From Pseudogymnoascus verrucosus (lineage: Eukaryota): DNA of 64,000 bases. The stretch lies in NCBI GenBank assembly GCA_001662655.1, contig KV460208.1; one strand, 5' to 3'. The notes under the pieces are model-generated. The model did not search any database. It was not told where the DNA came from and saw nothing but the letters and a program-made list of their open reading frames with translations. Of the stretch, positions 1 through 64,000 are shown in pieces (position 1 is the stretch's first letter; each line of letters begins with the position of its first letter). A program made the translations under genes and the position numbers.

Positions 1-2
1 TC

Positions 3-521
3 TCGCGCCTCAAGCCGGAGAATGTTGAGGTACTTTCCTTGACGACGGTTGCGACGCCACATCGCGGGTCTGCCTTTGCGGACTTCATGTTTGAGGAGAT
101 AGGCCCGAAGAACCTACCGACGCTGTACAAGATATTCGAGGGCGTGGGACTAGGAACAGGGGCATTCAGTCAACTAACAAGGAAATTCATGATCGAGGAG
201 TTCAATCCCAAGACGCCTGACAAGCCTGGCGTACAGTACTTCTCCTACGGCGCGGACGTGCACCCTGGTTTCTGGAGCGCGTTTAAGCAACCGCATAAGG
301 TTGTGGAGAAGCTGGAGGGTCCGAATGATGGGCTGGTGAGTGTGGGGAGCAGCAAATGGGGCACGTATAAGGGGACGTTGGTGGATGTCAGCCACTTGGA
401 CCTGATCAATTGGAGCGCCATCAGGGTGTTCATGAGTAAGATCAATGGGGGGAAGAGGAGGTTCAACGCTATTGCGTTCTATCTTGACATTGCTGACATG
501 CTGGCCAAGGAAGGCTTGTGA
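3..521 (+). CDS. Triacylglycerol lipase (Tgl2/lipase 2-like alpha/beta hydrolase), 3' part; 5' end outside window
   Basis: Open frame from base 3: SLTTVATPHRGS motif, GPNDGLVSV (catalytic Asp) and VSHLDLINW (catalytic His). Confidence 0.85.
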   Translation, partial: SRLKPENVEVLSLTTVATPHRGSAFADFMFEEIGPKNLPTLYKIFEGVGLGTGAFSQLTRKFMIEEFNPKTPDKPGVQYFSYGADVHPGFWSAFKQPHKVVEKLEGPNDGLVSVGSSKWGTYKGTLVDVSHLDLINWSAIRVFMSKINGGKRRFNAIAFYLDIADMLAKEGL

Positions 522-1546
522 TGAGCGGCTGTGGTCTGAAACTTTGTCACGTTTTTACGCGTGGCAAGGCAGATTTATTGGGATTTGGGGTGTGAAGCAT
601 CACTTTAGGTTAGAAAGAAGCGGTGCATATCGCCCACTACAGTATGGCGGTATACTGCGGCATCTGGATGAGGGGGAAACACAGAAGCCCAGGCCTCTCT
701 CTCCTGTACAATTAGTTCCATACGCGCTGGTGGTTGAGGCGCAGTTTGGATTAGAAATAGATACCCAGGCACATAAGCCAACCAAGCGCTCCCTTAATCT
801 CCCCCATCACAAAAGCTTGTTGGGAGGCTCGATTTGCATGTTGATACGTATGTTACTCGTCTGGTCTTTCTGACCTTTCTGGCCTTTCTGGTCTTGTGTG
901 CGGCGCTATGCTGTCCCTACTCGTCATCTGTGGCTGAGCAAAACGTTTCAATGTCAGCGACGCGGCATTATGGCTGGCGGCGTTTAGTTATGCCTCAAAA
1001 AGGGTCTAGTGTCTGCCATTAGGTATCCCGGGCTAACGTTAACGCTGAGCCGAGCCACTAGCTGTCGTAACTATACGGTTGAAGCTTCCCTGTCGGTATG
1101 ACGACGGTCGCTCTCGGGGTTCGTATACTGTTTTCGGACCCGGCGGCGGGGAGAAGTGCATTGCATCGAATTATTTTCAGCCCTTCACACAAACAGCAAT
1201 TGTTCCTTTTCGAGCGCTATATCCTCCTCATACTCCTCCTGCGCAAATATTGAGTCTGTCTCATTTGTAAATATTCGCAATTGATTCACTATTCCGAGCC
1301 TCTTATTCAGTACCTCGGTGAGGGCGCATTCGTCGCCGCCAGTAACGTCGAATCCCAACCCAACGAGGTTGACGCCAGAGTCTGGCTATTCAGTAACTGG
1401 GGGATTTTACACCGACAGCAGCTACTACGCTGTAAACCACCTACTTTACCTGTAAGCTAAAGAACAACCCCCTCAAATGCCACCACCACCCGCTGACAAT
1501 GTCTCTAGCACTGAGCGTCGGGTCCTTTCGCCACGGTGCCCCAACC

Positions 1547-3250
1547 ATGTCCGTCCGCGTTCACCTGGACAACCCGCACGCCTTCTACACAAACCTCGAC
1601 TTCATAAGCGGCAAAATCGTGCTGAACCTCCTCACCGATGAGACCATATCCGCCATCGTGGTGAAGCTGGAGGGGGAGAGCAGGACGGTGCTGATGAAGC
1701 CACCACCCATGCCGCATGAGCCAAGGCGGCGCGATGATAGGAGCAGGATAGCCATGGAGAACCACAAGATCTTGTACAGACTGCAGACTGTCTTTCCGAC
1801 TGTGAGCAGCACAACTCCGACTGCCAAGGCGTCGTTCACGCTTGGGGCGGGGCACCACGAGTATCCGTTTAGGTTTAAGATTCCGTACGGACTACCCCTC
1901 CAATGGTTGAAATAACCCACACACTAACGTCTTACGCAGGTTTAATACCATGTGCGGTGACCCGAATATGCAAGCCATCGGCGTTGGGTTGGGTGGCCGC
2001 CTCGGACTCATGGAGATGCCGATGCTCCAGCAACATATCAGAAAACCATTACCCCCTTCCCTAGGCGGTTTCCCAGGTGAAGCAGAGATAAGATACTTCG
2101 TCAAAGTCACAGTCCAGCGGCCGTCGATATGGAAAGAAAACAGGAGAAACGAGATCGGCTTCAAGTTCATGCCCATCGATCGCCCACGCCCCCCTGCCTC
2201 AAATGCAGAAGCGTTTGCACGCCGGCCATACGCTTTCCAAGCTGGCTCGATCTCTTCGAACGGCAAGAAACGAGGGATGTTTTCGCGCCAGCCAACTTCT
2301 TTATCGCCTGTTGCTCCGTCCGTCTTGGTCGACGCGCGACTGCCCAGCCCGTCGATTTTGGTATGCAGGAAACCGATCCCCATGCGCATCATCGTCAAAA
2401 AGCAGAATGAGAGTCCCGAGTACGTGTTTTTAGTCGGGCTGCATGCCGATCTTATCGCCAAGACGGAGGTTAGGGCACAGGATGTGATGCGCGAAGAGCT
2501 GAGCACTTTCCCCATTGTCAACCTCCAGGGCCTCTCTATTCCCATAGGCAATCCCAGTGAACCGGTTGGGACCGAGACGACGCTTGATGATACGCTGTGG
2601 GATCGTGTTCAGCTTCCGCCGACTGTTACGCCTTCGTTTCATATTTGCAATTTGACGCGGAAATATGAGCTTCAAGTACGCGTTGTACTAAGCTACGGAT
2701 ACCCAGGCGAGATTCAGGTACGGACCCCCCCTTTTTCTTCATTCACCCAGTATACCCATTCTGGAGTCATCTGAGATTACCTATGCTAACACCCTCCCAG
2801 CCACAAAAACAAATAATCCCCCTCCGCTTCCCCGTCGAAGTCTACTCCGGCCTCACCCCCTCCCCCGCCCTCCTCAACGCCCTCGCCAACCGCACCTCCA
2901 CCACCACCGCCGCCGCCACCACCACACCCCACGAAGCCCCCGCCATGCCCCCACGCCCCAGCGGCGCCCCAGCCGCCCCGCCCATCGACCCGCTCTACCC
3001 GCCGCAAATGGGCACCGCGAACGCGGACCTGATGGGCGACGCGCCGCCGAGCTATGAGGATGCGATGGCGGATGATATTGGTCCGCTTGATGGACGGAGG
3101 GAGTATAGCGGGGTGGCGAATGAGAATTCGCCTAGTGAGGTGGGGGGGGAGAAGGGGGGGAGAGGGGCGGTGCCGGGGTACTCGGCGCATGACAGCAATG
3201 GGGGAGGGGGAGGTGCGAGTGGAAGCGGGAGTGGGGGGTTTGTTGCTTGA
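1547..3250 (+). CDS. Alpha-arrestin / arrestin-like ubiquitin-ligase adaptor
   Basis: Exons 1547-1884, 1940-2717, 2801-3250 join in frame with GT..CTAAC..CAG introns. Arrestin-N features (ISGKIVLNL, IVVKLEGES, GHHEYPFRFKIP, AEIRYFVKVTV) and a C-terminal PPSY motif. An in-frame ATG at 1499 is an alternative start. Confidence 0.85.
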
Positions 3251-3699
3251 GGGGCTTGGTTGGGTGTTTGACGGATGTAGGAATGTGGAGGGGGGAATTC
3301 GGTTGCATTTGCTCGGTGTTTGGAGATGGGAAGATATCAACTGGGTGGCGGGCGTTTTTTGTGGGTTTTTTATATGTCTACCCCGATTTAACATCTGAGT
3401 GGGCGGCTAGGTAGACTGGGGTGGGTGGGGGGGGGGGGTTGGCCTGGATGTGCCGGATAGATAATAATTAGATATTATACATCATTGTTTCAACGGTCGA
3501 AATTCGTTGCTGACATTTTACCATGATATGCAAGGAGGCACGTTTGTTTTACAGCCCCATTTTACGCAAGTCTATGCATATTGCCTTCTACATTCTATCT
3601 ATACAGTGGGAGCTTCCTAGTTTTTATAGACCTTTACTTCTTAGGCTACATTAAGCCTGTGTTGATTAATGCATTACAAATACATTTAGCATACGTTAG

Positions 3700-3950
3700 T
3701 TTTGGCGCAGATTTCAAGCCTCATAGCCTCTTTTGCGCAAATCTACGATGTTGTCCGAACCCTGTCTGAACTGCTTTCGGCGCAGTTCCTAGATTTTATA
3801 GATTCCTTTGTGCATACTGTCCGAACCCTGCATGAACTGCTTTTGGCCCAGTTCCTAGGTTTGATAGACCCCTCTGCTCATGTTGTCTGAACCCTGTCTG
3901 AACTGCTTTTGGCGCAGATCCCAAGTTTTGTAGCCTAATTTGCGCACATA
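3700..3950. repeat. Degenerate 66-bp tandem repeat, about 3.5 copies
   Basis: TGTCYGAACCCTGNNTGAACTGCTTTYGGCSCAG recurs near 3753, 3818 and 3884. Confidence 0.8.
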
Positions 3951-4237
3951 TTCGATGTGGACGGTATGGATAGACCAGCAATAGACGATAATATGAAGGC
4001 AAGAGGTAATTATCTCATTATTACTATGGGAAATGCCATGCTCCATAGCTGGCTCTCTTCCTCACATTAACTCAACAGCGGCAAGCCCAATATGATCAGA
4101 TGCCATCCCGCTCACAATACCACCAATGCACCACCCAAGCTGCCCCATAACTCCCAAAATACCCAAACAAGCCTCTCCAAACCCATCCCATACACCACCC
4201 ATATCCCATATTCACAATCCTACTATACACACCTCCA

Positions 4238-7200
4238 CTAAACCCCCATAGTCGCCCTCCTCCTCCTCTGACTCCTCGTCCGCGTCTGCGACCCCGACCC
4301 TGATCCCTGGGACGTCGACGCACTCCCCCCCGTCCGGCGCCTCATCTTGCGCTTCCGCACCCACCCCGGCCCGCGCGGCATAGTGGGGTCATACTCATCA
4401 TCGTCGTCGTCGTCGTCGTCGTCGTCGTTGTTGTTCTTTGCATTTGCGTCAAAGTCATTATCACTCGAGAGAGTAAGATCGACCTGCTGCGAGCCGGAGG
4501 GAATGACGAAGGGACTGCTATTGGAGGGAAGTCTCTGCCTTGGTAGAGCGGGGCTTTGGGGCGGACTCCTTGTCGTCGTTGTAGTGTCTTTGGATGGGTT
4601 CGATCGTTGATGTACGTCCTCGACGAGCTGTGACACAAACAGATCTTCTGATCGCGTTCGGGGTGTCATGTCGCCGGAATTCTGGTCCGGGTCGGCTCGT
4701 GCGTCTAACTCGGCATCGAGCTTCGCCATTGCTTCTTCGTATGATTTGTTGGCGCCTAGAGAGGTGGAGGGTGGGGCTATAATGAGTTCTAGATTGTCTT
4801 GTTTAGCAGCAAAAGAGCTGCGTGCAGTGGAGAACATCTCGTCGAGACTGGGAAAGTCCAGCACAGAGGATTCGCGTTCGGACGGTGGGGCCTCGAGTGC
4901 GGCTGCTGCGTGGTTCGGCTGGATAGACGGAAGTTGAGGCTCTTCTGCTAGAGTTTCCGTGTGAGCAGAATTTAGGGAAAAGCCGTCCTGGCTGAGCGGA
5001 AAGGAATTGGAGTCGCCAAAGCGGTCTAGAGTTGATTCACCAGGCGTGGGAAAATCAGGTTGTCGTTGGCCGTGGTCTGAGGTTTGGCTGGCTAGCGATG
5101 AGGGAACCAAGATTTTGGGATAGAAATTAGATTGCGTGGGCGTGGAATTGTTCTCGTCTTCAATGTGGGATAGTTGCGATGAGTCTTCTAGGGTTGCAGC
5201 TTTGTTCAAAGATACATTCATAGATAGGGCAAGGCGCTTGAGCTCGGCGTTATCATTTGGGGTATCGGGAAGTTGAGGCCTGTTCTTGAGGACCGAAGAC
5301 GGAATATCTGATCGAAATCCAGCTTCCCTCATAAGAACAGATAACTCCTCTCTCGACTCCTCAGTGATCGACACATCAACCATCTCATCATCCACCTGCG
5401 CCGAATGCCGGATAGCTGGAAGTTGCTCCGACGGAAGGCGTGGCGGGGAGTCGTCCTCAGTTTGTACCTGGTGTATATCCTGCACAGAAATCCTATCCTC
5501 ATCAGCAACTTGCGGGTTTTCAATGGATTCGTTCGGTGCATCATGTTGTTCATGGACCAGGGTGATAGACTCGTCGGTGCTGGTAGTTACCTTATCAGAT
5601 ACCGCCTCTAGAAGGCCATCTATCTTCAGATTCTCGGGCTCCGCCTGCAGCAGTTTTGGTTCCATGAGCTCGGCGAATCCTAGTGCTCTGAAGCCATCAT
5701 CCAGGTCTTCCTCCTCCTCTTCATCCTCTACGGGCATGTCGAATTTGCCGTAGATTCTCTCACCAGTTTCTTGGTTGTAGTATCGTTCTGGGTATTCGCG
5801 GTCTCGAATTGCTAGCGTCAGTTCGACCTCGTTCTTGTCGGAAACGATATTGACAACTGCAGTTCGGTATTCCGAAATAACCGGCTGCCAGCTTGTCGCC
5901 TCAGACATGATAAGCTGCTTGAATGCAACTACCATCCCCGGCTTCATATCCTTTGGTGTGATATCTGTAAGGCTCGAAGTATCGGCAGGAAGGGCTGGTA
6001 AGTCATTTTCGTCAGTTGGCTCGCCATCAACTCCCTGCGAATCCTCCATAACCTGATCATTGGTTTGGTCGTCTACACCATCGTATTGATCAAAGTCGCC
6101 AGTGTTCTGTCCCTCTTCCGAATATTCGGTATAATCATCATAGCCGTTGTTGTCATGATTCCGCTTCTGCTTCTTCGCCGAGGCTTGCTCCTCTTCATAA
6201 TACTCCACTTGATTCCTCTGGTTTCTCTTACCCTTACCGCCGCGCTTGCCTTTCCGATAGACATGCTGCTGCTGAGGATCCCAGCGTTGCACGAAAGGGA
6301 ATGGCGGTTCGCTCAATTCAATGCCTTCTTGGCAGCATTCGACGGCTCTGAGGGTTATTTTCTCTCTCCAGGTGTCGTCGTCCATATCTTCTTCATCTTC
6401 TGCTGCTACCGGCACTTCAGGTTCGCGCTCCTTGACCTTCCTGACATCTTTCATAAGCTTATTGCGGATGTTCTCTTCGTCAGCTTTTGTCTTGGGGTTC
6501 TTGATGCCCAAAGCGCCAAAAAGTAGCCTTCGACCAGCGTCCACATCGACCTTGGACTTCTTTTTCGTAGAAGCTGACGAAGTAAGCTCCTTCTCTGTCG
6601 ATGCGGGCACAGGTGTTGACTGATCGGCCAAATGGCTAGACGAAGTCCCATTGGGTGTCTTGGCCGCTGCCTTTCCATTCGACAAAGTGGCCCCAACATC
6701 AACTCCACCAGCAGATAGAGAAGCGAGTAATTCCTGCCTCCTCGCTTCAAACTCTGCCTCTTTGTTGGCCTTCTTTGAAGACGTCCCCTTGGACGTACGT
6801 AGACCCATTGCCTCCTCCTCCTCAATCTGAGCTCTAGCAATGGCCAATGCCTCAGCAGCGGCTTCAGGGGTCGTGTTGCTGTCAATATTCAGCTTCCCGA
6901 ATTCGGCAAGGGTCACGCCGGCGGGTAGGATGCCTTTCTCCTTGAAGCGTTGTAGGATGTTTCCTGATCGCCGGCGCTGATTCCGGGCTTTTGTAGAGTT
7001 TCGCCCTTCGCCTGGGGGAACAGTTTTAGGGGTATCCTTTTGAGTAGAGCTTGCCGCAAGTTTGGATGTAGTTGGCGCTTTGGGCTCTGCTGGTGCTTTG
7101 CTCGATGCTACTTCTGGTTCTGAATCTGAATCTGAATCGGAGCCCGAATCTGAATCAGAGTCAGAGCTGGAGTCAGATTCGGAATCAGAGCTGCTTTCAA

Positions 7201-8780
7201 ACTCAGATTCGGAGCTGCTGCTGTCATCGCTACCGGATGAGGAAGTTAGGTCATCAGCGACTTCGGTTGTCGGCACTGCAGGCGCAGCTGAGATTTCCAT
7301 TTCATCGTCACTGTCGCTGGAGTCGGAGCTTGAACCGGAGTCACTCTCACTCTGGCCTGGAACATCGAAATCCTCGTCATCCTCATCATCGCTATCGTCA
7401 TCAAGTGCAATGGCATCCGGGTCATGAACAACAACCGTGTCTTCCACAAACCTGACGCTCTTACTGCTGCTGGGAGAATCAGATCTTCTCAGCACTGAAT
7501 GGCGGCTTGGTGGGAGTGGGATATTAGTAGCTCGGGCTAAGGTGCTTTTGGCAATGTCAGAAAGACCTTTGCCAATATTGATTGATCCTGGAGGCAGGCC
7601 GTGGCTGTCGTAATAGCCTGCCATGCCACCATCATCCTCCTCATCGGAACCCGCCTCATCCTCCTCTTCCTCGTCTGCATCGTCGACTTGATCCTGATCT
7701 TCGGCAACCAAGTCCTCTTCTTGCTCCACAACCTTAACAGACCTTGTCTGAACTCGTGAAGATCTAGGTGCCTTCGCGGTTTTACTCGGCGACCACATCA
7801 TGGAACGAACGGCAGTCTTCGACCTCCCAGGCTTAAATCCCTTCGACAGAGTATCGTAAGCTGCGCCAACATCCATATCGCAATTCTGCATCACCTGCTC
7901 GCAAATAGACGGAGGGGCGTCCGGAAACGCTTCTTGCAGCTGTATGATGTTATGCGACTTGGGGTCAAGCTTGTCACCCGTCTGGACCCCGTCCATTTTA
8001 GACCCATGTTTTATATTTTCCTTATCCGAAGCTCCATCATCGTCGGACTCAGCATTGAGAGCCTCGAGCTCCCCCTCCAGTTCACCTTCGTCCACGGATA
8101 AATCCTCATCCATATCCTCATCTGCAGATTCGAAATTGCCATCATCTTCGGATTCATCCTCGTCGTCGTTGTCGAAATCAGCTCGGACAACAAGCTGCTG
8201 GTTTCCACCATCGTCGGTTTCTTGCGGCACTCCTTCGATCCGGAGAAAGCTCTCGTCTGAGTCCTCATCCTCCAGATCATCTTCGACTGTCTCTGTGTAT
8301 GTAACCCTCCGCCTCTTCCTTGGGTTGATCGTGACAGCAGGCCTACTCTCAATCATTCTTCTCCTCGGCCTCCCAAATACCGCCCCGTCAAACAGGTGTA
8401 TGCCATCCGAAGTAATTTGATACCTTCCCGAAGCCCGCCTCTGCTTAATATCATCACTGAGAAGTGGCCGTATACTAAGATGGAAGGTCAGCAATGTTAT
8501 TCCCCCAGGCGCATCTAGAATAGAAAACCCACATAACCTCATCATCCTCATGCAAAATGCTCTTCACATCCTGAAAATGCAAACACTCATAATTCGTCTC
8601 CTTCCCCCTCACCTCAACCGCATAATCCTCCAACCCCCACTCCCCCTCCGACTCAAGAGGCACGACCTCATTCACCTGCTCCAGCAGCTGCGAGACGATC
8701 ACCCTAGCCTCGTCATTCACCGGCCACACGATCGCCGCATCTGGCAGATCATGCCGCTTCACTACTAGTCGGAGCCGCAT
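4238..8780 (-). CDS. Large acidic, Ser-rich nuclear protein, coilin/Mug174-like (N-terminal MRLRL domain, CUE-like segment, coilin-type Tudor-like domain)
   Basis: Exon 1 8780-8533, intron 8532-8475 (GTGGGT..GCTGAC..TAG), exon 2 8474-4238; junction reads EVIIRPLL. The gene is well supported; the coilin-like label rests on motif recall. Confidence 0.75.
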
Positions 8781-9119
8781 CGTTGGTGCGGGGTTGCGTT
8801 GTTGCAGAGAAATTTGTTCTCTCAGACAGAGGGCAACCTTGGGGCTGGCTTCCTCGAGAACTTTTGGAAGGCAAAATCTGGGGAAGGTGGATGCGACGTG
8901 ACGCGCCTTTCGCGAATTTTAGCGTTATCAAACGGTATTTTAGCTGCGATAAGCAGGGGTTGCTACGCTGCAGGATGGTCCCTGGAGAATGCCGTCTAGC
9001 ACCCAGCACAGTAAAAAGTTTCAAGACACCAGTTTTACGACAGGAGGGTGCTATTGGCTTTTAAAGCTGCCATGCAAAAATATAATTCTATGATCATAAA
9101 GCTTTTCATTATTAACTCC

Positions 9120-10085
9120 TCAATACTCTTTCTTGCCACGCTTCCTACTGCCCTCTTCTTCATTGTGCTCAGCTGGTACACCCAAGCTCGTTGCGCCCAG
9201 AGCCCTCGATCCACCCAACCTTCTCCCAATCATGCTCTTATCAGTACTCCTCGACGCATTCTCCTCCTCCAAGAGCTCATTCTCCTCCTTATCCTCCAGC
9301 ATCGTCCCCTCTATGCTGAGGAACCCCCTCTCCCTATCGTGAGACGACTCGATATCCTTAACCCGGAACTTGACAATCCCCTCAATCTTCGTCCCCGCCC
9401 CATCGACATAATACCCAACACCATCCTCCGCATATCCCTCCCCCTCCAAGTCCTCAGCCCCAACCCACTTCCACTCCTTCGGCAGTCTCTGCCGCTCAAT
9501 ACTAGCATTGAAGAGATTCCAGCACACAATCCCAAGGTGTCCCTCATTCTGCAGATTCACATACCCCTCCAACCACCCTCCCCTCGTCGGCTTAAACAGC
9601 ATAAACTCCGCCGTAACCCACGTCCAGCTAACAGCATACTCATCCGTGCTCTTCATCATGACCTGCGCCCCGCCATCCTGGAACGGCGCTTCCGCGAGCC
9701 GGGGATTGCTGTACGACAACACGACGCCGTGGAAGGGCGGGTAGTACGTGAGTATTAATGGCGACAGGTGCTCGGCGCAGATGCCCTCGATCGGCGTCCT
9801 CTGGGAGATCGGGGCCAATGGCAGGTATAAGGACGAAGTTTGGACATGGAATGGCGACTCGTTGGTTGAGTCTGGGTTTTGCGCCGCCTGGACTGGTGCA
9901 GCAGCAGTTGTTTCCTCCTCGATTATCTCCTCGACATCTCCGGACTTGTCGTGCCTATGCTTCTTCGACTTGTGCTTAGTCCCATCCTCCTCCTGCGTAC
10001 GCTTCCGCTTCTTCTCCTTGCCGTCCTTGCTCTTGTGCTTCCTGTCCGACTTGTCCTTCGCCGGTGATGATATTAGAGACGGCAT
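9120..10085 (-). CDS. RPA43: RNA polymerase I subunit A43
   Basis: SLYLPLAP, HLSPLILTYYPPFHGVVLSYSN, WTWVTAEFMLFKP, LEGYVNLQNEGHLGIVCWNLFNASI and SIEGTM are Rpa43/Rpb7-like motifs. Start set at ATG 10085. Confidence 0.92.
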   Translation of the reverse strand: MPSLISSPAKDKSDRKHKSKDGKEKKRKRTQEEDGTKHKSKKHRHDKSGDVEEIIEEETTAAAPVQAAQNPDSTNESPFHVQTSSLYLPLAPISQRTPIEGICAEHLSPLILTYYPPFHGVVLSYSNPRLAEAPFQDGGAQVMMKSTDEYAVSWTWVTAEFMLFKPTRGGWLEGYVNLQNEGHLGIVCWNLFNASIERQRLPKEWKWVGAEDLEGEGYAEDGVGYYVDGAGTKIEGIVKFRVKDIESSHDRERGFLSIEGTMLEDKEENELLEEENASRSTDKSMIGRRLGGSRALGATSLGVPAEHNEEEGSRKRGKKEY

Positions 10086-10419
10086 TGTGGTGGTTGTTGT
10101 GTTTGGGTTCTTGGAATTTCCCAAGTCTCCAATCTTTGCTATCTTTATCGCAGGTCCTAAAAATTGCAGATGCCAAAAATTGTTGCGGCCGCTAGCGTGG
10201 TTGCCAAGGATAATTAAGGCATGGCCCCGGGTACCGAAGTTGACACGGTGGATCCGAACAAAAGACACCGACGTCCGTGAGACTCGAGGCGCTTACTTTA
10301 TTATAAAGAAGGAATATCACCAAGAGGACACGAGTAACGTTTCCTCAACAAAGTTTCCTCACAACCAGCCTCAAATACTTTCGATTTGACGGCCCCATGG
10401 TTCCACGACGATAATACAA

Positions 10420-11554
10420 ATGTCCTCTCAACTCCTGTCCCTCGCGGGATGGGCATTCCTACCAAATGTATAACATATCCCCCATCTCTATCCAAATCAA
10501 CCTCATTCTAACAAACCCCCCTTCCCAGCTCGCCACCAACGCCCTCCAATCCGTCTGGTACGGCATCACCATCCGCGCCGGCGACCCCAAACCCCAACCT
10601 TCCACCCCCCTCCACAACACCCACCGCCGCCGCATCCACATCGCCGTCATAACCACCTACCTCCTCTACACCATCTACGAAGCGCACCACACCATCCGCC
10701 AATCCTCCGACTACTACCAAGACCTAGGTCTCCCCCACTCCGCCTCAGATCGCGAGATCAAATCCCGTTTCCGCCGCCTCGCCGCCCTCTACCACCCCGA
10801 CAAAGTCGCCGAGACAGCCACATCCACTGACTTCTTCCGCCACCTCAAGACCGCCCAGGACACCCTCCTCAACCCCGCCGCGCGCTTCGCATATGACCGC
10901 TTCGGGCCCGACATCGTAGGCTGGGCGAACAAGTCGTCCATCCGCGATTACCTCACCGTCGGCGCCGTCGGGATCATGCAATACTACGGCATCGGCGCGG
11001 TGATGATGTACGTCCTCGGCCTGACGGGCCACCTCCAATTCGGAGTCTACTGGCGCTGGTTTGGCCTTCTCAGCCTCGCTGTGTTAGAAGCGCATATCGC
11101 CTCCCGCCCATACGCACCGCGCTTCGCCTCGCACCTCCTCAACCCCCTCCTCACGAACGTGGGGGGCCAACCACCATACTTGCCTTTCCAACTCATCGCC
11201 ATCCTGCGCAAATGCGCATTAACCCTCTTCATCGCGCTCTCGCAACTCGGCCCCCTCCTATCCTCGCCGCAAGCAGCAGCGAAATCGGGGACGGAGGAAG
11301 AGCGGCTGACCAGGCAGGTGGAGCGGATTGCCGCGCTGGCGGGAGCGGCGGACGCAGAGGCGTCGAGGTTGGTGGCTATGGAGATGGCGCCGTTTGTGGG
11401 GGATGAGGGGGCGGTGAGGGAGGTGCAGAGGAGGACGAGCGAGTGGTTGGTTAGTAATACTATTAGGTCTGATCCGGAGGTGAGGGATGCGTTGGGGAAT
11501 GTGTTGAAGAGGAGGCGGGTGGATGCGCCGGCGGGGGCGAGGGGCAATAGATAG
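10420..11554 (+). CDS. Membrane-associated DnaJ-domain protein
   Basis: Exon 1 10420-10467 (MSSQLLSLAGWAFLPN), intron 10468-10528, exon 2 10529-11554. J-domain DYYQDLG..IKSRFRRLAALYHPDK..RFAYDRFG plus hydrophobic segments. Confidence 0.88.
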
Positions 11555-12005
11555 AGGTTGGGTGATAAGGGGTGGGATGAGAAGGGGTGTGTATACCACT
11601 TGTTATGAAGGGAGGGTTTTAGAGTTCCTGAGCTACGGCCAACTAATGAAATAGAATTCCACCGGCGTGAATGGGGTTGCGTGAGGTTGTTCAGTCGAAA
11701 TGAGAATGCTCACACCTACTATTACCCTTCCAGCGCTCCTTCCTTCCTTCTCTTCTCTTTCTCTCCTTCCTTCCTTCCTTAACTTCAAAATCATCATCCG
11801 CGCCTTCCATAACTTCAGATATCCAAACGCACCTTCCACCATAACAGATATCAACTGCACCTTCCATAACTTCAGACATAATCCGCACCTTCCACGCTAC
11901 AGCCACCAACCGCACCTTCCATCATAACAGCAGCTCATCCGCACCTCCCACCACACCAATCACCCAAACCCAAACCCGCAACCCACCAAACCCCCCACCG
12001 CAACA

Positions 12006-12404
12006 ATGCCCGCCCAAACACTCACCACCAAAACCCACACCTCCGTCACCATCACCGGCCCCATCGTCACTAACCCCCTCTCCACCAACACCAACTCCAA
12101 GGGCACCCACAAGAAGAAACCCATCGCCAAATCCCAAGGCCGAGTCGTCAGGTAGCGACAGGCTGCTATAGAGGCGCTGGAGATGCGTGCCTACCTTGCT
12201 CGGGTCCGACGACAGTCTGTAACCGAGGGGATGACTGGGAAATGTGAGTGTGTGTGTGAGTGTGGTATCGGTGATAAAAATGCCAGAGAAGAGAGAAGGA
12301 GAGAAAGGAGAAGAGGGAGAGGGAGAAGAGGGAGAGGGAGAAGAGGGAAGCCAGAAAGAGAAGAGCGGATAGGGATGGGAGGAAGAAAAGGTTTGAGGAT
12401 TTGA
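12006..12404 (+). pseudogene. Small basic ORF interrupted by one in-frame TAG
   Basis: ATG 12006 (gcaacaATG), 49 codons, TAG at 12153-12155, then the same frame continues RQAAIEALEMRAYLARVRR to TGA 12404. Confidence 0.35.
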
Positions 12405-12479
12405 AGGGGGGAAAGAATGGGGGGAAGGGGGATTGGAGAGTGCAGGAGGTGGAGAGGATTTTTGAGGGGTTGGTTGTTT

Positions 12480-12775
12480 GAATACTTGCGTTGCTGGTTG
12501 ATGTGTTCTTGCTTTGCTTGTTCAGGTGTTGGTATTGGATCCCTATGTTGCTGGTCGACGTGGGTTCCTGTTTTTGCCTGTCGAGATGGGTTATTGTTTT
12601 GGTGGTTGGCGGTGGTTCTTGCTTTGCTTGTTAATGTTTTAGATCCTGGTGTCACTGGTTGATGTGGATTCTTGCTTTGGTAGTTGATGTTTTGGTAATT
12701 GGATCCTTGCGTTGCTGGTTGACGCAGGTTCTTGCTTTTCGAGTTAACATGTTGGTAATTGGATCTGGAGAGGTT
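12480..12775. repeat. Degenerate tandem repeat, about 55-60 bp, about 5 copies
   Basis: Core resembling GCTGGTTGAYGYRGGTTCTTGCTTT recurs near 12493, 12550, 12603, 12654 and 12714. Confidence 0.6.
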
Positions 12776-13334
12776 GTTTGTTTGCAAATTAATTAAATCG
12801 AGTCCTGGGAAATAATAGAAAATGTCAGCAATTAACTCCAAAATCAGCCTCATCCCATAACGCAGTAATGTCAGTAATCCACTCTCAAATCGATGCCATC
12901 CAGAGTCAGTAACGACAACAGTATACCCACGAATCAACCACTCCTCAGATCAAGCAATTGCCAATACTCTCCTCACGAATCATCCCGATCCTCAAATCCA
13001 GGCACACCAACCACTCTCTCCCACATCAAAAATCACACCATAAAAGACACCGACACCGACACCGACACCATCATCAAGAAACAACAACCCTTCATTGACC
13101 CGTTGTACTCGCATGTATTCCTATTGTTCTTACACGACTCCCTCCCCCCTTGCACCATTCCTTCGGCGCCCCCATCCTCATATATCCCGAACACAACAAA
13201 TATATCGTACACACACCCAATTCGGAGTTGGTAGGTCGGCCCCTTCCTCCGTTTTTTCCCCCGCCGCGTTCCTTCCTTCAAAGCTTGTCCATCGCTCCTT
13301 CCCACTCCCGTAGTGTTACAGAACACACAATTTC

Positions 13335-13747
13335 TTACAAACTGTACCACGGTATCAGCACACCATCCACGACTATCTCTCGACGCACGCGGGACGCAGA
13401 TCATGCACACTCGCCCCGGAGATAAGGAGAGGTAGGTAGGTAGGTAGGTAGGGTACTCACGCAGGCAACAACATATCACTCCACTGGCTCGAGAAGAATG
13501 CCACAGCAACCTGCACAAAAAAAGTCAGTCAGTCCGTCTTCCTCCTGCAACCCGTACTCCTCCCTCATCCAATCGCGCTCAGGATCATCACTCTACTTAC
13601 CCCGAAAACAGCAATACTCCTCACCACACTCGCGTTCTCCGACGACGTGACCGCCTCGTACGCCTGTCCCAGATATCCCCTCTGCGCACCGAGACGACGG
13701 CCACCTCCTGCGCGCTCAACGAGGACTCTTTGCGTCTTGGGAGGCAT
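13335..13747 (-). CDS. TOM6: Mitochondrial outer-membrane translocase subunit Tom6 (67 aa)
   Basis: Exons 13747-13601, 13510-13461 and 13341-13335 give MPPKTQRVLVERAGGGRRLGAQRGYLGQAYEAVTSSENASVVRSIAVFG-VAVAFFSSQWSDMLLPAL*, matching the fungal Tom6 signature TSSENASVVRSIA.FG.AVAF.SS.W. Confidence 0.85.
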
Positions 13748-14551
13748 AGTTGCGGTGTGTGTTTGTGTGTGTGTGGTGTAAATGCGGTGTAGGTAAAGTG
13801 CGGGGATATATGATGGCGTAAGGTATTATGCACTTGGAGCGAGCTGAAGGGTGATCCGGAGGTGCTTGGTTTGATGACGGTAGACGGTTAGACGGTAGAT
13901 AGACCTTCTTTCGTAAGTTCGTACAGTTCGGATGGACCGCGAAATTTTGGCGAGGAACACTTCCGGCCTGAGGCTAGCCTTGTTGGGGATGAAACGTGAC
14001 CTGTGACCTTGAGTTGTGGCCGGGGAGATCGGAGAGGGGTGGATGGAAGAAAGGTTAAGCCGGGGGCCGCGGAATTGGTGGTGGTACAGGAAATGCAGGA
14101 CAGGATCGGCTAGAATCGGGTGGCGTGGGTGTAAAGGTAAGAGGGGGGATGTAAGTGGCTGGAAGTGCGTTAGTGGTGTAAGTGGCTGGCTGGAATAGCT
14201 GGTGTGTTTCTGCGGGATGGGAGTCTACTGCTCGTACTACTGCAAGTTTCTGCTGCAAGTCTACGGTGAGTCTACAGCTAAGTACCTTCCAAGGATCATA
14301 CACAGGGTTGCCACGCGCTATCAATCGTAGAGAAGATACACAAACGGAAGACAGCAGGTACTTGAGTAGGTACAAACACCACCATGGGACCCCGCCCGAT
14401 ATCGCTGCCAGTTTCAGTCTTCTCCAAGGTACCAAATTGTATCGTTCGGGATTTGGCGGGGTTCTTTTTCTAACTTCATGTTTCTGATTACTGTGCACCA
14501 CCGACAATACCGATAATTCCCCCAATTCCCCCGTATCGGGAGATACACGCA

Positions 14552-14576
14552 CTATAAACGCTATAAACGCTATAAA
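14552..14576 (+). promoter_or_regulatory. Triplicated TATA box (CTATAAACG x3) upstream of the IDO gene
   Basis: ctataaacgctataaacgctataaa followed by a C-rich leader of about 400 nt. Confidence 0.5.
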
Positions 14577-14975
14577 GACGCGCATCAACAACCTACAATT
14601 ATCTCTACGACCTCACTTCCATCCGTCCTGCACTTCCTACGCTACTACGCTACTACTATCGAGCCGTTGATACCCTCCTCCTCATCCCTCCTCAACAAAC
14701 ACCAAGACCGACACCCCGCCATTGCACTCATATCCGTCCAAGATTCTTCCATTGAACCGCCTCACGACCACCCCCAGCTCACCCCCCAGCCGTTAATGCG
14801 AACCTCAAAACCCTAATCACAACGGCTGAGGAGTATACGGACTTGATCTGAATACTCCTTGCGTCTGGAATCCACCCCATCCCACGAGACCACCCAACTA
14901 CGCCTCAAACGACCACCATCTACAACCTATAACAACCACCACCCTCCTCTACAAACCCCAAGACCCTCCGCGGTC

Positions 14976-16526
14976 ATGCTTCCTCCAGTCCCCGTCCTCA
15001 GCGATTACGGAATCTCGCCCGAAAATGGCTTCCTCCCTGATCGTCTGCCGCTGCAGCACCTGCCCGACCCCTACTATAACAAGTGGGAGTCCATCGTGGC
15101 CAACCTGCAGGCTCTCCTCTTGAGCAAGCGCCTCCGCGGCATCATTCACGATCTCCCTGTCCTCACTACCACCGGTCTGGAAGATGAATCCGAGTGGCAG
15201 CGGGCATACATGATGCTGGCCTTTATGGCACATGGCTATATCTGGGGTGGTGAAACACCTTCAGAGGTACGTTGCTATCTACCCTCCAACTACCAATAGA
15301 CAACCTCACTAACACTCCCACAGCGAGTCCCGCCATCAATCTCCATCCCCCTCCTCGCAGTAGCCAAGCACCTCGACATCCCCCCCGTCGCCACCTACGC
15401 CGCCGTCGTCCTGTGGAACTTCAAACCCCTCTTCAACAGCGAGCCGATCGAGAACCTCGAGAACCTCTCCACCCTCCTCACCTTCACCGGCTCCCTCGAC
15501 GAATCCTGGTTCTACCTCACCTCCGTCGCCATCGAAGCCCGCGGCGGCCCCATCGTCCCCTTGATGATCTCTGCCATGACCGCCGCCCGCGAAAAAGACG
15601 CGCCCTACGTAACCGCCTGCCTCCGCTCCTTCGCATCCCGCCTCGACGACCTCAGCGTCCTCCTAGTCCGCATGCACGAGAACTGCGACCCACACGTCTT
15701 CTACCACCACATCCGCCCCTTCCTCGCCGGTTCCCAGAACATGGCCGAAGCCGGCCTCCCCAACGGCGTCATCTACGACACTGGCTCGGGAACCGACACC
15801 TACAGCCAGTTCAGCGGCGGCAGTAACGCGCAGAGCTCGCTGATCCAGTTCTTCGACATCGTCCTCGGCATCCAGCATCGTCCCACGGGCCAGAAATTCG
15901 ATAAAGCGCACTCGGACCAGGAGGGCACCGCGCCTCCGCCAAAACACAATTTCATCCACGACATGCGCCGCTACATGCCCGGCGCGCACCGTCGCTTCCT
16001 CGCTGACGTCTCGCTCTGCGCTAACATCCGCGATTTCGTCGAGAGCCGCAAGGTGGACACGGAGCTGACGGGGGCGTATGATTTGTGTCTTGCTCGTCTC
16101 CAGAATTTCAGGGACAAGCATATCGCCATCGTCGCCCGCTACGTCGTCATGAAGTCCCGTGAGACTCCGCCCTGGACGCGCGATGAGAGCAACAAGCACC
16201 GCCAGAACCTCGCCCTGTCATCCTCCTCCAACAACCAGGATGGCAAGAAACTCCGCGGAACCGGCGGAACGGCTCTAATGCCCTTCCTCAAGCAGGCGCG
16301 CGATGAGACGGTGGAGCCGGCGATTACGCCGTGGAAGAAGACGATGGGTGGGGGCTTTGGGAAGTTGAAGGGAGTGCCTGTTGTGGCGCCGCCGGTGACG
16401 GACGAGAAGCTCGAGAAGACGAGGAGTGTGCCGGATTTGGATTTGCAGGTTAATGGGCTTGCTGGGTCGTGGGCGGCGGATGTGGAGACGGATGGGGTGG
16501 GGGGTGGGGGTTTGTGCCACTATTAA
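14976..16526 (+). CDS. BNA2: Indoleamine 2,3-dioxygenase
   Basis: Exon 1 14976-15266, intron 15267-15323, exon 2 15324-16526. Motifs GFLP, TFTGSLDESWFYL, FYHHIRPFLAG, GGSNAQSSLIQFFDIVLG, MRRYMPGAHR, FRDKH (heme His) and GTGGTALMPFLKQ. Confidence 0.95.
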
Positions 16527-17837
16527 AATAGACAGGCAGGCGGAGAGACAAAACAGATGGACAGATGGGGGAAAATCCTGGATCTTTTGTTGGGAAAAGA
16601 GAAAAGGGTCGCTGTTGAGGTTTTGGAGGGGAGGGAAAATAAGTCACATGGGGGGTTTTTCGTTACGTCGATAAGGAGGGCGGAATTTTGTTAGCAACGA
16701 ATTTGCGGTTTTTGTTTTGGGTTGTTCGGATAGGATAGCAGGACCATGGAGATAGTCATGCTTCTATATAGATGTTGCGGCGACGCACATAGTTGGATCG
16801 AGGGGTGGATGACACTCAGCTCAACTCTGTGGTTTCCATCGGATCGATGCGATGGTAGTATATGAAATTTGGATGAGAAATGATGAGCATATACCTACTT
16901 CTACTGCGTTTAATGATTGTACACCTACTCAGCGCCAATTGATATTCCTCGATACGACCATAAGACTATGGGCTTTGAACGATCAATTCCGCCAACCTGC
17001 CTTACCAGTCATTGCAGAAAATTTGAAAAACTATCATCACACGCAGCGGTCAAGACGCCCAGCCCATCAATCAACCCCACGGACCGCCTTGCCGGGGTCA
17101 TCTCACAATCCCCAACACACCCATTCGGCAGTTCCGCCCTCCACCCCGCTGCGATGCACTGCGTTCCTGCACATCTAAACTCAACCCCCCAACCAGCTAA
17201 CTCCATATCCACATCCCTCGCAGCGCACATATACCCGGGGAGTCGCGGGCCCAGCACCATCGGAAAACTCTTACCGCCGCTATCCCGTTCTCCGCCCTCC
17301 AGCACGCCATCCCGCGCGCCCTCAACCATCAAAACCCCCTCCCCGCCCCGCCCGCCTATGAGACTATACGAAACCAACATCCCGAAACGATCGCGGCGTG
17401 AGTAAGCAACAAAACAGTCGTCGGCGATATAACCTCACTATCCCCGAACGAACCATCTCAATAAGGTGTTGTGGGGTGGATGGAGGTAGTGCGATTGGCT
17501 GGTGGGGGTGCGTGGCTTTCGATGATGTGGTATTTTTGGCGGGGCGGGGAGGGGGGGAGAGAGCTATGACGATAGGAGATAGCGGGGGGGGGATGGGGGA
17601 CCCCTCATTTCCCCTCTCCTCATGTCCCCAATGGATGGGTTTATAAGCAACGTGGACCTTTCTGCTGGGGTGAGCTGTACATTGTTTATATATTTCCTCC
17701 CTCTCTCCCCATTTCTGTATTCCAATTGAAGATTTTCTACAAGCTCCTTCTTAGACAAACATCCTTACTCTGAGACTTGGAATTCATTACGCTCGTACCT
17801 ACCCACAAGCTTGAACAGACGACCCCCTCCGGCTAAA

Positions 17838-18980
17838 ATGGCTTCCACCGACGCCCCAAAGGACCTGCCTAAGATGCAATACCGCTTCTTGGGCCGCTCT
17901 GGTCTCCAGGTCTCTGCTATCTCCCTTGGTGGATGGCTCACCTACGGTGGACAAGTCGAGGATGGTATGTCCCCCCATTTCCTCCTCCTCCCCCCTCCCC
18001 CAATTCCTCACTCTCCGTATTCCCACACCACGCCGCTAACCCCCCCTCCCACAGACAAGACCTTCGCCTGCATGAAAGCCGCCTACGACGCGGGCATCAA
18101 CTTCTTCGACTGCGCCGAGGGCTACGCCGGCGGCGAATCCGAGAAATCCATGGGCGCCGCCATCGCCAAATACGGCTGGTCGCGCAACGACCTCGTCATC
18201 TCCACCAAGATCTACTGGGGCGGCGCCTTCGGTTCCAACCCCGTCAACAACACCGGGCTCTCCCGCAAGCACATCATCGAGGGCGTGAACCAGTCTCTGG
18301 AGAGATTGGGGCTGGACTACGTGGATCTGATTTATGCGCATAGGCCGGATAGGAATACGCCTATGGAGGAGACAGTTAGGGCGTTTAACCACGTTATTAA
18401 CCAGGGCAAGGCTCTCTACTGGGGAACCTCCGAATGGAGCGCTTCTGAGATCGCAACCGCCTGGCGCCACGCCGACCGCCTCGGTCTCATCGGTCCACTG
18501 ATGGAGCAGCCCGGTTACAGCATGCTAGCCCGCGACAAGGTGGATGGGGAATTCAACCACCTGTACGAGGAATTCGGCACCGGCCTCACCATCTTCAGCC
18601 CCCTGAAGACCGGCATCCTGACCGGGAAATACAACGACGGCATCCCCGCCGACTCGCGCTACAGCCGCGACGACAAGGACCCCTTCATCCTTCGCATGAC
18701 CAAGGAGTTCGGCGAGGGCAAGTGGGAGGCCCAGCTCGAGACGGTGAGGAAGCTGAAGCCTGTTGCGGATAAGTTGGGCGTCACGCAGGCGCAGTTGGCG
18801 TATGCGTGGGTGCTGAGTAATAAGAATGTGAGCAGTGCGATTATGGGCGCGTCGAAGCCGGAGCAGGTGTGGGAGGCGGTTAGGTCGCTGGAGATGGTGG
18901 AGCTTTTGACGCCAGAGGTGTTGGAGGAGATTGAGGGGATTTTGGGGAATAAGCCGAGTGTGGCGCCGAGGAGGTATTAG
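17838..18980 (+). CDS. Aldo-keto reductase, Kv channel beta-subunit (AKR6-like) type
   Basis: MQYRFLGRSGLQVSAISLGGW, GINFFDCAEGY, VISTK, GLSRKHIIEG, YAHRPD, YWGTSEW. One intron 17965-18054 (90 nt, in frame). Confidence 0.93.
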   Translation: MASTDAPKDLPKMQYRFLGRSGLQVSAISLGGWLTYGGQVEDGMSPHFLLLPPPPIPHSPYSHTTPLTPPPTDKTFACMKAAYDAGINFFDCAEGYAGGESEKSMGAAIAKYGWSRNDLVISTKIYWGGAFGSNPVNNTGLSRKHIIEGVNQSLERLGLDYVDLIYAHRPDRNTPMEETVRAFNHVINQGKALYWGTSEWSASEIATAWRHADRLGLIGPLMEQPGYSMLARDKVDGEFNHLYEEFGTGLTIFSPLKTGILTGKYNDGIPADSRYSRDDKDPFILRMTKEFGEGKWEAQLETVRKLKPVADKLGVTQAQLAYAWVLSNKNVSSAIMGASKPEQVWEAVRSLEMVELLTPEVLEEIEGILGNKPSVAPRRY

Positions 18981-20507
18981 ATGGGGGGGTTGTCTGATGT
19001 GTAGATGTTGGATATAAGGTGCTGTTTTGTGGATACTCTATCTTGGTGGTTGATGTTTAAAAGTTGAATACAAGATGCTGTCTTGGGGGTACTCTCTACG
19101 TTGTGCTCTCTCACGCTTCACTCTCTGCTGTATCTTCATTTTATTATTTTAGTGACTGTTAAGTGACAGACTTATCTGATTGACTAAACTACTCCCATAC
19201 TACGTATGAGGGACTACGGCTATGAATACTATTCACAGCAACCAGCACTAAAGCAAAGGTGTTCAATTACTCAAAGCCATAATCCAGATCCTCAAGCCCT
19301 CCTATCCCCCGCGGATAAACGAGCATCCGCGAATAAACTAGAATCAATACCATACCATAGTCGTATGGTGTCTCACAAACAGTACGACATGTCACATTTC
19401 CCCCCCCCGAAGCCATTTCACCCGAACGAAAACCTTACATTTCTATCCCCCAGATAAGTTAAAATTTTGTGCTCAAATATGTTCCAGGCCCAGCTTATCT
19501 CTCAAGGAGCGAGTTCAGGGTGTTGGTATTAGACAGTACGTCGTAAAGCGAAAGGCCCAGCCAATACCCAGGGATGCGGGTGATAGATTGGTGTCTTAGA
19601 TGTGAGGAGGGGATTGGTGGTGTCTCAGGGTTCAGTCAGGTAGGACGGAGAAGTTGGGGTGATATGGGGTTTTTGCATAATGACTTGTACTGCTGTTTGG
19701 AAGAGTCCCAGAGACCTGGAGATACGATATGTACGCCCGTTAGATGGCGTAGTAATTCAAAAGCCTCCCGTTTCGTCCAGCCAACGTAAGAGTCCCCAGA
19801 ACGCCATGCAAAGTTGGGCCAAGACTACGTATAGCTGGTAACCACGCTCAAACACCCGATATTCTCTGGTAACATCGCATGATACCTGTTACACATTTCT
19901 GCGCTGTTTAAGACAACCCGTCCCTGGGCAGAGATGAATTGTGATGTGATGAGTAGTTTTTCTAGGCATTTGGCCGGGCAACCGACTGGTCCTTTGGGAG
20001 GTTTCACAACGGCGGTTTTCTCAGCTGACCTCCCGAAGGCATACAATAAAGGCCGGAATAATAGGGGTATAGCTGAATTAGAGACATACTTTACACACTG
20101 TGATAGTAGTGTAACTCGCTGGGCTGTTGAAGCAAGGGCTACTAATCAATCCCTCGTCGCAGCTGATACTATTCCGGCGTTTATTGCAGGCCTGGTAGTT
20201 TCCCTTTGCAGCTGTAACAAAGATAGTTGGTAAGGTTTTAGAAATAGCAAAGGAGACAGTAACGGCCGGTGATGCATTTGGGAAGTTCAGCTATGCCCGA
20301 GAGCAGCTGGAGCAATAGGATTGAGAATTGCTAAGACAGCGCAATTATCGACTTTGTCTTGGGCCTCAGAGTCAATCTGCACATAGTTAGCTGAGCTGAT
20401 ACGGAGCGCATGACTGAATGAGCTCATGGGCTATAAGACTAACATGACTCCCTTTGGATATTTTCTTTTCAACAGCACTCCTAAACCTACCTTCGAATCC
20501 CCAAAAA

Positions 20508-20987
20508 ATGCTCTTCTCCAAAATTCTCCCACTTGCTGCCCTTGCTTCCTTGGCTACCGCTCAAGGCTACCGTAAAAGATTTTGCATTGGTTTTTAAAAT
20601 AAACAAATGGAGACAGCTAGCTAATAGTGATTTAACGTAGGCAAAATTCGAGGACAACAATGGGGGAGTCTCCATCATCGTATCAGTTAGCTGCATCAAC
20701 AGGGAGCCTTCAGAGTAAGCCTACATCAATTAAAATACCTACATAACTCAGAGACATTAACAAATAATAAGCAGCCATATAATAACTAACGGTGACTGAT
20801 GCTAATTAATGCCAATTATATGGGTGCGTCACAACCCCTACCCTGGAGACATTTGTAGCAACTTTTGCTGATATCGTATAGTAAACGAGACTGCAGCGAT
20901 GATATATACGATATGTTTTATCCAGGAGTCCACGATGTTACTGGTATCATATACAACTCAGTCCGATGCACTAGTCTAGTAGAATAG
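20508..20987 (+). pseudogene. Disabled paralog of the small secreted protein at 21375
   Basis: Same signal peptide and 4-exon layout as the neighbour. First donor is out of phase, exon-3 acceptor is degraded, exon 3 carries TAA. Last exon KRDCSDDIYDMFYPGVHDVTGIIYNSVRC aligns with the paralog. Confidence 0.75.
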
Positions 20988-21374
20988 AGGAGTTGTGCCA
21001 AGGCTACTATTCCGGCCCCTTTTTACATACGAGCTAGTTCCATCTTGCAATGTGACAGATATTTGTGGTGAGACTTTTTTTTGGACATAAGTGCTGAGAC
21101 TGTAACGGGTGATGATGGATTTGGGAAGATCAGCTACGAAAATTACGCTCGAGTGCAAGCTGATGGAAGGGTCGAGACATTACAAGACAATAATACCCGA
21201 CGTTGTCTCGGGCATCACGGTCCCCCTGCACACAGTAACGTAAGGCAAGGCGATACACAACATATAATTAAATGGGTTCACCAGCTATAATACCAGCATA
21301 ATTCCCTTCAGATATTTACTCTTTGACAGCACGCACTCTCGAACCTACCTTCGAAAACAAGCACCTACTTCAAA

Positions 21375-21872
21375 ATGCGCTTCTCTACAATCCTCCCACT
21401 TGCTGCCCTAGCTTCCTTAGCTACCGCCCAAGGCCCAGATTACTGGGTAAGATCTCGCAATAACTTCCAGAATGAAATAGAGACAGACAGCTAATAGTGA
21501 TTTTAATTCAGGGGAGATTCTCAACCAAAGGCGGAGAGAATTTCGACGTGACAGGGCCAGGTTGTGTCAACTTCAAGAAAACACAGTAAGCCCACACATC
21601 GATCAAAATAGCCTACATATATAGCTCCGAGGTACTAACCAAACAACAGGCCAATCTACAATACACTGACCGTGAGGATTCCATTTCGATGCGACGTATT
21701 CGAGTACGTAGCGACCTCCAATGCTGCACTGCAGATATCCGTCAGTAGTAATTTTGCTAATATCGTTCGTTATAGGGCTGGAAACTGCCTTGGTAGACAT
21801 GCGCCATTCTATGCGGGCGAGCACGAAGTTACGGATATTGTGTTCAGGTCTGTCAATTGCTATTTCACTTAA
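21375..21872 (+). CDS. Small secreted 4-Cys protein (98 aa)
   Basis: Exons 21375-21446, 21512-21585, 21650-21703 and 21776-21872 splice in frame to MRFSTILPLAALASLATAQGPDYWGRFSTKGGENFDVTGPGCVNFKKTQPIYNTLTVRIPFRCDVFEAGNCLGRHAPFYAGEHEVTDIVFRSVNCYFT. Confidence 0.85.
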
Positions 21873-22325
21873 ATGGCTATGATGAAGGAGGGATTATGTT
21901 GAGGGTATGGTGTTTTCATGCCTGGCCAAAGGATGGCGATAATGGGTTTGACGCATCAAAAGTGGCTCGTATTTAGCTAGTTTGATGAAATACAGATCCT
22001 GAAACTTTGCTACTTGTTTGATAAGCTCTGCTTTCCAAAAACAACTCTTGGAAGAAAAACTAGACTCGTACCTGACAAGATGGCATCATTGCTGAAATAA
22101 ATGATGGGTGTTATTTCGAGGCCCCTGAATATATTTGTGTAGCACGATTGTGTAGATATACTACTAAAACACCAGGTATTGAACGTAGCTTCAGTCCCGA
22201 CAAACACCCACTTCGAAAAGAGTACTCGTAGCTCTGAATAAATGGGTATAAATTACAGTCTATACTTATATCTAAACGCAGATACGCAATAAATGACGAA
22301 ATATCCCCCCATCGCCATCTCCAGT

Positions 22326-24048
22326 CCTACATCCAACTCCTCATCCTCACCTCCTCAAACACCCACCCCATCTGCTGAAACTTATACGTCCTCCACGACT
22401 CCCTCGAATGTAGCTTACCCCACCCATCGCCCCAAACAGCTCCCCCATCGATGACCCATGTCCCACAATCATTAGGTTCAACCCCTCCCCTCCCTCGCCG
22501 CATCCGCACACATCATCATCCGATTCATTGCCGGTGTCCGCGCATGAGACGTCAACGTGGTACTATGGTTCGGATACGCCGGCAGCCCCGACCAATCCAC
22601 CGCATCGCGATGCTGCGCATGGTACCCTGTCGAAAGCATGGCACGGAGCGCTTTAGGGTGCGAGGGGATGTTGAACAGAGTCGGCGGCGGGACCGGGCGC
22701 AGCGCAGGGACGATCTGGGCTTGTATTTTCGGAGAGTTAGGAGGGAGAGGGAAGAAGATTCGCAGAGACGTCTCGACCGTGCGCTTTAGTGGGAAGGTGA
22801 CGATGTGTGTCACTCCGACGCGGGGGAAGTGATTGCGGATTGTGGCAGCTTGATTGTGGCAGCTTGATTGTGTCCAAGAGTGGACAGAGGGGGGTCGGGA
22901 CGTATGATCGTGCGGTTGTTGCGGTCGTAGTCCTGGACTGCCTGTGGATAGTGTTAATGAGGTTCTGAGTAGTTGGGGAGGCTTACCTTGGTGTGGCGGA
23001 TGAAATGGACGAGGATTTTAGGAGGTGGAGGGATGGGGGGCCGGATCAAGGGTGTTAGGAGGGGGACTGTTGGCGGTGCCTTGACAATCGTAGACACTCC
23101 CGTTGTCGGCGGTCTCGTTGTGGGTGGTTTCGTTACTGGCGGTCTCGTCGTAGGTGGTCCCGCCGTGGGAGGTCTCGTTGTGGGTGACTTCGTTGTGGGT
23201 GGCTTCGTTGTCGGTGGCGCTTTAACAGTCGCAGGGACACTGACACCCGTCGTCGGTGGTGCTTTATCAACTCCAGGGACACTGACACCCGTTGCCGGTG
23301 GTGCTTTAACAACCTTAGAGACACTCAGTGCCGGCGGTGTGTGTGTCAACACCGGCTGGCACACTCCCTGCTGGTGGCAGGTTGATAGCCGTAGAGACAC
23401 TGCCATTTTGAACTGTTCCAGGAGCAGCTGGAGACGGGATGTTGTCCGTGGGAGGAGAAGTTGTAGTCGGTGCTGGTTCTAAGCCAGCAGCCTGAGGACA
23501 CTCTTCGTCAGCGGCGCACTCACAGCGATGGAGGCACTCGTAGACACACTCGTTGCTGGTGGTGGGCCAATAACCGGAGAGTCACTGTCGATCTGGACTG
23601 CGGGGGGTTCAAAAATTTCTTCTCCTGAGCTGACTTCGCCGTCATCTTCATCGTCCCTTTTCCTCTTCCGAGAAAGTGTATCCTTGTTTTCGTCTCCACT
23701 CGGATGATGAACATGATCCTCCTTGTCCTTGTCATTCTCCTCCGCCTTCTCCTCTTCCTCCTCGTCGTCCTTGTCATTCTCCTCCGCCGCCTCCTCCTCC
23801 TCGTCAACCTTGTCATCCCCATCATCCCCATCGTCCTTGTCATCCTCATCATCCTCCGTATCCTCCTCATCGCTCGAGCCGACCTCCTCACTCATACTCT
23901 TAAGATGATCCGCAAACCCCCTCTCCATAATCTCCACATCCCTCTTCAGCTCCCTCTTCAGCTCCCTGACAACTCCATTACCACTGCGTTTCTTCCCCTG
24001 GATTCTCTGCTCCGTGCGCGGTGCGCGGGATGGCGTGCGGGTGTTCAT
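22326..24048 (-). pseudogene. Frameshifted gene: acidic N-terminus, T/P repeats, degenerate histidine-phosphatase (PGM-like) domain
   Basis: ILVHFIRH | intron | DPPLSTLGHNQA..IVTFPLKRTVET..LMIVGHG. Disrupted by a 14-bp duplication near 22840-22870 and further shifts near 23515, 23340 and 22485. Confidence 0.65.
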
Positions 24049-24159
24049 ATCGACCAGCAATATGCACGTAGGAAAAACAACAAAAACTGAAGCAGGCGTG
24101 CAGTGAATGAGCTGCGATACAAAAGGACAAGGGAGATATAAAGTTAAAAATGGGAATAA

Positions 24160-24837
24160 TCAACAACCGAACTCGCCATCTCTCTCCTAACATTCGCCCT
24201 CTTCGTCAACCCCGCCCTCCTCATCCTCGCCGGCGCATCACTACACTCCTCTAGCGCCGCCGAAGAAGCTTCACTATTCGCCATCCACGACCTCCTCTCT
24301 ACCACCGTCGCTCCCGTCGCCGGCACAGTCTTCGCGCTCGCGGTCCTCCTCTCCGGCATCGCCGCAGGCATCGTATGTACCATCGCCGGGCAAATGGTTT
24401 CGGAGGGTGCGCTCCGCTGGTCCGCGCCCCCCTGGGTGCGACGGCTTGTAATGAGGTTGATTAGTATCACGCCATCTATTATTATCGCCGCGCCGGTGGG
24501 GAAGGAGGGGCTTACGGCGGCGCTGAATGGGAGTCAAGTTGCGCAGTCGGTCGCGCTGCCGTTTGTGATCGCGTCGTTGATTTATTTCACTTGTAGGGGG
24601 AGGTATATGACTGTGAGGCCGCCGAGAGCTGGTGTGGAGGAGGAGGAGGAGAGTGATGATGAGGGGGGGAGGGGGGTGCTGGTGGTGACGCTGGTGGGAC
24701 TGGGACTGGGAGGGGATGAGGAAGGTGTAGTCAGTTTCAAGAATAGATGGGTAACGGCCGTGTTTGCGGTTGTGGTGTGGTTATTTATTGCCATTATGAA
24801 TGTGGCTAATTTGGTGTTGTTAGGGAGTGGGAATTGA
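24160..24837 (+). pseudogene. 5'-truncated NRAMP (Smf-type) metal transporter fragment
   Basis: Frame opens after TAA 24157: ELAISLLTFALFVN..ILAGA..FALAVLLSG..GIVCTIAGQMVSEG..RRLVMRLISITP..LNGSQV..ALPF. Only the C-terminal helices are present. Confidence 0.8.
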
Positions 24838-25167
24838 AGATGGTGTGTTTGTTTGTTTGTGTGTTTGTGTGTGGTGGTTTGGACGGTTGGGGATGGGGAA
24901 ATGGGTGATATAGTTCATATGATTTACTTCTCGTCTATCTTTTACGATTTTATCTATCTCTTTACCACAGAAGCGAGGTTATATTGTGCAGAGCTCATCT
25001 GAGTAACAGAATGCTCTAGCGCAGATTGAACATAGCTCTCTTGCCAGCGCTACTAGAGATATGCACATAGATTTAAGGGAGATACCTTATTTTAAGATGT
25101 ACTTCAAGTATAATTGTCTCTAGTTTACTTCCTAGCATATGAAATGCTAAACTAGCTACTCAACTAA

Positions 25168-26378
25168 TCATGGGCCACCTGCACGTCCATTTCTGTCCAT
25201 CCACGAATTGCCCTGGTTTTGACACGAACCGACGACACAATAGTAGTAGCTTCCTACTGTATGGTCGTTTGGTGAAACCAGCACATATCTGTCACCGAAT
25301 TGGGTTGGATCGCATCGACTTCGCTGCCGCTCACGGACACTATAAGCTGTATGCGCAGTGTTCTTCCAGATGCAGACGGTTTGCCCTTTATGGCCAACGC
25401 AGCCGTGTTGGTTCCCAGTCATCACAGTTTTCGTCACGGAGAAACCGCCCGATGCCCAACCAAAGAAGTTACCACCAAAACTGTAGTTAACAGAGTATGA
25501 TATAGCGTTGCTCTCTCCGACATTGCAGCTGTCGGCTCCACCGCACTGAATAGGTATCTACAGTAATATATACGTTAGACTTCTCTATTTCATTAAAATA
25601 GTTTGGACTGGGGGTTGGGGGGGATGCTCAGTCCACAACGTACACTAAGCTGAGTGTGGAGGTAATTCTGGTGCGGATCCCCGTTACCAATGAGGACAAC
25701 GTCAGAGTGCCAAGCGCAATCAGGAGGACCATTCGCGCCGCTAGTTCCACGAACGTTTGATTTTGGGGGGTGCTCGGACGTTGAAAGTGAGATTTCACTA
25801 AGATCGTATTCCTTTGACCCTGCAAGTCGGGCTGCAAAGATATTCGAAGTTGTCTCCATGTCAAGTGTGCCACGAGTGAAGCAAGCCTTGCTATTTTCCG
25901 CGCTCAAAGGCTTGGCCTGTAGGGAATTGGGGACCTTGATTGAGCATCGTACGAAGCTATCAGCGTCGCTGTACATTCTGGTGCAGGTGATTCCTCCTGA
26001 GAAATCAGCATGCTCATGCACCATGTATGATTGCCCGTTTAGTGTGATATTCCCTATGTTAAATCGTGTCAGTATCTGCACATGAAGAATAAGGGGAGGA
26101 AAATGAAGAAAAAAAACGGTTTCAAAGTTACCTGCACCGTTTGAATCAAGGTCTGTAGAGATGGGGAAGTCGGCGAAGGCCCCAGAATCTAACGTCTTGC
26201 TGCAGGACTGTCCTAAGACCTGGGACTCCATGTCCACAACAACGACTTCTTGCTCCAGACTCGTTTTGTCGAACTTGATGAGAAGGCTGGCCTCCTTGAG
26301 ATCTCGTGGAAGAGACGACAGGTGTGGAGCTCCCAAAACGACGGGCACAATCCACGTCATGGCTGCAAGAAACATCAT
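25168..26378 (-). CDS. Secreted Cys-rich fungal protein of unknown function
   Basis: Exons 26378-26132, 26053-25644 and 25557-25168. Signal peptide MMFLAAMTWIVPVVLGA. C-terminal GNGDPHQNYLHTQLS..TVCIWKNTAHTAYSV..SPN..YYCVVGSC..GRAGGP. Alternative start at 26426. Confidence 0.8.
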
Positions 26379-26679
26379 CTTGGCTGAGTGGAGGAGTAAG
26401 CTGTGATCATTAGTAACAAAATCCATCGGATATTGATACTTTCACTTACAATCGATGTGAAAGTTTTGCTAGGATTTGTAACTCTGTGCCGAGTGAGTTG
26501 CTTGTCCTAGTGTTTTGAGAAAGCTCATCGTGCTCTATTTATTCTTTTCCAAACCACTAGATTCTTCACTCCTGGATCAGTTTCTTGAATGAGCGCATTT
26601 GCTTGCAGGGAGTCAATTCTCCATCGCAATGATCATCCGTAGGGTTCATCCATACGAAAAGGTTGTTGGTTCTTGGAAG

Positions 26680-26860
26680 CTGAGTATTCATGGCACATAT
26701 CCCAGTTGAAGGACCATCCAACACCTACGACAATTGAATATTCATGTCACATATCCGAGTTGAAGGATTATCCAACATATGCTAAGAAATTTAACTTGCC
26801 TCTACTTGAGTTGAAGGATTCTCCAACACTTACTAGGAAATCCAACCTGCCTATACTAGA
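26680..26860. repeat. Degenerate 51-54 bp tandem repeat, 3 copies
   Basis: AGTTGAAGGAYNNTCCAACA at about 26704, 26758 and 26809. Confidence 0.65.
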
Positions 26861-27909
26861 TGGTATTCCGTTAGGACGCATGTGAATCCTTAAAATAAAC
26901 ATGTTGAAGGGAGCTGATTATGACTGCCCTATAAGACACCCATATACACGTAGACCAACTGAAATAAAGCCAATTAGGTATCTAACACCGACGCACTTGC
27001 AAGGCTTAACTCTAACCATGGCTAACAACTTATCCAACACCAATGCACTTGCAAGGGTTAATTCTAACCGAGGCTACTCGGTAACAACTTATCTACCGCC
27101 GATGCAGTTGTAAGGGTAAATTTCGCCTCTAAAGAAACTCTTTCTTGGATACTGCGTGCCTATTCTAACAAGAGAACCTCCAGGCTCCTCCCGTCTTCTC
27201 AATATATCTACGTAGCTAGGTGTTGTATGCTGACCGTAGCCCCATGGGACAGGTGGATACGATGTTGGGATCGTCGTTGTCACCAGGCACGGAGTAGGAG
27301 CCCTCCACTCCTACGGAATAAGGGGCTCACGATCGGCATAAATACCGTACGCAGGGTGCGTAGAATAGTTAAGTTAATTAATTGATTTGTTATACTATAT
27401 ACGACTATATACTGTGATACTGTACGGAGTACTGCCTAAGGTACTGAGCCGACTGCACTCACTGCCAAAGTGATAATTGCGGCCGTAACGAGGATTGGCA
27501 GCTAATCTGTACGGCGATCCCCGCCGGCCCCCAATTGCCTCCAACACTAGGGTCTTCTAGTCAAGGCTGAAACACTTTTTCCCTGTAGGATTGTTGGAAG
27601 GGCTTCGGCTTCGCCGACGACGAGGAGGGCGAGAGACTTGGCCCTTGTTTGTCCCGCCAAGGCGAAAGCCTTGGCAACCAACACCCTACCTCACCCTACC
27701 TACCTACCTATTTTGGACTTCCTCCTCCGAGAAAGACAATTCTAAGCGCCTAATGCTCGTACGTCGTCCTTCCTATTTGAAAGTCATTCGCTCCGCGAAC
27801 ACGATATAACATTAGTCAGCGAGGTAACATTCGTCGAAGCATTTCTATATAATGCTTGTCTACACACCACTGCATTACATCGTATTCTGCACGCTCGAAA
27901 TAGTCCGTA

Positions 27910-28408
27910 ATGTTATCCTCAACCAACATCATACTGTTACTCTCCTCGATTGTTTCTCTATGTTTCGCGCAAAACTCTACTACTGAACCCGTGTGCGATA
28001 AATATGTCATACCTGCAGAAATCAATTCGACGCTTGCAAAGGAGGGTCCAGTCTGCGGTTTGTCACTCGAAACGCATCTCGATTTCACTCAATGCTGCGC
28101 CTCAAACCAGCCGATATACTATACAAGTACATGCACGTATGTTGAATTTTTTCGTGTCAAATTCTAACTTCTTCATTGTTCAGTTCGAGGAGACATACTA
28201 ACCAGTGGTACTGTACCGTAGCCAATACTGTCGGGTAAACAAAAACCAGACAGATGGTTTCTTGGATTGTGCTAGGGTTGTGGCACAAGGTCAAAATCTC
28301 ACTCTCGGCATTGTAGGCTGTGAAGGTGGGGCTGGGAGGATCGGGCAGATGTCTTTAGAGGGAGCAGTCTTAGGGGCTGCCTTCATAGGGTTGGTTTTGG
28401 CCTTTTAA
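27910..28408 (+). CDS. Small Cys-rich secreted, probably GPI-anchored protein
   Basis: Exons 27910-28136 and 28222-28408 in frame. N-terminal signal peptide, 8 Cys in the mature part, N-x-S/T sites, hydrophobic C-terminus (GAVLGAAFIGLVLAF). Confidence 0.78.
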
Positions 28409-28983
28409 GTAGAGATTCAAATGTATTATATAGGGCATTAATCCCAGAACCCACCTGCTGGCGGTGTTTTTGGTTGGTACTTTGAGTATACATAAAGTTT
28501 TTCCCCACCTCTTTATCTATTTAATAAGGCTCTTTCTTCTACACGATTTCTGAGTTATATAAATCATTATTTGTGAATATGTCTAGAACGAAACTTCGCC
28601 CAGCTCAATTCCTCCTGGTTCAGATACGCTTTCCCTACACAGGATGGAGGTGGATAGAAACTTAAGCACAGTTTTACATACCATCGAGGCAAGGCGAAGT
28701 ATTAAGGAGGTTTTTTTTCAATAACATCAACGTCGTCGACATCTACTTAATTATTTGGTATGGTTGATTAAGGTTTGGGACTACCCCGGGTTTTAACATT
28801 TAGCCGCCCCCCCCGCCTAATCTAAACTTTCAACTTCATTGTCATAGGTGAGTAGTCTCATATTTAAAGTTTCAACCCTGCCGCCATAGGTGAGTAGCCT
28901 CATATTTAAAGTTTCAACCCGCCATAGCAGTGTTGAGGTTAGTAGATGGTAGTCTGAACTTCATTCTAGCTTAGGCGGAGGAT

Positions 28984-29281
28984 TGTAAGGATGCCTCCTT
29001 ACTCGGGTTAGTTACGGCCGTCACGTGGCGCCATCGAGACTCGGGGCCGTTACGGGTCAGTCGCGACTGACAGCCTTAGGCACATAGCGTAAGGAAGCCT
29101 TAGGCAAATAGGGAATTAGCTGAGTTGGAGGGGTTTCGGGTATTTAAGGGAACAGCTATAGAGGGTTACATCTTCATCCTTTTTGTATCCTTTGTAGTAG
29201 ACCTATAGGATTGCGCTAACTTCTATCTGACTCGTACTCCTATATGCAACTTCTTGTGATATAGTGCCCTGTGTCCTTACA
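28984..29281. mobile_element. Solo LTR (298 bp) with 5-bp TSD AGGAT
   Basis: Termini TGTAAGG...CCTTACA; AGGAT at 28979-28983 and 29282-29286. Confidence 0.9.
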
Positions 29282-29429
29282 AGGATGGGGAGATGATAGG
29301 ACGTAGGGGGTCCTCTAGACATCCTTAGGATTAGACTTAGAGCTAAGGTAGTTACATGTAGGGAGCTAGGGGCTAGCTAACTAAGTTAGACCTGTTTTAG
29401 ATATAAAGAGGAATAGACTTAAGGGGTTC

Positions 29430-29542
29430 TCTCTTTATCTTTTTTATATCCTTTATAGTAGACCTATAGGATTGTACTAACTTCTATCTAACATACACTT
29501 TTATATGCTACTCCTTATAATATGGTGCCTTATGTCCTTATA
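29430..29542. mobile_element. RIP-mutated remnant of a related LTR (3' part)
   Basis: Aligns with 29170-29281 with mostly C>T/G>A differences; ends CCTTATA instead of CCTTACA. 5' end not found. Confidence 0.8.
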
Positions 29543-29569
29543 TATAGCCTAAGCCTAGACCTATACTAC

Positions 29570-29828
29570 TGTAAGGCGGTCCTCACGTGATGGCACGTGA
29601 GGTGCCACGCCGAAGGCAGCCCTACGGTGGAGCTGTCATTCGGGTATAGCCCGGTTATTAGGGTTCACGGGATAGGAAGATATATCAGGGGCTGGAGCCT
29701 CAGTGGAGGACTCCAGTCAATAGTCGCTGTATCTACGTAGACCTATTGTGCTTACTGAATGCGATACCCTTCCTGCCTCCTGACCTGGTTCCCTGGACTC
29801 CCGTGAGACCCTAGGCTTACGCTTTACA
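29570..29828. mobile_element. Solo LTR (259 bp) with 5-bp TSD ACTAC
   Basis: Termini TGTAAGGC...GCTTTACA; ACTAC at 29565-29569 and 29829-29833. Confidence 0.9.
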
Positions 29829-30501
29829 ACTACTTAAGGTTCTATAGTTTCTTAGAGTTCACTAGATACTATAGAGTTAATTCTAAGCACAGACTACTAA
29901 GAATATCCTCTTTAGGACTTTCTTAAGTATGTGAGGATTAGATAAGAGACAACTTACAACCTAGGGTTTAGGCTGCTAGATCTTCTAGATTCGTTTAAAC
30001 TATTAATTAGTCTCTATATATTAAATTCTACATCTAGTAGGGAACTAGTTAAAGGGTCAGCTTATTTATAGGTTTGCATACATGCTAAGAGGTCACTGCT
30101 AGCTGTGTAGAAGCAGAGAAAGCAACTACCTTTACGAGAACGAATTGTAAGCAGACCTAGTAGGCAATTAACATATTTAGCAGCTAATGACGAACTGTTA
30201 ATACAGCTGAAAGAGGATGACAAATTGCCATGGGACAAAATTGCAGAGTTCTTCCTAGGAAGGACTAAAAGGACGTTGCAAGTGCACTACTGCACAAAGC
30301 TGAAGAACCGCTCGCAGACGTCGAAGTTTAAGAAACGCAAGGGAATATGCCCATTAGGGTTTTTAATGGACCTAGTTAATCCACAGCTTCGAAATGCTCT
30401 TCCTTCCACACCATTTCTAGCAGCAACTGCCGATTCCACCAAGGGTGCTCACAGAGGCATACTATCAACCCCTCCCTCCCCACAATCCACTTCTCCCTAA
30501 C

Positions 30502-30672
30502 CTACTCAAAATAGATAGGGGCATCCAGCACTGTCGAGGCAATGGCAGACCAGAACGTCGTTGTCGACTTAGTATCACTTGGATATACCTTCTTGAAGTG
30601 TCGAGTTCGGTCCTCGAAGCCCTCAAAGGCCCTCCGAGACTGTTTTGTTCTATTCGCTGCCTTTTGACGCAT
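30502..30672 (-). pseudogene. 56-aa stub, possibly the N-terminus of a DUF3435 tyrosine recombinase (Starship captain)
   Basis: MRQKAANRTKQSRRAFEGFEDRTRHFKKVYPSDTK... The resemblance is from memory, helped by its position convergent with the Myb pseudogene. Confidence 0.3.
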
Positions 30673-31239
30673 GGTTGTCGAGGGATAGGAGGTGAAACTT
30701 CGGACAAAGAAACCCTATGGCTTATGCTGCGGAAGGTGGAAAACAATGAGCTCGATGAAGAAGAAAGGAAACCCACGAGTTAATGCAAATGCCTGGCGGA
30801 ACCCAGAATAACGCCCTGGGACACTGAAAGCATGGTGAAAGGAGGCCATCTGAAAGAATCTCAAAGACACTCTAATCAAGACCAGAATGTGCGAGAACGG
30901 TTATGAGACATCCTCATATGATATAAAAATGCGAAGGCGGCAAAAGACGAGCCTCTCTCTGTGTCTTATTTGGGAAGGAACCAACGTAAACTTCACGTAA
31001 AACTTGACAATTATAAGACAGTCTACGCCTAGCTCGGATTCCTATATCCCTCGACGCGTCTAATTAGGAAGTAGCGAAGCACAACCCATCCAAGCGCGCT
31101 TAACACCCAAAATACAAAAAAAAACACCCTCCAAAGCTCAATTCCACCCTCTCTTCTCCAAAAGAACCCCAAGACAGACTCCAATAACCTCCTATCCATG
31201 ATCCCCCCAAAAAAATTGTAAAAAAAAGCAAAAGAACCA

Positions 31240-31419
31240 GGTTCTGATTTCGATGTAGGCAGCTACCCACATCGACTCAGAACCAGTAACCAAACCCTCC
31301 TCACCATTGCGTGTACGGCATCCCGGGCGCCCCCGGGCGCCGAACACACAATGACAATTTGGATTTCATATTACCTGGCGGGATGGGTGAGAGAGCTACC
31401 AACTCAGCCATTCCGCCAG
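31240..31419 (-). ncRNA. Candidate structured ncRNA: three evenly spaced hairpins
   Basis: Inverted repeats at 31240-31284, 31305-31353 and 31375-31419 with 20- and 21-nt linkers. G-U pairs mostly favour the minus strand. Oligo-T tract follows on the minus strand. Confidence 0.55.
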
Positions 31420-34400
31420 ACTTATTGGGGGTGGACTTAGGCTTGGTTATATGGTTTGGTTTGCCGCTTGGTTGGGGAGGGTCAGATGATTGGGGGAGGG
31501 GGGTGGTAGGGGAGAGGAGGTGGCCAGGCACAAGGGGAAGGAACAAGGAGATGGCTTGGGGGTTTGGTAGTTAGAGGACGTAAGCGCGAGATAATGGCAG
31601 GTAGACAACGGAAATGGGTATATACTGTACGGAGACAAACTTGTGAATAACATACACGAGAACCACGCATAATTTGTGTAGACACTTGTCTCACGAATAA
31701 GAACGCCATGGAAATAGAAAGTGTCTGACCCCAATGGCAACCAGCAGCTAAACAGCAAAGGATAAAGCTTCAGGGACGCCGTGAACCCAAACTTTGGAGT
31801 AGACACTTGTCTCACAGACACAGGCACTGACCCAGCCCGACCACAGCATTAGAAGCTGACAAAACCTCCACAGCAAACCCAGCGATTAAATGCACACAAC
31901 GTCGATAACGAGGCTATAAAAAGAAAATCAAAACCTACCAATATCTTCCTACCTTCCGCCCGCAATCTGAGATCGGAGATTCTTGAAGTCGATGTTAGGC
32001 TCAGGCACTGACCGCCACAACATAGGAAACTTGTCAAACCTTCGACTCTCATCAGTCACTCACCGTCACATTCACCCTCTCAGCCCCTGAAACAGGTCTC
32101 AACCCCCTCCACCGTCCTCCCTTCCCCGCAAACCCTTCGATCACCCACCAAGGCGCGACAAACACCACCCCCAACACCCCCAACACCACCACCCGCGACA
32201 GTCACACAACCTGACGTCGTTGTAGCACAAAACCCCCTCCTCGCCATGCAGCAAGGCTCATCGCAGCTCTCAAGCAAACGTCAAGGAAACGTTGCGCGAC
32301 ATACCACCCTCCGCCAAGCATCGCGCTCATGCACGCACTCTCCTCGCACAGGTCCCTTTCGGCCGAGGTGGGGCGGCGCTGCAAGGGACTATCGGATTAT
32401 CACCGTGCTAGCGGTCTTTGGGACGCCGGCGCGCTTGGTCCGCTGTCAGGCTTTCTGGGGGGGGAGATGTTGGGTTTCTTGACAACGAGTGCGTGTGTGT
32501 ATAGTATGTTGATGAGGGTGGGTGGTGTGGGATTGGGAAGAGGCGACATATGTTTTCTTCGCGGTGTCGGTGTGAGGGGTGGGAGGGGTGCAAGGTAGGT
32601 TGGGGATAGGATCGTGGATCAGATTCATGTCTCTCTCGGTGGGACGAAATCAGGGAATTCGTCGTGATGCTGTTTATAAAGCATCTCGGACCACCCCATA
32701 GCTGACTTGCAATAGGTGCCGAGTCGCGGCTGTAACCACTCCTCTTTGTGGCCGAGTCTGGGGGGCGACGAGGGAAGGTCTGACCTTACCCCATCGTCGA
32801 CATGCCGTGCGCGCGCCTGTGCCACTCCTAACGCCGTTTGTACCTACGCACAAGCTATTCCAACATCTGTGCAACAGCAGTCCGCCGACGATGACGATCA
32901 TCCAATATCGGAAATCACGACTCGCTCACCTACCAATCTGCCGTGGAAGAATACCGACTCCCCATGCGGTACAAACCCTCACGCTCCCACAGCATCACGA
33001 CATCCGAAAAGCATCACACCTCCAAACCCCATTTCCCCGCATCCCAAAATCCCAAAATCCACACCTGTCACCCTACGAGTCGTGACCCAAACATAAACCC
33101 CTCAGATCTCACAAAGTAAGTAATTCGCCCTCTCCTCTTCCAGACAAAATAAAATCCACTCCCTAGCGCCCCTCTCCAACGCAGAACATAAACGCCACGA
33201 CCAACCAGACGAGGTCTAAGGACTGCAGGCCCAACGCATGGCAGCATGCGATCGCGGCTGGTGGTACGACATTCCTGAACGGTACAAATGGCCCCGTCAA
33301 CTCCCCGTCAACTCCCCCGCTGGCTGGCCCCCCTCGACCGAAAATGCGCGATATGCACGAGTCGAGTCGAGTCGCAGGCCTCGTTTTTCGCCACTGCCTG
33401 GCCGCGCACGCAGGTGCAAAAAAAGTGACAGTTCTGCAGGAAGTAAGGGGGGATTGAATACAATTGCCGTTTTCTCCTCCCCCTTTTCTCGCCTTTTCTC
33501 GGCGCTGGGACTCTATCTACTCGCCATAATCGCCATATCCAGTAAGGGAAATCCCAGTCCCGCCGGGAGAAGTCCGTTCCAAGTGGGCCGATTATTGGCT
33601 TGCCATACCCACTGTTCTGGACGGGACGGGCGAGTTGTCGACCCGCAGGTAGGTGGGAGCGGAGGGGATTGGTGCGTGGACAGGGGGATGTGGACACTAT
33701 ATGTCCACTATGCTTGATCATGCTTGACGTCTTTCGGGCCCCTGTCGGACTGAACCCACGGCGCCATTTTGCGAGGGGATGGTCGAGGGGTAGGGGGTAG
33801 ACCAGAGCGTCGGTGGCGAATGGCATTTACCGTTCACTGACTACGGAGTACTACACTGATGCTACTGTACCGTACTTGAAAGAGTGGTAAGTGGTAAAAA
33901 GAGGTACGTACGCGCAACACAGGTGGGTGCGGAGAAAATGGGGGCACGACTCTATCCCCAACCTGCTCGAGAATCAAGTTTCGTCGCTGGCGCAGGTGTT
34001 CAGTCAAGACATGATAATTGACGTTGGGATGGGATGGGAGCGACAGCATACGTATGTTGGGATGGCTGGCGCGCGTGTCGCAGTTAACTGCTTGCATCAT
34101 ATCGATCTCATAGTTCCTAACACACACGATACGATGCACAATTGCCAGTTTGGGGTAGAAAGGGAGACCAGCGTTGTGGGGGTGGGTGGATGTTGGTGGA
34201 CTAGAACACCCGACGATGCTGGGAACTTGCTAGCCGCTAGAGGGCGAGATTGGCACCTTGGCACCGCAAACAGCGCGGGAAGGTCGATTGATTGCCCAGA
34301 TTAAGTATCTCATACCACCGATTTGCTTGTTTGCTGTCGCCGTTGCGATTATTTGCCCATTATTCCGTATCCCTTTCATTTTATTCTATTTTATTTTAAT

Positions 34401-35179
34401 AGTATAGACATCTATTGTAACGGGAATAATATGGCCATTGCGCGCATTCTAATATCGAAACTCAGCGATATTGGGTTGGTCCTGGGATGGTTTCGTAGTT
34501 AGGCAGGGTATCAGAGACAGTAAGTACTCGCGCCGTAATCTGCCAGCATTTGGGGGTGTGAAGTGACCTCTCCCTCTCCCTCTCCACCATCCACCACTAC
34601 CCCCAATCCACCTCCACCACCACCCAATATTGTCTCTCAGGGTGAAACCAGGTAAACCCACTCGCTCCCTTATCCTTTTCACTCCCTTCACTCCCTTCAC
34701 TCCCTCACCCTCACCCCAACTCTCTCTTCGCCCCCCTCAAGAACAATCAGGAATCCCCAGGAGATATACTTCTACACTTGCCCTGTCCACTACTTTGCTG
34801 TCTGTGGAATCTGTGGGATACTTCAATTGGTTCCTGTTCTGTTGAGAGAGAGATATATACCTTGGGTCGCCTGCAACTCGGAAAGATACAGAGAGAGAGA
34901 GCGGAGTAGGGTGGGACAACTGCTACACTATCACGACATCATCGGATTGTCTCTTTGCGCTACCATCAGCCCCTCGATTACAATACCAACCAGTTTATAT
35001 CCACGATTACCACCTCCCGTCGAAAGTTTATCCAGTCGACAGCCACTCCTTCAGTATATCTGATCGACACCTCGCTCTCCCTTCACCACCACCAATCGAC
35101 CTTACAACACCACCACACCACCTGTCACTCCAACAACCACACTCTCCCTCAACCTCCCACACTCCTACACTCCCACACA

Positions 35180-35749
35180 ATGTCTTCTCCCACCACCACC
35201 ACCCCCCTCCCCATCGGCCTCTCCATCCCCTCCCGCCCCTCCCAACCTCTCACAACAATCGACGACGTCTCCTCCCTCCTCACCCTCACCCCAACACGCA
35301 CCTCCACCCCCCTCTCCCCCTTCCACGACGCCCACTCCTCCCCCCTCCCCCTCTCCCAACAACCCACAAAAGCCGACTCCAAGTCCCACCTCAGCACCTA
35401 CGAATCCGACCTCGAAGCCGGGCTATGCGAGACCACCACCGCCACCAAGACCAGGTCCAATACCAAAGGCGGCTTCGGCGGCAGCGCCCTGGCCCTCGCG
35501 CAGAAGAAGTCCAGCGGTGGCGCGACGAATAAGGAGTGCACGGTTTGGCCGGGGCAGAAGGCGTTGAAGGAGGCGAAGATGGCGGAGAAGAGGAGGACGG
35601 AGTGCTGGAATCCGATGAGGGGGTTGGACTCGAGGACGAAGTTTTGGGTGAAGATCGCGATTGGGGCGGTGATTGTGGGGTTGGCGGTGGGTGTTGGGTT
35701 GGGTATTACCAGGGCGGTGCATGGTGGTGTTTGGCATGAGAATTCGTGA
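35180..35749 (+). CDS. Hypothetical protein with a C-terminal transmembrane helix
   Basis: ATG 35180 (cacaATG); S/T/P-rich N-terminus, CTVWPG, WNPMRGL, TM segment VKIAIGAVIVGLAVGVGLGI, GGVW. Confidence 0.75.
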   Translation: MSSPTTTTPLPIGLSIPSRPSQPLTTIDDVSSLLTLTPTRTSTPLSPFHDAHSSPLPLSQQPTKADSKSHLSTYESDLEAGLCETTTATKTRSNTKGGFGGSALALAQKKSSGGATNKECTVWPGQKALKEAKMAEKRRTECWNPMRGLDSRTKFWVKIAIGAVIVGLAVGVGLGITRAVHGGVWHENS

Positions 35750-37148
35750 GATGGTGGTGGTGAGTTCGATCTGTTCCGTTGGTTGTTGCTGGTGCGATGC
35801 TGACTTGTTGTCCCTAGTTGATCGATCTCTTTGTCTGACCAAGACTGGTGTCGACCTTCCTCCTCCGACTTCTCTCGGTATCACCTGCGACCCAACCACT
35901 CGCAAACTTCGTTGTATATATTGCCTCCCCTTCTCGGCGTTCCCATCACACGGCGTTATCGGATATTTCCTACCTGCACCCTTTCCAACTGTCGATTCCA
36001 GCATCCACAACGAACCCCATTCCAACCCCCACTACCATCGACTTCTGTTCATACTAAACCCCTTCAATCACCGCCATCTCCTTGTCGCAAGGATCACATC
36101 ATACCCCTTCTGTTGTATCGTCGCATACCCCGCAACTGCATCGCTGGTCGGAGAAGAAAATATGGGAGATGCGGATAATATGCATTTCACTTCTTTTTGA
36201 AGCTTGATGGATGGAGTGGAATGGATGCCGACAGACTGGCTTCTGCTGGGCTTTACTTACTGAGGTGCTGGATAATGAATGAAATGAAATCAAACCTACT
36301 GCTGTCTCACCCACCACTTGACCGTGACGTTCTTGATCGCCTCTTGTCCACGTTCGTGCTTGTAGGTCCTTGACCTCACGTCTCAAAGGCATCCTGTATC
36401 GTCAACAAACAATACAAAGTCGTCAGTAAATCGCACCGTAAATCCCATCACCAGTAGCATCCAATAACTGACGTTGGAGGGGCGGTCACCATGCTATATA
36501 TCCCCCCCAACACCCCTCTGACAAATCAAGTAAGCAGGGCTGTCGATCTCGGATGCCTCGGACTTTGTTTTGGACTTTCACAAATACATATGCGTGACAC
36601 CCCAACTTTGTTCTCCACCTTGTAAAAATCGTGCATATGTATGGGTTCAGTTTAATGTCTTTTATGTGTGTGTTATATGTTCTAGAATTGTCTTTTGTTA
36701 GGGTTTGTAGGGGAGTTACTTCGTTAAATTGGTTTGTGATTGAGACAAGATTTCATGGTTGGGCGATTGGTGAGCATTAGGATGACAGATTATCACATGA
36801 CTATATATCTTGATAGACACGTGATGGGATCTGGCCTCCAGGATGGGGTATGGGGCGCAGGGTAGGAGGGAGAGTAAAACGATAAGATAAGTTAGAGTGT
36901 GGATGAAGATAAGAGGGATAGAGAGGAGATATGAGGCTGGGAAATGCCGGAAAATTAAATATAAGTCTGTGCAATTAAGTCACTATCACTGGCCGCCATC
37001 ATTTCATAAGCGTCTCTCTTCCCGCGGATATGTAAACTCCCAACCATTCGCACCAAAATTACGAAAAGATCCGCAGTATATTAGCTATAGTATAATACAA
37101 AACGAAGATTATGTAGACGCATAAATCGCAGCGAACGCTAAGTTTTAT

Positions 37149-38988
37149 TTACAACAGATAGCGATAATCGGGGCTCAGATCCTATTTAAAAAGGTTAGCA
37201 TCGGCTCAAGACCACCAAGCATCAAACATGCCGTCCACCCGCTCCAAACATGACTACTCCACGCCGTGATCGGAACAAACCAGACGACACCTCTTAAACC
37301 TCTCACAAAGTTCATAGGAAAAAGGAGAAGGGAAGAAGAAAGGAAGAAGAAGAAGAAAAAAAGTAAACTCACCCCCAGCTCCGCCTTCTCATCCTCCGTC
37401 AAAGTCGACGTCCCAACCTCCCTATCCCTCTTCCGGTTCTCATACACGACCGCAACAGCATACGCACAGCACGCCGCAGCACTGAGACAAATGAAGCCAA
37501 TGCAGATGCTATACCCATTCCTGTAGTGATTCTTCTTATCCGAATCCAGAAAACTATACGTCGCGATGATACCGCCGATATTTCCAAACCCAACCTGCCA
37601 CGCCGTGCCGACAGCGCGGCGATGATGCCCGCCGAGATTCATATTGAACCAGCACACGATCACTGGCATGGCGCTGTAGGTGCCCATGGCGATCAGGAAG
37701 AGCGCGCTGTACTGCGCCATGACGTTGTTGTGGATGTGGAACAACATCGCGAAACCCACCATCGAGACGCACATCGGGAGAAGGCAGAAAGCGAAGCGGT
37801 GACCTGTGCGATCACTGAACCAAGCTACAATCATGGAAAACCCGAATGCAGCAGCCCACGGAGGGACGGAGCGCAGCTGCGTCTGGATGGGGCTGTAGTT
37901 CAAGCTGGAAATAATGGCGGGTGCGAAGAAGGCGTACGAGTAGGCTGGGACGATAAGCCCGAAATACATGATTCCGCCGAGGTAGATCTTGTAGTCCTTG
38001 AAGACGCGCCCGACGTCGCGGAGGGTGATGCTGCGATCCGCCGCCGAACGGCCCTGGTCGACGCGCAGACGGCCAATGACGAACGCGCGCTCGTCTTCGG
38101 TGAGCCACTTCGCGTCCTCGGGGAAGGAGGGAAGCATGAAGAAGAACATGATGGCGACGACGCAGGTCAGCACGCCCTCGAGGATGAAGATCCAGCGCCA
38201 TCCGCGGTAGCCGCTCAGCATGTCCATCTTTCCGATTGCGGAGGCGAGGAGGCCGGCGAAGCCGCCAGCGAGGGTGGTGGAGGAGAAGAAGAAGGAGTAT
38301 CGGCGCTGCGCTTCGGTGCGCTTGTACCATAGTCCGATGAGGAAGAAGCAGCCGGGGAACATGCCTGCTTCCATCATGCCGAGGAAAAAGCGCGTGGCGA
38401 GGAGGCCGGAGTAGTTCTGCACGAGGCCCTGGCAGATGGAGACGAGGCCGAAGGTGAACATACAGCCTGAAAGCCAGACGTGCGGGCGCAGCTTCTTGAG
38501 TAGGATGTTGGCAGGGATCTCGAAGAAGATGTATGGCACGAAGAAGATCGTAAGGGCGGTGTTGTATTTGACGCTCGATGTCTTGCCGGTCTCGTCGATG
38601 AGGTGGAGGTCCTCGACCAGGCCGAAGGACTTCGCATTGGCAATGTTGACGCGGTCGAGGAAGGCGAGGAGGTATAGCACGCAGAGACACGGGATGACCC
38701 TCATGTCGACCCTGCGCATCAGCGCCGCCTCGGTCGTATGAGGCGGGCACACGGCGGGCGCGTTGGCGTCGACGACATCGTTGCCCTCCGCGTCCTTGTT
38801 GTCGTAGAACGTCTTCTCGCCAGGAACACCAGCATCGTCAATGACTGACGAGATAGGCGATTCTGCATTCGCTGCGGCCTCTACAGAAATCCAGTCAGTG
38901 GTTGATCGATCGCATCAAAGACGTCGGCTCAATGAGCCGATCGCCGGCTGGGAGCGGACTACTAACTCTTATCGCCGAACCCGAACAT
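37149..38988 (-). CDS. MFS transporter, anion:cation symporter / allantoate permease (Dal5/Tna1-like) family
   Basis: Exons 38988-38967, 38880-37373 and 37181-37149. Motifs LAFLDRVNIANA, FFEIPAN, RFFLGMMEAG, WYKRTE, GWRWIFILEG, GNIGG, PDYRYLL. Confidence 0.92.
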
Positions 38989-40674
38989 CTTGAACGGAAC
39001 ACAAATATCAGAATAACCTCTTATTCTTCCCTTCAAAATGCGCAAATCTTTTCAAACAATCCTTCTTTCGCATATAACCAAGAAAAGAAGAAGAAGAAGA
39101 TCCAAGCCGACACACCTCCCTACAGAAGTTCGTAGCTGGGCACCCTCGCGAAAAAGCAGCAGGATCTGCAAAAGCCCTACCACCAACTGGCCGATCCGCG
39201 TCCGAGTTAAGTAGGTCCCCTTCACCACCATGACACACTTCGCGGGGCAGTCACACACAGCAACAGACAGCGCCGAACATCGCCTGCATCGCCTTGCATC
39301 GCCTCCCGCCCAGGCCCGCAGCGCGCCACAATTACAAAGCCGCCGGCGCGGCGGCGGGGGTGGTGGGACAGTCGTCGAAGGATCGCCCGCCCAATCCGCG
39401 CCCGCGCGACTCGGTCTAGCCGGTGCGTCGCACTCGGTAGTGGTGGGGATCGGGGATTCGGGGATGGGTGATTGGGGCGAGGGTCAGGCCAGAATGCGGG
39501 GAGGGAACGAGATTAGGTGGGCTTGGGGAGGAGTCAACTGCTGTTTAGTGAGGTAAGAGGGCCTTCTCTCTCCACAGTTCTGGACTGCGCTTTCGGCGTG
39601 CTGTTTTTATGATGGTTTTAGCACCGGATGATGGTCTTGGCTCCTTCTCTTTTTTGCTTCCATGAGGCTAATTACCCCAATAAACGTGGAATTGGCTCCG
39701 CACTTCTCTTGGTCGTACTGCGACCTACCGCGCTACCAAGGCCAGCCAGTGCATCACCTCCCTCCCATAACCGCAAACTGGCACGATCGGTCACGGGTCC
39801 TACTCCATCAGTACGATGATAGCTTCTAGCTCGCTATCTAGCATGTATAATTTGGGGTATTAGGGGGAAAGTTGACAGTCTTGACAAAAAAAAAACTGGC
39901 ACCTGTCTGTAGGTGCGGCTGTGCCGAGGCCACCATCGTCATCTCCGCACAGCGCCTCGTCTCGGTGCTTGTTTTTGGGGGCGCGAACGCCACCCGGCGA
40001 ATGTGGAAGGTGCAGTGCCGTGTGACGGGGAGAATTTGCCGTTCGTAGGAGGATCTTTACGTACTGTTAAGCGGAGGGTATCCGTTCCCTTCCCCCGTAG
40101 TGGCGTAAATGTATGATTATGATTATTTCTGGGCTTACTGCAGCGTCAGTATGTAAGGTATAGTAATCACGCCGATGGAGGCTAAGGATATCAATTTGTT
40201 GTCTGAGGTGGTCTAGAGTTGGAGACTTTCCCCAAGTATCCTTCGTAGCGCACATGGCGTCTTCCGTCCACCGTACTTCCCTCCCGTACCCCGATACCCG
40301 ATAAGCTCGCGAGATTCAGATCTGGCGATAATGCGGGGTCAGGCTGAGGCATTTTTGGAGAAATGCTGACTTCCTTATGAACGAAACGAAACGACCCCAC
40401 CAACCAAAACAATTACTAAAACATGTATAAAACTTATATAGATCGTTCAATTCTCATTTATTGATATTTTTTTGCTACTTCTATCGCGTGATCGTGAGAC
40501 TAATGATTTTCTTCACCAAATATTCAAAAAAATAAAAAAACTCATAAAAGACGTGCGAGCCGCCAGGTTGGTATCAGCCTCCAAGTGACCCCGCATACAT
40601 TCGTCGGCGTCGTCGCGGAAATCCAAAACTCCTCGCTGACAAGGTAGGTGGTGGGGATGTGTGGGGGAACATAT

Positions 40675-42066
40675 CTAATCATCAAGGTGGATCTTGACAT
40701 TCTTATCCGCGGCCGGGATAACCTCATCCTCCTTCTCCCCCTTCAGCGTCGGCAGCTCCTCGATAGCCTCTCTAATAATCCCCAAGGCCTTCTGCATATC
40801 CTCCTCGGAAATCACCAACGGCGGCGCAAACCGAATGATATTCTCATGCGTCGGCTTCGCCAACAGTCCCTTACTCTTCATCAACATACACAGATCCCAC
40901 GCCGTGTGTCCACCCGTATGCGCCTCATCGATGATAATCGCATTCAGCAGTCCTCGTCCCCTAACCAGCTTCACCATCGGCGAATCAATCTCCCTCAACC
41001 CCTTCCTGAGCACCTCACCCAGCTTCTCCGCGCGCGCAGTCAACCCCTCCTCCTCCATCACCTCAAGCGCACGCATCGACACCGCGCAGCCCAACGGGTT
41101 TCCACCGTACGTCGACCCATGCGTCCCAGGCTCGACGGTCAACATGATCTCCGCCCGTCCCAGCACGCAGGCAACGGGGTACATACCCCCCGACAGCGCC
41201 TTACCCAGCGTCACAAGATCAGGCGTGATGTTCGACCACTCGCTGCACAGCATGCGGCCCGTGCGTCCGATACCCGTCTGGATCTCATCGATGATGAGGA
41301 GGACGTTGTGCTGTTTGCACAGCGCGTGCACGCGGGTTAGGTAATCGTCATCTGGGACCACGACACCGGCCTCGCCCTGGATAGGCTCGAGGAGGATGGC
41401 GCACGTCTCCTTGCCGTGCGCGGCGAGCACGTCCTCGATGTCTTGGACGTTGTTGTAGCGGATCTGCTTGCCGGTTGTGGGGTTCACGGCGCCGATGTTG
41501 GGGACGTAAGGGCCGTAGTTGGTGCGGGAGTCGGGGTCGGTGGAGAGGGTGATGGCGCCGAGGGTGCGGCCGTGGAAGTTGTCCGCGGCGGCGAAGATGA
41601 GCGCTTTGTTTTCGGGGATGCCCTTGGACTTATATCCCCACTTGCGAGCGATCTTGAGCGCGGTCTCGACGGCCTCCGCGCCGGTGTTGACGGGGAGGAC
41701 CATGTCGTACCCGAAGACGTCCTTCATCTTCTCCGCCCATTTGGGGAAGACATCGTTGTAGAAGGCGCGCGAGGTGAGGGTCAGGCGCTGGGCTTGGTCG
41801 CAGAGCGCCTTTACCAGCTCGGGGTGGCAGTGGCCTTGGTTCACGGCGCTGTACGCGGACAGGAAGTCAAGGTAGTGCTTTCCCTCCGGATCCCAGACGT
41901 CGGAGCCGCTGGCGCGGGCAAAGACGATGGGGAGCGGGTGGTAGTTGTGTGCGGCGTACTTGGCCTCTGCTTCGATGGCGCTGGCGCTGGATGTGGCATG
42001 GTATTGACCGGTCACCTTCGCAGCGGCCTGGCCCTTACCAGCAAGTCCATCTGCATGAGGAGCCAT
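40675..42066 (-). CDS. CAR2: Ornithine aminotransferase
   Basis: AHNYHPLP, DFLSAYSAVNQGHCHP, NTGAEAVETA, EPIQGEAG, DEIQTGIGRTG, LGKALSGG (PLP Lys), HGSTYGGNPL. Confidence 0.97.
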   Translation of the reverse strand: MAPHADGLAGKGQAAAKVTGQYHATSSASAIEAEAKYAAHNYHPLPIVFARASGSDVWDPEGKHYLDFLSAYSAVNQGHCHPELVKALCDQAQRLTLTSRAFYNDVFPKWAEKMKDVFGYDMVLPVNTGAEAVETALKIARKWGYKSKGIPENKALIFAAADNFHGRTLGAITLSTDPDSRTNYGPYVPNIGAVNPTTGKQIRYNNVQDIEDVLAAHGKETCAILLEPIQGEAGVVVPDDDYLTRVHALCKQHNVLLIIDEIQTGIGRTGRMLCSEWSNITPDLVTLGKALSGGMYPVACVLGRAEIMLTVEPGTHGSTYGGNPLGCAVSMRALEVMEEEGLTARAEKLGEVLRKGLREIDSPMVKLVRGRGLLNAIIIDEAHTGGHTAWDLCMLMKSKGLLAKPTHENIIRFAPPLVISEEDMQKALGIIREAIEELPTLKGEKEDEVIPAADKNVKIHLDD

Positions 42067-42693
42067 ACTGGATATTGGTTTGGGGGGTAGTGGTATGTAT
42101 GTATGAATGAGTGTACTTGGGTAGTAGAGTATTGGAGTTGTTCACGTTGAGTGTCCTATCGAACGATATTCTCTAGAGGGGAATGGTTCTTTTTGGGGTA
42201 ATAATGAAGGGGGGGAAGTGGGATGAGGAGGGGGGAGGGAGCCAACCTATATAGTCAGACAAACGCTCCCGGAATGTAAAACAATGGTAATGGAAATACT
42301 AAGCATGACCGCGGAGACCCCTCAGACCCCTCACCTTTTCACCGAACTTCCACGGGGGTTAATTGGACATTGTGGGCGTGACCAGACGCAAGTTTTGATC
42401 GTGTTGGTGAAAATCGTTCAGACTTGCCTATAGGGAATTATCATCGTGTGTAACTGCACATAGGGGAAATGGCGCCTGGAGAGGTGGATGTGGTGGGATG
42501 GCTGGGTGGATGTCGATGACGAGAGGAGAGACCAGTAGAGGCCAGTCAGGAGGAGTTAAGACCACCAAAGACGGCTATCTGCGGACTTGGAGAGAGGCGA
42601 TTGGTTGGAGGGGAGGAAGGGAGGAGGAATGACTAAGAATGGAGTTTGATTGGTTGGACGAGGGGTGGAAGGGGTCGTGGATGGTGCTTATGT

Positions 42694-42950
42694 AAGGCAT
42701 GGGGCGATAAGATACACTAATTGGCTTAGGAAGGCATTGGCGATAAGATAGACTGATTGGATAGTACGCTAAGGCACGTGATTATAGGACAATGATAGCC
42801 TAGCGCCATTGCCAATACATCACATGACAAAAGATCACACAAGTCACGTGAGTGTATATATCGTGACTAGCACTATAACTAAAAAGTCACATGACTATAT
42901 ACTAACCTAATACCATTACGTCACATGACCACTAAATTAAAATCATGTGC
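42694..42950. promoter_or_regulatory. Duplicated GATA+CCAAT module and TCACRTGA E-box cluster in the CAR2/GPI10 divergent promoter
   Basis: GGCGATAAGATA..ATTGG twice (42694-42760); CACGTG/TCACATGAC at about 42775, 42820, 42844, 42887 and 42921. Confidence 0.5.
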
Positions 42951-43216
42951 ACCCAACCCACACCAATATTGTACTATTACACGCTATGCTAAATAAAGAA
43001 AAAAACAAGCTTTGATTGGCTTCCGCTTCCCTACCAGCTCTCCACTCCACCCACCTCCTTCCTTCCCTCCTCTCTGAACCCCCACGAAGCCCACGTGCCC
43101 CCAGTGTCTGAGATCCCCAAAAAGGAAATCATGAATTGAAAAAAATACTCCATCCTCTCCTTCCCTCTCTGTATATTTTTACCTGTATTTCTCTGTGCTC
43201 TGTATCCTCCGCAGAC

Positions 43217-45366
43217 ATGAGCACTTCTGCGAAACCCTCGCCCGTGCCTGCTGCTGCAGAGGCAGCCGGTGTCCCTCGTCGAGATGACGATGTGCGTCGC
43301 AAGCTGGCCATACGAAAGGCCTACCACACGGCGTACTATGAATACCAGCGCAGAGACATGATGTATCTCCTCATCATCCTGCGCTTCATAAATGCCATCA
43401 CCATCCGCACCTTCTTCCAGCCAGACGAGTACTTCCAGTCTCTCGAGCCAGCATGGGAGATGGCTTTCGGCGCGTCCAGCGGTGCATGGATCACCTGGGT
43501 GGGTATCCCGTCCTCTATACCCCTCCAACTATGGCTAAGATATGTAGGAATGGCATCACCAGCTTCGGTCATCGCTGCACCCCGCCATCTTCGCCCTGCT
43601 CTACTTTGTAGCTGACCGGGCCATGGGCGTCATGAGCATGTACCCGCAATTCAAAGCCATTATCCTGGCCTACCTCCCCAAAGTGTTCCAGGGACTTGTT
43701 GCCGCGGTAGGGGACTACTACACGTGGCAGCTGGCTGAGAAGGTTTACGGGCAAGGAAGCAATGCGGCTTTCACCACGGTATGTCCTTCTCTTATATAGT
43801 CATATGTCACGAGACACAGGCTAACAAGTCATATAGCTACTCATCACTGCCTTGAGCCCATGGCAGTGGTTCTGCTCTACCAGGACGCTCTCCAACTCTC
43901 TGGAGACAGTCTTGACCATCGTTGCTCTCTACTATTGGCCTTGGGCCCTATATGGCGACAGCAGCGCACCAAAGAAGACGTCTCCAGATGCAGCTGAGGC
44001 TGATAAGGCCGACAAGGCCACTACTAGCTCGCAGGAGTCTCAGATCTTCAAGACCAATTCGGATGTCAACAGGTAGGATGAATGGGACCTCTCAATTATG
44101 AGTATAGCTAACATTTCAGTCTTCGTATTTGCCTTTTCTTGGCAGGCATTGCCTGTCTTCTCAGGCCCACGAACCTGTTCATCTGGGCTTCGATAGTGAC
44201 GGTATCTGTCAGCCGACTGGGTCTTACTGGCACCTCGCCCGCCAAATTCTCTGACTTCCTAATCATCCTACGCGAAGCTGTCATTTGCGGGTACGTCACC
44301 TATCCCACTCCTCTACTCTACGAGGACACATATTAACTCCTACAGCGCACTCGCTCTCTCCATCTCCGCCGCCTCGGACTACTACTATTTCGGCGTGTGG
44401 ACGTTCCCACCTTACCAGTGGCTCTACTTCAACATCACCAAGTCCCTGGCAGTCTTTTACGGCACAAACCGCTGGGACTACTACGTCACCGAAGGCCTCC
44501 CCCTCCTTCTCACCACCATCATCCCATTCACCCTCATCGCCTTCGTCTCCTCCACCTCCATCGGAACCGAAGGGGCATCCGTCAGCAACATCCGCTTCCA
44601 ATTCACCTTCACGGCCCTCACCACCATCGCCACCCTCTCCCTAATCTCCCACAAAGAAGTCCGCTTCATCTACCCCCTCCTCCCCCTCCTCCACATCCTC
44701 TCCGCACCCCACGTTCTCTCCTTCTTCTCCCGCCCCGCCCCCGCCTCCACCCCAGCCCCCTCAACCTCCTTCTCCATCCCCCCCTCCCCCACCCTGCGCC
44801 GCACCACCCTCCTCGGCGCACTTGTCGCCGTTAACATCTCTCTCGCCTTCTACACCACCTTAATCCACCAACGCGGCGTCCTCGACGTCCTCGCCTTCCT
44901 CCGCTACGACTACGAAGCCACACACCTCACCGAGCGCGGCCTCTTTATCCCAACTACTGCTGATGACGCCCCCTTCGCCGCGTTCCTCATGCCCTGCCAC
45001 TCCACGCCATGGCGCTCGCACCTCGTTCACCCTACCCTCAACGCCTGGGCGCTGACCTGCGAGCCGCCTCTCGACATCCCAGCCGGCACGCCAGAGCGCG
45101 CAGCGTACCGCGATGAGGCGGATCGGTTCTTCGATGATCCGAAGGGGTTTTTGAGTCGCGAGGTGGGGAGTAGGGAGAAGCCGTGGCCGCAGTATGTGGT
45201 TGGGTTTGAGGGGATTGAGGGGGTGTTGGTGGAGTGGCATGAGGAGACGGGGAGTCAGTATGAGGTGGTGAGGAAGTGGAGTGGGTTTAATAGTCATTGG
45301 ATTGATGATGAGAGACGGAAGGGACGGGTTGTGGTGTGGGAGTTTAAGGAGAGGGTTAAGGCTTAG
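43217..45366 (+). CDS. GPI10: GPI mannosyltransferase 3 (PIG-B)
   Basis: Exons 43217-43498, 43548-43778, 43837-44072, 44120-44290 and 44346-45366. Motifs [54 protein letters not shown]. Confidence 0.95.
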
Positions 45367-45599
45367 GTGGGAGAAATAGGGTTTGGAAAGAGGTCAGTGT
45401 GATGGGGGTGGTTGTATTATATTTGTGTTATATAGAGGAGATTTAATTTGATTAATCTTATATACCTGTGCGGAGTTAAACTTCGTGTTGTGAGCAAAGT
45501 CGAACAGCAACATGAGGATAACTTAGGAACCTATAATTCGATCAGAACTCGGGTGTTGGCTCCCACTGCTCATTTTCTGTCTTCTTGTGACCACGAAAA

Positions 45600-45700
45600 T
45601 CTGCCATAACTATCGCCAGAAATGCACCCGCCTTAATGTACTTCACCTAAAGTGCTTCTTTCAGGCAGACGGATCAAATGGATTCTGGGCGATCCCATTG
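45600..45700 (+). mobile_element. Short reverse-transcriptase remnant (LTR retrotransposon-like)
   Basis: KCFFQADGSNGFWAIP resembles the first RT catalytic motif (hhxxDxxxG[FY]Wxhp). Confidence 0.45.
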
Positions 45701-46595
45701 CAGGATCTGCCTAGGCCATCATCCACCCCACCGCGGAAAGGCGGAGGTCTACAACATCCTCCACCACGATTCTCATCACCTCTACCCATTCTCACCACTT
45801 TTCTCTCTTCTCACTGCCTCTTCTCAATGCCTCTCTACTTTCTCACCACCACTCTTCTTTCTCACCACCTCCATCCAAAGTCCTGGGAAATATGTCCATG
45901 CTGCTTTCCAGTACGTTTGGACACAGTGAACGGGAAGGGCGTTGTTTATATGCCACATTAGCTTTTGGTAATTCTTTACTGTCAAGAATTCTCTGTCCGC
46001 TGTGAAATATCGTAGAATCTAGGGAATGATTGACTTTGATAGTGATTCTCTGGCTGTATTTTTGGTGGTTTTGCTCTAACCATAAGCAAAAGGGTAATAT
46101 TATCAAGTTCTTCTAAAATGGCACCCTGACCCCCCCAACTACAGTCTTCGTCCTCTAAATTTCTAATGTTGGAGGAATGAGAAGGGCTTCTATTTTCCCC
46201 TTTCGAGCTATGTCGTTGACAAAGGCCCACACAGCAACCGTCTCAATAGTTCCGCAAGACTTCAATCTTTCAACGACACTGCAGTTCTCATTACCACCAC
46301 TGTAATCAATTTCGGAACTCTAGAGTGATATATTCGCCGGCACTTGGAAGCTGCAGGGGAAGTTGATACACGTGGCTTCGCGTCAAGGCGTGGCGTTTTC
46401 CCCTCGAACGCGACCAACCATCGCGCGCAACTCCTAAATAATATCAGCCGGTTCTAAACTTAACGCCCACGTCATTGATTCACAGATAGTGAAACACCTG
46501 AGACCTGAGACCCCTAATGCTTTTAAATCCCAGTCAGCTATTTTTCAATCACAAACCAAGATCAATTGAACCGAAGCCACACCCACAATATAAGC

Positions 46596-47908
46596 ATGGC
46601 CCGATCGCGCCCCGCCTCGAACGGTCCTACCTCCAAGTCCGCCCCAACCACACAAAAAAACGGCATCAAGAAGTCCTCAAAGCCTGCCAAGCAGCAACTC
46701 TACGTTGTGTCGCGCGAAACGAATGATCCTGAAGGCGTCCACGACAACCATGAGATCGTTGGCACCTACAAGACGCTCGCGGCAGCCAATGCGGCCGCGC
46801 GCGACGATTTGATTAAGGGATGGGGACGCGAGTACTTTGATACGTATGAGGCGAGCGAGGTGGATGGTATGGTGCATGTTATTGCTACTTGCCCGGATGG
46901 GGAGGAGATGGTTGTGATGGTTGAGAAGTCGGGAGTGAGGAAGGCGACCCCACCCCGAAGGCTGTCGAAGAGCAATCCTACGTCGTCCTGCGCCGATCTA
47001 ATACTGACGAAGTTAAAAACATCCTTGGACCCTCTGAGATCGTTGGCACCTATAAGACCCTCGCGGACGCCAATGCCGCTGCGCGAGGCTATTTTGAAAA
47101 AGGGCCGGGACTCAAGTACTTCCAGATATGCGACGTGAAGAAGCTGCATGGCAAGGTGGAAGTTTTTGCCAAGAGCCACAACGGCTACCAGGATGTGGGC
47201 GTGTTAGTTCATAAGAATATGGCGTCTCCATCCAAAGTAGCCGCGCCGCTGAATCCTGACGCGCAGTACATCTACACGCTGATACGTGAAACGTTAGATT
47301 TGTATAAGTCCCATGGCAAGATTGAGATTCTAAGTTCTTACGATACGCTCGCTGCTGCTAATGAGGCGGCGCGAAACAATATGATCGAGGAGTGGGGAAG
47401 GGACTACTTTGAGGAATATGAGGTGCGTGAGTATGGTGGGATGGTGCGAGTTAATGCCAATTGCCCCGATGGAAAGGGCATGTATGTGCGTGTCGATAAG
47501 GCCGAGGTGAAGAAGGACGGTGTGATCGAGGAAGCCGAGGCCGAGAACCTGACCGTTGACGCACCGGGAGAGATCACCGTCTACCATGTTTCGGCTGTCA
47601 GGATTGATTACCAGAATGATCCTGATGGAGTGCTGGAGGGGGCTGTGATAAAGGGGACATACTTGTCGCCTGCGAAGGCGAATAAGGCTGCGCGGGAATA
47701 TTTGGCGAAGGAGTCGGAGACGAACGACTTTGGTAGGGTTACAGAGACAGTGATCTATGGGATGGTGACTATTAAGGCTAGATGCCCGAAGGAAAAGGAG
47801 GTGATGGTTTATGTGGACAAGGGAAAGTTGTTTACTGATGGCGAGGGATTGGAGGAAATGGAGGAGTCGGAGGGTTCCTTGTGTGAGTCTGAAACCGAGT
47901 GGGCATAA
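46596..47908 (+). pseudogene. Four-repeat hypothetical protein with one frameshift
   Basis: Four ~70-aa repeats (Y.V.R..I.GTY.TL..AN.AAR...G.V.V.A.CP.G..V.V.K). Repeat 1 is in the 46596 frame; repeats 2-4 are in the frame that opens at 46925. Confidence 0.7.
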
Positions 47909-48369
47909 AATACTAGGGCTTCGGAGCGGAGCGTTTGCTGGATATGCTTTCTTTGAATATAATTTTATTTATACCCCTTTAATATTACGACAATATTCTC
48001 TTTATCTAGTAAGCTACGGTAGCATATGGCACATTCTAATGGTGTTACTATAAAATCTAACATGAACTTACTAAAGGACGTAGCGAGTTCCTCGCCAATG
48101 AAGACCTTCCAGCGCCAGAAAAGTCGTCCTTTTCTTTTGCAAGGGGCTGGTGAGCCAGTGATCCTCAAACTGCCGAGCGAGACCTTCGTCCTAAAAACCA
48201 TCAACACGAAGAAGTCGATTGCTGATGTGAGCTCAATGGCGAAAAACGCGTCCTCGCGATCTCACTCCGAGGCTGAGGACAAAAGAACTCTTTGCTCTCG
48301 AGATTTGCAGCTTACACTAACGATACGGAGGCAAATACGACCGGGCTGCGGTCGTAATTGCGCTTAAGG

Positions 48370-48478
48370 GGGGAGGTAGCGAGAAAGGGAGGCGACGGCG
48401 AGAAAAGGGGGAGGTGGTGAGAAAGAGGATGTGGCGAGAAAAGGGGGAGGTGGTAAAGAGGATGTGGCGAGAAAGAAA
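48370..48478. repeat. Purine-rich tandem repeat, about 33-36 bp, 3 copies
   Basis: GGCGAGAAAAGGGGGAGGTGGT..AAAGAGGATGT repeated. Confidence 0.7.
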
Positions 48479-48816
48479 GTAGAATAATCTTTTACTGCGT
48501 ATGTCTCTCGGGTTCTCACTCTGGTAATACTTGTCAGCTCGTCATACACTCGTTTACTGTGCTCTTCGAGCGTAATTGACGCAACAAACTCGCAGAGCGC
48601 AGGCGATGTTGGAGATAACCTTTGTTTCTTGCCCCTATCCATGCGTAATAACCCCGCGAGCACCGAAGATGGTTGATCCTCATCCTTTTGATCTCAGTGC
48701 AACTTATACGAGCAATATGCTGTTTGAAGATCTCTAATCCATACCTATTTTACAAAGCAAGTAATATCGCATACAATTACATAATCCATAAAAAAATCCC
48801 CGTCTCCTAAGACATT

Positions 48817-49427
48817 CTACCTATACTTAAGCTCATCTAATACCGGCTTCAGCTCCCGGTACGACTCTCGAAGGCAGTGCTGGAATCCAGTTATCTGTTG
48901 TTAGCATACCTCAAGTGTCGCAGTTAGTGTTCGCACATACAATCAGCCGTCCGATCAAGCGTAATCGCATTCGCCATGCCCCAGAGATGAAGAGTCGCCG
49001 GACTGTTGCCCTGGGTAGCACCCGCCCGTCCGACAAGATCCTGGGGTATTTCAAGTCTCGGGTTGGACGACGATTCTTCGTAATAACTATTTAGCTCTCA
49101 AAATAATTACGACAAGACGGATATACATACTATGAGCGAAATGCCGCGTATCGTGATGGAACTCAAGCGGGATCAGCTCCGGTCTTGCGGAGTGGAACCA
49201 TCGCCTTGTAATGCTCTATCTGCCTGGAAAGGCTGGCTGAACTCGGGGTCGAAATAGACATATGCACTCCCCCGATCTCCGAGCCAGACATCGATCTGGC
49301 GGGTGATGGGCGTTCCTTGGGGGCTCATGGTGATGAGCTGCGCGGTCGCGGTATGGTGGGAGCGTTGGATGGTAGCTTTGCCGAACGATCGAGTGAATAC
49401 ACGTGCTTGAGGTAGAACACGGAACAT
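48817..49427 (-). pseudogene. Three-exon hypothetical gene with mitochondrial-type presequence, apparently frameshifted
   Basis: MFRVLPQARVFTRSF..., shift near 49180 to ELIPLEFHHDTRHFAH, GTATGT introns, then NPRLEIPQDL..PATLHLWG and FQHCLRESYRELKPVLDELK. The last exon is out of phase. Confidence 0.5.
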
Positions 49428-50199
49428 GGCGAGAGTAGATCTGGGATGCTGAACGATTTGAGATTCTCCTGGGAAGTTGAGATGGTATGTTAGTTACGCG
49501 CGCGGGTGACGAAACTTGCGCTGTCCGTGGGTGCAACATTGGGTATCATACCATACTGTAAACGCGAGGAACTAAATGCAAACGCGGAACAAATAGGTCC
49601 TGGTGGAGGTTCGATGCAGAATATGGTGTGGATTAGCGGAAACTCCTATAAGGTGCCATGAGCGAAGTGGCATGACATAGCTACTGTACTCACCGGTCTC
49701 GAGAAGGGACACTGCTTCTCCATTATTATTCGAGAAGGTCTATCCAAGGATCTTCAACCGTGAGTTTCCCATAAACCAAGAAATATCACCTTCCAGATGC
49801 AAATATATTTTCTCCTAACAGCGCACCTGTTGAAATCTCGGGCGTGTGTAAGATCCCCTGGATGGCCAGCCAACTCAGAGCACATAACCAACTTCGTCAC
49901 TTCATGGATATCCCGGCGTAGTATAGACACTTCACAGAATCCGAGGAAGTGAATCTACATCTTGATGATCTTGACGCGAGCAATCCCTTCAAAGATCTCC
50001 GCTTTGCTCATAAAACCTAGAGCCAAAGAGGGTAGTAATGAACACTAACAGGGTTCCCCACGGGGAAGATGCCGGAGGAGGAGTACGCCAGTACGCCACC
50101 ATGCGCCGGACAGATGGGAGGACTTGATTCCCCGCCCCGTCCCAAACGATCGATTGGAACGCCGGCGACGAGCTTGGCTACTGACATTGGCTTAACCAG

Positions 50200-50364
50200 C
50201 CTACGGAGAAGAGGACAACCGACACAAGAGCGGTCTGTGACATAGCTAGTCTCCAGAACAACGCATACGACAAACAACACAAGAGCGATCTGTGAAGTAA
50301 TTAGTCTCTAGAACAGCGCACAAGAAGCTAGACCCGGGAATTCTTGGCCGCTAAACCATCAACA
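50200..50364. repeat. 56-bp duplication in an LTR-like remnant
   Basis: ACACAAGAGCGRTCTGTGA..TAGTCTCYAGAACARCGCA twice; ends ..ATCAACA, but no matching 5' TG or TSD was found. Confidence 0.4.
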
Positions 50365-51078
50365 GATCATCCGGCACCGAGAGAAGGGATTTATTTAGAT
50401 TGAAAAACGCGGGGTAGCATGCTTTTTGGCGTAGGGGGCTTGGAAATTTTGGGCATTGGCCCCTGAGCTGCAGTCCAGTATAGCTTTCGGGTGCTCATGG
50501 CCGCTCGATCGTCATCAGTGTTTGTGGAGTTAAGACACACCGTTTGCGTTGTTTGCATTGTTTGCACTGTTTGCATTGTTTACATTGATGAGAAAATGAT
50601 ATTCCTGAAATTATTATCGAGTAAGAGCTCGGATTAAACCGTTCGTATCTTGTACGTCTTATCCCAATCTGTCGTATCTGTCCGTATCTCCCGTATCTTG
50701 CAAGGGCATGGGATTTCTTATCTTTGGGTTGACAAGAGGTTTATCCTGGGGAGGATCACGGAGGGATACTCGGGGAATTGCTGCTCTATCATTCTCTGTA
50801 TCGGAGATGCCTATCTGTTATCAATCTTTGAGAATCCTTGCCCACTCACCCATATCTGAGCTGTGGAGTAGAGGTGGGTGGGCCATCTCTGGGCCTTTCT
50901 TGGCACCATACCCCCTCCAACGGCTCCATTATTTGGCCTTCAATATGTCTCAAGTTGTAAATCAATCACCCAAAGAAACTGGTAGCAATATGCTCTCAAA
51001 AAAAGTAAATGTCATAAAAAAATGAAGTATTCGCCTGCTATATATATCTTCAAGATAGTCATAAAATCGTTTCACTCC

Positions 51079-52876
51079 CTACACAATCTCCTCCGACGCC
51101 CCGCGCCTCCTAACTCCATCCTCATACATCGCAGCCCCAGCCTTCTCATCCTCCTCGCTATCGCTGTCAGCCAGATGCGGGTTATCAATCGCATCCCCGA
51201 CCTCCAGCCACGTAGCGCTGACTGCCGGCACAGGGCTGATTCGGCACAGCGCATAGTACACTATCGCCGCTACTATGAACCCACAGAAGTAGTTCAGATT
51301 GTATATGTACTGCGCTCCAAGCGGCGCGGACGGCCCTCCCGTCGGCTCGCGAACAGCGCCCACGAAGCCAACGATGTTAATCAAGATCCCAGCAATGTAT
51401 GCCGCATAAGCGCGCCAGTTAAAGCCGTAGGTGAAATAGTATGGTGCTGTCTTCTTGGCCGTGTATAGGTCCTTGATCTGTAGGTAGCCTTTGCGCACGA
51501 TGTAGTAGTCGCAAAGCATGACGCCGGCGATGGAGGAGAGGAAGACGGAGTAGGCGGAGAGGTAGGTGGTGAAGTTGTTGCTGGAGGAGAGGAGGTTCCA
51601 TGGGCACATGGCGAAGCCGACGGCGGCGCAGATGTAGCCGCCGCGACGGATGGTGATGTAGCGTGGTAGGAGGGCCGTCAAGTCGGTTCCAGCGGAGACG
51701 GAGTTGGCGGCGATGTTTGTGCCGAGTTGTGCGAGGGTGAAAGAGGCCGCGATGAAGAAGACACCGGCGCGGTTGCCGTGGCCGCCTTCTTGTAGGAATT
51801 TGGCGAGCAGGTCGAGAGGGTTCCAAATGGCTTCGCCGCCGAAGATGACCACCGAGCACGAGGACACGATGATGCCGATAAACGAAGTGATGCCGAATCC
51901 GACGGGAATGGTGAATAGCTGCGACCAGAAGGCATCCTTTGGCTTGATTGCAAAGCGAGAGAAATCGGGTACGTTGACAATCAGCGCGCTGAAGTTCGCA
52001 ATAGAGGACATGATGCCTTTAATGATTGCCCAAGCAAGTTCGTTGCCGTGGATGACGTTCGGCTTGTTGACAACTGGTCCCAGCCCCTTAGCTCTGACCA
52101 CACCCCAGATGAAGAAGGCAATTCCTGCGACTGGAACGACGAGGGACTTGGCCGTAAACAAATGCCTGATCTGGTGAACGTGTGGGTATAAAGCTGGGAG
52201 CGAGCATAAACAGAAGAGAAAGAAGGAGAGGAAATCCTTCGTGGTAGTTCCGGAGCTGGCGGGCATCGAGTTCGGGAGCTGCTCATATCGAGGCCAAATA
52301 GCTGTAATCATGAGAGTAACACACTGGCCACCTGTAGTTGCGTTAGTTTGTCACGACAAACATATAGATCTGGGAGAATTCATCATACCAATCCATGCCT
52401 GAACACCATACCAGATACAAGCCATTGCAGACCTGTTAAAAACAGGCCAAAGCCCACCCCAGACACCGAAAGAGGCACGACTTGCCACTGGGAATCCGAT
52501 GTGATAAGTAGCACCAATACGTCCTGTTGCAACAACGAACGCACCCGCAATCGAGTAGCCGACCCATACGCAAATCCACGCTTGCCACCACGAGAGTCCA
52601 GCCACAACACTGGAGGAGGCGATCATCCATGTGTTGATGTTGAAGGAGTCGGCAATCCAGAAGCCGACATAATTCCAGGGACCCCATTGCCTCCGAGCAG
52701 GTTCAACTGGAAAGGTTCGTCATGTTGCGGTCTAATATGGAGCGTTCAAGGCTCTTACCAGGCTTCAAATCCTCGTTCGCGAGCATCGTCTGCGCTCTGC
52801 TCAATCCTTCCTCTGTCTCGACGGAAATAAGGTTCAAAATCGCCCTGCCCGACGGCAGTCGCATTTTTGGTGCCAT
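51079..52876 (-). CDS. NCS1 nucleobase:cation symporter (Fur4/Dal4-like uracil/allantoin permease)
   Basis: Exons 52876-52759, 52706-52389 and 52331-51079. Motifs [58 protein letters not shown]. Confidence 0.93.
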
Positions 52877-53879
52877 ATTGATTGTCGAGTTCGTCTCAAT
52901 TGTCTGCTGTAGTTGCAGAAGATCGGATTGAGAGCTCAAAAGTGGTGGCGGCGAGGTAGGTGATATGAAAGATTTCTCGCCACTGAAGACTAGTGGATAA
53001 CACGGAGTATGATGAAGCCTTATCCGAGGCCAGATGATACTCGATACCGAGGGAAGTTTACGGAATCAAGCCTTGGGTGGGTGGATAGGTGAATAGTGGA
53101 TAGAATGGGCAATGGAGCATTTATTGATGGGGACCCGAACGTGGGTATATATATACACGATACCATTCTCCCAAGCCGAACAGGCCGCCCCACGTCGCCG
53201 AGATACTAGATTGATAGAATTGGGACAGCTGAGCACCTGAACGGTGGCTCACAGGCGTACAATTCCACGTCGTCCCTGGCCGGAATCCCTGGGGCCTGCG
53301 AAAATAGTAAGCCCCAAGGGCATCCGGTAAGATCCTTTTTGCGGGATCCTTTTGCGGGGTGATACCCATAGTGATGTCAATGGCCGAAGCTTAGAACCGT
53401 GCAGTGAGCGGCCGGCCACCACATGCGAGCAAAAACTGGGATATTCCTCCAACCGGCGCGCTCGTATGTATGCGATTCTCGGTCGTTGACGATGTACCAG
53501 GCACAATACTGGATCGTTGGTATACGTACCGTATGTGGGGAAGTAGCGAGACCACTGCCGTCGTCGCCCATGTTTATGCCTAGCGCCAGTGTGGTTGTTA
53601 GTTTAGGTTAATTTAGGTTAGAGTGTCTTTAGCGCCGCCTAAGCGTCTCCAGGGGTCGTGCCTACCTACCAGAACCAGATAAGATAACCGTGATAACATG
53701 TGCTCCGAGCGCTGGTTTACTCGATCTCATCGAGTCACACACGCCAAACCCGCCGGTATGGATCAGATAGGTGCGGCTCTGCCAGATAAGGTAGAATAAG
53801 AGTAGGGTTGACTGTCAGTGAAGCACGTGAGTGTGGGACGACTCTTTGCCGTCCGGTATGGCATTTTCTGGGGCGGTTT

Positions 53880-54435
53880 GCGTGGTGTTGTTCGGCTTCA
53901 GAGAGTTGTCAGGGCCGGTTGTTGGTGGGTTTGTGCGCGATGTCGGCGTCGGACGGGAGAGTGTTTGCCGCCACGACAGGCTATTGTTCGGGTGGTATCC
54001 TTTGCTGTTGTTCGGAGTCAGACTAGATTCACGACCAGATTCATGTCGTTTGTTCGGCATCAAAGACAGGACAGTTTGCTGCTATGGCAGGCCATTGTTC
54101 ACAGTTCGCAGTCATATCCTTTGTTTCCACTGAACGTCATTGTTCGGCGTCGGGTCCCTGTTGTCGTTGCATGCCATTGTTCATTGCCAGGCCGTTTGCT
54201 GTCGTTGTCTGCCATTGTTCAGCGTCAAAGAAGTGGCAGTTTGCTGCCTCTGGACGTCATTCTTCAGCGTCAGGTCCTTTGCTGTCGCTGGGTGCCATTG
54301 TTCGAAGTCAGGCCTTTTCCTGGCAGTTTCACGTCATTGTCCAATGTGAGCCCTTTTCCCGCCAGCTGTCATCCATCATTGTTCAGTGCCAGATCCCTTG
54401 CCGCCAGTTGTCCATTATTACCCAGTGCCAGATCC
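53880..54435. repeat. Array of about 12-13 degenerate RYCATTGTTCRGYGTCAG motifs, mostly 37-45 bp apart
   Basis: Cores near 54091, 54136, 54173, 54211, 54256, 54294, 54333, 54375 and 54415; looser copies near 53885, 53981, 54005 and 54047. Confidence 0.65.
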
Positions 54436-54490
54436 TTTGCGGTCGCATGTGCACGAAGCCTCGCCACCACGTCTTTGTCGACATTTTGCA

Positions 54491-54646
54491 CATCTCATGC
54501 CCACTGCCACTGAGAGTCGCGCACAATACGTGTGCTCCGTTGAGAATTTCTTGCTGTATGCGTCGACGATTGATTTCGTTATCACGAGCAACGGTATTGC
54601 CGTTATCCTTGTCCTCGTCGATCTTGGCACCGATCCTCGTCTGGTT
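54491..54646 (-). pseudogene. SEN1: Isolated 52-aa fragment of a Sen1-like SF1 helicase
   Basis: NQTRIGAKIDEDKDNGNTVARDNEINRRRIQQEILNGAHVLCATLSGSGHEM; flanks are unrelated to a helicase. Confidence 0.75.
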
Positions 54647-55488
54647 GCACTTTTTCCCCAACGAAGCCGGTAGTGCTGAAACAAAGCGACAGGAGATTCC
54701 ATAAAGAAAATCCATGCCCACCGCCAGTATAATGCCTTTCTGCATCGAAGTGATGGGAGATTTCATAAAGAAAGTTCATGCCGAGTGCCAATAAAATGCC
54801 TTTCTGCATCGTCGACAAACTTTCAATGAAAGCAACGGCTACTCTGCCCGCCGCAGCTCCTTTTTCGACCAGACCACACGTATAATTGAAGCCAACCGAC
54901 ATATGGGCCAGTCCAGAAGCTCTGCAGAATGGACCGTGGGCAAATCGAAATAAAGCGACGGGACAAGCAACTCAATAGATGTCTTTGTCCATGTCCAGTG
55001 CTGTCCACCCACAATGGATTCCGTGCCTGTGAGCCAATCCAGAGCCATACGGGACGGACCGCTGGTGAATTGAAAGAGAATGGCCGGACAAGCATATGAA
55101 TGGATGTCTTTATCCATATCGTGTTGTTCGTCTGGGAGAGGTTTCGTATGTGAATCTCATCTGAACAGCATCGTTGTTTGTTCATGAGAAATCCACCCTT
55201 CCCTTCCAACATCTGTTGCAATGAGGATTCTTCTAATAAAGACCTGATGGGTATATGATCCATCTCTTCTCCTTCCATCATCCTCTCTTTTCTTCCTACC
55301 ATAACGTTCTTCTCCTGTCACCGCGGTATTCATTGCTTCTCGCTCTGTCATCATCGCAGAGGTAGGTCGGTATCTGTGATACTCCCTTGGACTCACTGAA
55401 TCAGTATTCAATCCAATCCTGATTCTCTCGTTCATTTCATTCAAGTTCATATCACCACTCTGTTGCTCTGTGAGCTCGGTTTCACACG

Positions 55489-55931
55489 ATGTGCAACCTC
55501 GACGATACCTACTACTCCACCTGCACCCATTTCGGTCCGCGGATCGTCACCTCCCACTGCGCACGGGGCCTGACTCACAATGGCTGCGCCAAAACTGGGT
55601 GCTGGGGCAGTGAAGTCACTGGCATCTCGCGAGTCGTCTCACTTTGTCCGAGCTGCAAGATCAGGACACGGAGCGAATCCAGTCACTCCAGGGATCTTCA
55701 GCCAGAGGGTGGGCGTCCGGAGAGTCAGATCGACAACGATGACATTGGAGTAAGAACCGAGGCAAGCAAGGGGCACGGCAAAGACAGAGGGATCTGGTTG
55801 AGGAGGCTTGGGACGATTTGGGATCGCGCAGAAGACAGGTGAGTTGATCGGTGAGGGGTGTTTGGAGAAAAGCAGAAAACTAACGAAAACGCAGCTGGGT
55901 TCGATGGCTCACAATGCATTTTGCGAAGTGA
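55489..55931 (+). CDS. Small Cys/His-rich hypothetical protein
   Basis: MC..Y..C.H...C...C...CPSC pattern; intron 55839-55894 (GTGAGT..CTAAC..CAG). Confidence 0.55.
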
Positions 55932-57102
55932 GGAAGCAGGCGATGCTGTTTGGCGCTTCGAGGATTGGCGTTTGGAGGATTGGAGGATTGGAGTATTGGC
56001 GCTTGGGGGGTTGGCAGTGGAATTCGGGTGCTCGTGGATATGAGGAATGCAGCTTGTTGAGCGACGCTGCCTTGGAGTTGGCGGGCTGCTTGAATGCGGC
56101 AGGATCATAAGATATGATATCGATATCAAGTGCTATGCACGTAAGTAACAATGAATGAAGGCGCTGGCCGTCTTGTTGCCTCTCAAATCGTAAATTGTGG
56201 ACCATGGTGTAATATATGTGTGATGGCCTGTCTTTATAACAAAACCCCCGTGATTGTAGCGACTTCGCATAACCCCCTGAACACCTTCCTGCCTCACGGG
56301 TAGGAAGAATAAAACAAGAATCCAATACAGGCCAAAAAAAATGAAAAAAAAGGCCAAAAGAAGAACTGTACACACGTGAATGCGTACAGAGTAAGAACCC
56401 TCCTCACTGATGCCGCTTCCTTACTTTTAGGGAATTTACAAGGGGCGACCGATTTGAGGCTCGAACCCGGAGGCTCGAGTTCAGAATCGGAAGCACTATC
56501 ATTGATGAAACAGAGCACTTCCCATACACTTAATGGGCTTTTTGGCACTTATATACCCTCCACAGTCCGCGTTTGTACTGTGGACTGGGAAAGCAGTGGG
56601 AATCATCACAGCCACAGAGAAACAGGCGAAAGAGCTGGGCACTTCGGCGAACAACGTAAGAAAATAACTTAGCCTTTGCCCACAACTTTGTTTGTAAATT
56701 CAATACAAAGAATAATCTCATTATCAAATAACCATTGATTATCTAAAGGGGCATCCACTGCCGTCATCAAAGGTTAATATCACGGCCGGGAAGAACCTAT
56801 ATCCGCAAGGGTCAATGTCTAGCCGACACCAGGGACCCATAACCCTGCAAGCCCGATAAAGTGATGCCTTGTTATCTCCTCCTCGCATTCTGGGCAATGC
56901 TTAATTAAACAACTCTTGTTGGGACTAAATGGACAGGAGTCCTCGTCATATACAGGCGCGCTACAGATTGAAGCCGCCGCAGCTTCCATTCGCCCATTGC
57001 TGCAACATTGGCTCCACAGCTTGCCCCACGCGCCTGGGACGGCGATAGAGAAGTGTCTTGGGAAGTTGGCAGCCGGCACGGTGTGCCTTGATACCTTCCA
57101 AT

Positions 57103-59319
57103 ATGGCTATTCGATGGCGCTCCCAGAGCGTCGTATTAGCTGTTCTCGTCACATTTATATTCTTTTTTGTGTTACGGAACGACAGATTGCGAGGGGCCTC
57201 GATCAACCCTGATCATGGGAGTCCCGGAGGAACACCCGTCGAGGCCCAGTTCGATGAGAAGATGGAAGGAGAATTCATGAAGGAGCTTGATATATTTTAT
57301 GGAGAGGTTCGGAAGTAAGCATCTATATATATGGACTCAATCCTGTGCGCGAAACTAATTACGTCGGCACCAGGTCCAGAACCCCAGGAGCAATTTATAC
57401 CCCGACCCTGAAGAACCTCGAAACAAACGCTACGATTATGGACCAAATAAGATACCCTAATGCATTAAGCCCTCCAGCGATCGAGGCGCCATATAGCCCT
57501 ATACCGCCCAAATCATACTCTCCCCAATATGAGATCCAAGACAAGAATCAATGGGCAGTCAGTCACCCCGCCAAATTCACGAAGTGCGGAAGCCCCTGGA
57601 GCAATTTTGGTATATCAGACAATATCCAAACCTTTGCAGGCAATCCCAAGGGATTCCCGTCCCCGGGGTTTGGAGACCGCGACGCCCTGGACTGGGAGAA
57701 ATATACGTGCTTTGACAGGCAGGGGAGGTTCGGTCGATATGGCTACATAGAAGGGAAAGGGGAATCGGAGATCAAGCCAGCGATTAACTGGGAAATTGTT
57801 AATTGGGGGGCGCTTCAAGATCACTGTCTTTACAAGAATGTTGAGCGATTCCCAATGCCCCGTACCGAACCTGGACAGAACCTCAAAGGGTTGGGTTGGA
57901 TGTCGCCAATGGACCGTTCGCATATGAAGCGAAGCATTCAGCCGAGACAGGATCCTTCGAAAGGGGAGACTCCACGACCAGACCCTAATAGGGTGCCTCC
58001 ACCACCAGTGGCAAACAGAACTGCTATCCTTATCCGCGCCCGCTATGACACTGTCTACAGGGAGAATGATGTGCTCAATATTCGTGCATTAATCAACGAG
58101 CTCTCCTTCAAGACTGGAGGCGAGTACCAGGTTTACCTCTTAGTCGAAGTCGAAGACTGCGACGACGCAACATGGACAGACAAAAGCCTTTATGACGCCG
58201 TAGTCGCCAAATCCGTCCCATCCGAATTCAGCGAAATGGCACACATCTACACCGAGCGCCTTCTTCGCTCCTGGTACCCCGCCATGCCCTCCAAGGCCGA
58301 TGTCGGTGGGCCTGTCCTCGAGAAACTCGAATGGCTCCCCATCCAGCGCTTTGCGCATCTCAATCCCTCATATGCCTATTTCTGGAACTGGGACCTCAAT
58401 GTGCGCTTCACGGGGCATTACTACGACCTCGCAAAGTCCCTTCCGCGCTTTGCACAGCGCCAGCCCCGTAAGTGTCTCTGGGAGCGCAACGAGCGCCTCG
58501 CTACGACCTCACTCGACGGACCCTACGAGACTGTCTTCCGCGATAAAGTCGAAAAAGAATCCGACCCCGAGGCAATCATCTGGGACGTCCCCGTCGTCCC
58601 GGAGTTTACGCAGCAAGGCCCTAGACGGCCACCAGCTGAGGAGGCTAAGAATGAGCATTTCATGTGGGGACTGGGCGAGAAAGCGGATCTCATCACGCTG
58701 TTCCCGATCTTCAATCCGGTGGGCACGACGTGGAGTGGTCGCAATGATGTTTGGGGTTATAAACATGGCAAGAACTTGGCGCGGCGTGCGACGTCTGGGA
58801 CATTCGGCATAGCGTCAAAGAGACTCCTTGACCTTATGCAGAAGGAATCTCTTGAGGGGCGCTTCCTAAATGCTGAGATGGCTGCACCGACGGTGGCGCT
58901 GCTGCATGGTCTGAAAGCCGTATATGCACCTCAGCCGATTTGGTTTGAGCATGCGTGGATCGGTGAGGGATTACGGAGATACTTCAATTCAGGCCCGAGG
59001 AAGGAGGTGGGAAGTAGCCAGAGGAGTTTATACGGTAGTGGGAAGAGGGGCATGCTTTGGGAGGGAAGCACTTTTGATACCAACTCTAAAGCAGCGGCTA
59101 AGATGTGGGATAAGTGGATGGGGGTGGGGGAGGGTGCGGCTGAGGTACGTTCTTGATCAGTTTCCTTTCGGCATGCAATGGCTAACTCCGTGCTTTTAGT
59201 TCGAGAAAAAGAACGGTCGCATGTGCCTGCCGCCCATGCTACTCTTTCCAGTCCAGGACAAATCGCCCGTCGTGTGGAAGTATTCGCCACCGACTGGCGC
59301 TGAAATTGCGAAGAATTAA
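57103..59319 (+). CDS. DUF3405-family type II membrane protein
   Basis: Exons 57103-57314, 57374-59144 and 59200-59319. N-terminal TM; CFDRQGRFGRYGY, NWGALQDHC, RTAILIR, IRALINELS..GGEYQVYLL, YFWNWDLNVRFTGH, WERNER, LLHGLKAVYAP, RMCLPPMLL. Confidence 0.88.
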
Positions 59320-59776
59320 CCAGATCCGGACGACTGTTGGAGCTTTTCATGTATATAATTATTTATCTGGTTTTGACAGTGTCCGGCATGTGCTGTGTAG
59401 ATATACGAGTTCATTGGATAACGGCGTTTGGGAGGGATGGGTTCTAGATTCTCATAGAGAGGGGGCGGCATGTTGGGCGTGGGGGAACTTCTGTGGTGTG
59501 TTTGGCAGTTATGGATCTCGAGTCATGGAGATAGCCACAATCTTGGGGTAAAGTGGAACATGTAACAGCACGACAACAAGACATTATGAATGACACCTTT
59601 CAATATCTATTAATGATCGTCCTGTGACATCATTGAGTTAACAACTCACCGCTACAAACGAATCTCTCCCTCCAATTCCAACTCTCGTTGGGTGCGAAGA
59701 TGAGGGGTATTGTGGGGAAATACGCTAATCCCCGCACCCCACACCCCGCAATAATGTCAAAAGGGGGAAGGCTTGG

Positions 59777-59932
59777 TAGACTGTCGCCCAGTATGTAGAT
59801 CTGGGTATCACCTTCTCAGCGTGGGGGTAATGATAGACAGTCGCCCAGTATGTAGAACTGGGTATCACCTTCTCAGCGTGGGGTAATGATAGACAGTCGC
59901 CCAGTATAAAGATCTCGATATGACCTTCTCAG
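59777..59932 (+). repeat. 56-57 bp tandem repeat (about 2.7 copies) in the MFS promoter
   Basis: TAGACWGTCGCCCAGTATGTAGAWCTGGGTATCACCTTCTCAGCGTGGGG(G)TAATGA; the third copy has TATAAA. Confidence 0.85.
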
Positions 59933-60010
59933 CACCATCCTGTTGCCTCCCGGGGTATCAACTTATCAACTCTCGCCTTTAAGTACTCGGGATTCATTAA
60001 AAACACACCA

Positions 60011-61771
60011 ATGGCACCAATCGACGCTGCAAAGGTTCAGGAGCAGGCTCCGCCTGTGGGAGACAGGAAGACAGATTCAAGCCATTTGGAAAATGTGGAA
60101 ACCGGTGTCAAGTTGACTCAGTTTGACGGAGAGCGGGTGATTGTCACAGAGCAAGATGTAAGTCCATTATCTACACGAGATAGAAGTGATTTCTCCTACT
60201 AATATCCATCAACAGAACAGAATTATCCTTCGCAAAACAGACAAGACAATCTTGATAATACTCGTCTGGGTCTACTTCCTCCAAGTTAGCATTATGCTCT
60301 TCCTTATTTCTTCCCTACAGCCCACTGACTTAACCTAGATCCTCGACAAATCAGTCCTCGGATATGCCTCCCTCTTCGGTCTCCAAAAAGACACCGGGCT
60401 GAAAGGCTCAGAATACTCCATGGTCGGCTCCATATCTCCCATTGCGCAACTAGTCTGGCTCCCCTTCACCTCTGCCGTAATTGTCAAGGTGCCCCATCGC
60501 ATCCTGATGCCCGTCCTCATCCTCGGTTGGGGGCTCGCACAAACCTGTATGGCTGCATCGCACAGTTACGCCGGACTCGTCACCACCCGGTTCTTCCTCG
60601 GCCTATTCGAAGCTGCGTGCCTGCCTCTTTTCGGCGTCATTACCGGCCAGTGGTACCGTCGTGCTGAGCAGCCCGTCCGCATCGCAGCCTGGTATGGAAC
60701 CAACGGCATCGCAACGATCGTTGCAGCAGGCCTTTCCTTCGGTCTAGCCCATATTCCCAGCAGCACCCTCAAGTCATGGCAGATGTAAGCCTTACCCCCT
60801 CCAATCCCCGCATCCAACAAACGCACAGTTACTAACCTATCACCAGCATCTTCCTCTTCGTCGGCCTCATCACCGTCGTCACCGCCCCCTTCGTCTACTG
60901 GAAACTCGAAAACGACGTCGAAACCGCCCGCTTCCTCACCGACCACCAGCGCGCCCAAGCCATCGAGCGTCTCCGCGCGAACAACACCGGTATCGGTTCC
61001 CGCGAATTCAACTGGAGCCAAGTCATCGAGGTCTTCCTCGACCCGAAAACATACCTTTGGTTCGCGCTATCGCTCCTCCTCAATGTCGGAGCAGCAGTGA
61101 CGAACGTCTTCGGACCGCTTATCCTCAGTGGACTGGGGATGGATAAATCTATCACTTCGCTCCTTAACATGCCCTTCGGCGCGGTGCAATTCCTCGTTAT
61201 CCTAGTATCGAGTTACGCTGCTCAGAAGGCGAAGCTAAAGGGCGCTGTTCTGCTCGTCCTCATGCTCCCCGTCGTCGCCGGGTTGGCAGTCCTCTACTCC
61301 CTCCCCCGCAACAGCGCCAACCTTGCCCCCAACCTCGTAGCATACTATCTCCTTGCCTTCCTCTTCGGCGGGAACCCCCTCCTCGTCACCTGGATCATCG
61401 GGAACACCGCCGGGACAACCAAGAAGACTGTTATCATGGTGATCTACAACATCGGCAGCTCAGCTGGTAACATCATCGGTCCGCTCTTGTTCACCACAGC
61501 GGATGCACCGAGCTACCTCCCTGGGCTGCGCGCGGTCTTGGGCTTGTTCTGCGCGATGGTTGTGGCGATCTTGGCGCAGTGGTTTTTGCTGTTTACGATG
61601 AATAAGAGCCAGGAGAGGAAGAGGGTTGCGAATGGGAAGCCGGCGAAGCTTACGGATAGGTCTATGATGGATCATTATGAGGCGCAGGATGATATGGATT
61701 ACGGAAATGGCGATGCGGCGTTGTATGATCTTACGGATCGTAAGAATGATGAGTTTGTGTATATTTACTAA
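60011..61771 (+). CDS. MFS transporter, allantoate permease (Dal5-like) family
   Basis: Exons 60011-60157, 60216-60284, 60339-60784 and 60847-61771. Motifs LQILDKS, RFFLGLFEA, WYRRAEQP, NTAGTTKK, GNIIGP, DLTDRKNDEFVYIY. Confidence 0.93.
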
Positions 61772-62728
61772 GGGAAATGGGATGCGTACACGAGCGGAGT
61801 TGATGGGACATCATGGCTAGTTTATTATGATCTTTAAGCAATGAATGATGATTAATTATGTGCTATGTTGACAAATCCCATAAAATTGATCGTAGCATAA
61901 GTACTACATAAATGATTCCATATTATTCGGAAATTCATTCAATGGCACATCACAACATCTAGGGCGCAAAAATATGCAATGCTGGTCTTTTGATTCCGAT
62001 GATCCCACTGACCATATATAATCCCCATCTCCAATCAATCTATAGTCAATTTCTCAGATCCCACCTCTCCTACTCCCGAAAAAAACGCCCATCATCCCAT
62101 TCATCTCGGCCCCTTCCAGCCAAGTTTGGTAAGGCGCGCGGAAATGCCAAATATAACCGCAGACCACCAGTCCCATCCACCTCTTATCCTTTCCTAAAAA
62201 TAAAAAAAACCAGAGAGAAAAAAAGTCAAAAGCGCAAAAAAGGGTATTCACAATTGTCCCGAGCGCCCTCCCGCCGAGACAATTCCCAGCGTGCATGCGA
62301 GACGCCAAATATATACAAAACCCCCCTCCTCCTGTAACCGTGCACGGCCGTGCAAGTCGGATCCGCGCCCATTGGCATCTTATTGATTCCCATCCCCGAG
62401 GGTCAATCCGCCAACGCCATAATCATGCTTCCCAGTAGTTTTTATCAATGATGATGAAACTGTACGTTCGTGCGAAACAAAAAATGCACATGAAAAAGAA
62501 AGAACAAAAACGACACTGGCCGCATAAGCGGCCGAAAAGTGGGGAGATGGATAAAAATGAGGTACAGGAAACAAGAGCATCGAGAACACAAAAAATATGT
62601 CTCGGTACGGTGCACTCTACCCAGCCTCGCCCATGAGATGGGCGAGTTGGGAATCCCAATTTTGTAACGCAGCTAGGCTTATCCGGTAAGCTGAAACTAT
62701 ATCTTTGCGGGCCGTTATGAGACCAAGC

Positions 62729-64000
62729 TCATTGTTTTGGGGGCGTGTTAGTGATAGTAGGTGTTGTGCCTCCGCTGTGGGTACTAGAGGGGCGAGAGCG
62801 TTGCTGTTGAGGTTGGGCCTTATGTTTGGCAATAACGGCAAGCTTTCTACGGAGCGTGAGGAGGCGACCTTTGACCATGGCGACAACTGTCGCTAGTTAG
62901 AATTTATGTTAAAAAAGTATATGCTAGTTGAAAAACTCACGTTTCTTGACCGCATCCCGATCATCGACATTGATGCCGTTCACGGGATCATCTGGGTCTT
63001 TCTCTGTCACTTGCGCGGTCCCCACCTTCTTTTGGGGCTCATCGTCATCCTTCTCAAGAATTGCTTCCAACATACGAATTGCAGTAACGTATGAGAGTTC
63101 GCAGCCAACAAGATCTTCGTTTGCAATCTCATTGATGGCGGCCGATCGGCTCATCTCAATAGCTCTATCATACATCAGCCTCTCAGCTGTTGTACCAGCG
63201 CTGAGAAAAACGCCGTCGGCTGTTGAGCTATCTCCTCCATACATCCTCGAATCGTCGGTGTGGTTGCTTGGATGGCCTGGATGGTCCTCGGGGAGTTGTT
63301 TCTGGGCATCGATGAGTTTCAATCGAGAGAACTCCGCCTTTTCAAGAACTTCGTTAAATCGGCTCCGCATCCATTGAACGGCACTGTTTATACGGGCTGC
63401 GGCGACAGCAGTCTCGGTTTTCACGGTAGTTGCGCTACTGGCGGCCTCCGCTCTCTTCTTCTTGTTCCACCATGAATTTGCAATGCCCATCGACTTTGCC
63501 AGCAAAGTCAGAGATTTAACGTATAAAACCAGTGCTTCCTCTGATAACGAAACAACGGCATCAGGTGTGAGGCCATCATCCTCTTGGTCCACTTCCCTTG
63601 CGTTGTTTCCACCCAGGCCATGGTCCATAGACGGCGCAAGCGGGATGAGCTGCTTGTATTTGACCTCTGCAAAGCCATATACAACGTCAGATCTGGTTGC
63701 CAGCGCTTCGATTCTATCGCCTATTTTGACATCCTCATCATTGGATTTTCCGGGTTTGCCGTCAGTGATCATACCAGCAATACCTGGAGAAGTCGCAAAT
63801 CCCGTAAACGCGCCATATAGTTGAGGTGGCGATTGCCCTCTCAGCAATTGCGGCGCGTACCCAGAAATCCCGAAGAGTCTAAGACTTGCATTTGATATGG
63901 CTTTTGTGATCGCAGAAGTTGCCGAGCTGGGACTGCCGTAAGAGCGATCGTACGACGATTTGCGGTGAGGGTTTTGTTTCCCTTGGGCTATCTGCATGCC
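62729..64000 (-). CDS. ATG1: Autophagy kinase Atg1, C-terminal tandem-MIT region; 5' part outside window
   Basis: [75 protein letters not shown]. Intron from 62940 to about 62887; stop at 62729. Confidence 0.93.

What the first reader, a model, noticed from the sequence alone, without database searches (positions are those of the whole stretch)
31205..31630. Three evenly spaced hairpins between a TATA-like element and an oligo-U tract: candidate polycistronic small-RNA (milRNA-like) precursor
Seen: three near-perfect stems of about 17-21 bp with different sequences but similar size (45, 49, 45 nt), separated by 20- and 21-nt linkers. The outer two share the loop motif GGUAGCU (minus strand). 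On the minus strand most mismatches and the basal extensions become G-U pairs; one wobble in the 31375 hairpin favours plus. A TATATA near 31620 and a C-rich leader lie upstream, and T-runs (31209-31234) lie just downstream. There is no credible ORF. Known: Neurospora milRNAs come from Dicer/Argonaute-processed hairpins, several with poly-T terminators. Inference: a clustered hairpin-RNA locus yielding up to three small RNAs, or a protein-binding RNA scaffold.
Basis: partly seen in the sequence, partly recalled or inferred. Interest (0 to 1): 0.8.

Follow-up and report, generated by a model that had tools for sequence, protein, structure and literature searches.

The report
Three-hairpin small RNA gene candidate
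A 210-base stretch in a gene-poor part of a fungal genome folds into three tight hairpins and looks like a self-contained small non-coding RNA gene of an undescribed family, but whether it is transcribed or cut into small RNAs has not been shown.

Summary
The 210 nt that hold them fold better than any other tiled 210-nt stretch of the window (rank 1 of 608; z -8.0 against shuffles).

New evidence: in two other coded organisms the only matching contigs are 191 and 210 nt long. They cover 31221-31411 and 31221-31430, and both stop inside the T8 run. A third organism holds a second, diverged copy. Two close relatives carry the locus in long contigs that are not broken at it.

On the minus strand the unit has a TATAA about 21-30 nt upstream, a tRNA-type A-box match at about +12 to +21, and T4/T8/T7 runs at its end. 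G-U pairs favour minus.

My reading, at about 0.5: a compact RNA-polymerase-III-type gene of about 205 nt on the minus strand.

- It matches no Rfam family and is not a tRNA.
- It has no canonical B box.
- The window is from a Pseudogymnoascus-like Leotiomycete, not Neurospora.
- The TATATA at 31620 and the C-rich tract lie upstream of the unit, not in it.

Expression, Dicer processing and covariation could not be tested here.

The parts
31221..31430 (-). Whole candidate RNA unit (about 200-210 nt): 5' hairpin, long central arm, 3' hairpin, U tail
   Evidence: Isolated contigs of two other coded organisms cover 31221-31411 (191 nt, 5 differences) and 31221-31430 (210 nt, 5 differences) and nothing else of 30800-32000 (table 8). 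The minus-strand fold is -103.2 kcal/mol, z -8.0, with 0 of 200 shuffles as good. It ranks 1 of 608 tiled windows.
31447..31451 (-). TATA-like TATAA, 21-30 nt upstream of the inferred 5' end
   Evidence: Read. Its role is inferred from what I recall of Pol III genes that use upstream TATA elements. It lies inside the stretch 31403-31463 that the diverged second copy in run X2 retains.
31399..31410 (-). A-box-like TGGCTGAGTTGG, matching tRNA positions 8-19 of the recalled consensus, in the 5' arm and loop of HP3
   Evidence: Exact match to TRGCNNAGTNGG. There are 2 matches in the window on both strands against 0.86 expected. This one sits about +12 to +21 from the inferred start on the sense strand.
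31375..31419 (-). HP3, the first hairpin of the RNA (45 nt, 16-18 pairs, loop holds GGUAGCU)
   Evidence: Minus -24.5, plus -29.9 kcal/mol.
31288..31373 (-). Central arm: HP2 (31305-31353, 49 nt, 21 pairs, GC-rich top) lengthened by pairing of the two linkers
   Evidence: 33 pairs including 7 G-U, -46.4 kcal/mol on minus. On plus there are 21 pairs, 0 G-U and -31.9. The same arm appears in the fold of the whole unit.
31240..31284 (-). HP1, the last hairpin (45 nt, 19 pairs, AGCU tetraloop inside GGUAGCU). Holds GGTTCTGAGTC, which resembles a B box only if one base is skipped.
   Evidence: Retained in the diverged second copy of run X2 with indels at the internal loop (table 4).
31209..31233 (-). 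Oligo-T terminator region: T4 (31233-31230), T8 (31227-31220), T7 (31215-31209)
   Evidence: Both isolated contigs end at 31221, inside the T8 run.
31336..31346 (-). Weak B-box candidate TGTTCGGCGCC (2 mismatches to the recalled consensus), 64 nt downstream of the A-box start
   Evidence: Not significant: 136 such matches in the window against 197 expected.

Best explanation
The three hairpins form one compact, self-contained gene on the minus strand for a highly structured RNA of about 200-210 nt. The gene has the layout of an RNA-polymerase-III unit.

Proposed mechanism:
1. A TATA-like element (31451-31447) and a tRNA-type A box (31410-31399) would place initiation near 31421-31430.
2. The polymerase would read through HP3, the long central arm (HP2 plus the paired linkers) and HP1.
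3. It would pass the T4 run and stop in the T8 run (31227-31220), leaving a U tail.

What is shown:
- The exceptional structure.
- The strand bias of the G-U pairs.
- The motifs and their spacing.
- A discrete unit with these same borders in other organisms' assemblies.
- A diverged second copy in one relative.

What is inferred:
- That the unit is transcribed at all.
- That Pol III is the enzyme.
- What the RNA does.

My committed guess for function: the near-perfect 19-21-bp stems (HP1 and the central arm) are cut into small RNAs, as with the Pol III-made pri-milRNAs of Neurospora.

Odds:
- Discrete minus-strand RNA gene: about 0.5-0.55.
- Pol III, given a gene: about 0.7.
- Small-RNA precursor overall: about 0.25.
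- Stable protein-bound RNA overall: about 0.25.
For: Structure:
- 210-nt minus-strand fold of -103.2 kcal/mol against a shuffle mean of -67.2, z -8.0, 0 of 200 shuffles as good.
- Rank 1 of 608 tiled windows.

Strand:
- Minus -103.2 against plus -87.9.
- G-U pairs are 2, 2 and 2 on minus against 0, 0 and 1 on plus in the three hairpins. The linker-linker extension of the central arm (7 G-U, 33 pairs) exists only on minus.

Unit borders:
- In runs X6 and X8, two different coded organisms and studies, the only contigs that lie on 30800-32000 are 191 nt (31221-31411) and 210 nt (31221-31430).
- Each has 5 differences. Both begin at the same base inside the T8 run. The longer one ends within 10 nt of the start predicted from the TATAA and the A box.

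Not a high-copy repeat:
- Contigs of two close relatives run through the locus unbroken: X2 record 1 (2157 nt) and X3 record 4 (1356 nt).
- There is no second copy in the 64-kb window.

Gene family:
- X2 holds a second locus that matches 31220-31297 and 31403-31463 around a diverged middle of the same length (105 against 106 nt).
- By eye, its loose ends still resemble the window's flanks on both sides. It therefore looks like a segmental duplicate that includes the promoter region.

Motifs:
- A-box consensus match in the right place and on the right strand.
- T4/T8/T7 runs directly after HP1.

Setting:
- No coding-like ORF within about 3.5 kb to the right or in the stretch examined to the left (down to 30065).
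- Among the indels that one search lists for the orthologous contigs, none falls between 31204 and 31477, while six fall just outside. Seven further indels are not shown.

Precedent:
- Neurospora pri-milR-1 is about 170 nt, intergenic, made by Pol III, depends on TATA-like elements and ends in a T cluster (PMC3547838, passages read).
Against: - No run is on record as RNA. X6 and X8 are of unknown kind, so their short contigs may be DNA, for example from several near-identical gene copies whose flanks differ.
- There is no canonical B box. None occurs in the window, and the 2-mismatch candidate is no better than chance.
- The A-box consensus occurs twice in the window against 0.86 expected. Only its position gives it weight.
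- If transcription started at 31430, the TATAA would lie at -21, closer than the usual -25 to -30.
- HP3 folds better on the plus strand (-29.9 against -24.5).
- The list of substitutions is cut at 31213. I could see neither covariation nor whether the unit is more conserved than its flanks.
- In the diverged second copy, the 3' arm of HP3 falls in the diverged block although its 5' arm is retained. That hairpin may not be preserved there.
Confidence: 0.5

Rival explanations
1. It is the same Pol III-type gene, but the RNA is a stable protein-bound scaffold rather than a small-RNA precursor. It would resemble the viral EBER or VA RNAs, Y RNAs, or rodent 4.5S RNAs. The shared GGUAGCU loops and the U tail would serve as protein-binding or loop-loop contact sites.
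For: - The whole 191-210 nt, loops and linkers included, differs at only 5 places in two other organisms.
- Two loops share the 7-mer GGUAGCU, whose AGCU core is self-complementary.
- The short contigs are full-length, as expected for an RNA that accumulates whole.
- 4.5SH/4.5SI genes combine A/B boxes with a TATA-like box at -31/-24 (PMC10137851, abstract seen in the listing).
Against: - Near-perfect 19-21-bp stems with 4-nt loops are unusual in stable cellular RNAs and are the kind of duplex that Dicer cuts (established knowledge, recalled).
- How far organisms E and G differ from this one genome-wide is unknown, so 5 differences may mean little.
- No protein partner can be named.
Confidence: 0.25
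2. A longer RNA, made by Pol II, starts near the TATATA at 31620, carries the C-rich tract as leader and holds the three hairpins as a polycistronic precursor, or is a long non-coding RNA.
For: - The TATATA stands at 31619-31625, followed on the minus strand by a pyrimidine-rich tract. Such tracts precede start sites of many fungal Pol II genes (recalled).
- The 431-nt minus-strand fold has z -3.2.
- Close relatives keep the whole of 31214-32000 better than 30800-31213. In X2 that is about 30 against 40 substitutions, over 787 and 414 nt.
Against: - Contigs in X6 and X8 stop at 31411/31430 and hold nothing of 31431-31630.
- The z-score of the 431-nt stretch is far weaker than that of the 210-nt unit (-3.2 against -8.0), so the leader adds no structure.
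- T4+T8+T7 runs directly after the last hairpin are a Pol III signal rather than a Pol II end.
Confidence: 0.12
3. There is no functional RNA. The hairpins are DNA-level palindromes, a relic of a mobile or duplicated element in a repeat-rich, gene-poor stretch. The short contigs in other runs are repeat unitigs.
For: - The locus lies in about 8 kb without convincing genes.
- There are tandem and RIP-like repeats 2-4.5 kb away.
- A second diverged copy exists in one relative.
- Unitigs of a repeat end at the repeat's borders.
Against: - There is one copy in the window, and relatives' contigs are not broken at the element.
- It has no terminal inverted repeats and no A-rich tail on the A-box strand (read).
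- It has no tRNA cloverleaf.
- The second copy's similarity runs on into both flanks, which retroposition would not give (by eye).
- G-U pairs favour one strand, which DNA palindromes should not show.
Confidence: 0.13

Closest known systems
Neurospora crassa Pol III-transcribed pri-milRNAs (milR-1 to milR-4; PMC3547838, passages read)
   Same: Intergenic, short (pri-milR-1 is about 170 nt), hairpin-forming, with TATA-like elements near the start and a T cluster right after the small-RNA sequence. milR-1 also lacks predicted A and B boxes, so an incomplete box set has a precedent.
   Different: - There is no sequence relation that I could test, because the milR sequences are in figures that are not held.
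- This locus has three hairpins in one unit and a good A-box match.
- It comes from a different class of fungi (Leotiomycetes).
- Small RNAs and Pol III dependence are shown for the Neurospora loci but not here.
Viral Pol III hairpin units: murine gammaherpesvirus 68 tRNA-miRNA RNAs and the bovine leukemia virus miRNA cluster (abstracts seen in the listing; details recalled)
   Same: A tRNA-type internal promoter element at the 5' end, then pre-miRNA-like hairpins, then an oligo-T stop. Small RNAs are made without Pol II or Drosha-type entry.
   Different: - The herpesvirus units start with a full tRNA-like cloverleaf. This unit has only positions 8-21 of one, buried in a hairpin, and ARAGORN finds nothing.
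- In the leukemia virus each hairpin is its own unit with its own terminator. Here no T run separates the hairpins.
- This locus is cellular and fungal.
Small structured Pol III RNAs with mixed promoters: EBER and VA RNAs (recalled) and 4.5SH/4.5SI (PMC10137851, abstract in the listing)
   Same: Size of 100-200 nt, several stem-loops, an upstream TATA-like box plus an internal A box, and a U-tail end.
   Different: Those have a B box and imperfect stems and act as protein-bound RNAs. This unit has no B box and near-perfect stems. There is no homology (Rfam scans).
tRNA genes and tRNA-derived SINEs
   Same: A 12-nt match to the tRNA D-arm / A-box region, and more than one copy in at least one genome.
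   Different: - No cloverleaf, even at relaxed thresholds.
- No A-rich tail.
- Low copy number.
- Duplicate flanks are still alike.

Membership tests
Fungal microRNA-like (milRNA) hairpin locus | A stable stem-loop precursor on one strand | tested here: met
   Three hairpins of 16-21 pairs, z from -3.5 to -6.7. The unit as a whole has z -8.0.
Fungal microRNA-like (milRNA) hairpin locus | Discrete, strand-specific 19-25-nt reads from an arm, with a star strand, replicated across libraries (rules summarised in PMC9757828, passages read) | not testable with these tools
   No small-RNA data were reachable, and no listed run is on record as RNA.
Fungal microRNA-like (milRNA) hairpin locus | Dependence on Dicer, Argonaute or related factors | not testable with these tools
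   Needs mutants. The genome is not held, so even the presence of these genes was not checked.
Fungal microRNA-like (milRNA) hairpin locus | Intergenic, with no overlap of coding sequence, transposon or Rfam structural RNA (tier rules of PMC9757828) | tested here: met
   No coding-like ORF nearby, no Rfam match, no repeat copy in the window.
Fungal microRNA-like (milRNA) hairpin locus | Hairpin retained in two or more genomes | tested here: inconclusive
   The sequence is present in contigs of at least four other coded organisms (X2, X3, X6, X8). The positions of the changes inside the unit were not shown, so retention of pairing could not be judged.
RNA polymerase III gene with internal (type 2) promoter | Oligo-T terminator directly after the RNA | tested here: met
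   T4, T8 and T7 runs within 31 nt after HP1. Contigs of X6 and X8 end inside the T8 run.
RNA polymerase III gene with internal (type 2) promoter | A box about 10-20 nt after the start | tested here: met
   Exact match to the recalled consensus at 31410-31399 on minus. This is about +12 to +21 from an inferred start at 31421-31430.
RNA polymerase III gene with internal (type 2) promoter | B box downstream of the A box | tested here: not met
   No canonical match in the window. The best candidate has 2 mismatches and is at chance level. I therefore file the locus as Pol III-like with a TATA plus A-box layout, not as a standard type 2 gene.
RNA polymerase III gene with internal (type 2) promoter | Pol III occupancy or sensitivity to a Pol III inhibitor | not testable with these tools
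   Needs experiments.
tRNA gene or tRNA-derived SINE | Cloverleaf or tRNA-related head | tested here: not met
   ARAGORN found 0 genes in the window and 0 at relaxed thresholds and with introns allowed. The tRNA model did not appear in the Rfam E-value scans.
tRNA gene or tRNA-derived SINE | Many dispersed copies with unrelated flanks and an A-rich or simple-repeat tail | tested here: not met
   One copy in the window and two loci in run X2 whose flanks still resemble each other. The sense strand ends in T runs. Whole-genome copy number could not be counted.
Any described RNA family (Rfam 15) | Score at or above the family's gathering threshold | tested here: not met
   0 matches in the whole window. 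With E up to 10, the only hits are chance-level: a mir-627 hit (15.4 bits against 86) and an 18-nt AgrB hit.

The most novel reading that the evidence does not exclude
The locus is one member of a small family of fungal Pol III 'cassette' genes. The paralogues keep a constant frame: the promoter-proximal 5' part with its A box, and the 3' hairpin with its terminator. They carry a different central hairpin of the same length (a 105-106 nt diverged middle in run X2). This would be a modular way to express different small RNAs, or different guide-like arms, from one conserved scaffold, kept across several species.
Probability: 0.15. Interest if true: 0.75.

Novelty: new variant of a known kind. 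Interest (0 to 1): 0.55.

Why it matters
Few non-coding RNA genes are known in filamentous fungi beyond the universal ones. Most reported fungal microRNA-like loci also fail basic annotation standards (PMC9757828, abstract and passages read).

This candidate has clear borders, an exceptional structure, promoter- and terminator-like signals, copies in several species and a diverged paralogue. That makes it a concrete and cheap target. One northern blot and one small-RNA library would decide whether it is a new Pol III RNA family, and whether Pol III-made hairpin precursors, so far shown in Neurospora, also exist in Leotiomycetes.

If it is not transcribed, it is merely an unusually structured piece of intergenic DNA.

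Tried and rejected
- Whole genome: none is held for this window. Copy number, other family members and the RNAi gene set could not be checked.
- RNA evidence: no RNA holder is listed among the 11 runs (8 studies) returned for 31050-31750. By the tool's own warning this says nothing about expression.
- Laid runs: only 4 of the 11 runs could be laid (one call allowed).
- Substitutions: table 3 stops at 31213 (71 rows not shown) and 7 indel rows are hidden. Covariation and a unit-versus-flank comparison of substitution rates were therefore not possible.
- Metagenome scan with an 18-mer from the HP3 arm and loop: 54 loci were fetched. 0 of 54 gave a blastn match (E up to 1e-3) to window 30500-32499. 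By eye most belong to one unrelated repeated sequence.
- Earlier findings of this scan: nothing by place, by sequence or by words that bears on this locus.
- Literature: the 18-mer occurs in no held paper. A search on Pseudogymnoascus with small-RNA terms listed no paper on small or non-coding RNAs of that genus among its 15 best.
- tRNA or degenerate tRNA: rejected.
- Known RNA family: rejected.
- Bacterial-type promoter and terminator scan: nothing found, and not relevant to a fungus.
- UTR of a neighbouring gene: unlikely. The only Pfam-positive ORF nearby (Myb-like, 30111-30497 +) has non-coding-like codon usage, and no coding-like ORF lies between 30065 and 34906.
- Target search: no complementarity of the unit to the rest of the window beyond 12-20-nt chance matches.
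It was repeated with coarser tiling on the minus strand only, so the plus strand has no such background rank.
Full report
**1. The observation**

The sequence holds three inverted repeats:
- HP1: 31240-31284 (45 nt).
- HP2: 31305-31353 (49 nt).
- HP3: 31375-31419 (45 nt).
- Linkers: 20 nt (31285-31304) and 21 nt (31354-31374).

Each hairpin folds far better than 200 dinucleotide shuffles on either strand:

| Hairpin | Minus (kcal/mol, z) | Plus (kcal/mol, z) |
|---|---|---|
| HP1 | -30.6, z -6.6 | -23.6, z -6.7 |
| HP2 | -36.9, z -5.0 | -30.5, z -5.4 |
| HP3 | -24.5, z -3.5 | -29.9, z -6.7 |

Measured against the window itself the cluster is extreme:
- In a 60-nt sliding scan, the HP2 window is the lowest value on the minus strand. 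It scores -38.4 against a mean of -10.9 and sd of 5.4.
- A strict ungapped inverted-repeat scan finds a single hit in 64 kb, and it is HP3.
- The 210 nt from 31221 to 31430 rank first of 608 tiled 210-nt windows on the minus strand, also after correction for GC (z -3.46, next best -1.92). The tiling was aligned on the unit, which helps it somewhat.

The shared loop motif GGTAGCT is present in HP1 and HP3. The 7-mer is not rare in the window (5 found, 5.47 expected). Only its occurrence in both loops is notable.

**2. Strand**

- The 210-nt unit folds to -103.2 kcal/mol on minus (z -8.0) and -87.9 on plus (z -7.6).
- On minus the three hairpins hold 2, 2 and 2 G-U pairs. On plus they hold 0, 0 and 1.
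- On minus the two linkers pair with each other and lengthen HP2 into a central arm of 33 pairs (7 of them G-U, -46.4 kcal/mol). On plus this extension does not form (21 pairs, -31.9).

Taken together the pairing favours an RNA read from the minus strand. The bias is modest for the core stems alone.

**3. Setting**

- The closest named homologue of a neighbouring transporter ORF is from a Pseudogymnoascus species (90% identity). The window is therefore from a Leotiomycete, not Neurospora.
- The locus lies in a stretch without convincing genes. Nine long ORFs of the window used as a training set score 0.16-0.39 in a codon-usage log-ratio. No ORF of 70 aa or more between 30065 and 34906 exceeds 0.10.
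- A Myb-like ORF at 30111-30497 (Pfam E 2.3e-06) scores as non-coding.
- Tandem and diverged direct repeats lie 2-4.5 kb to the left.
- The unit has no second copy in the window.

**4. Other organisms**

A search of public runs with 31050-31750 returned 11 runs from 8 studies. One holds everything and may be the source. Ten hold 7-25% of the sampled words. None is on record as RNA.

I laid four of them on 30800-32000.

- **Close relatives (X2 and X3).** Both carry the whole stretch in contigs of 2157 and 1356 (plus 827) nt, at roughly 93-94% identity. These contigs are not broken at the hairpins, which argues against a high-copy repeat.
- **A second locus in X2.** A 5981-nt contig matches 31220-31297 and 31403-31463 around a middle of the same length (105 against 106 nt) that is too diverged to align. 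Its indels in HP1 fall at the internal loop. By eye, its loose ends still resemble the window's flanks on both sides. It therefore looks like a diverged segmental duplicate that includes the upstream region, not a retroposed copy.
- **Short isolated contigs in X6 and X8.** These are two other coded organisms from two studies, and their library kind is not on record. Each gives exactly one contig on the 1201-nt stretch: 191 nt covering 31221-31411, and 210 nt covering 31221-31430. Each has 5 differences.
  - Both contigs begin at the same base, inside the T8 run.
  - The hairpin cluster plus its T-run end therefore behaves as a discrete unit elsewhere. It is either an RNA that was sequenced, or a conserved transcribed region whose flanks differ between copies.
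  - I cannot tell which.

Limits of this evidence:
- The tool's list of substitutions stops at 31213. I could not see where changes fall inside the unit, and no covariation test was possible.
- Among the listed indels of the orthologous contigs, none lies between 31204 and 31477, while six lie just outside. Seven indel rows are hidden.

**5. Signals on the minus strand** (read; the consensus motifs are recalled, not from a call)

- **TATA-like element.** A TATAA stands at 31451-31447.
- **A box.** The 12-mer at 31410-31399 matches the tRNA-type A-box consensus exactly. It reads like tRNA positions 8-19.
  - The consensus occurs twice in the window against 0.86 expected. The match alone is weak evidence.
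  - Its place gives it weight: on the sense strand, 12-21 nt after a start at 31421-31430. That start is where the TATAA would put it, and where the longer foreign contig ends.
- **B box.** There is no canonical B box (0 in the window). A 2-mismatch candidate at 31346-31336 is at chance level (136 found, 197 expected). GGTTCTGAGTC in HP1 fits only with one base skipped.
- **Terminator.** Directly after HP1 come T4, T8 and T7 runs.
- **No internal stop.** No T run separates the hairpins, so they would be made as one RNA.

**6. What it is not**

- No Rfam family reaches its threshold in the window. Permissive scans of 1.4 kb and of 266 nt give only chance-level hits.
- ARAGORN finds no tRNA, even at relaxed thresholds and with introns allowed.
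- It has no terminal inverted repeats and no A-rich tail on the A-box strand.

**7. Reading**

The best-supported explanation is a compact gene on the minus strand for a three-hairpin RNA of about 205 nt. It has a Pol III-like layout: upstream TATA-like element, internal A box and oligo-T stop.

This resembles the Neurospora pri-milRNAs. Those are about 170 nt, made by Pol III, depend on TATA-like elements and end in a T cluster, and milR-1 has no predicted A or B box (PMC3547838, passages read).

Shown:
- The structure.
- The strand bias.
- The motifs and their spacing.
- The discrete unit in other organisms.
- The paralogue.

Inferred:
- Transcription.
- The polymerase.
- The function.

For function I lean slightly to processing of the near-perfect 19-21-bp stems into small RNAs. 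A stable protein-bound RNA is about as likely. The whole unit, loops and linkers included, is nearly unchanged in X6 and X8, and two loops share a motif with a self-complementary AGCU core.

- The foreign contigs hold nothing beyond 31430.
- The 431-nt stretch folds with a much weaker z (-3.2) than the 210-nt unit.

**8. Novelty**

Searches of the held literature found neither the sequence nor any paper on small or non-coding RNAs of this genus among the 15 best listed. These searches cover only the held library.

If the RNA exists it is a new family within a known kind, namely small structured Pol III RNAs or Pol III-made hairpin precursors. It would have an unusual three-hairpin build and a paralogue that keeps the ends but replaces the middle.

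Most reported fungal microRNA-like loci fail basic standards (PMC9757828). Membership of that class therefore cannot be claimed without small-RNA data.

**9. Verdict**

- Interest is moderate (0.55). This is a well-bounded, testable candidate for a new fungal non-coding RNA gene, with expression still unproven.

Noticed in passing
window 26757-27135, 28820-28903, 29117-29540: Tandem and nearby direct repeats: units of 51, 46-59 and 42 nt, and two 163-nt copies 261 nt apart at 74% identity. By eye many differences are C/T transitions. They lie in an AT-richer, gene-poor stretch left of the hairpin locus and may be a decayed, RIP-like repeat relic.
   Followed up: partly
window 30111-30497 (+): Short ORF with a Myb-like DNA-binding domain (Pfam PF13921, E 2.3e-06) but non-coding-like codon usage. 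It may be a decayed gene or a small fast-evolving one. Its stop lies about 740 nt from the hairpins.
   Followed up: partly
window 31261-31264 (-), loop of HP1: On the minus strand HP1 is capped by an AGCU tetraloop on a 19-pair stem. From memory, AGNN tetraloops are the mark of substrates of the yeast RNase III Rnt1. This would be another route by which this hairpin could be cut.
   Followed up: no
window 31430-31600: A tract about 170 nt long, G-rich on plus and pyrimidine-rich on minus, directly upstream of the unit. The second copy in run X2 still resembles its first 30 nt or so by eye (table 7). It could be part of the promoter region.
   Followed up: no
L001-L054 (metagenome loci): The 18-mer of HP3 occurs by chance in a widespread, unrelated repeated sequence in many metagenome contigs, always in the same conserved context next to ...GGTTCATGG. 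It is probably the start of a gene of a mobile element read on the other strand. It is not related to the window (0 of 54 loci match).
   Followed up: partly
window 2871-3080 (-): Second-lowest raw folding energy among the 210-nt tiles (-102.7 kcal/mol), but at 72% GC. It is unremarkable after GC correction.
   Followed up: no
window 32000-34800: About 2.8 kb at 54-57% GC, with long ORFs on both strands. None has coding-like codon usage or a Pfam match apart from a sub-threshold AmpE hit at 34656-35060. What this stretch is remains unexplained.
   Followed up: no
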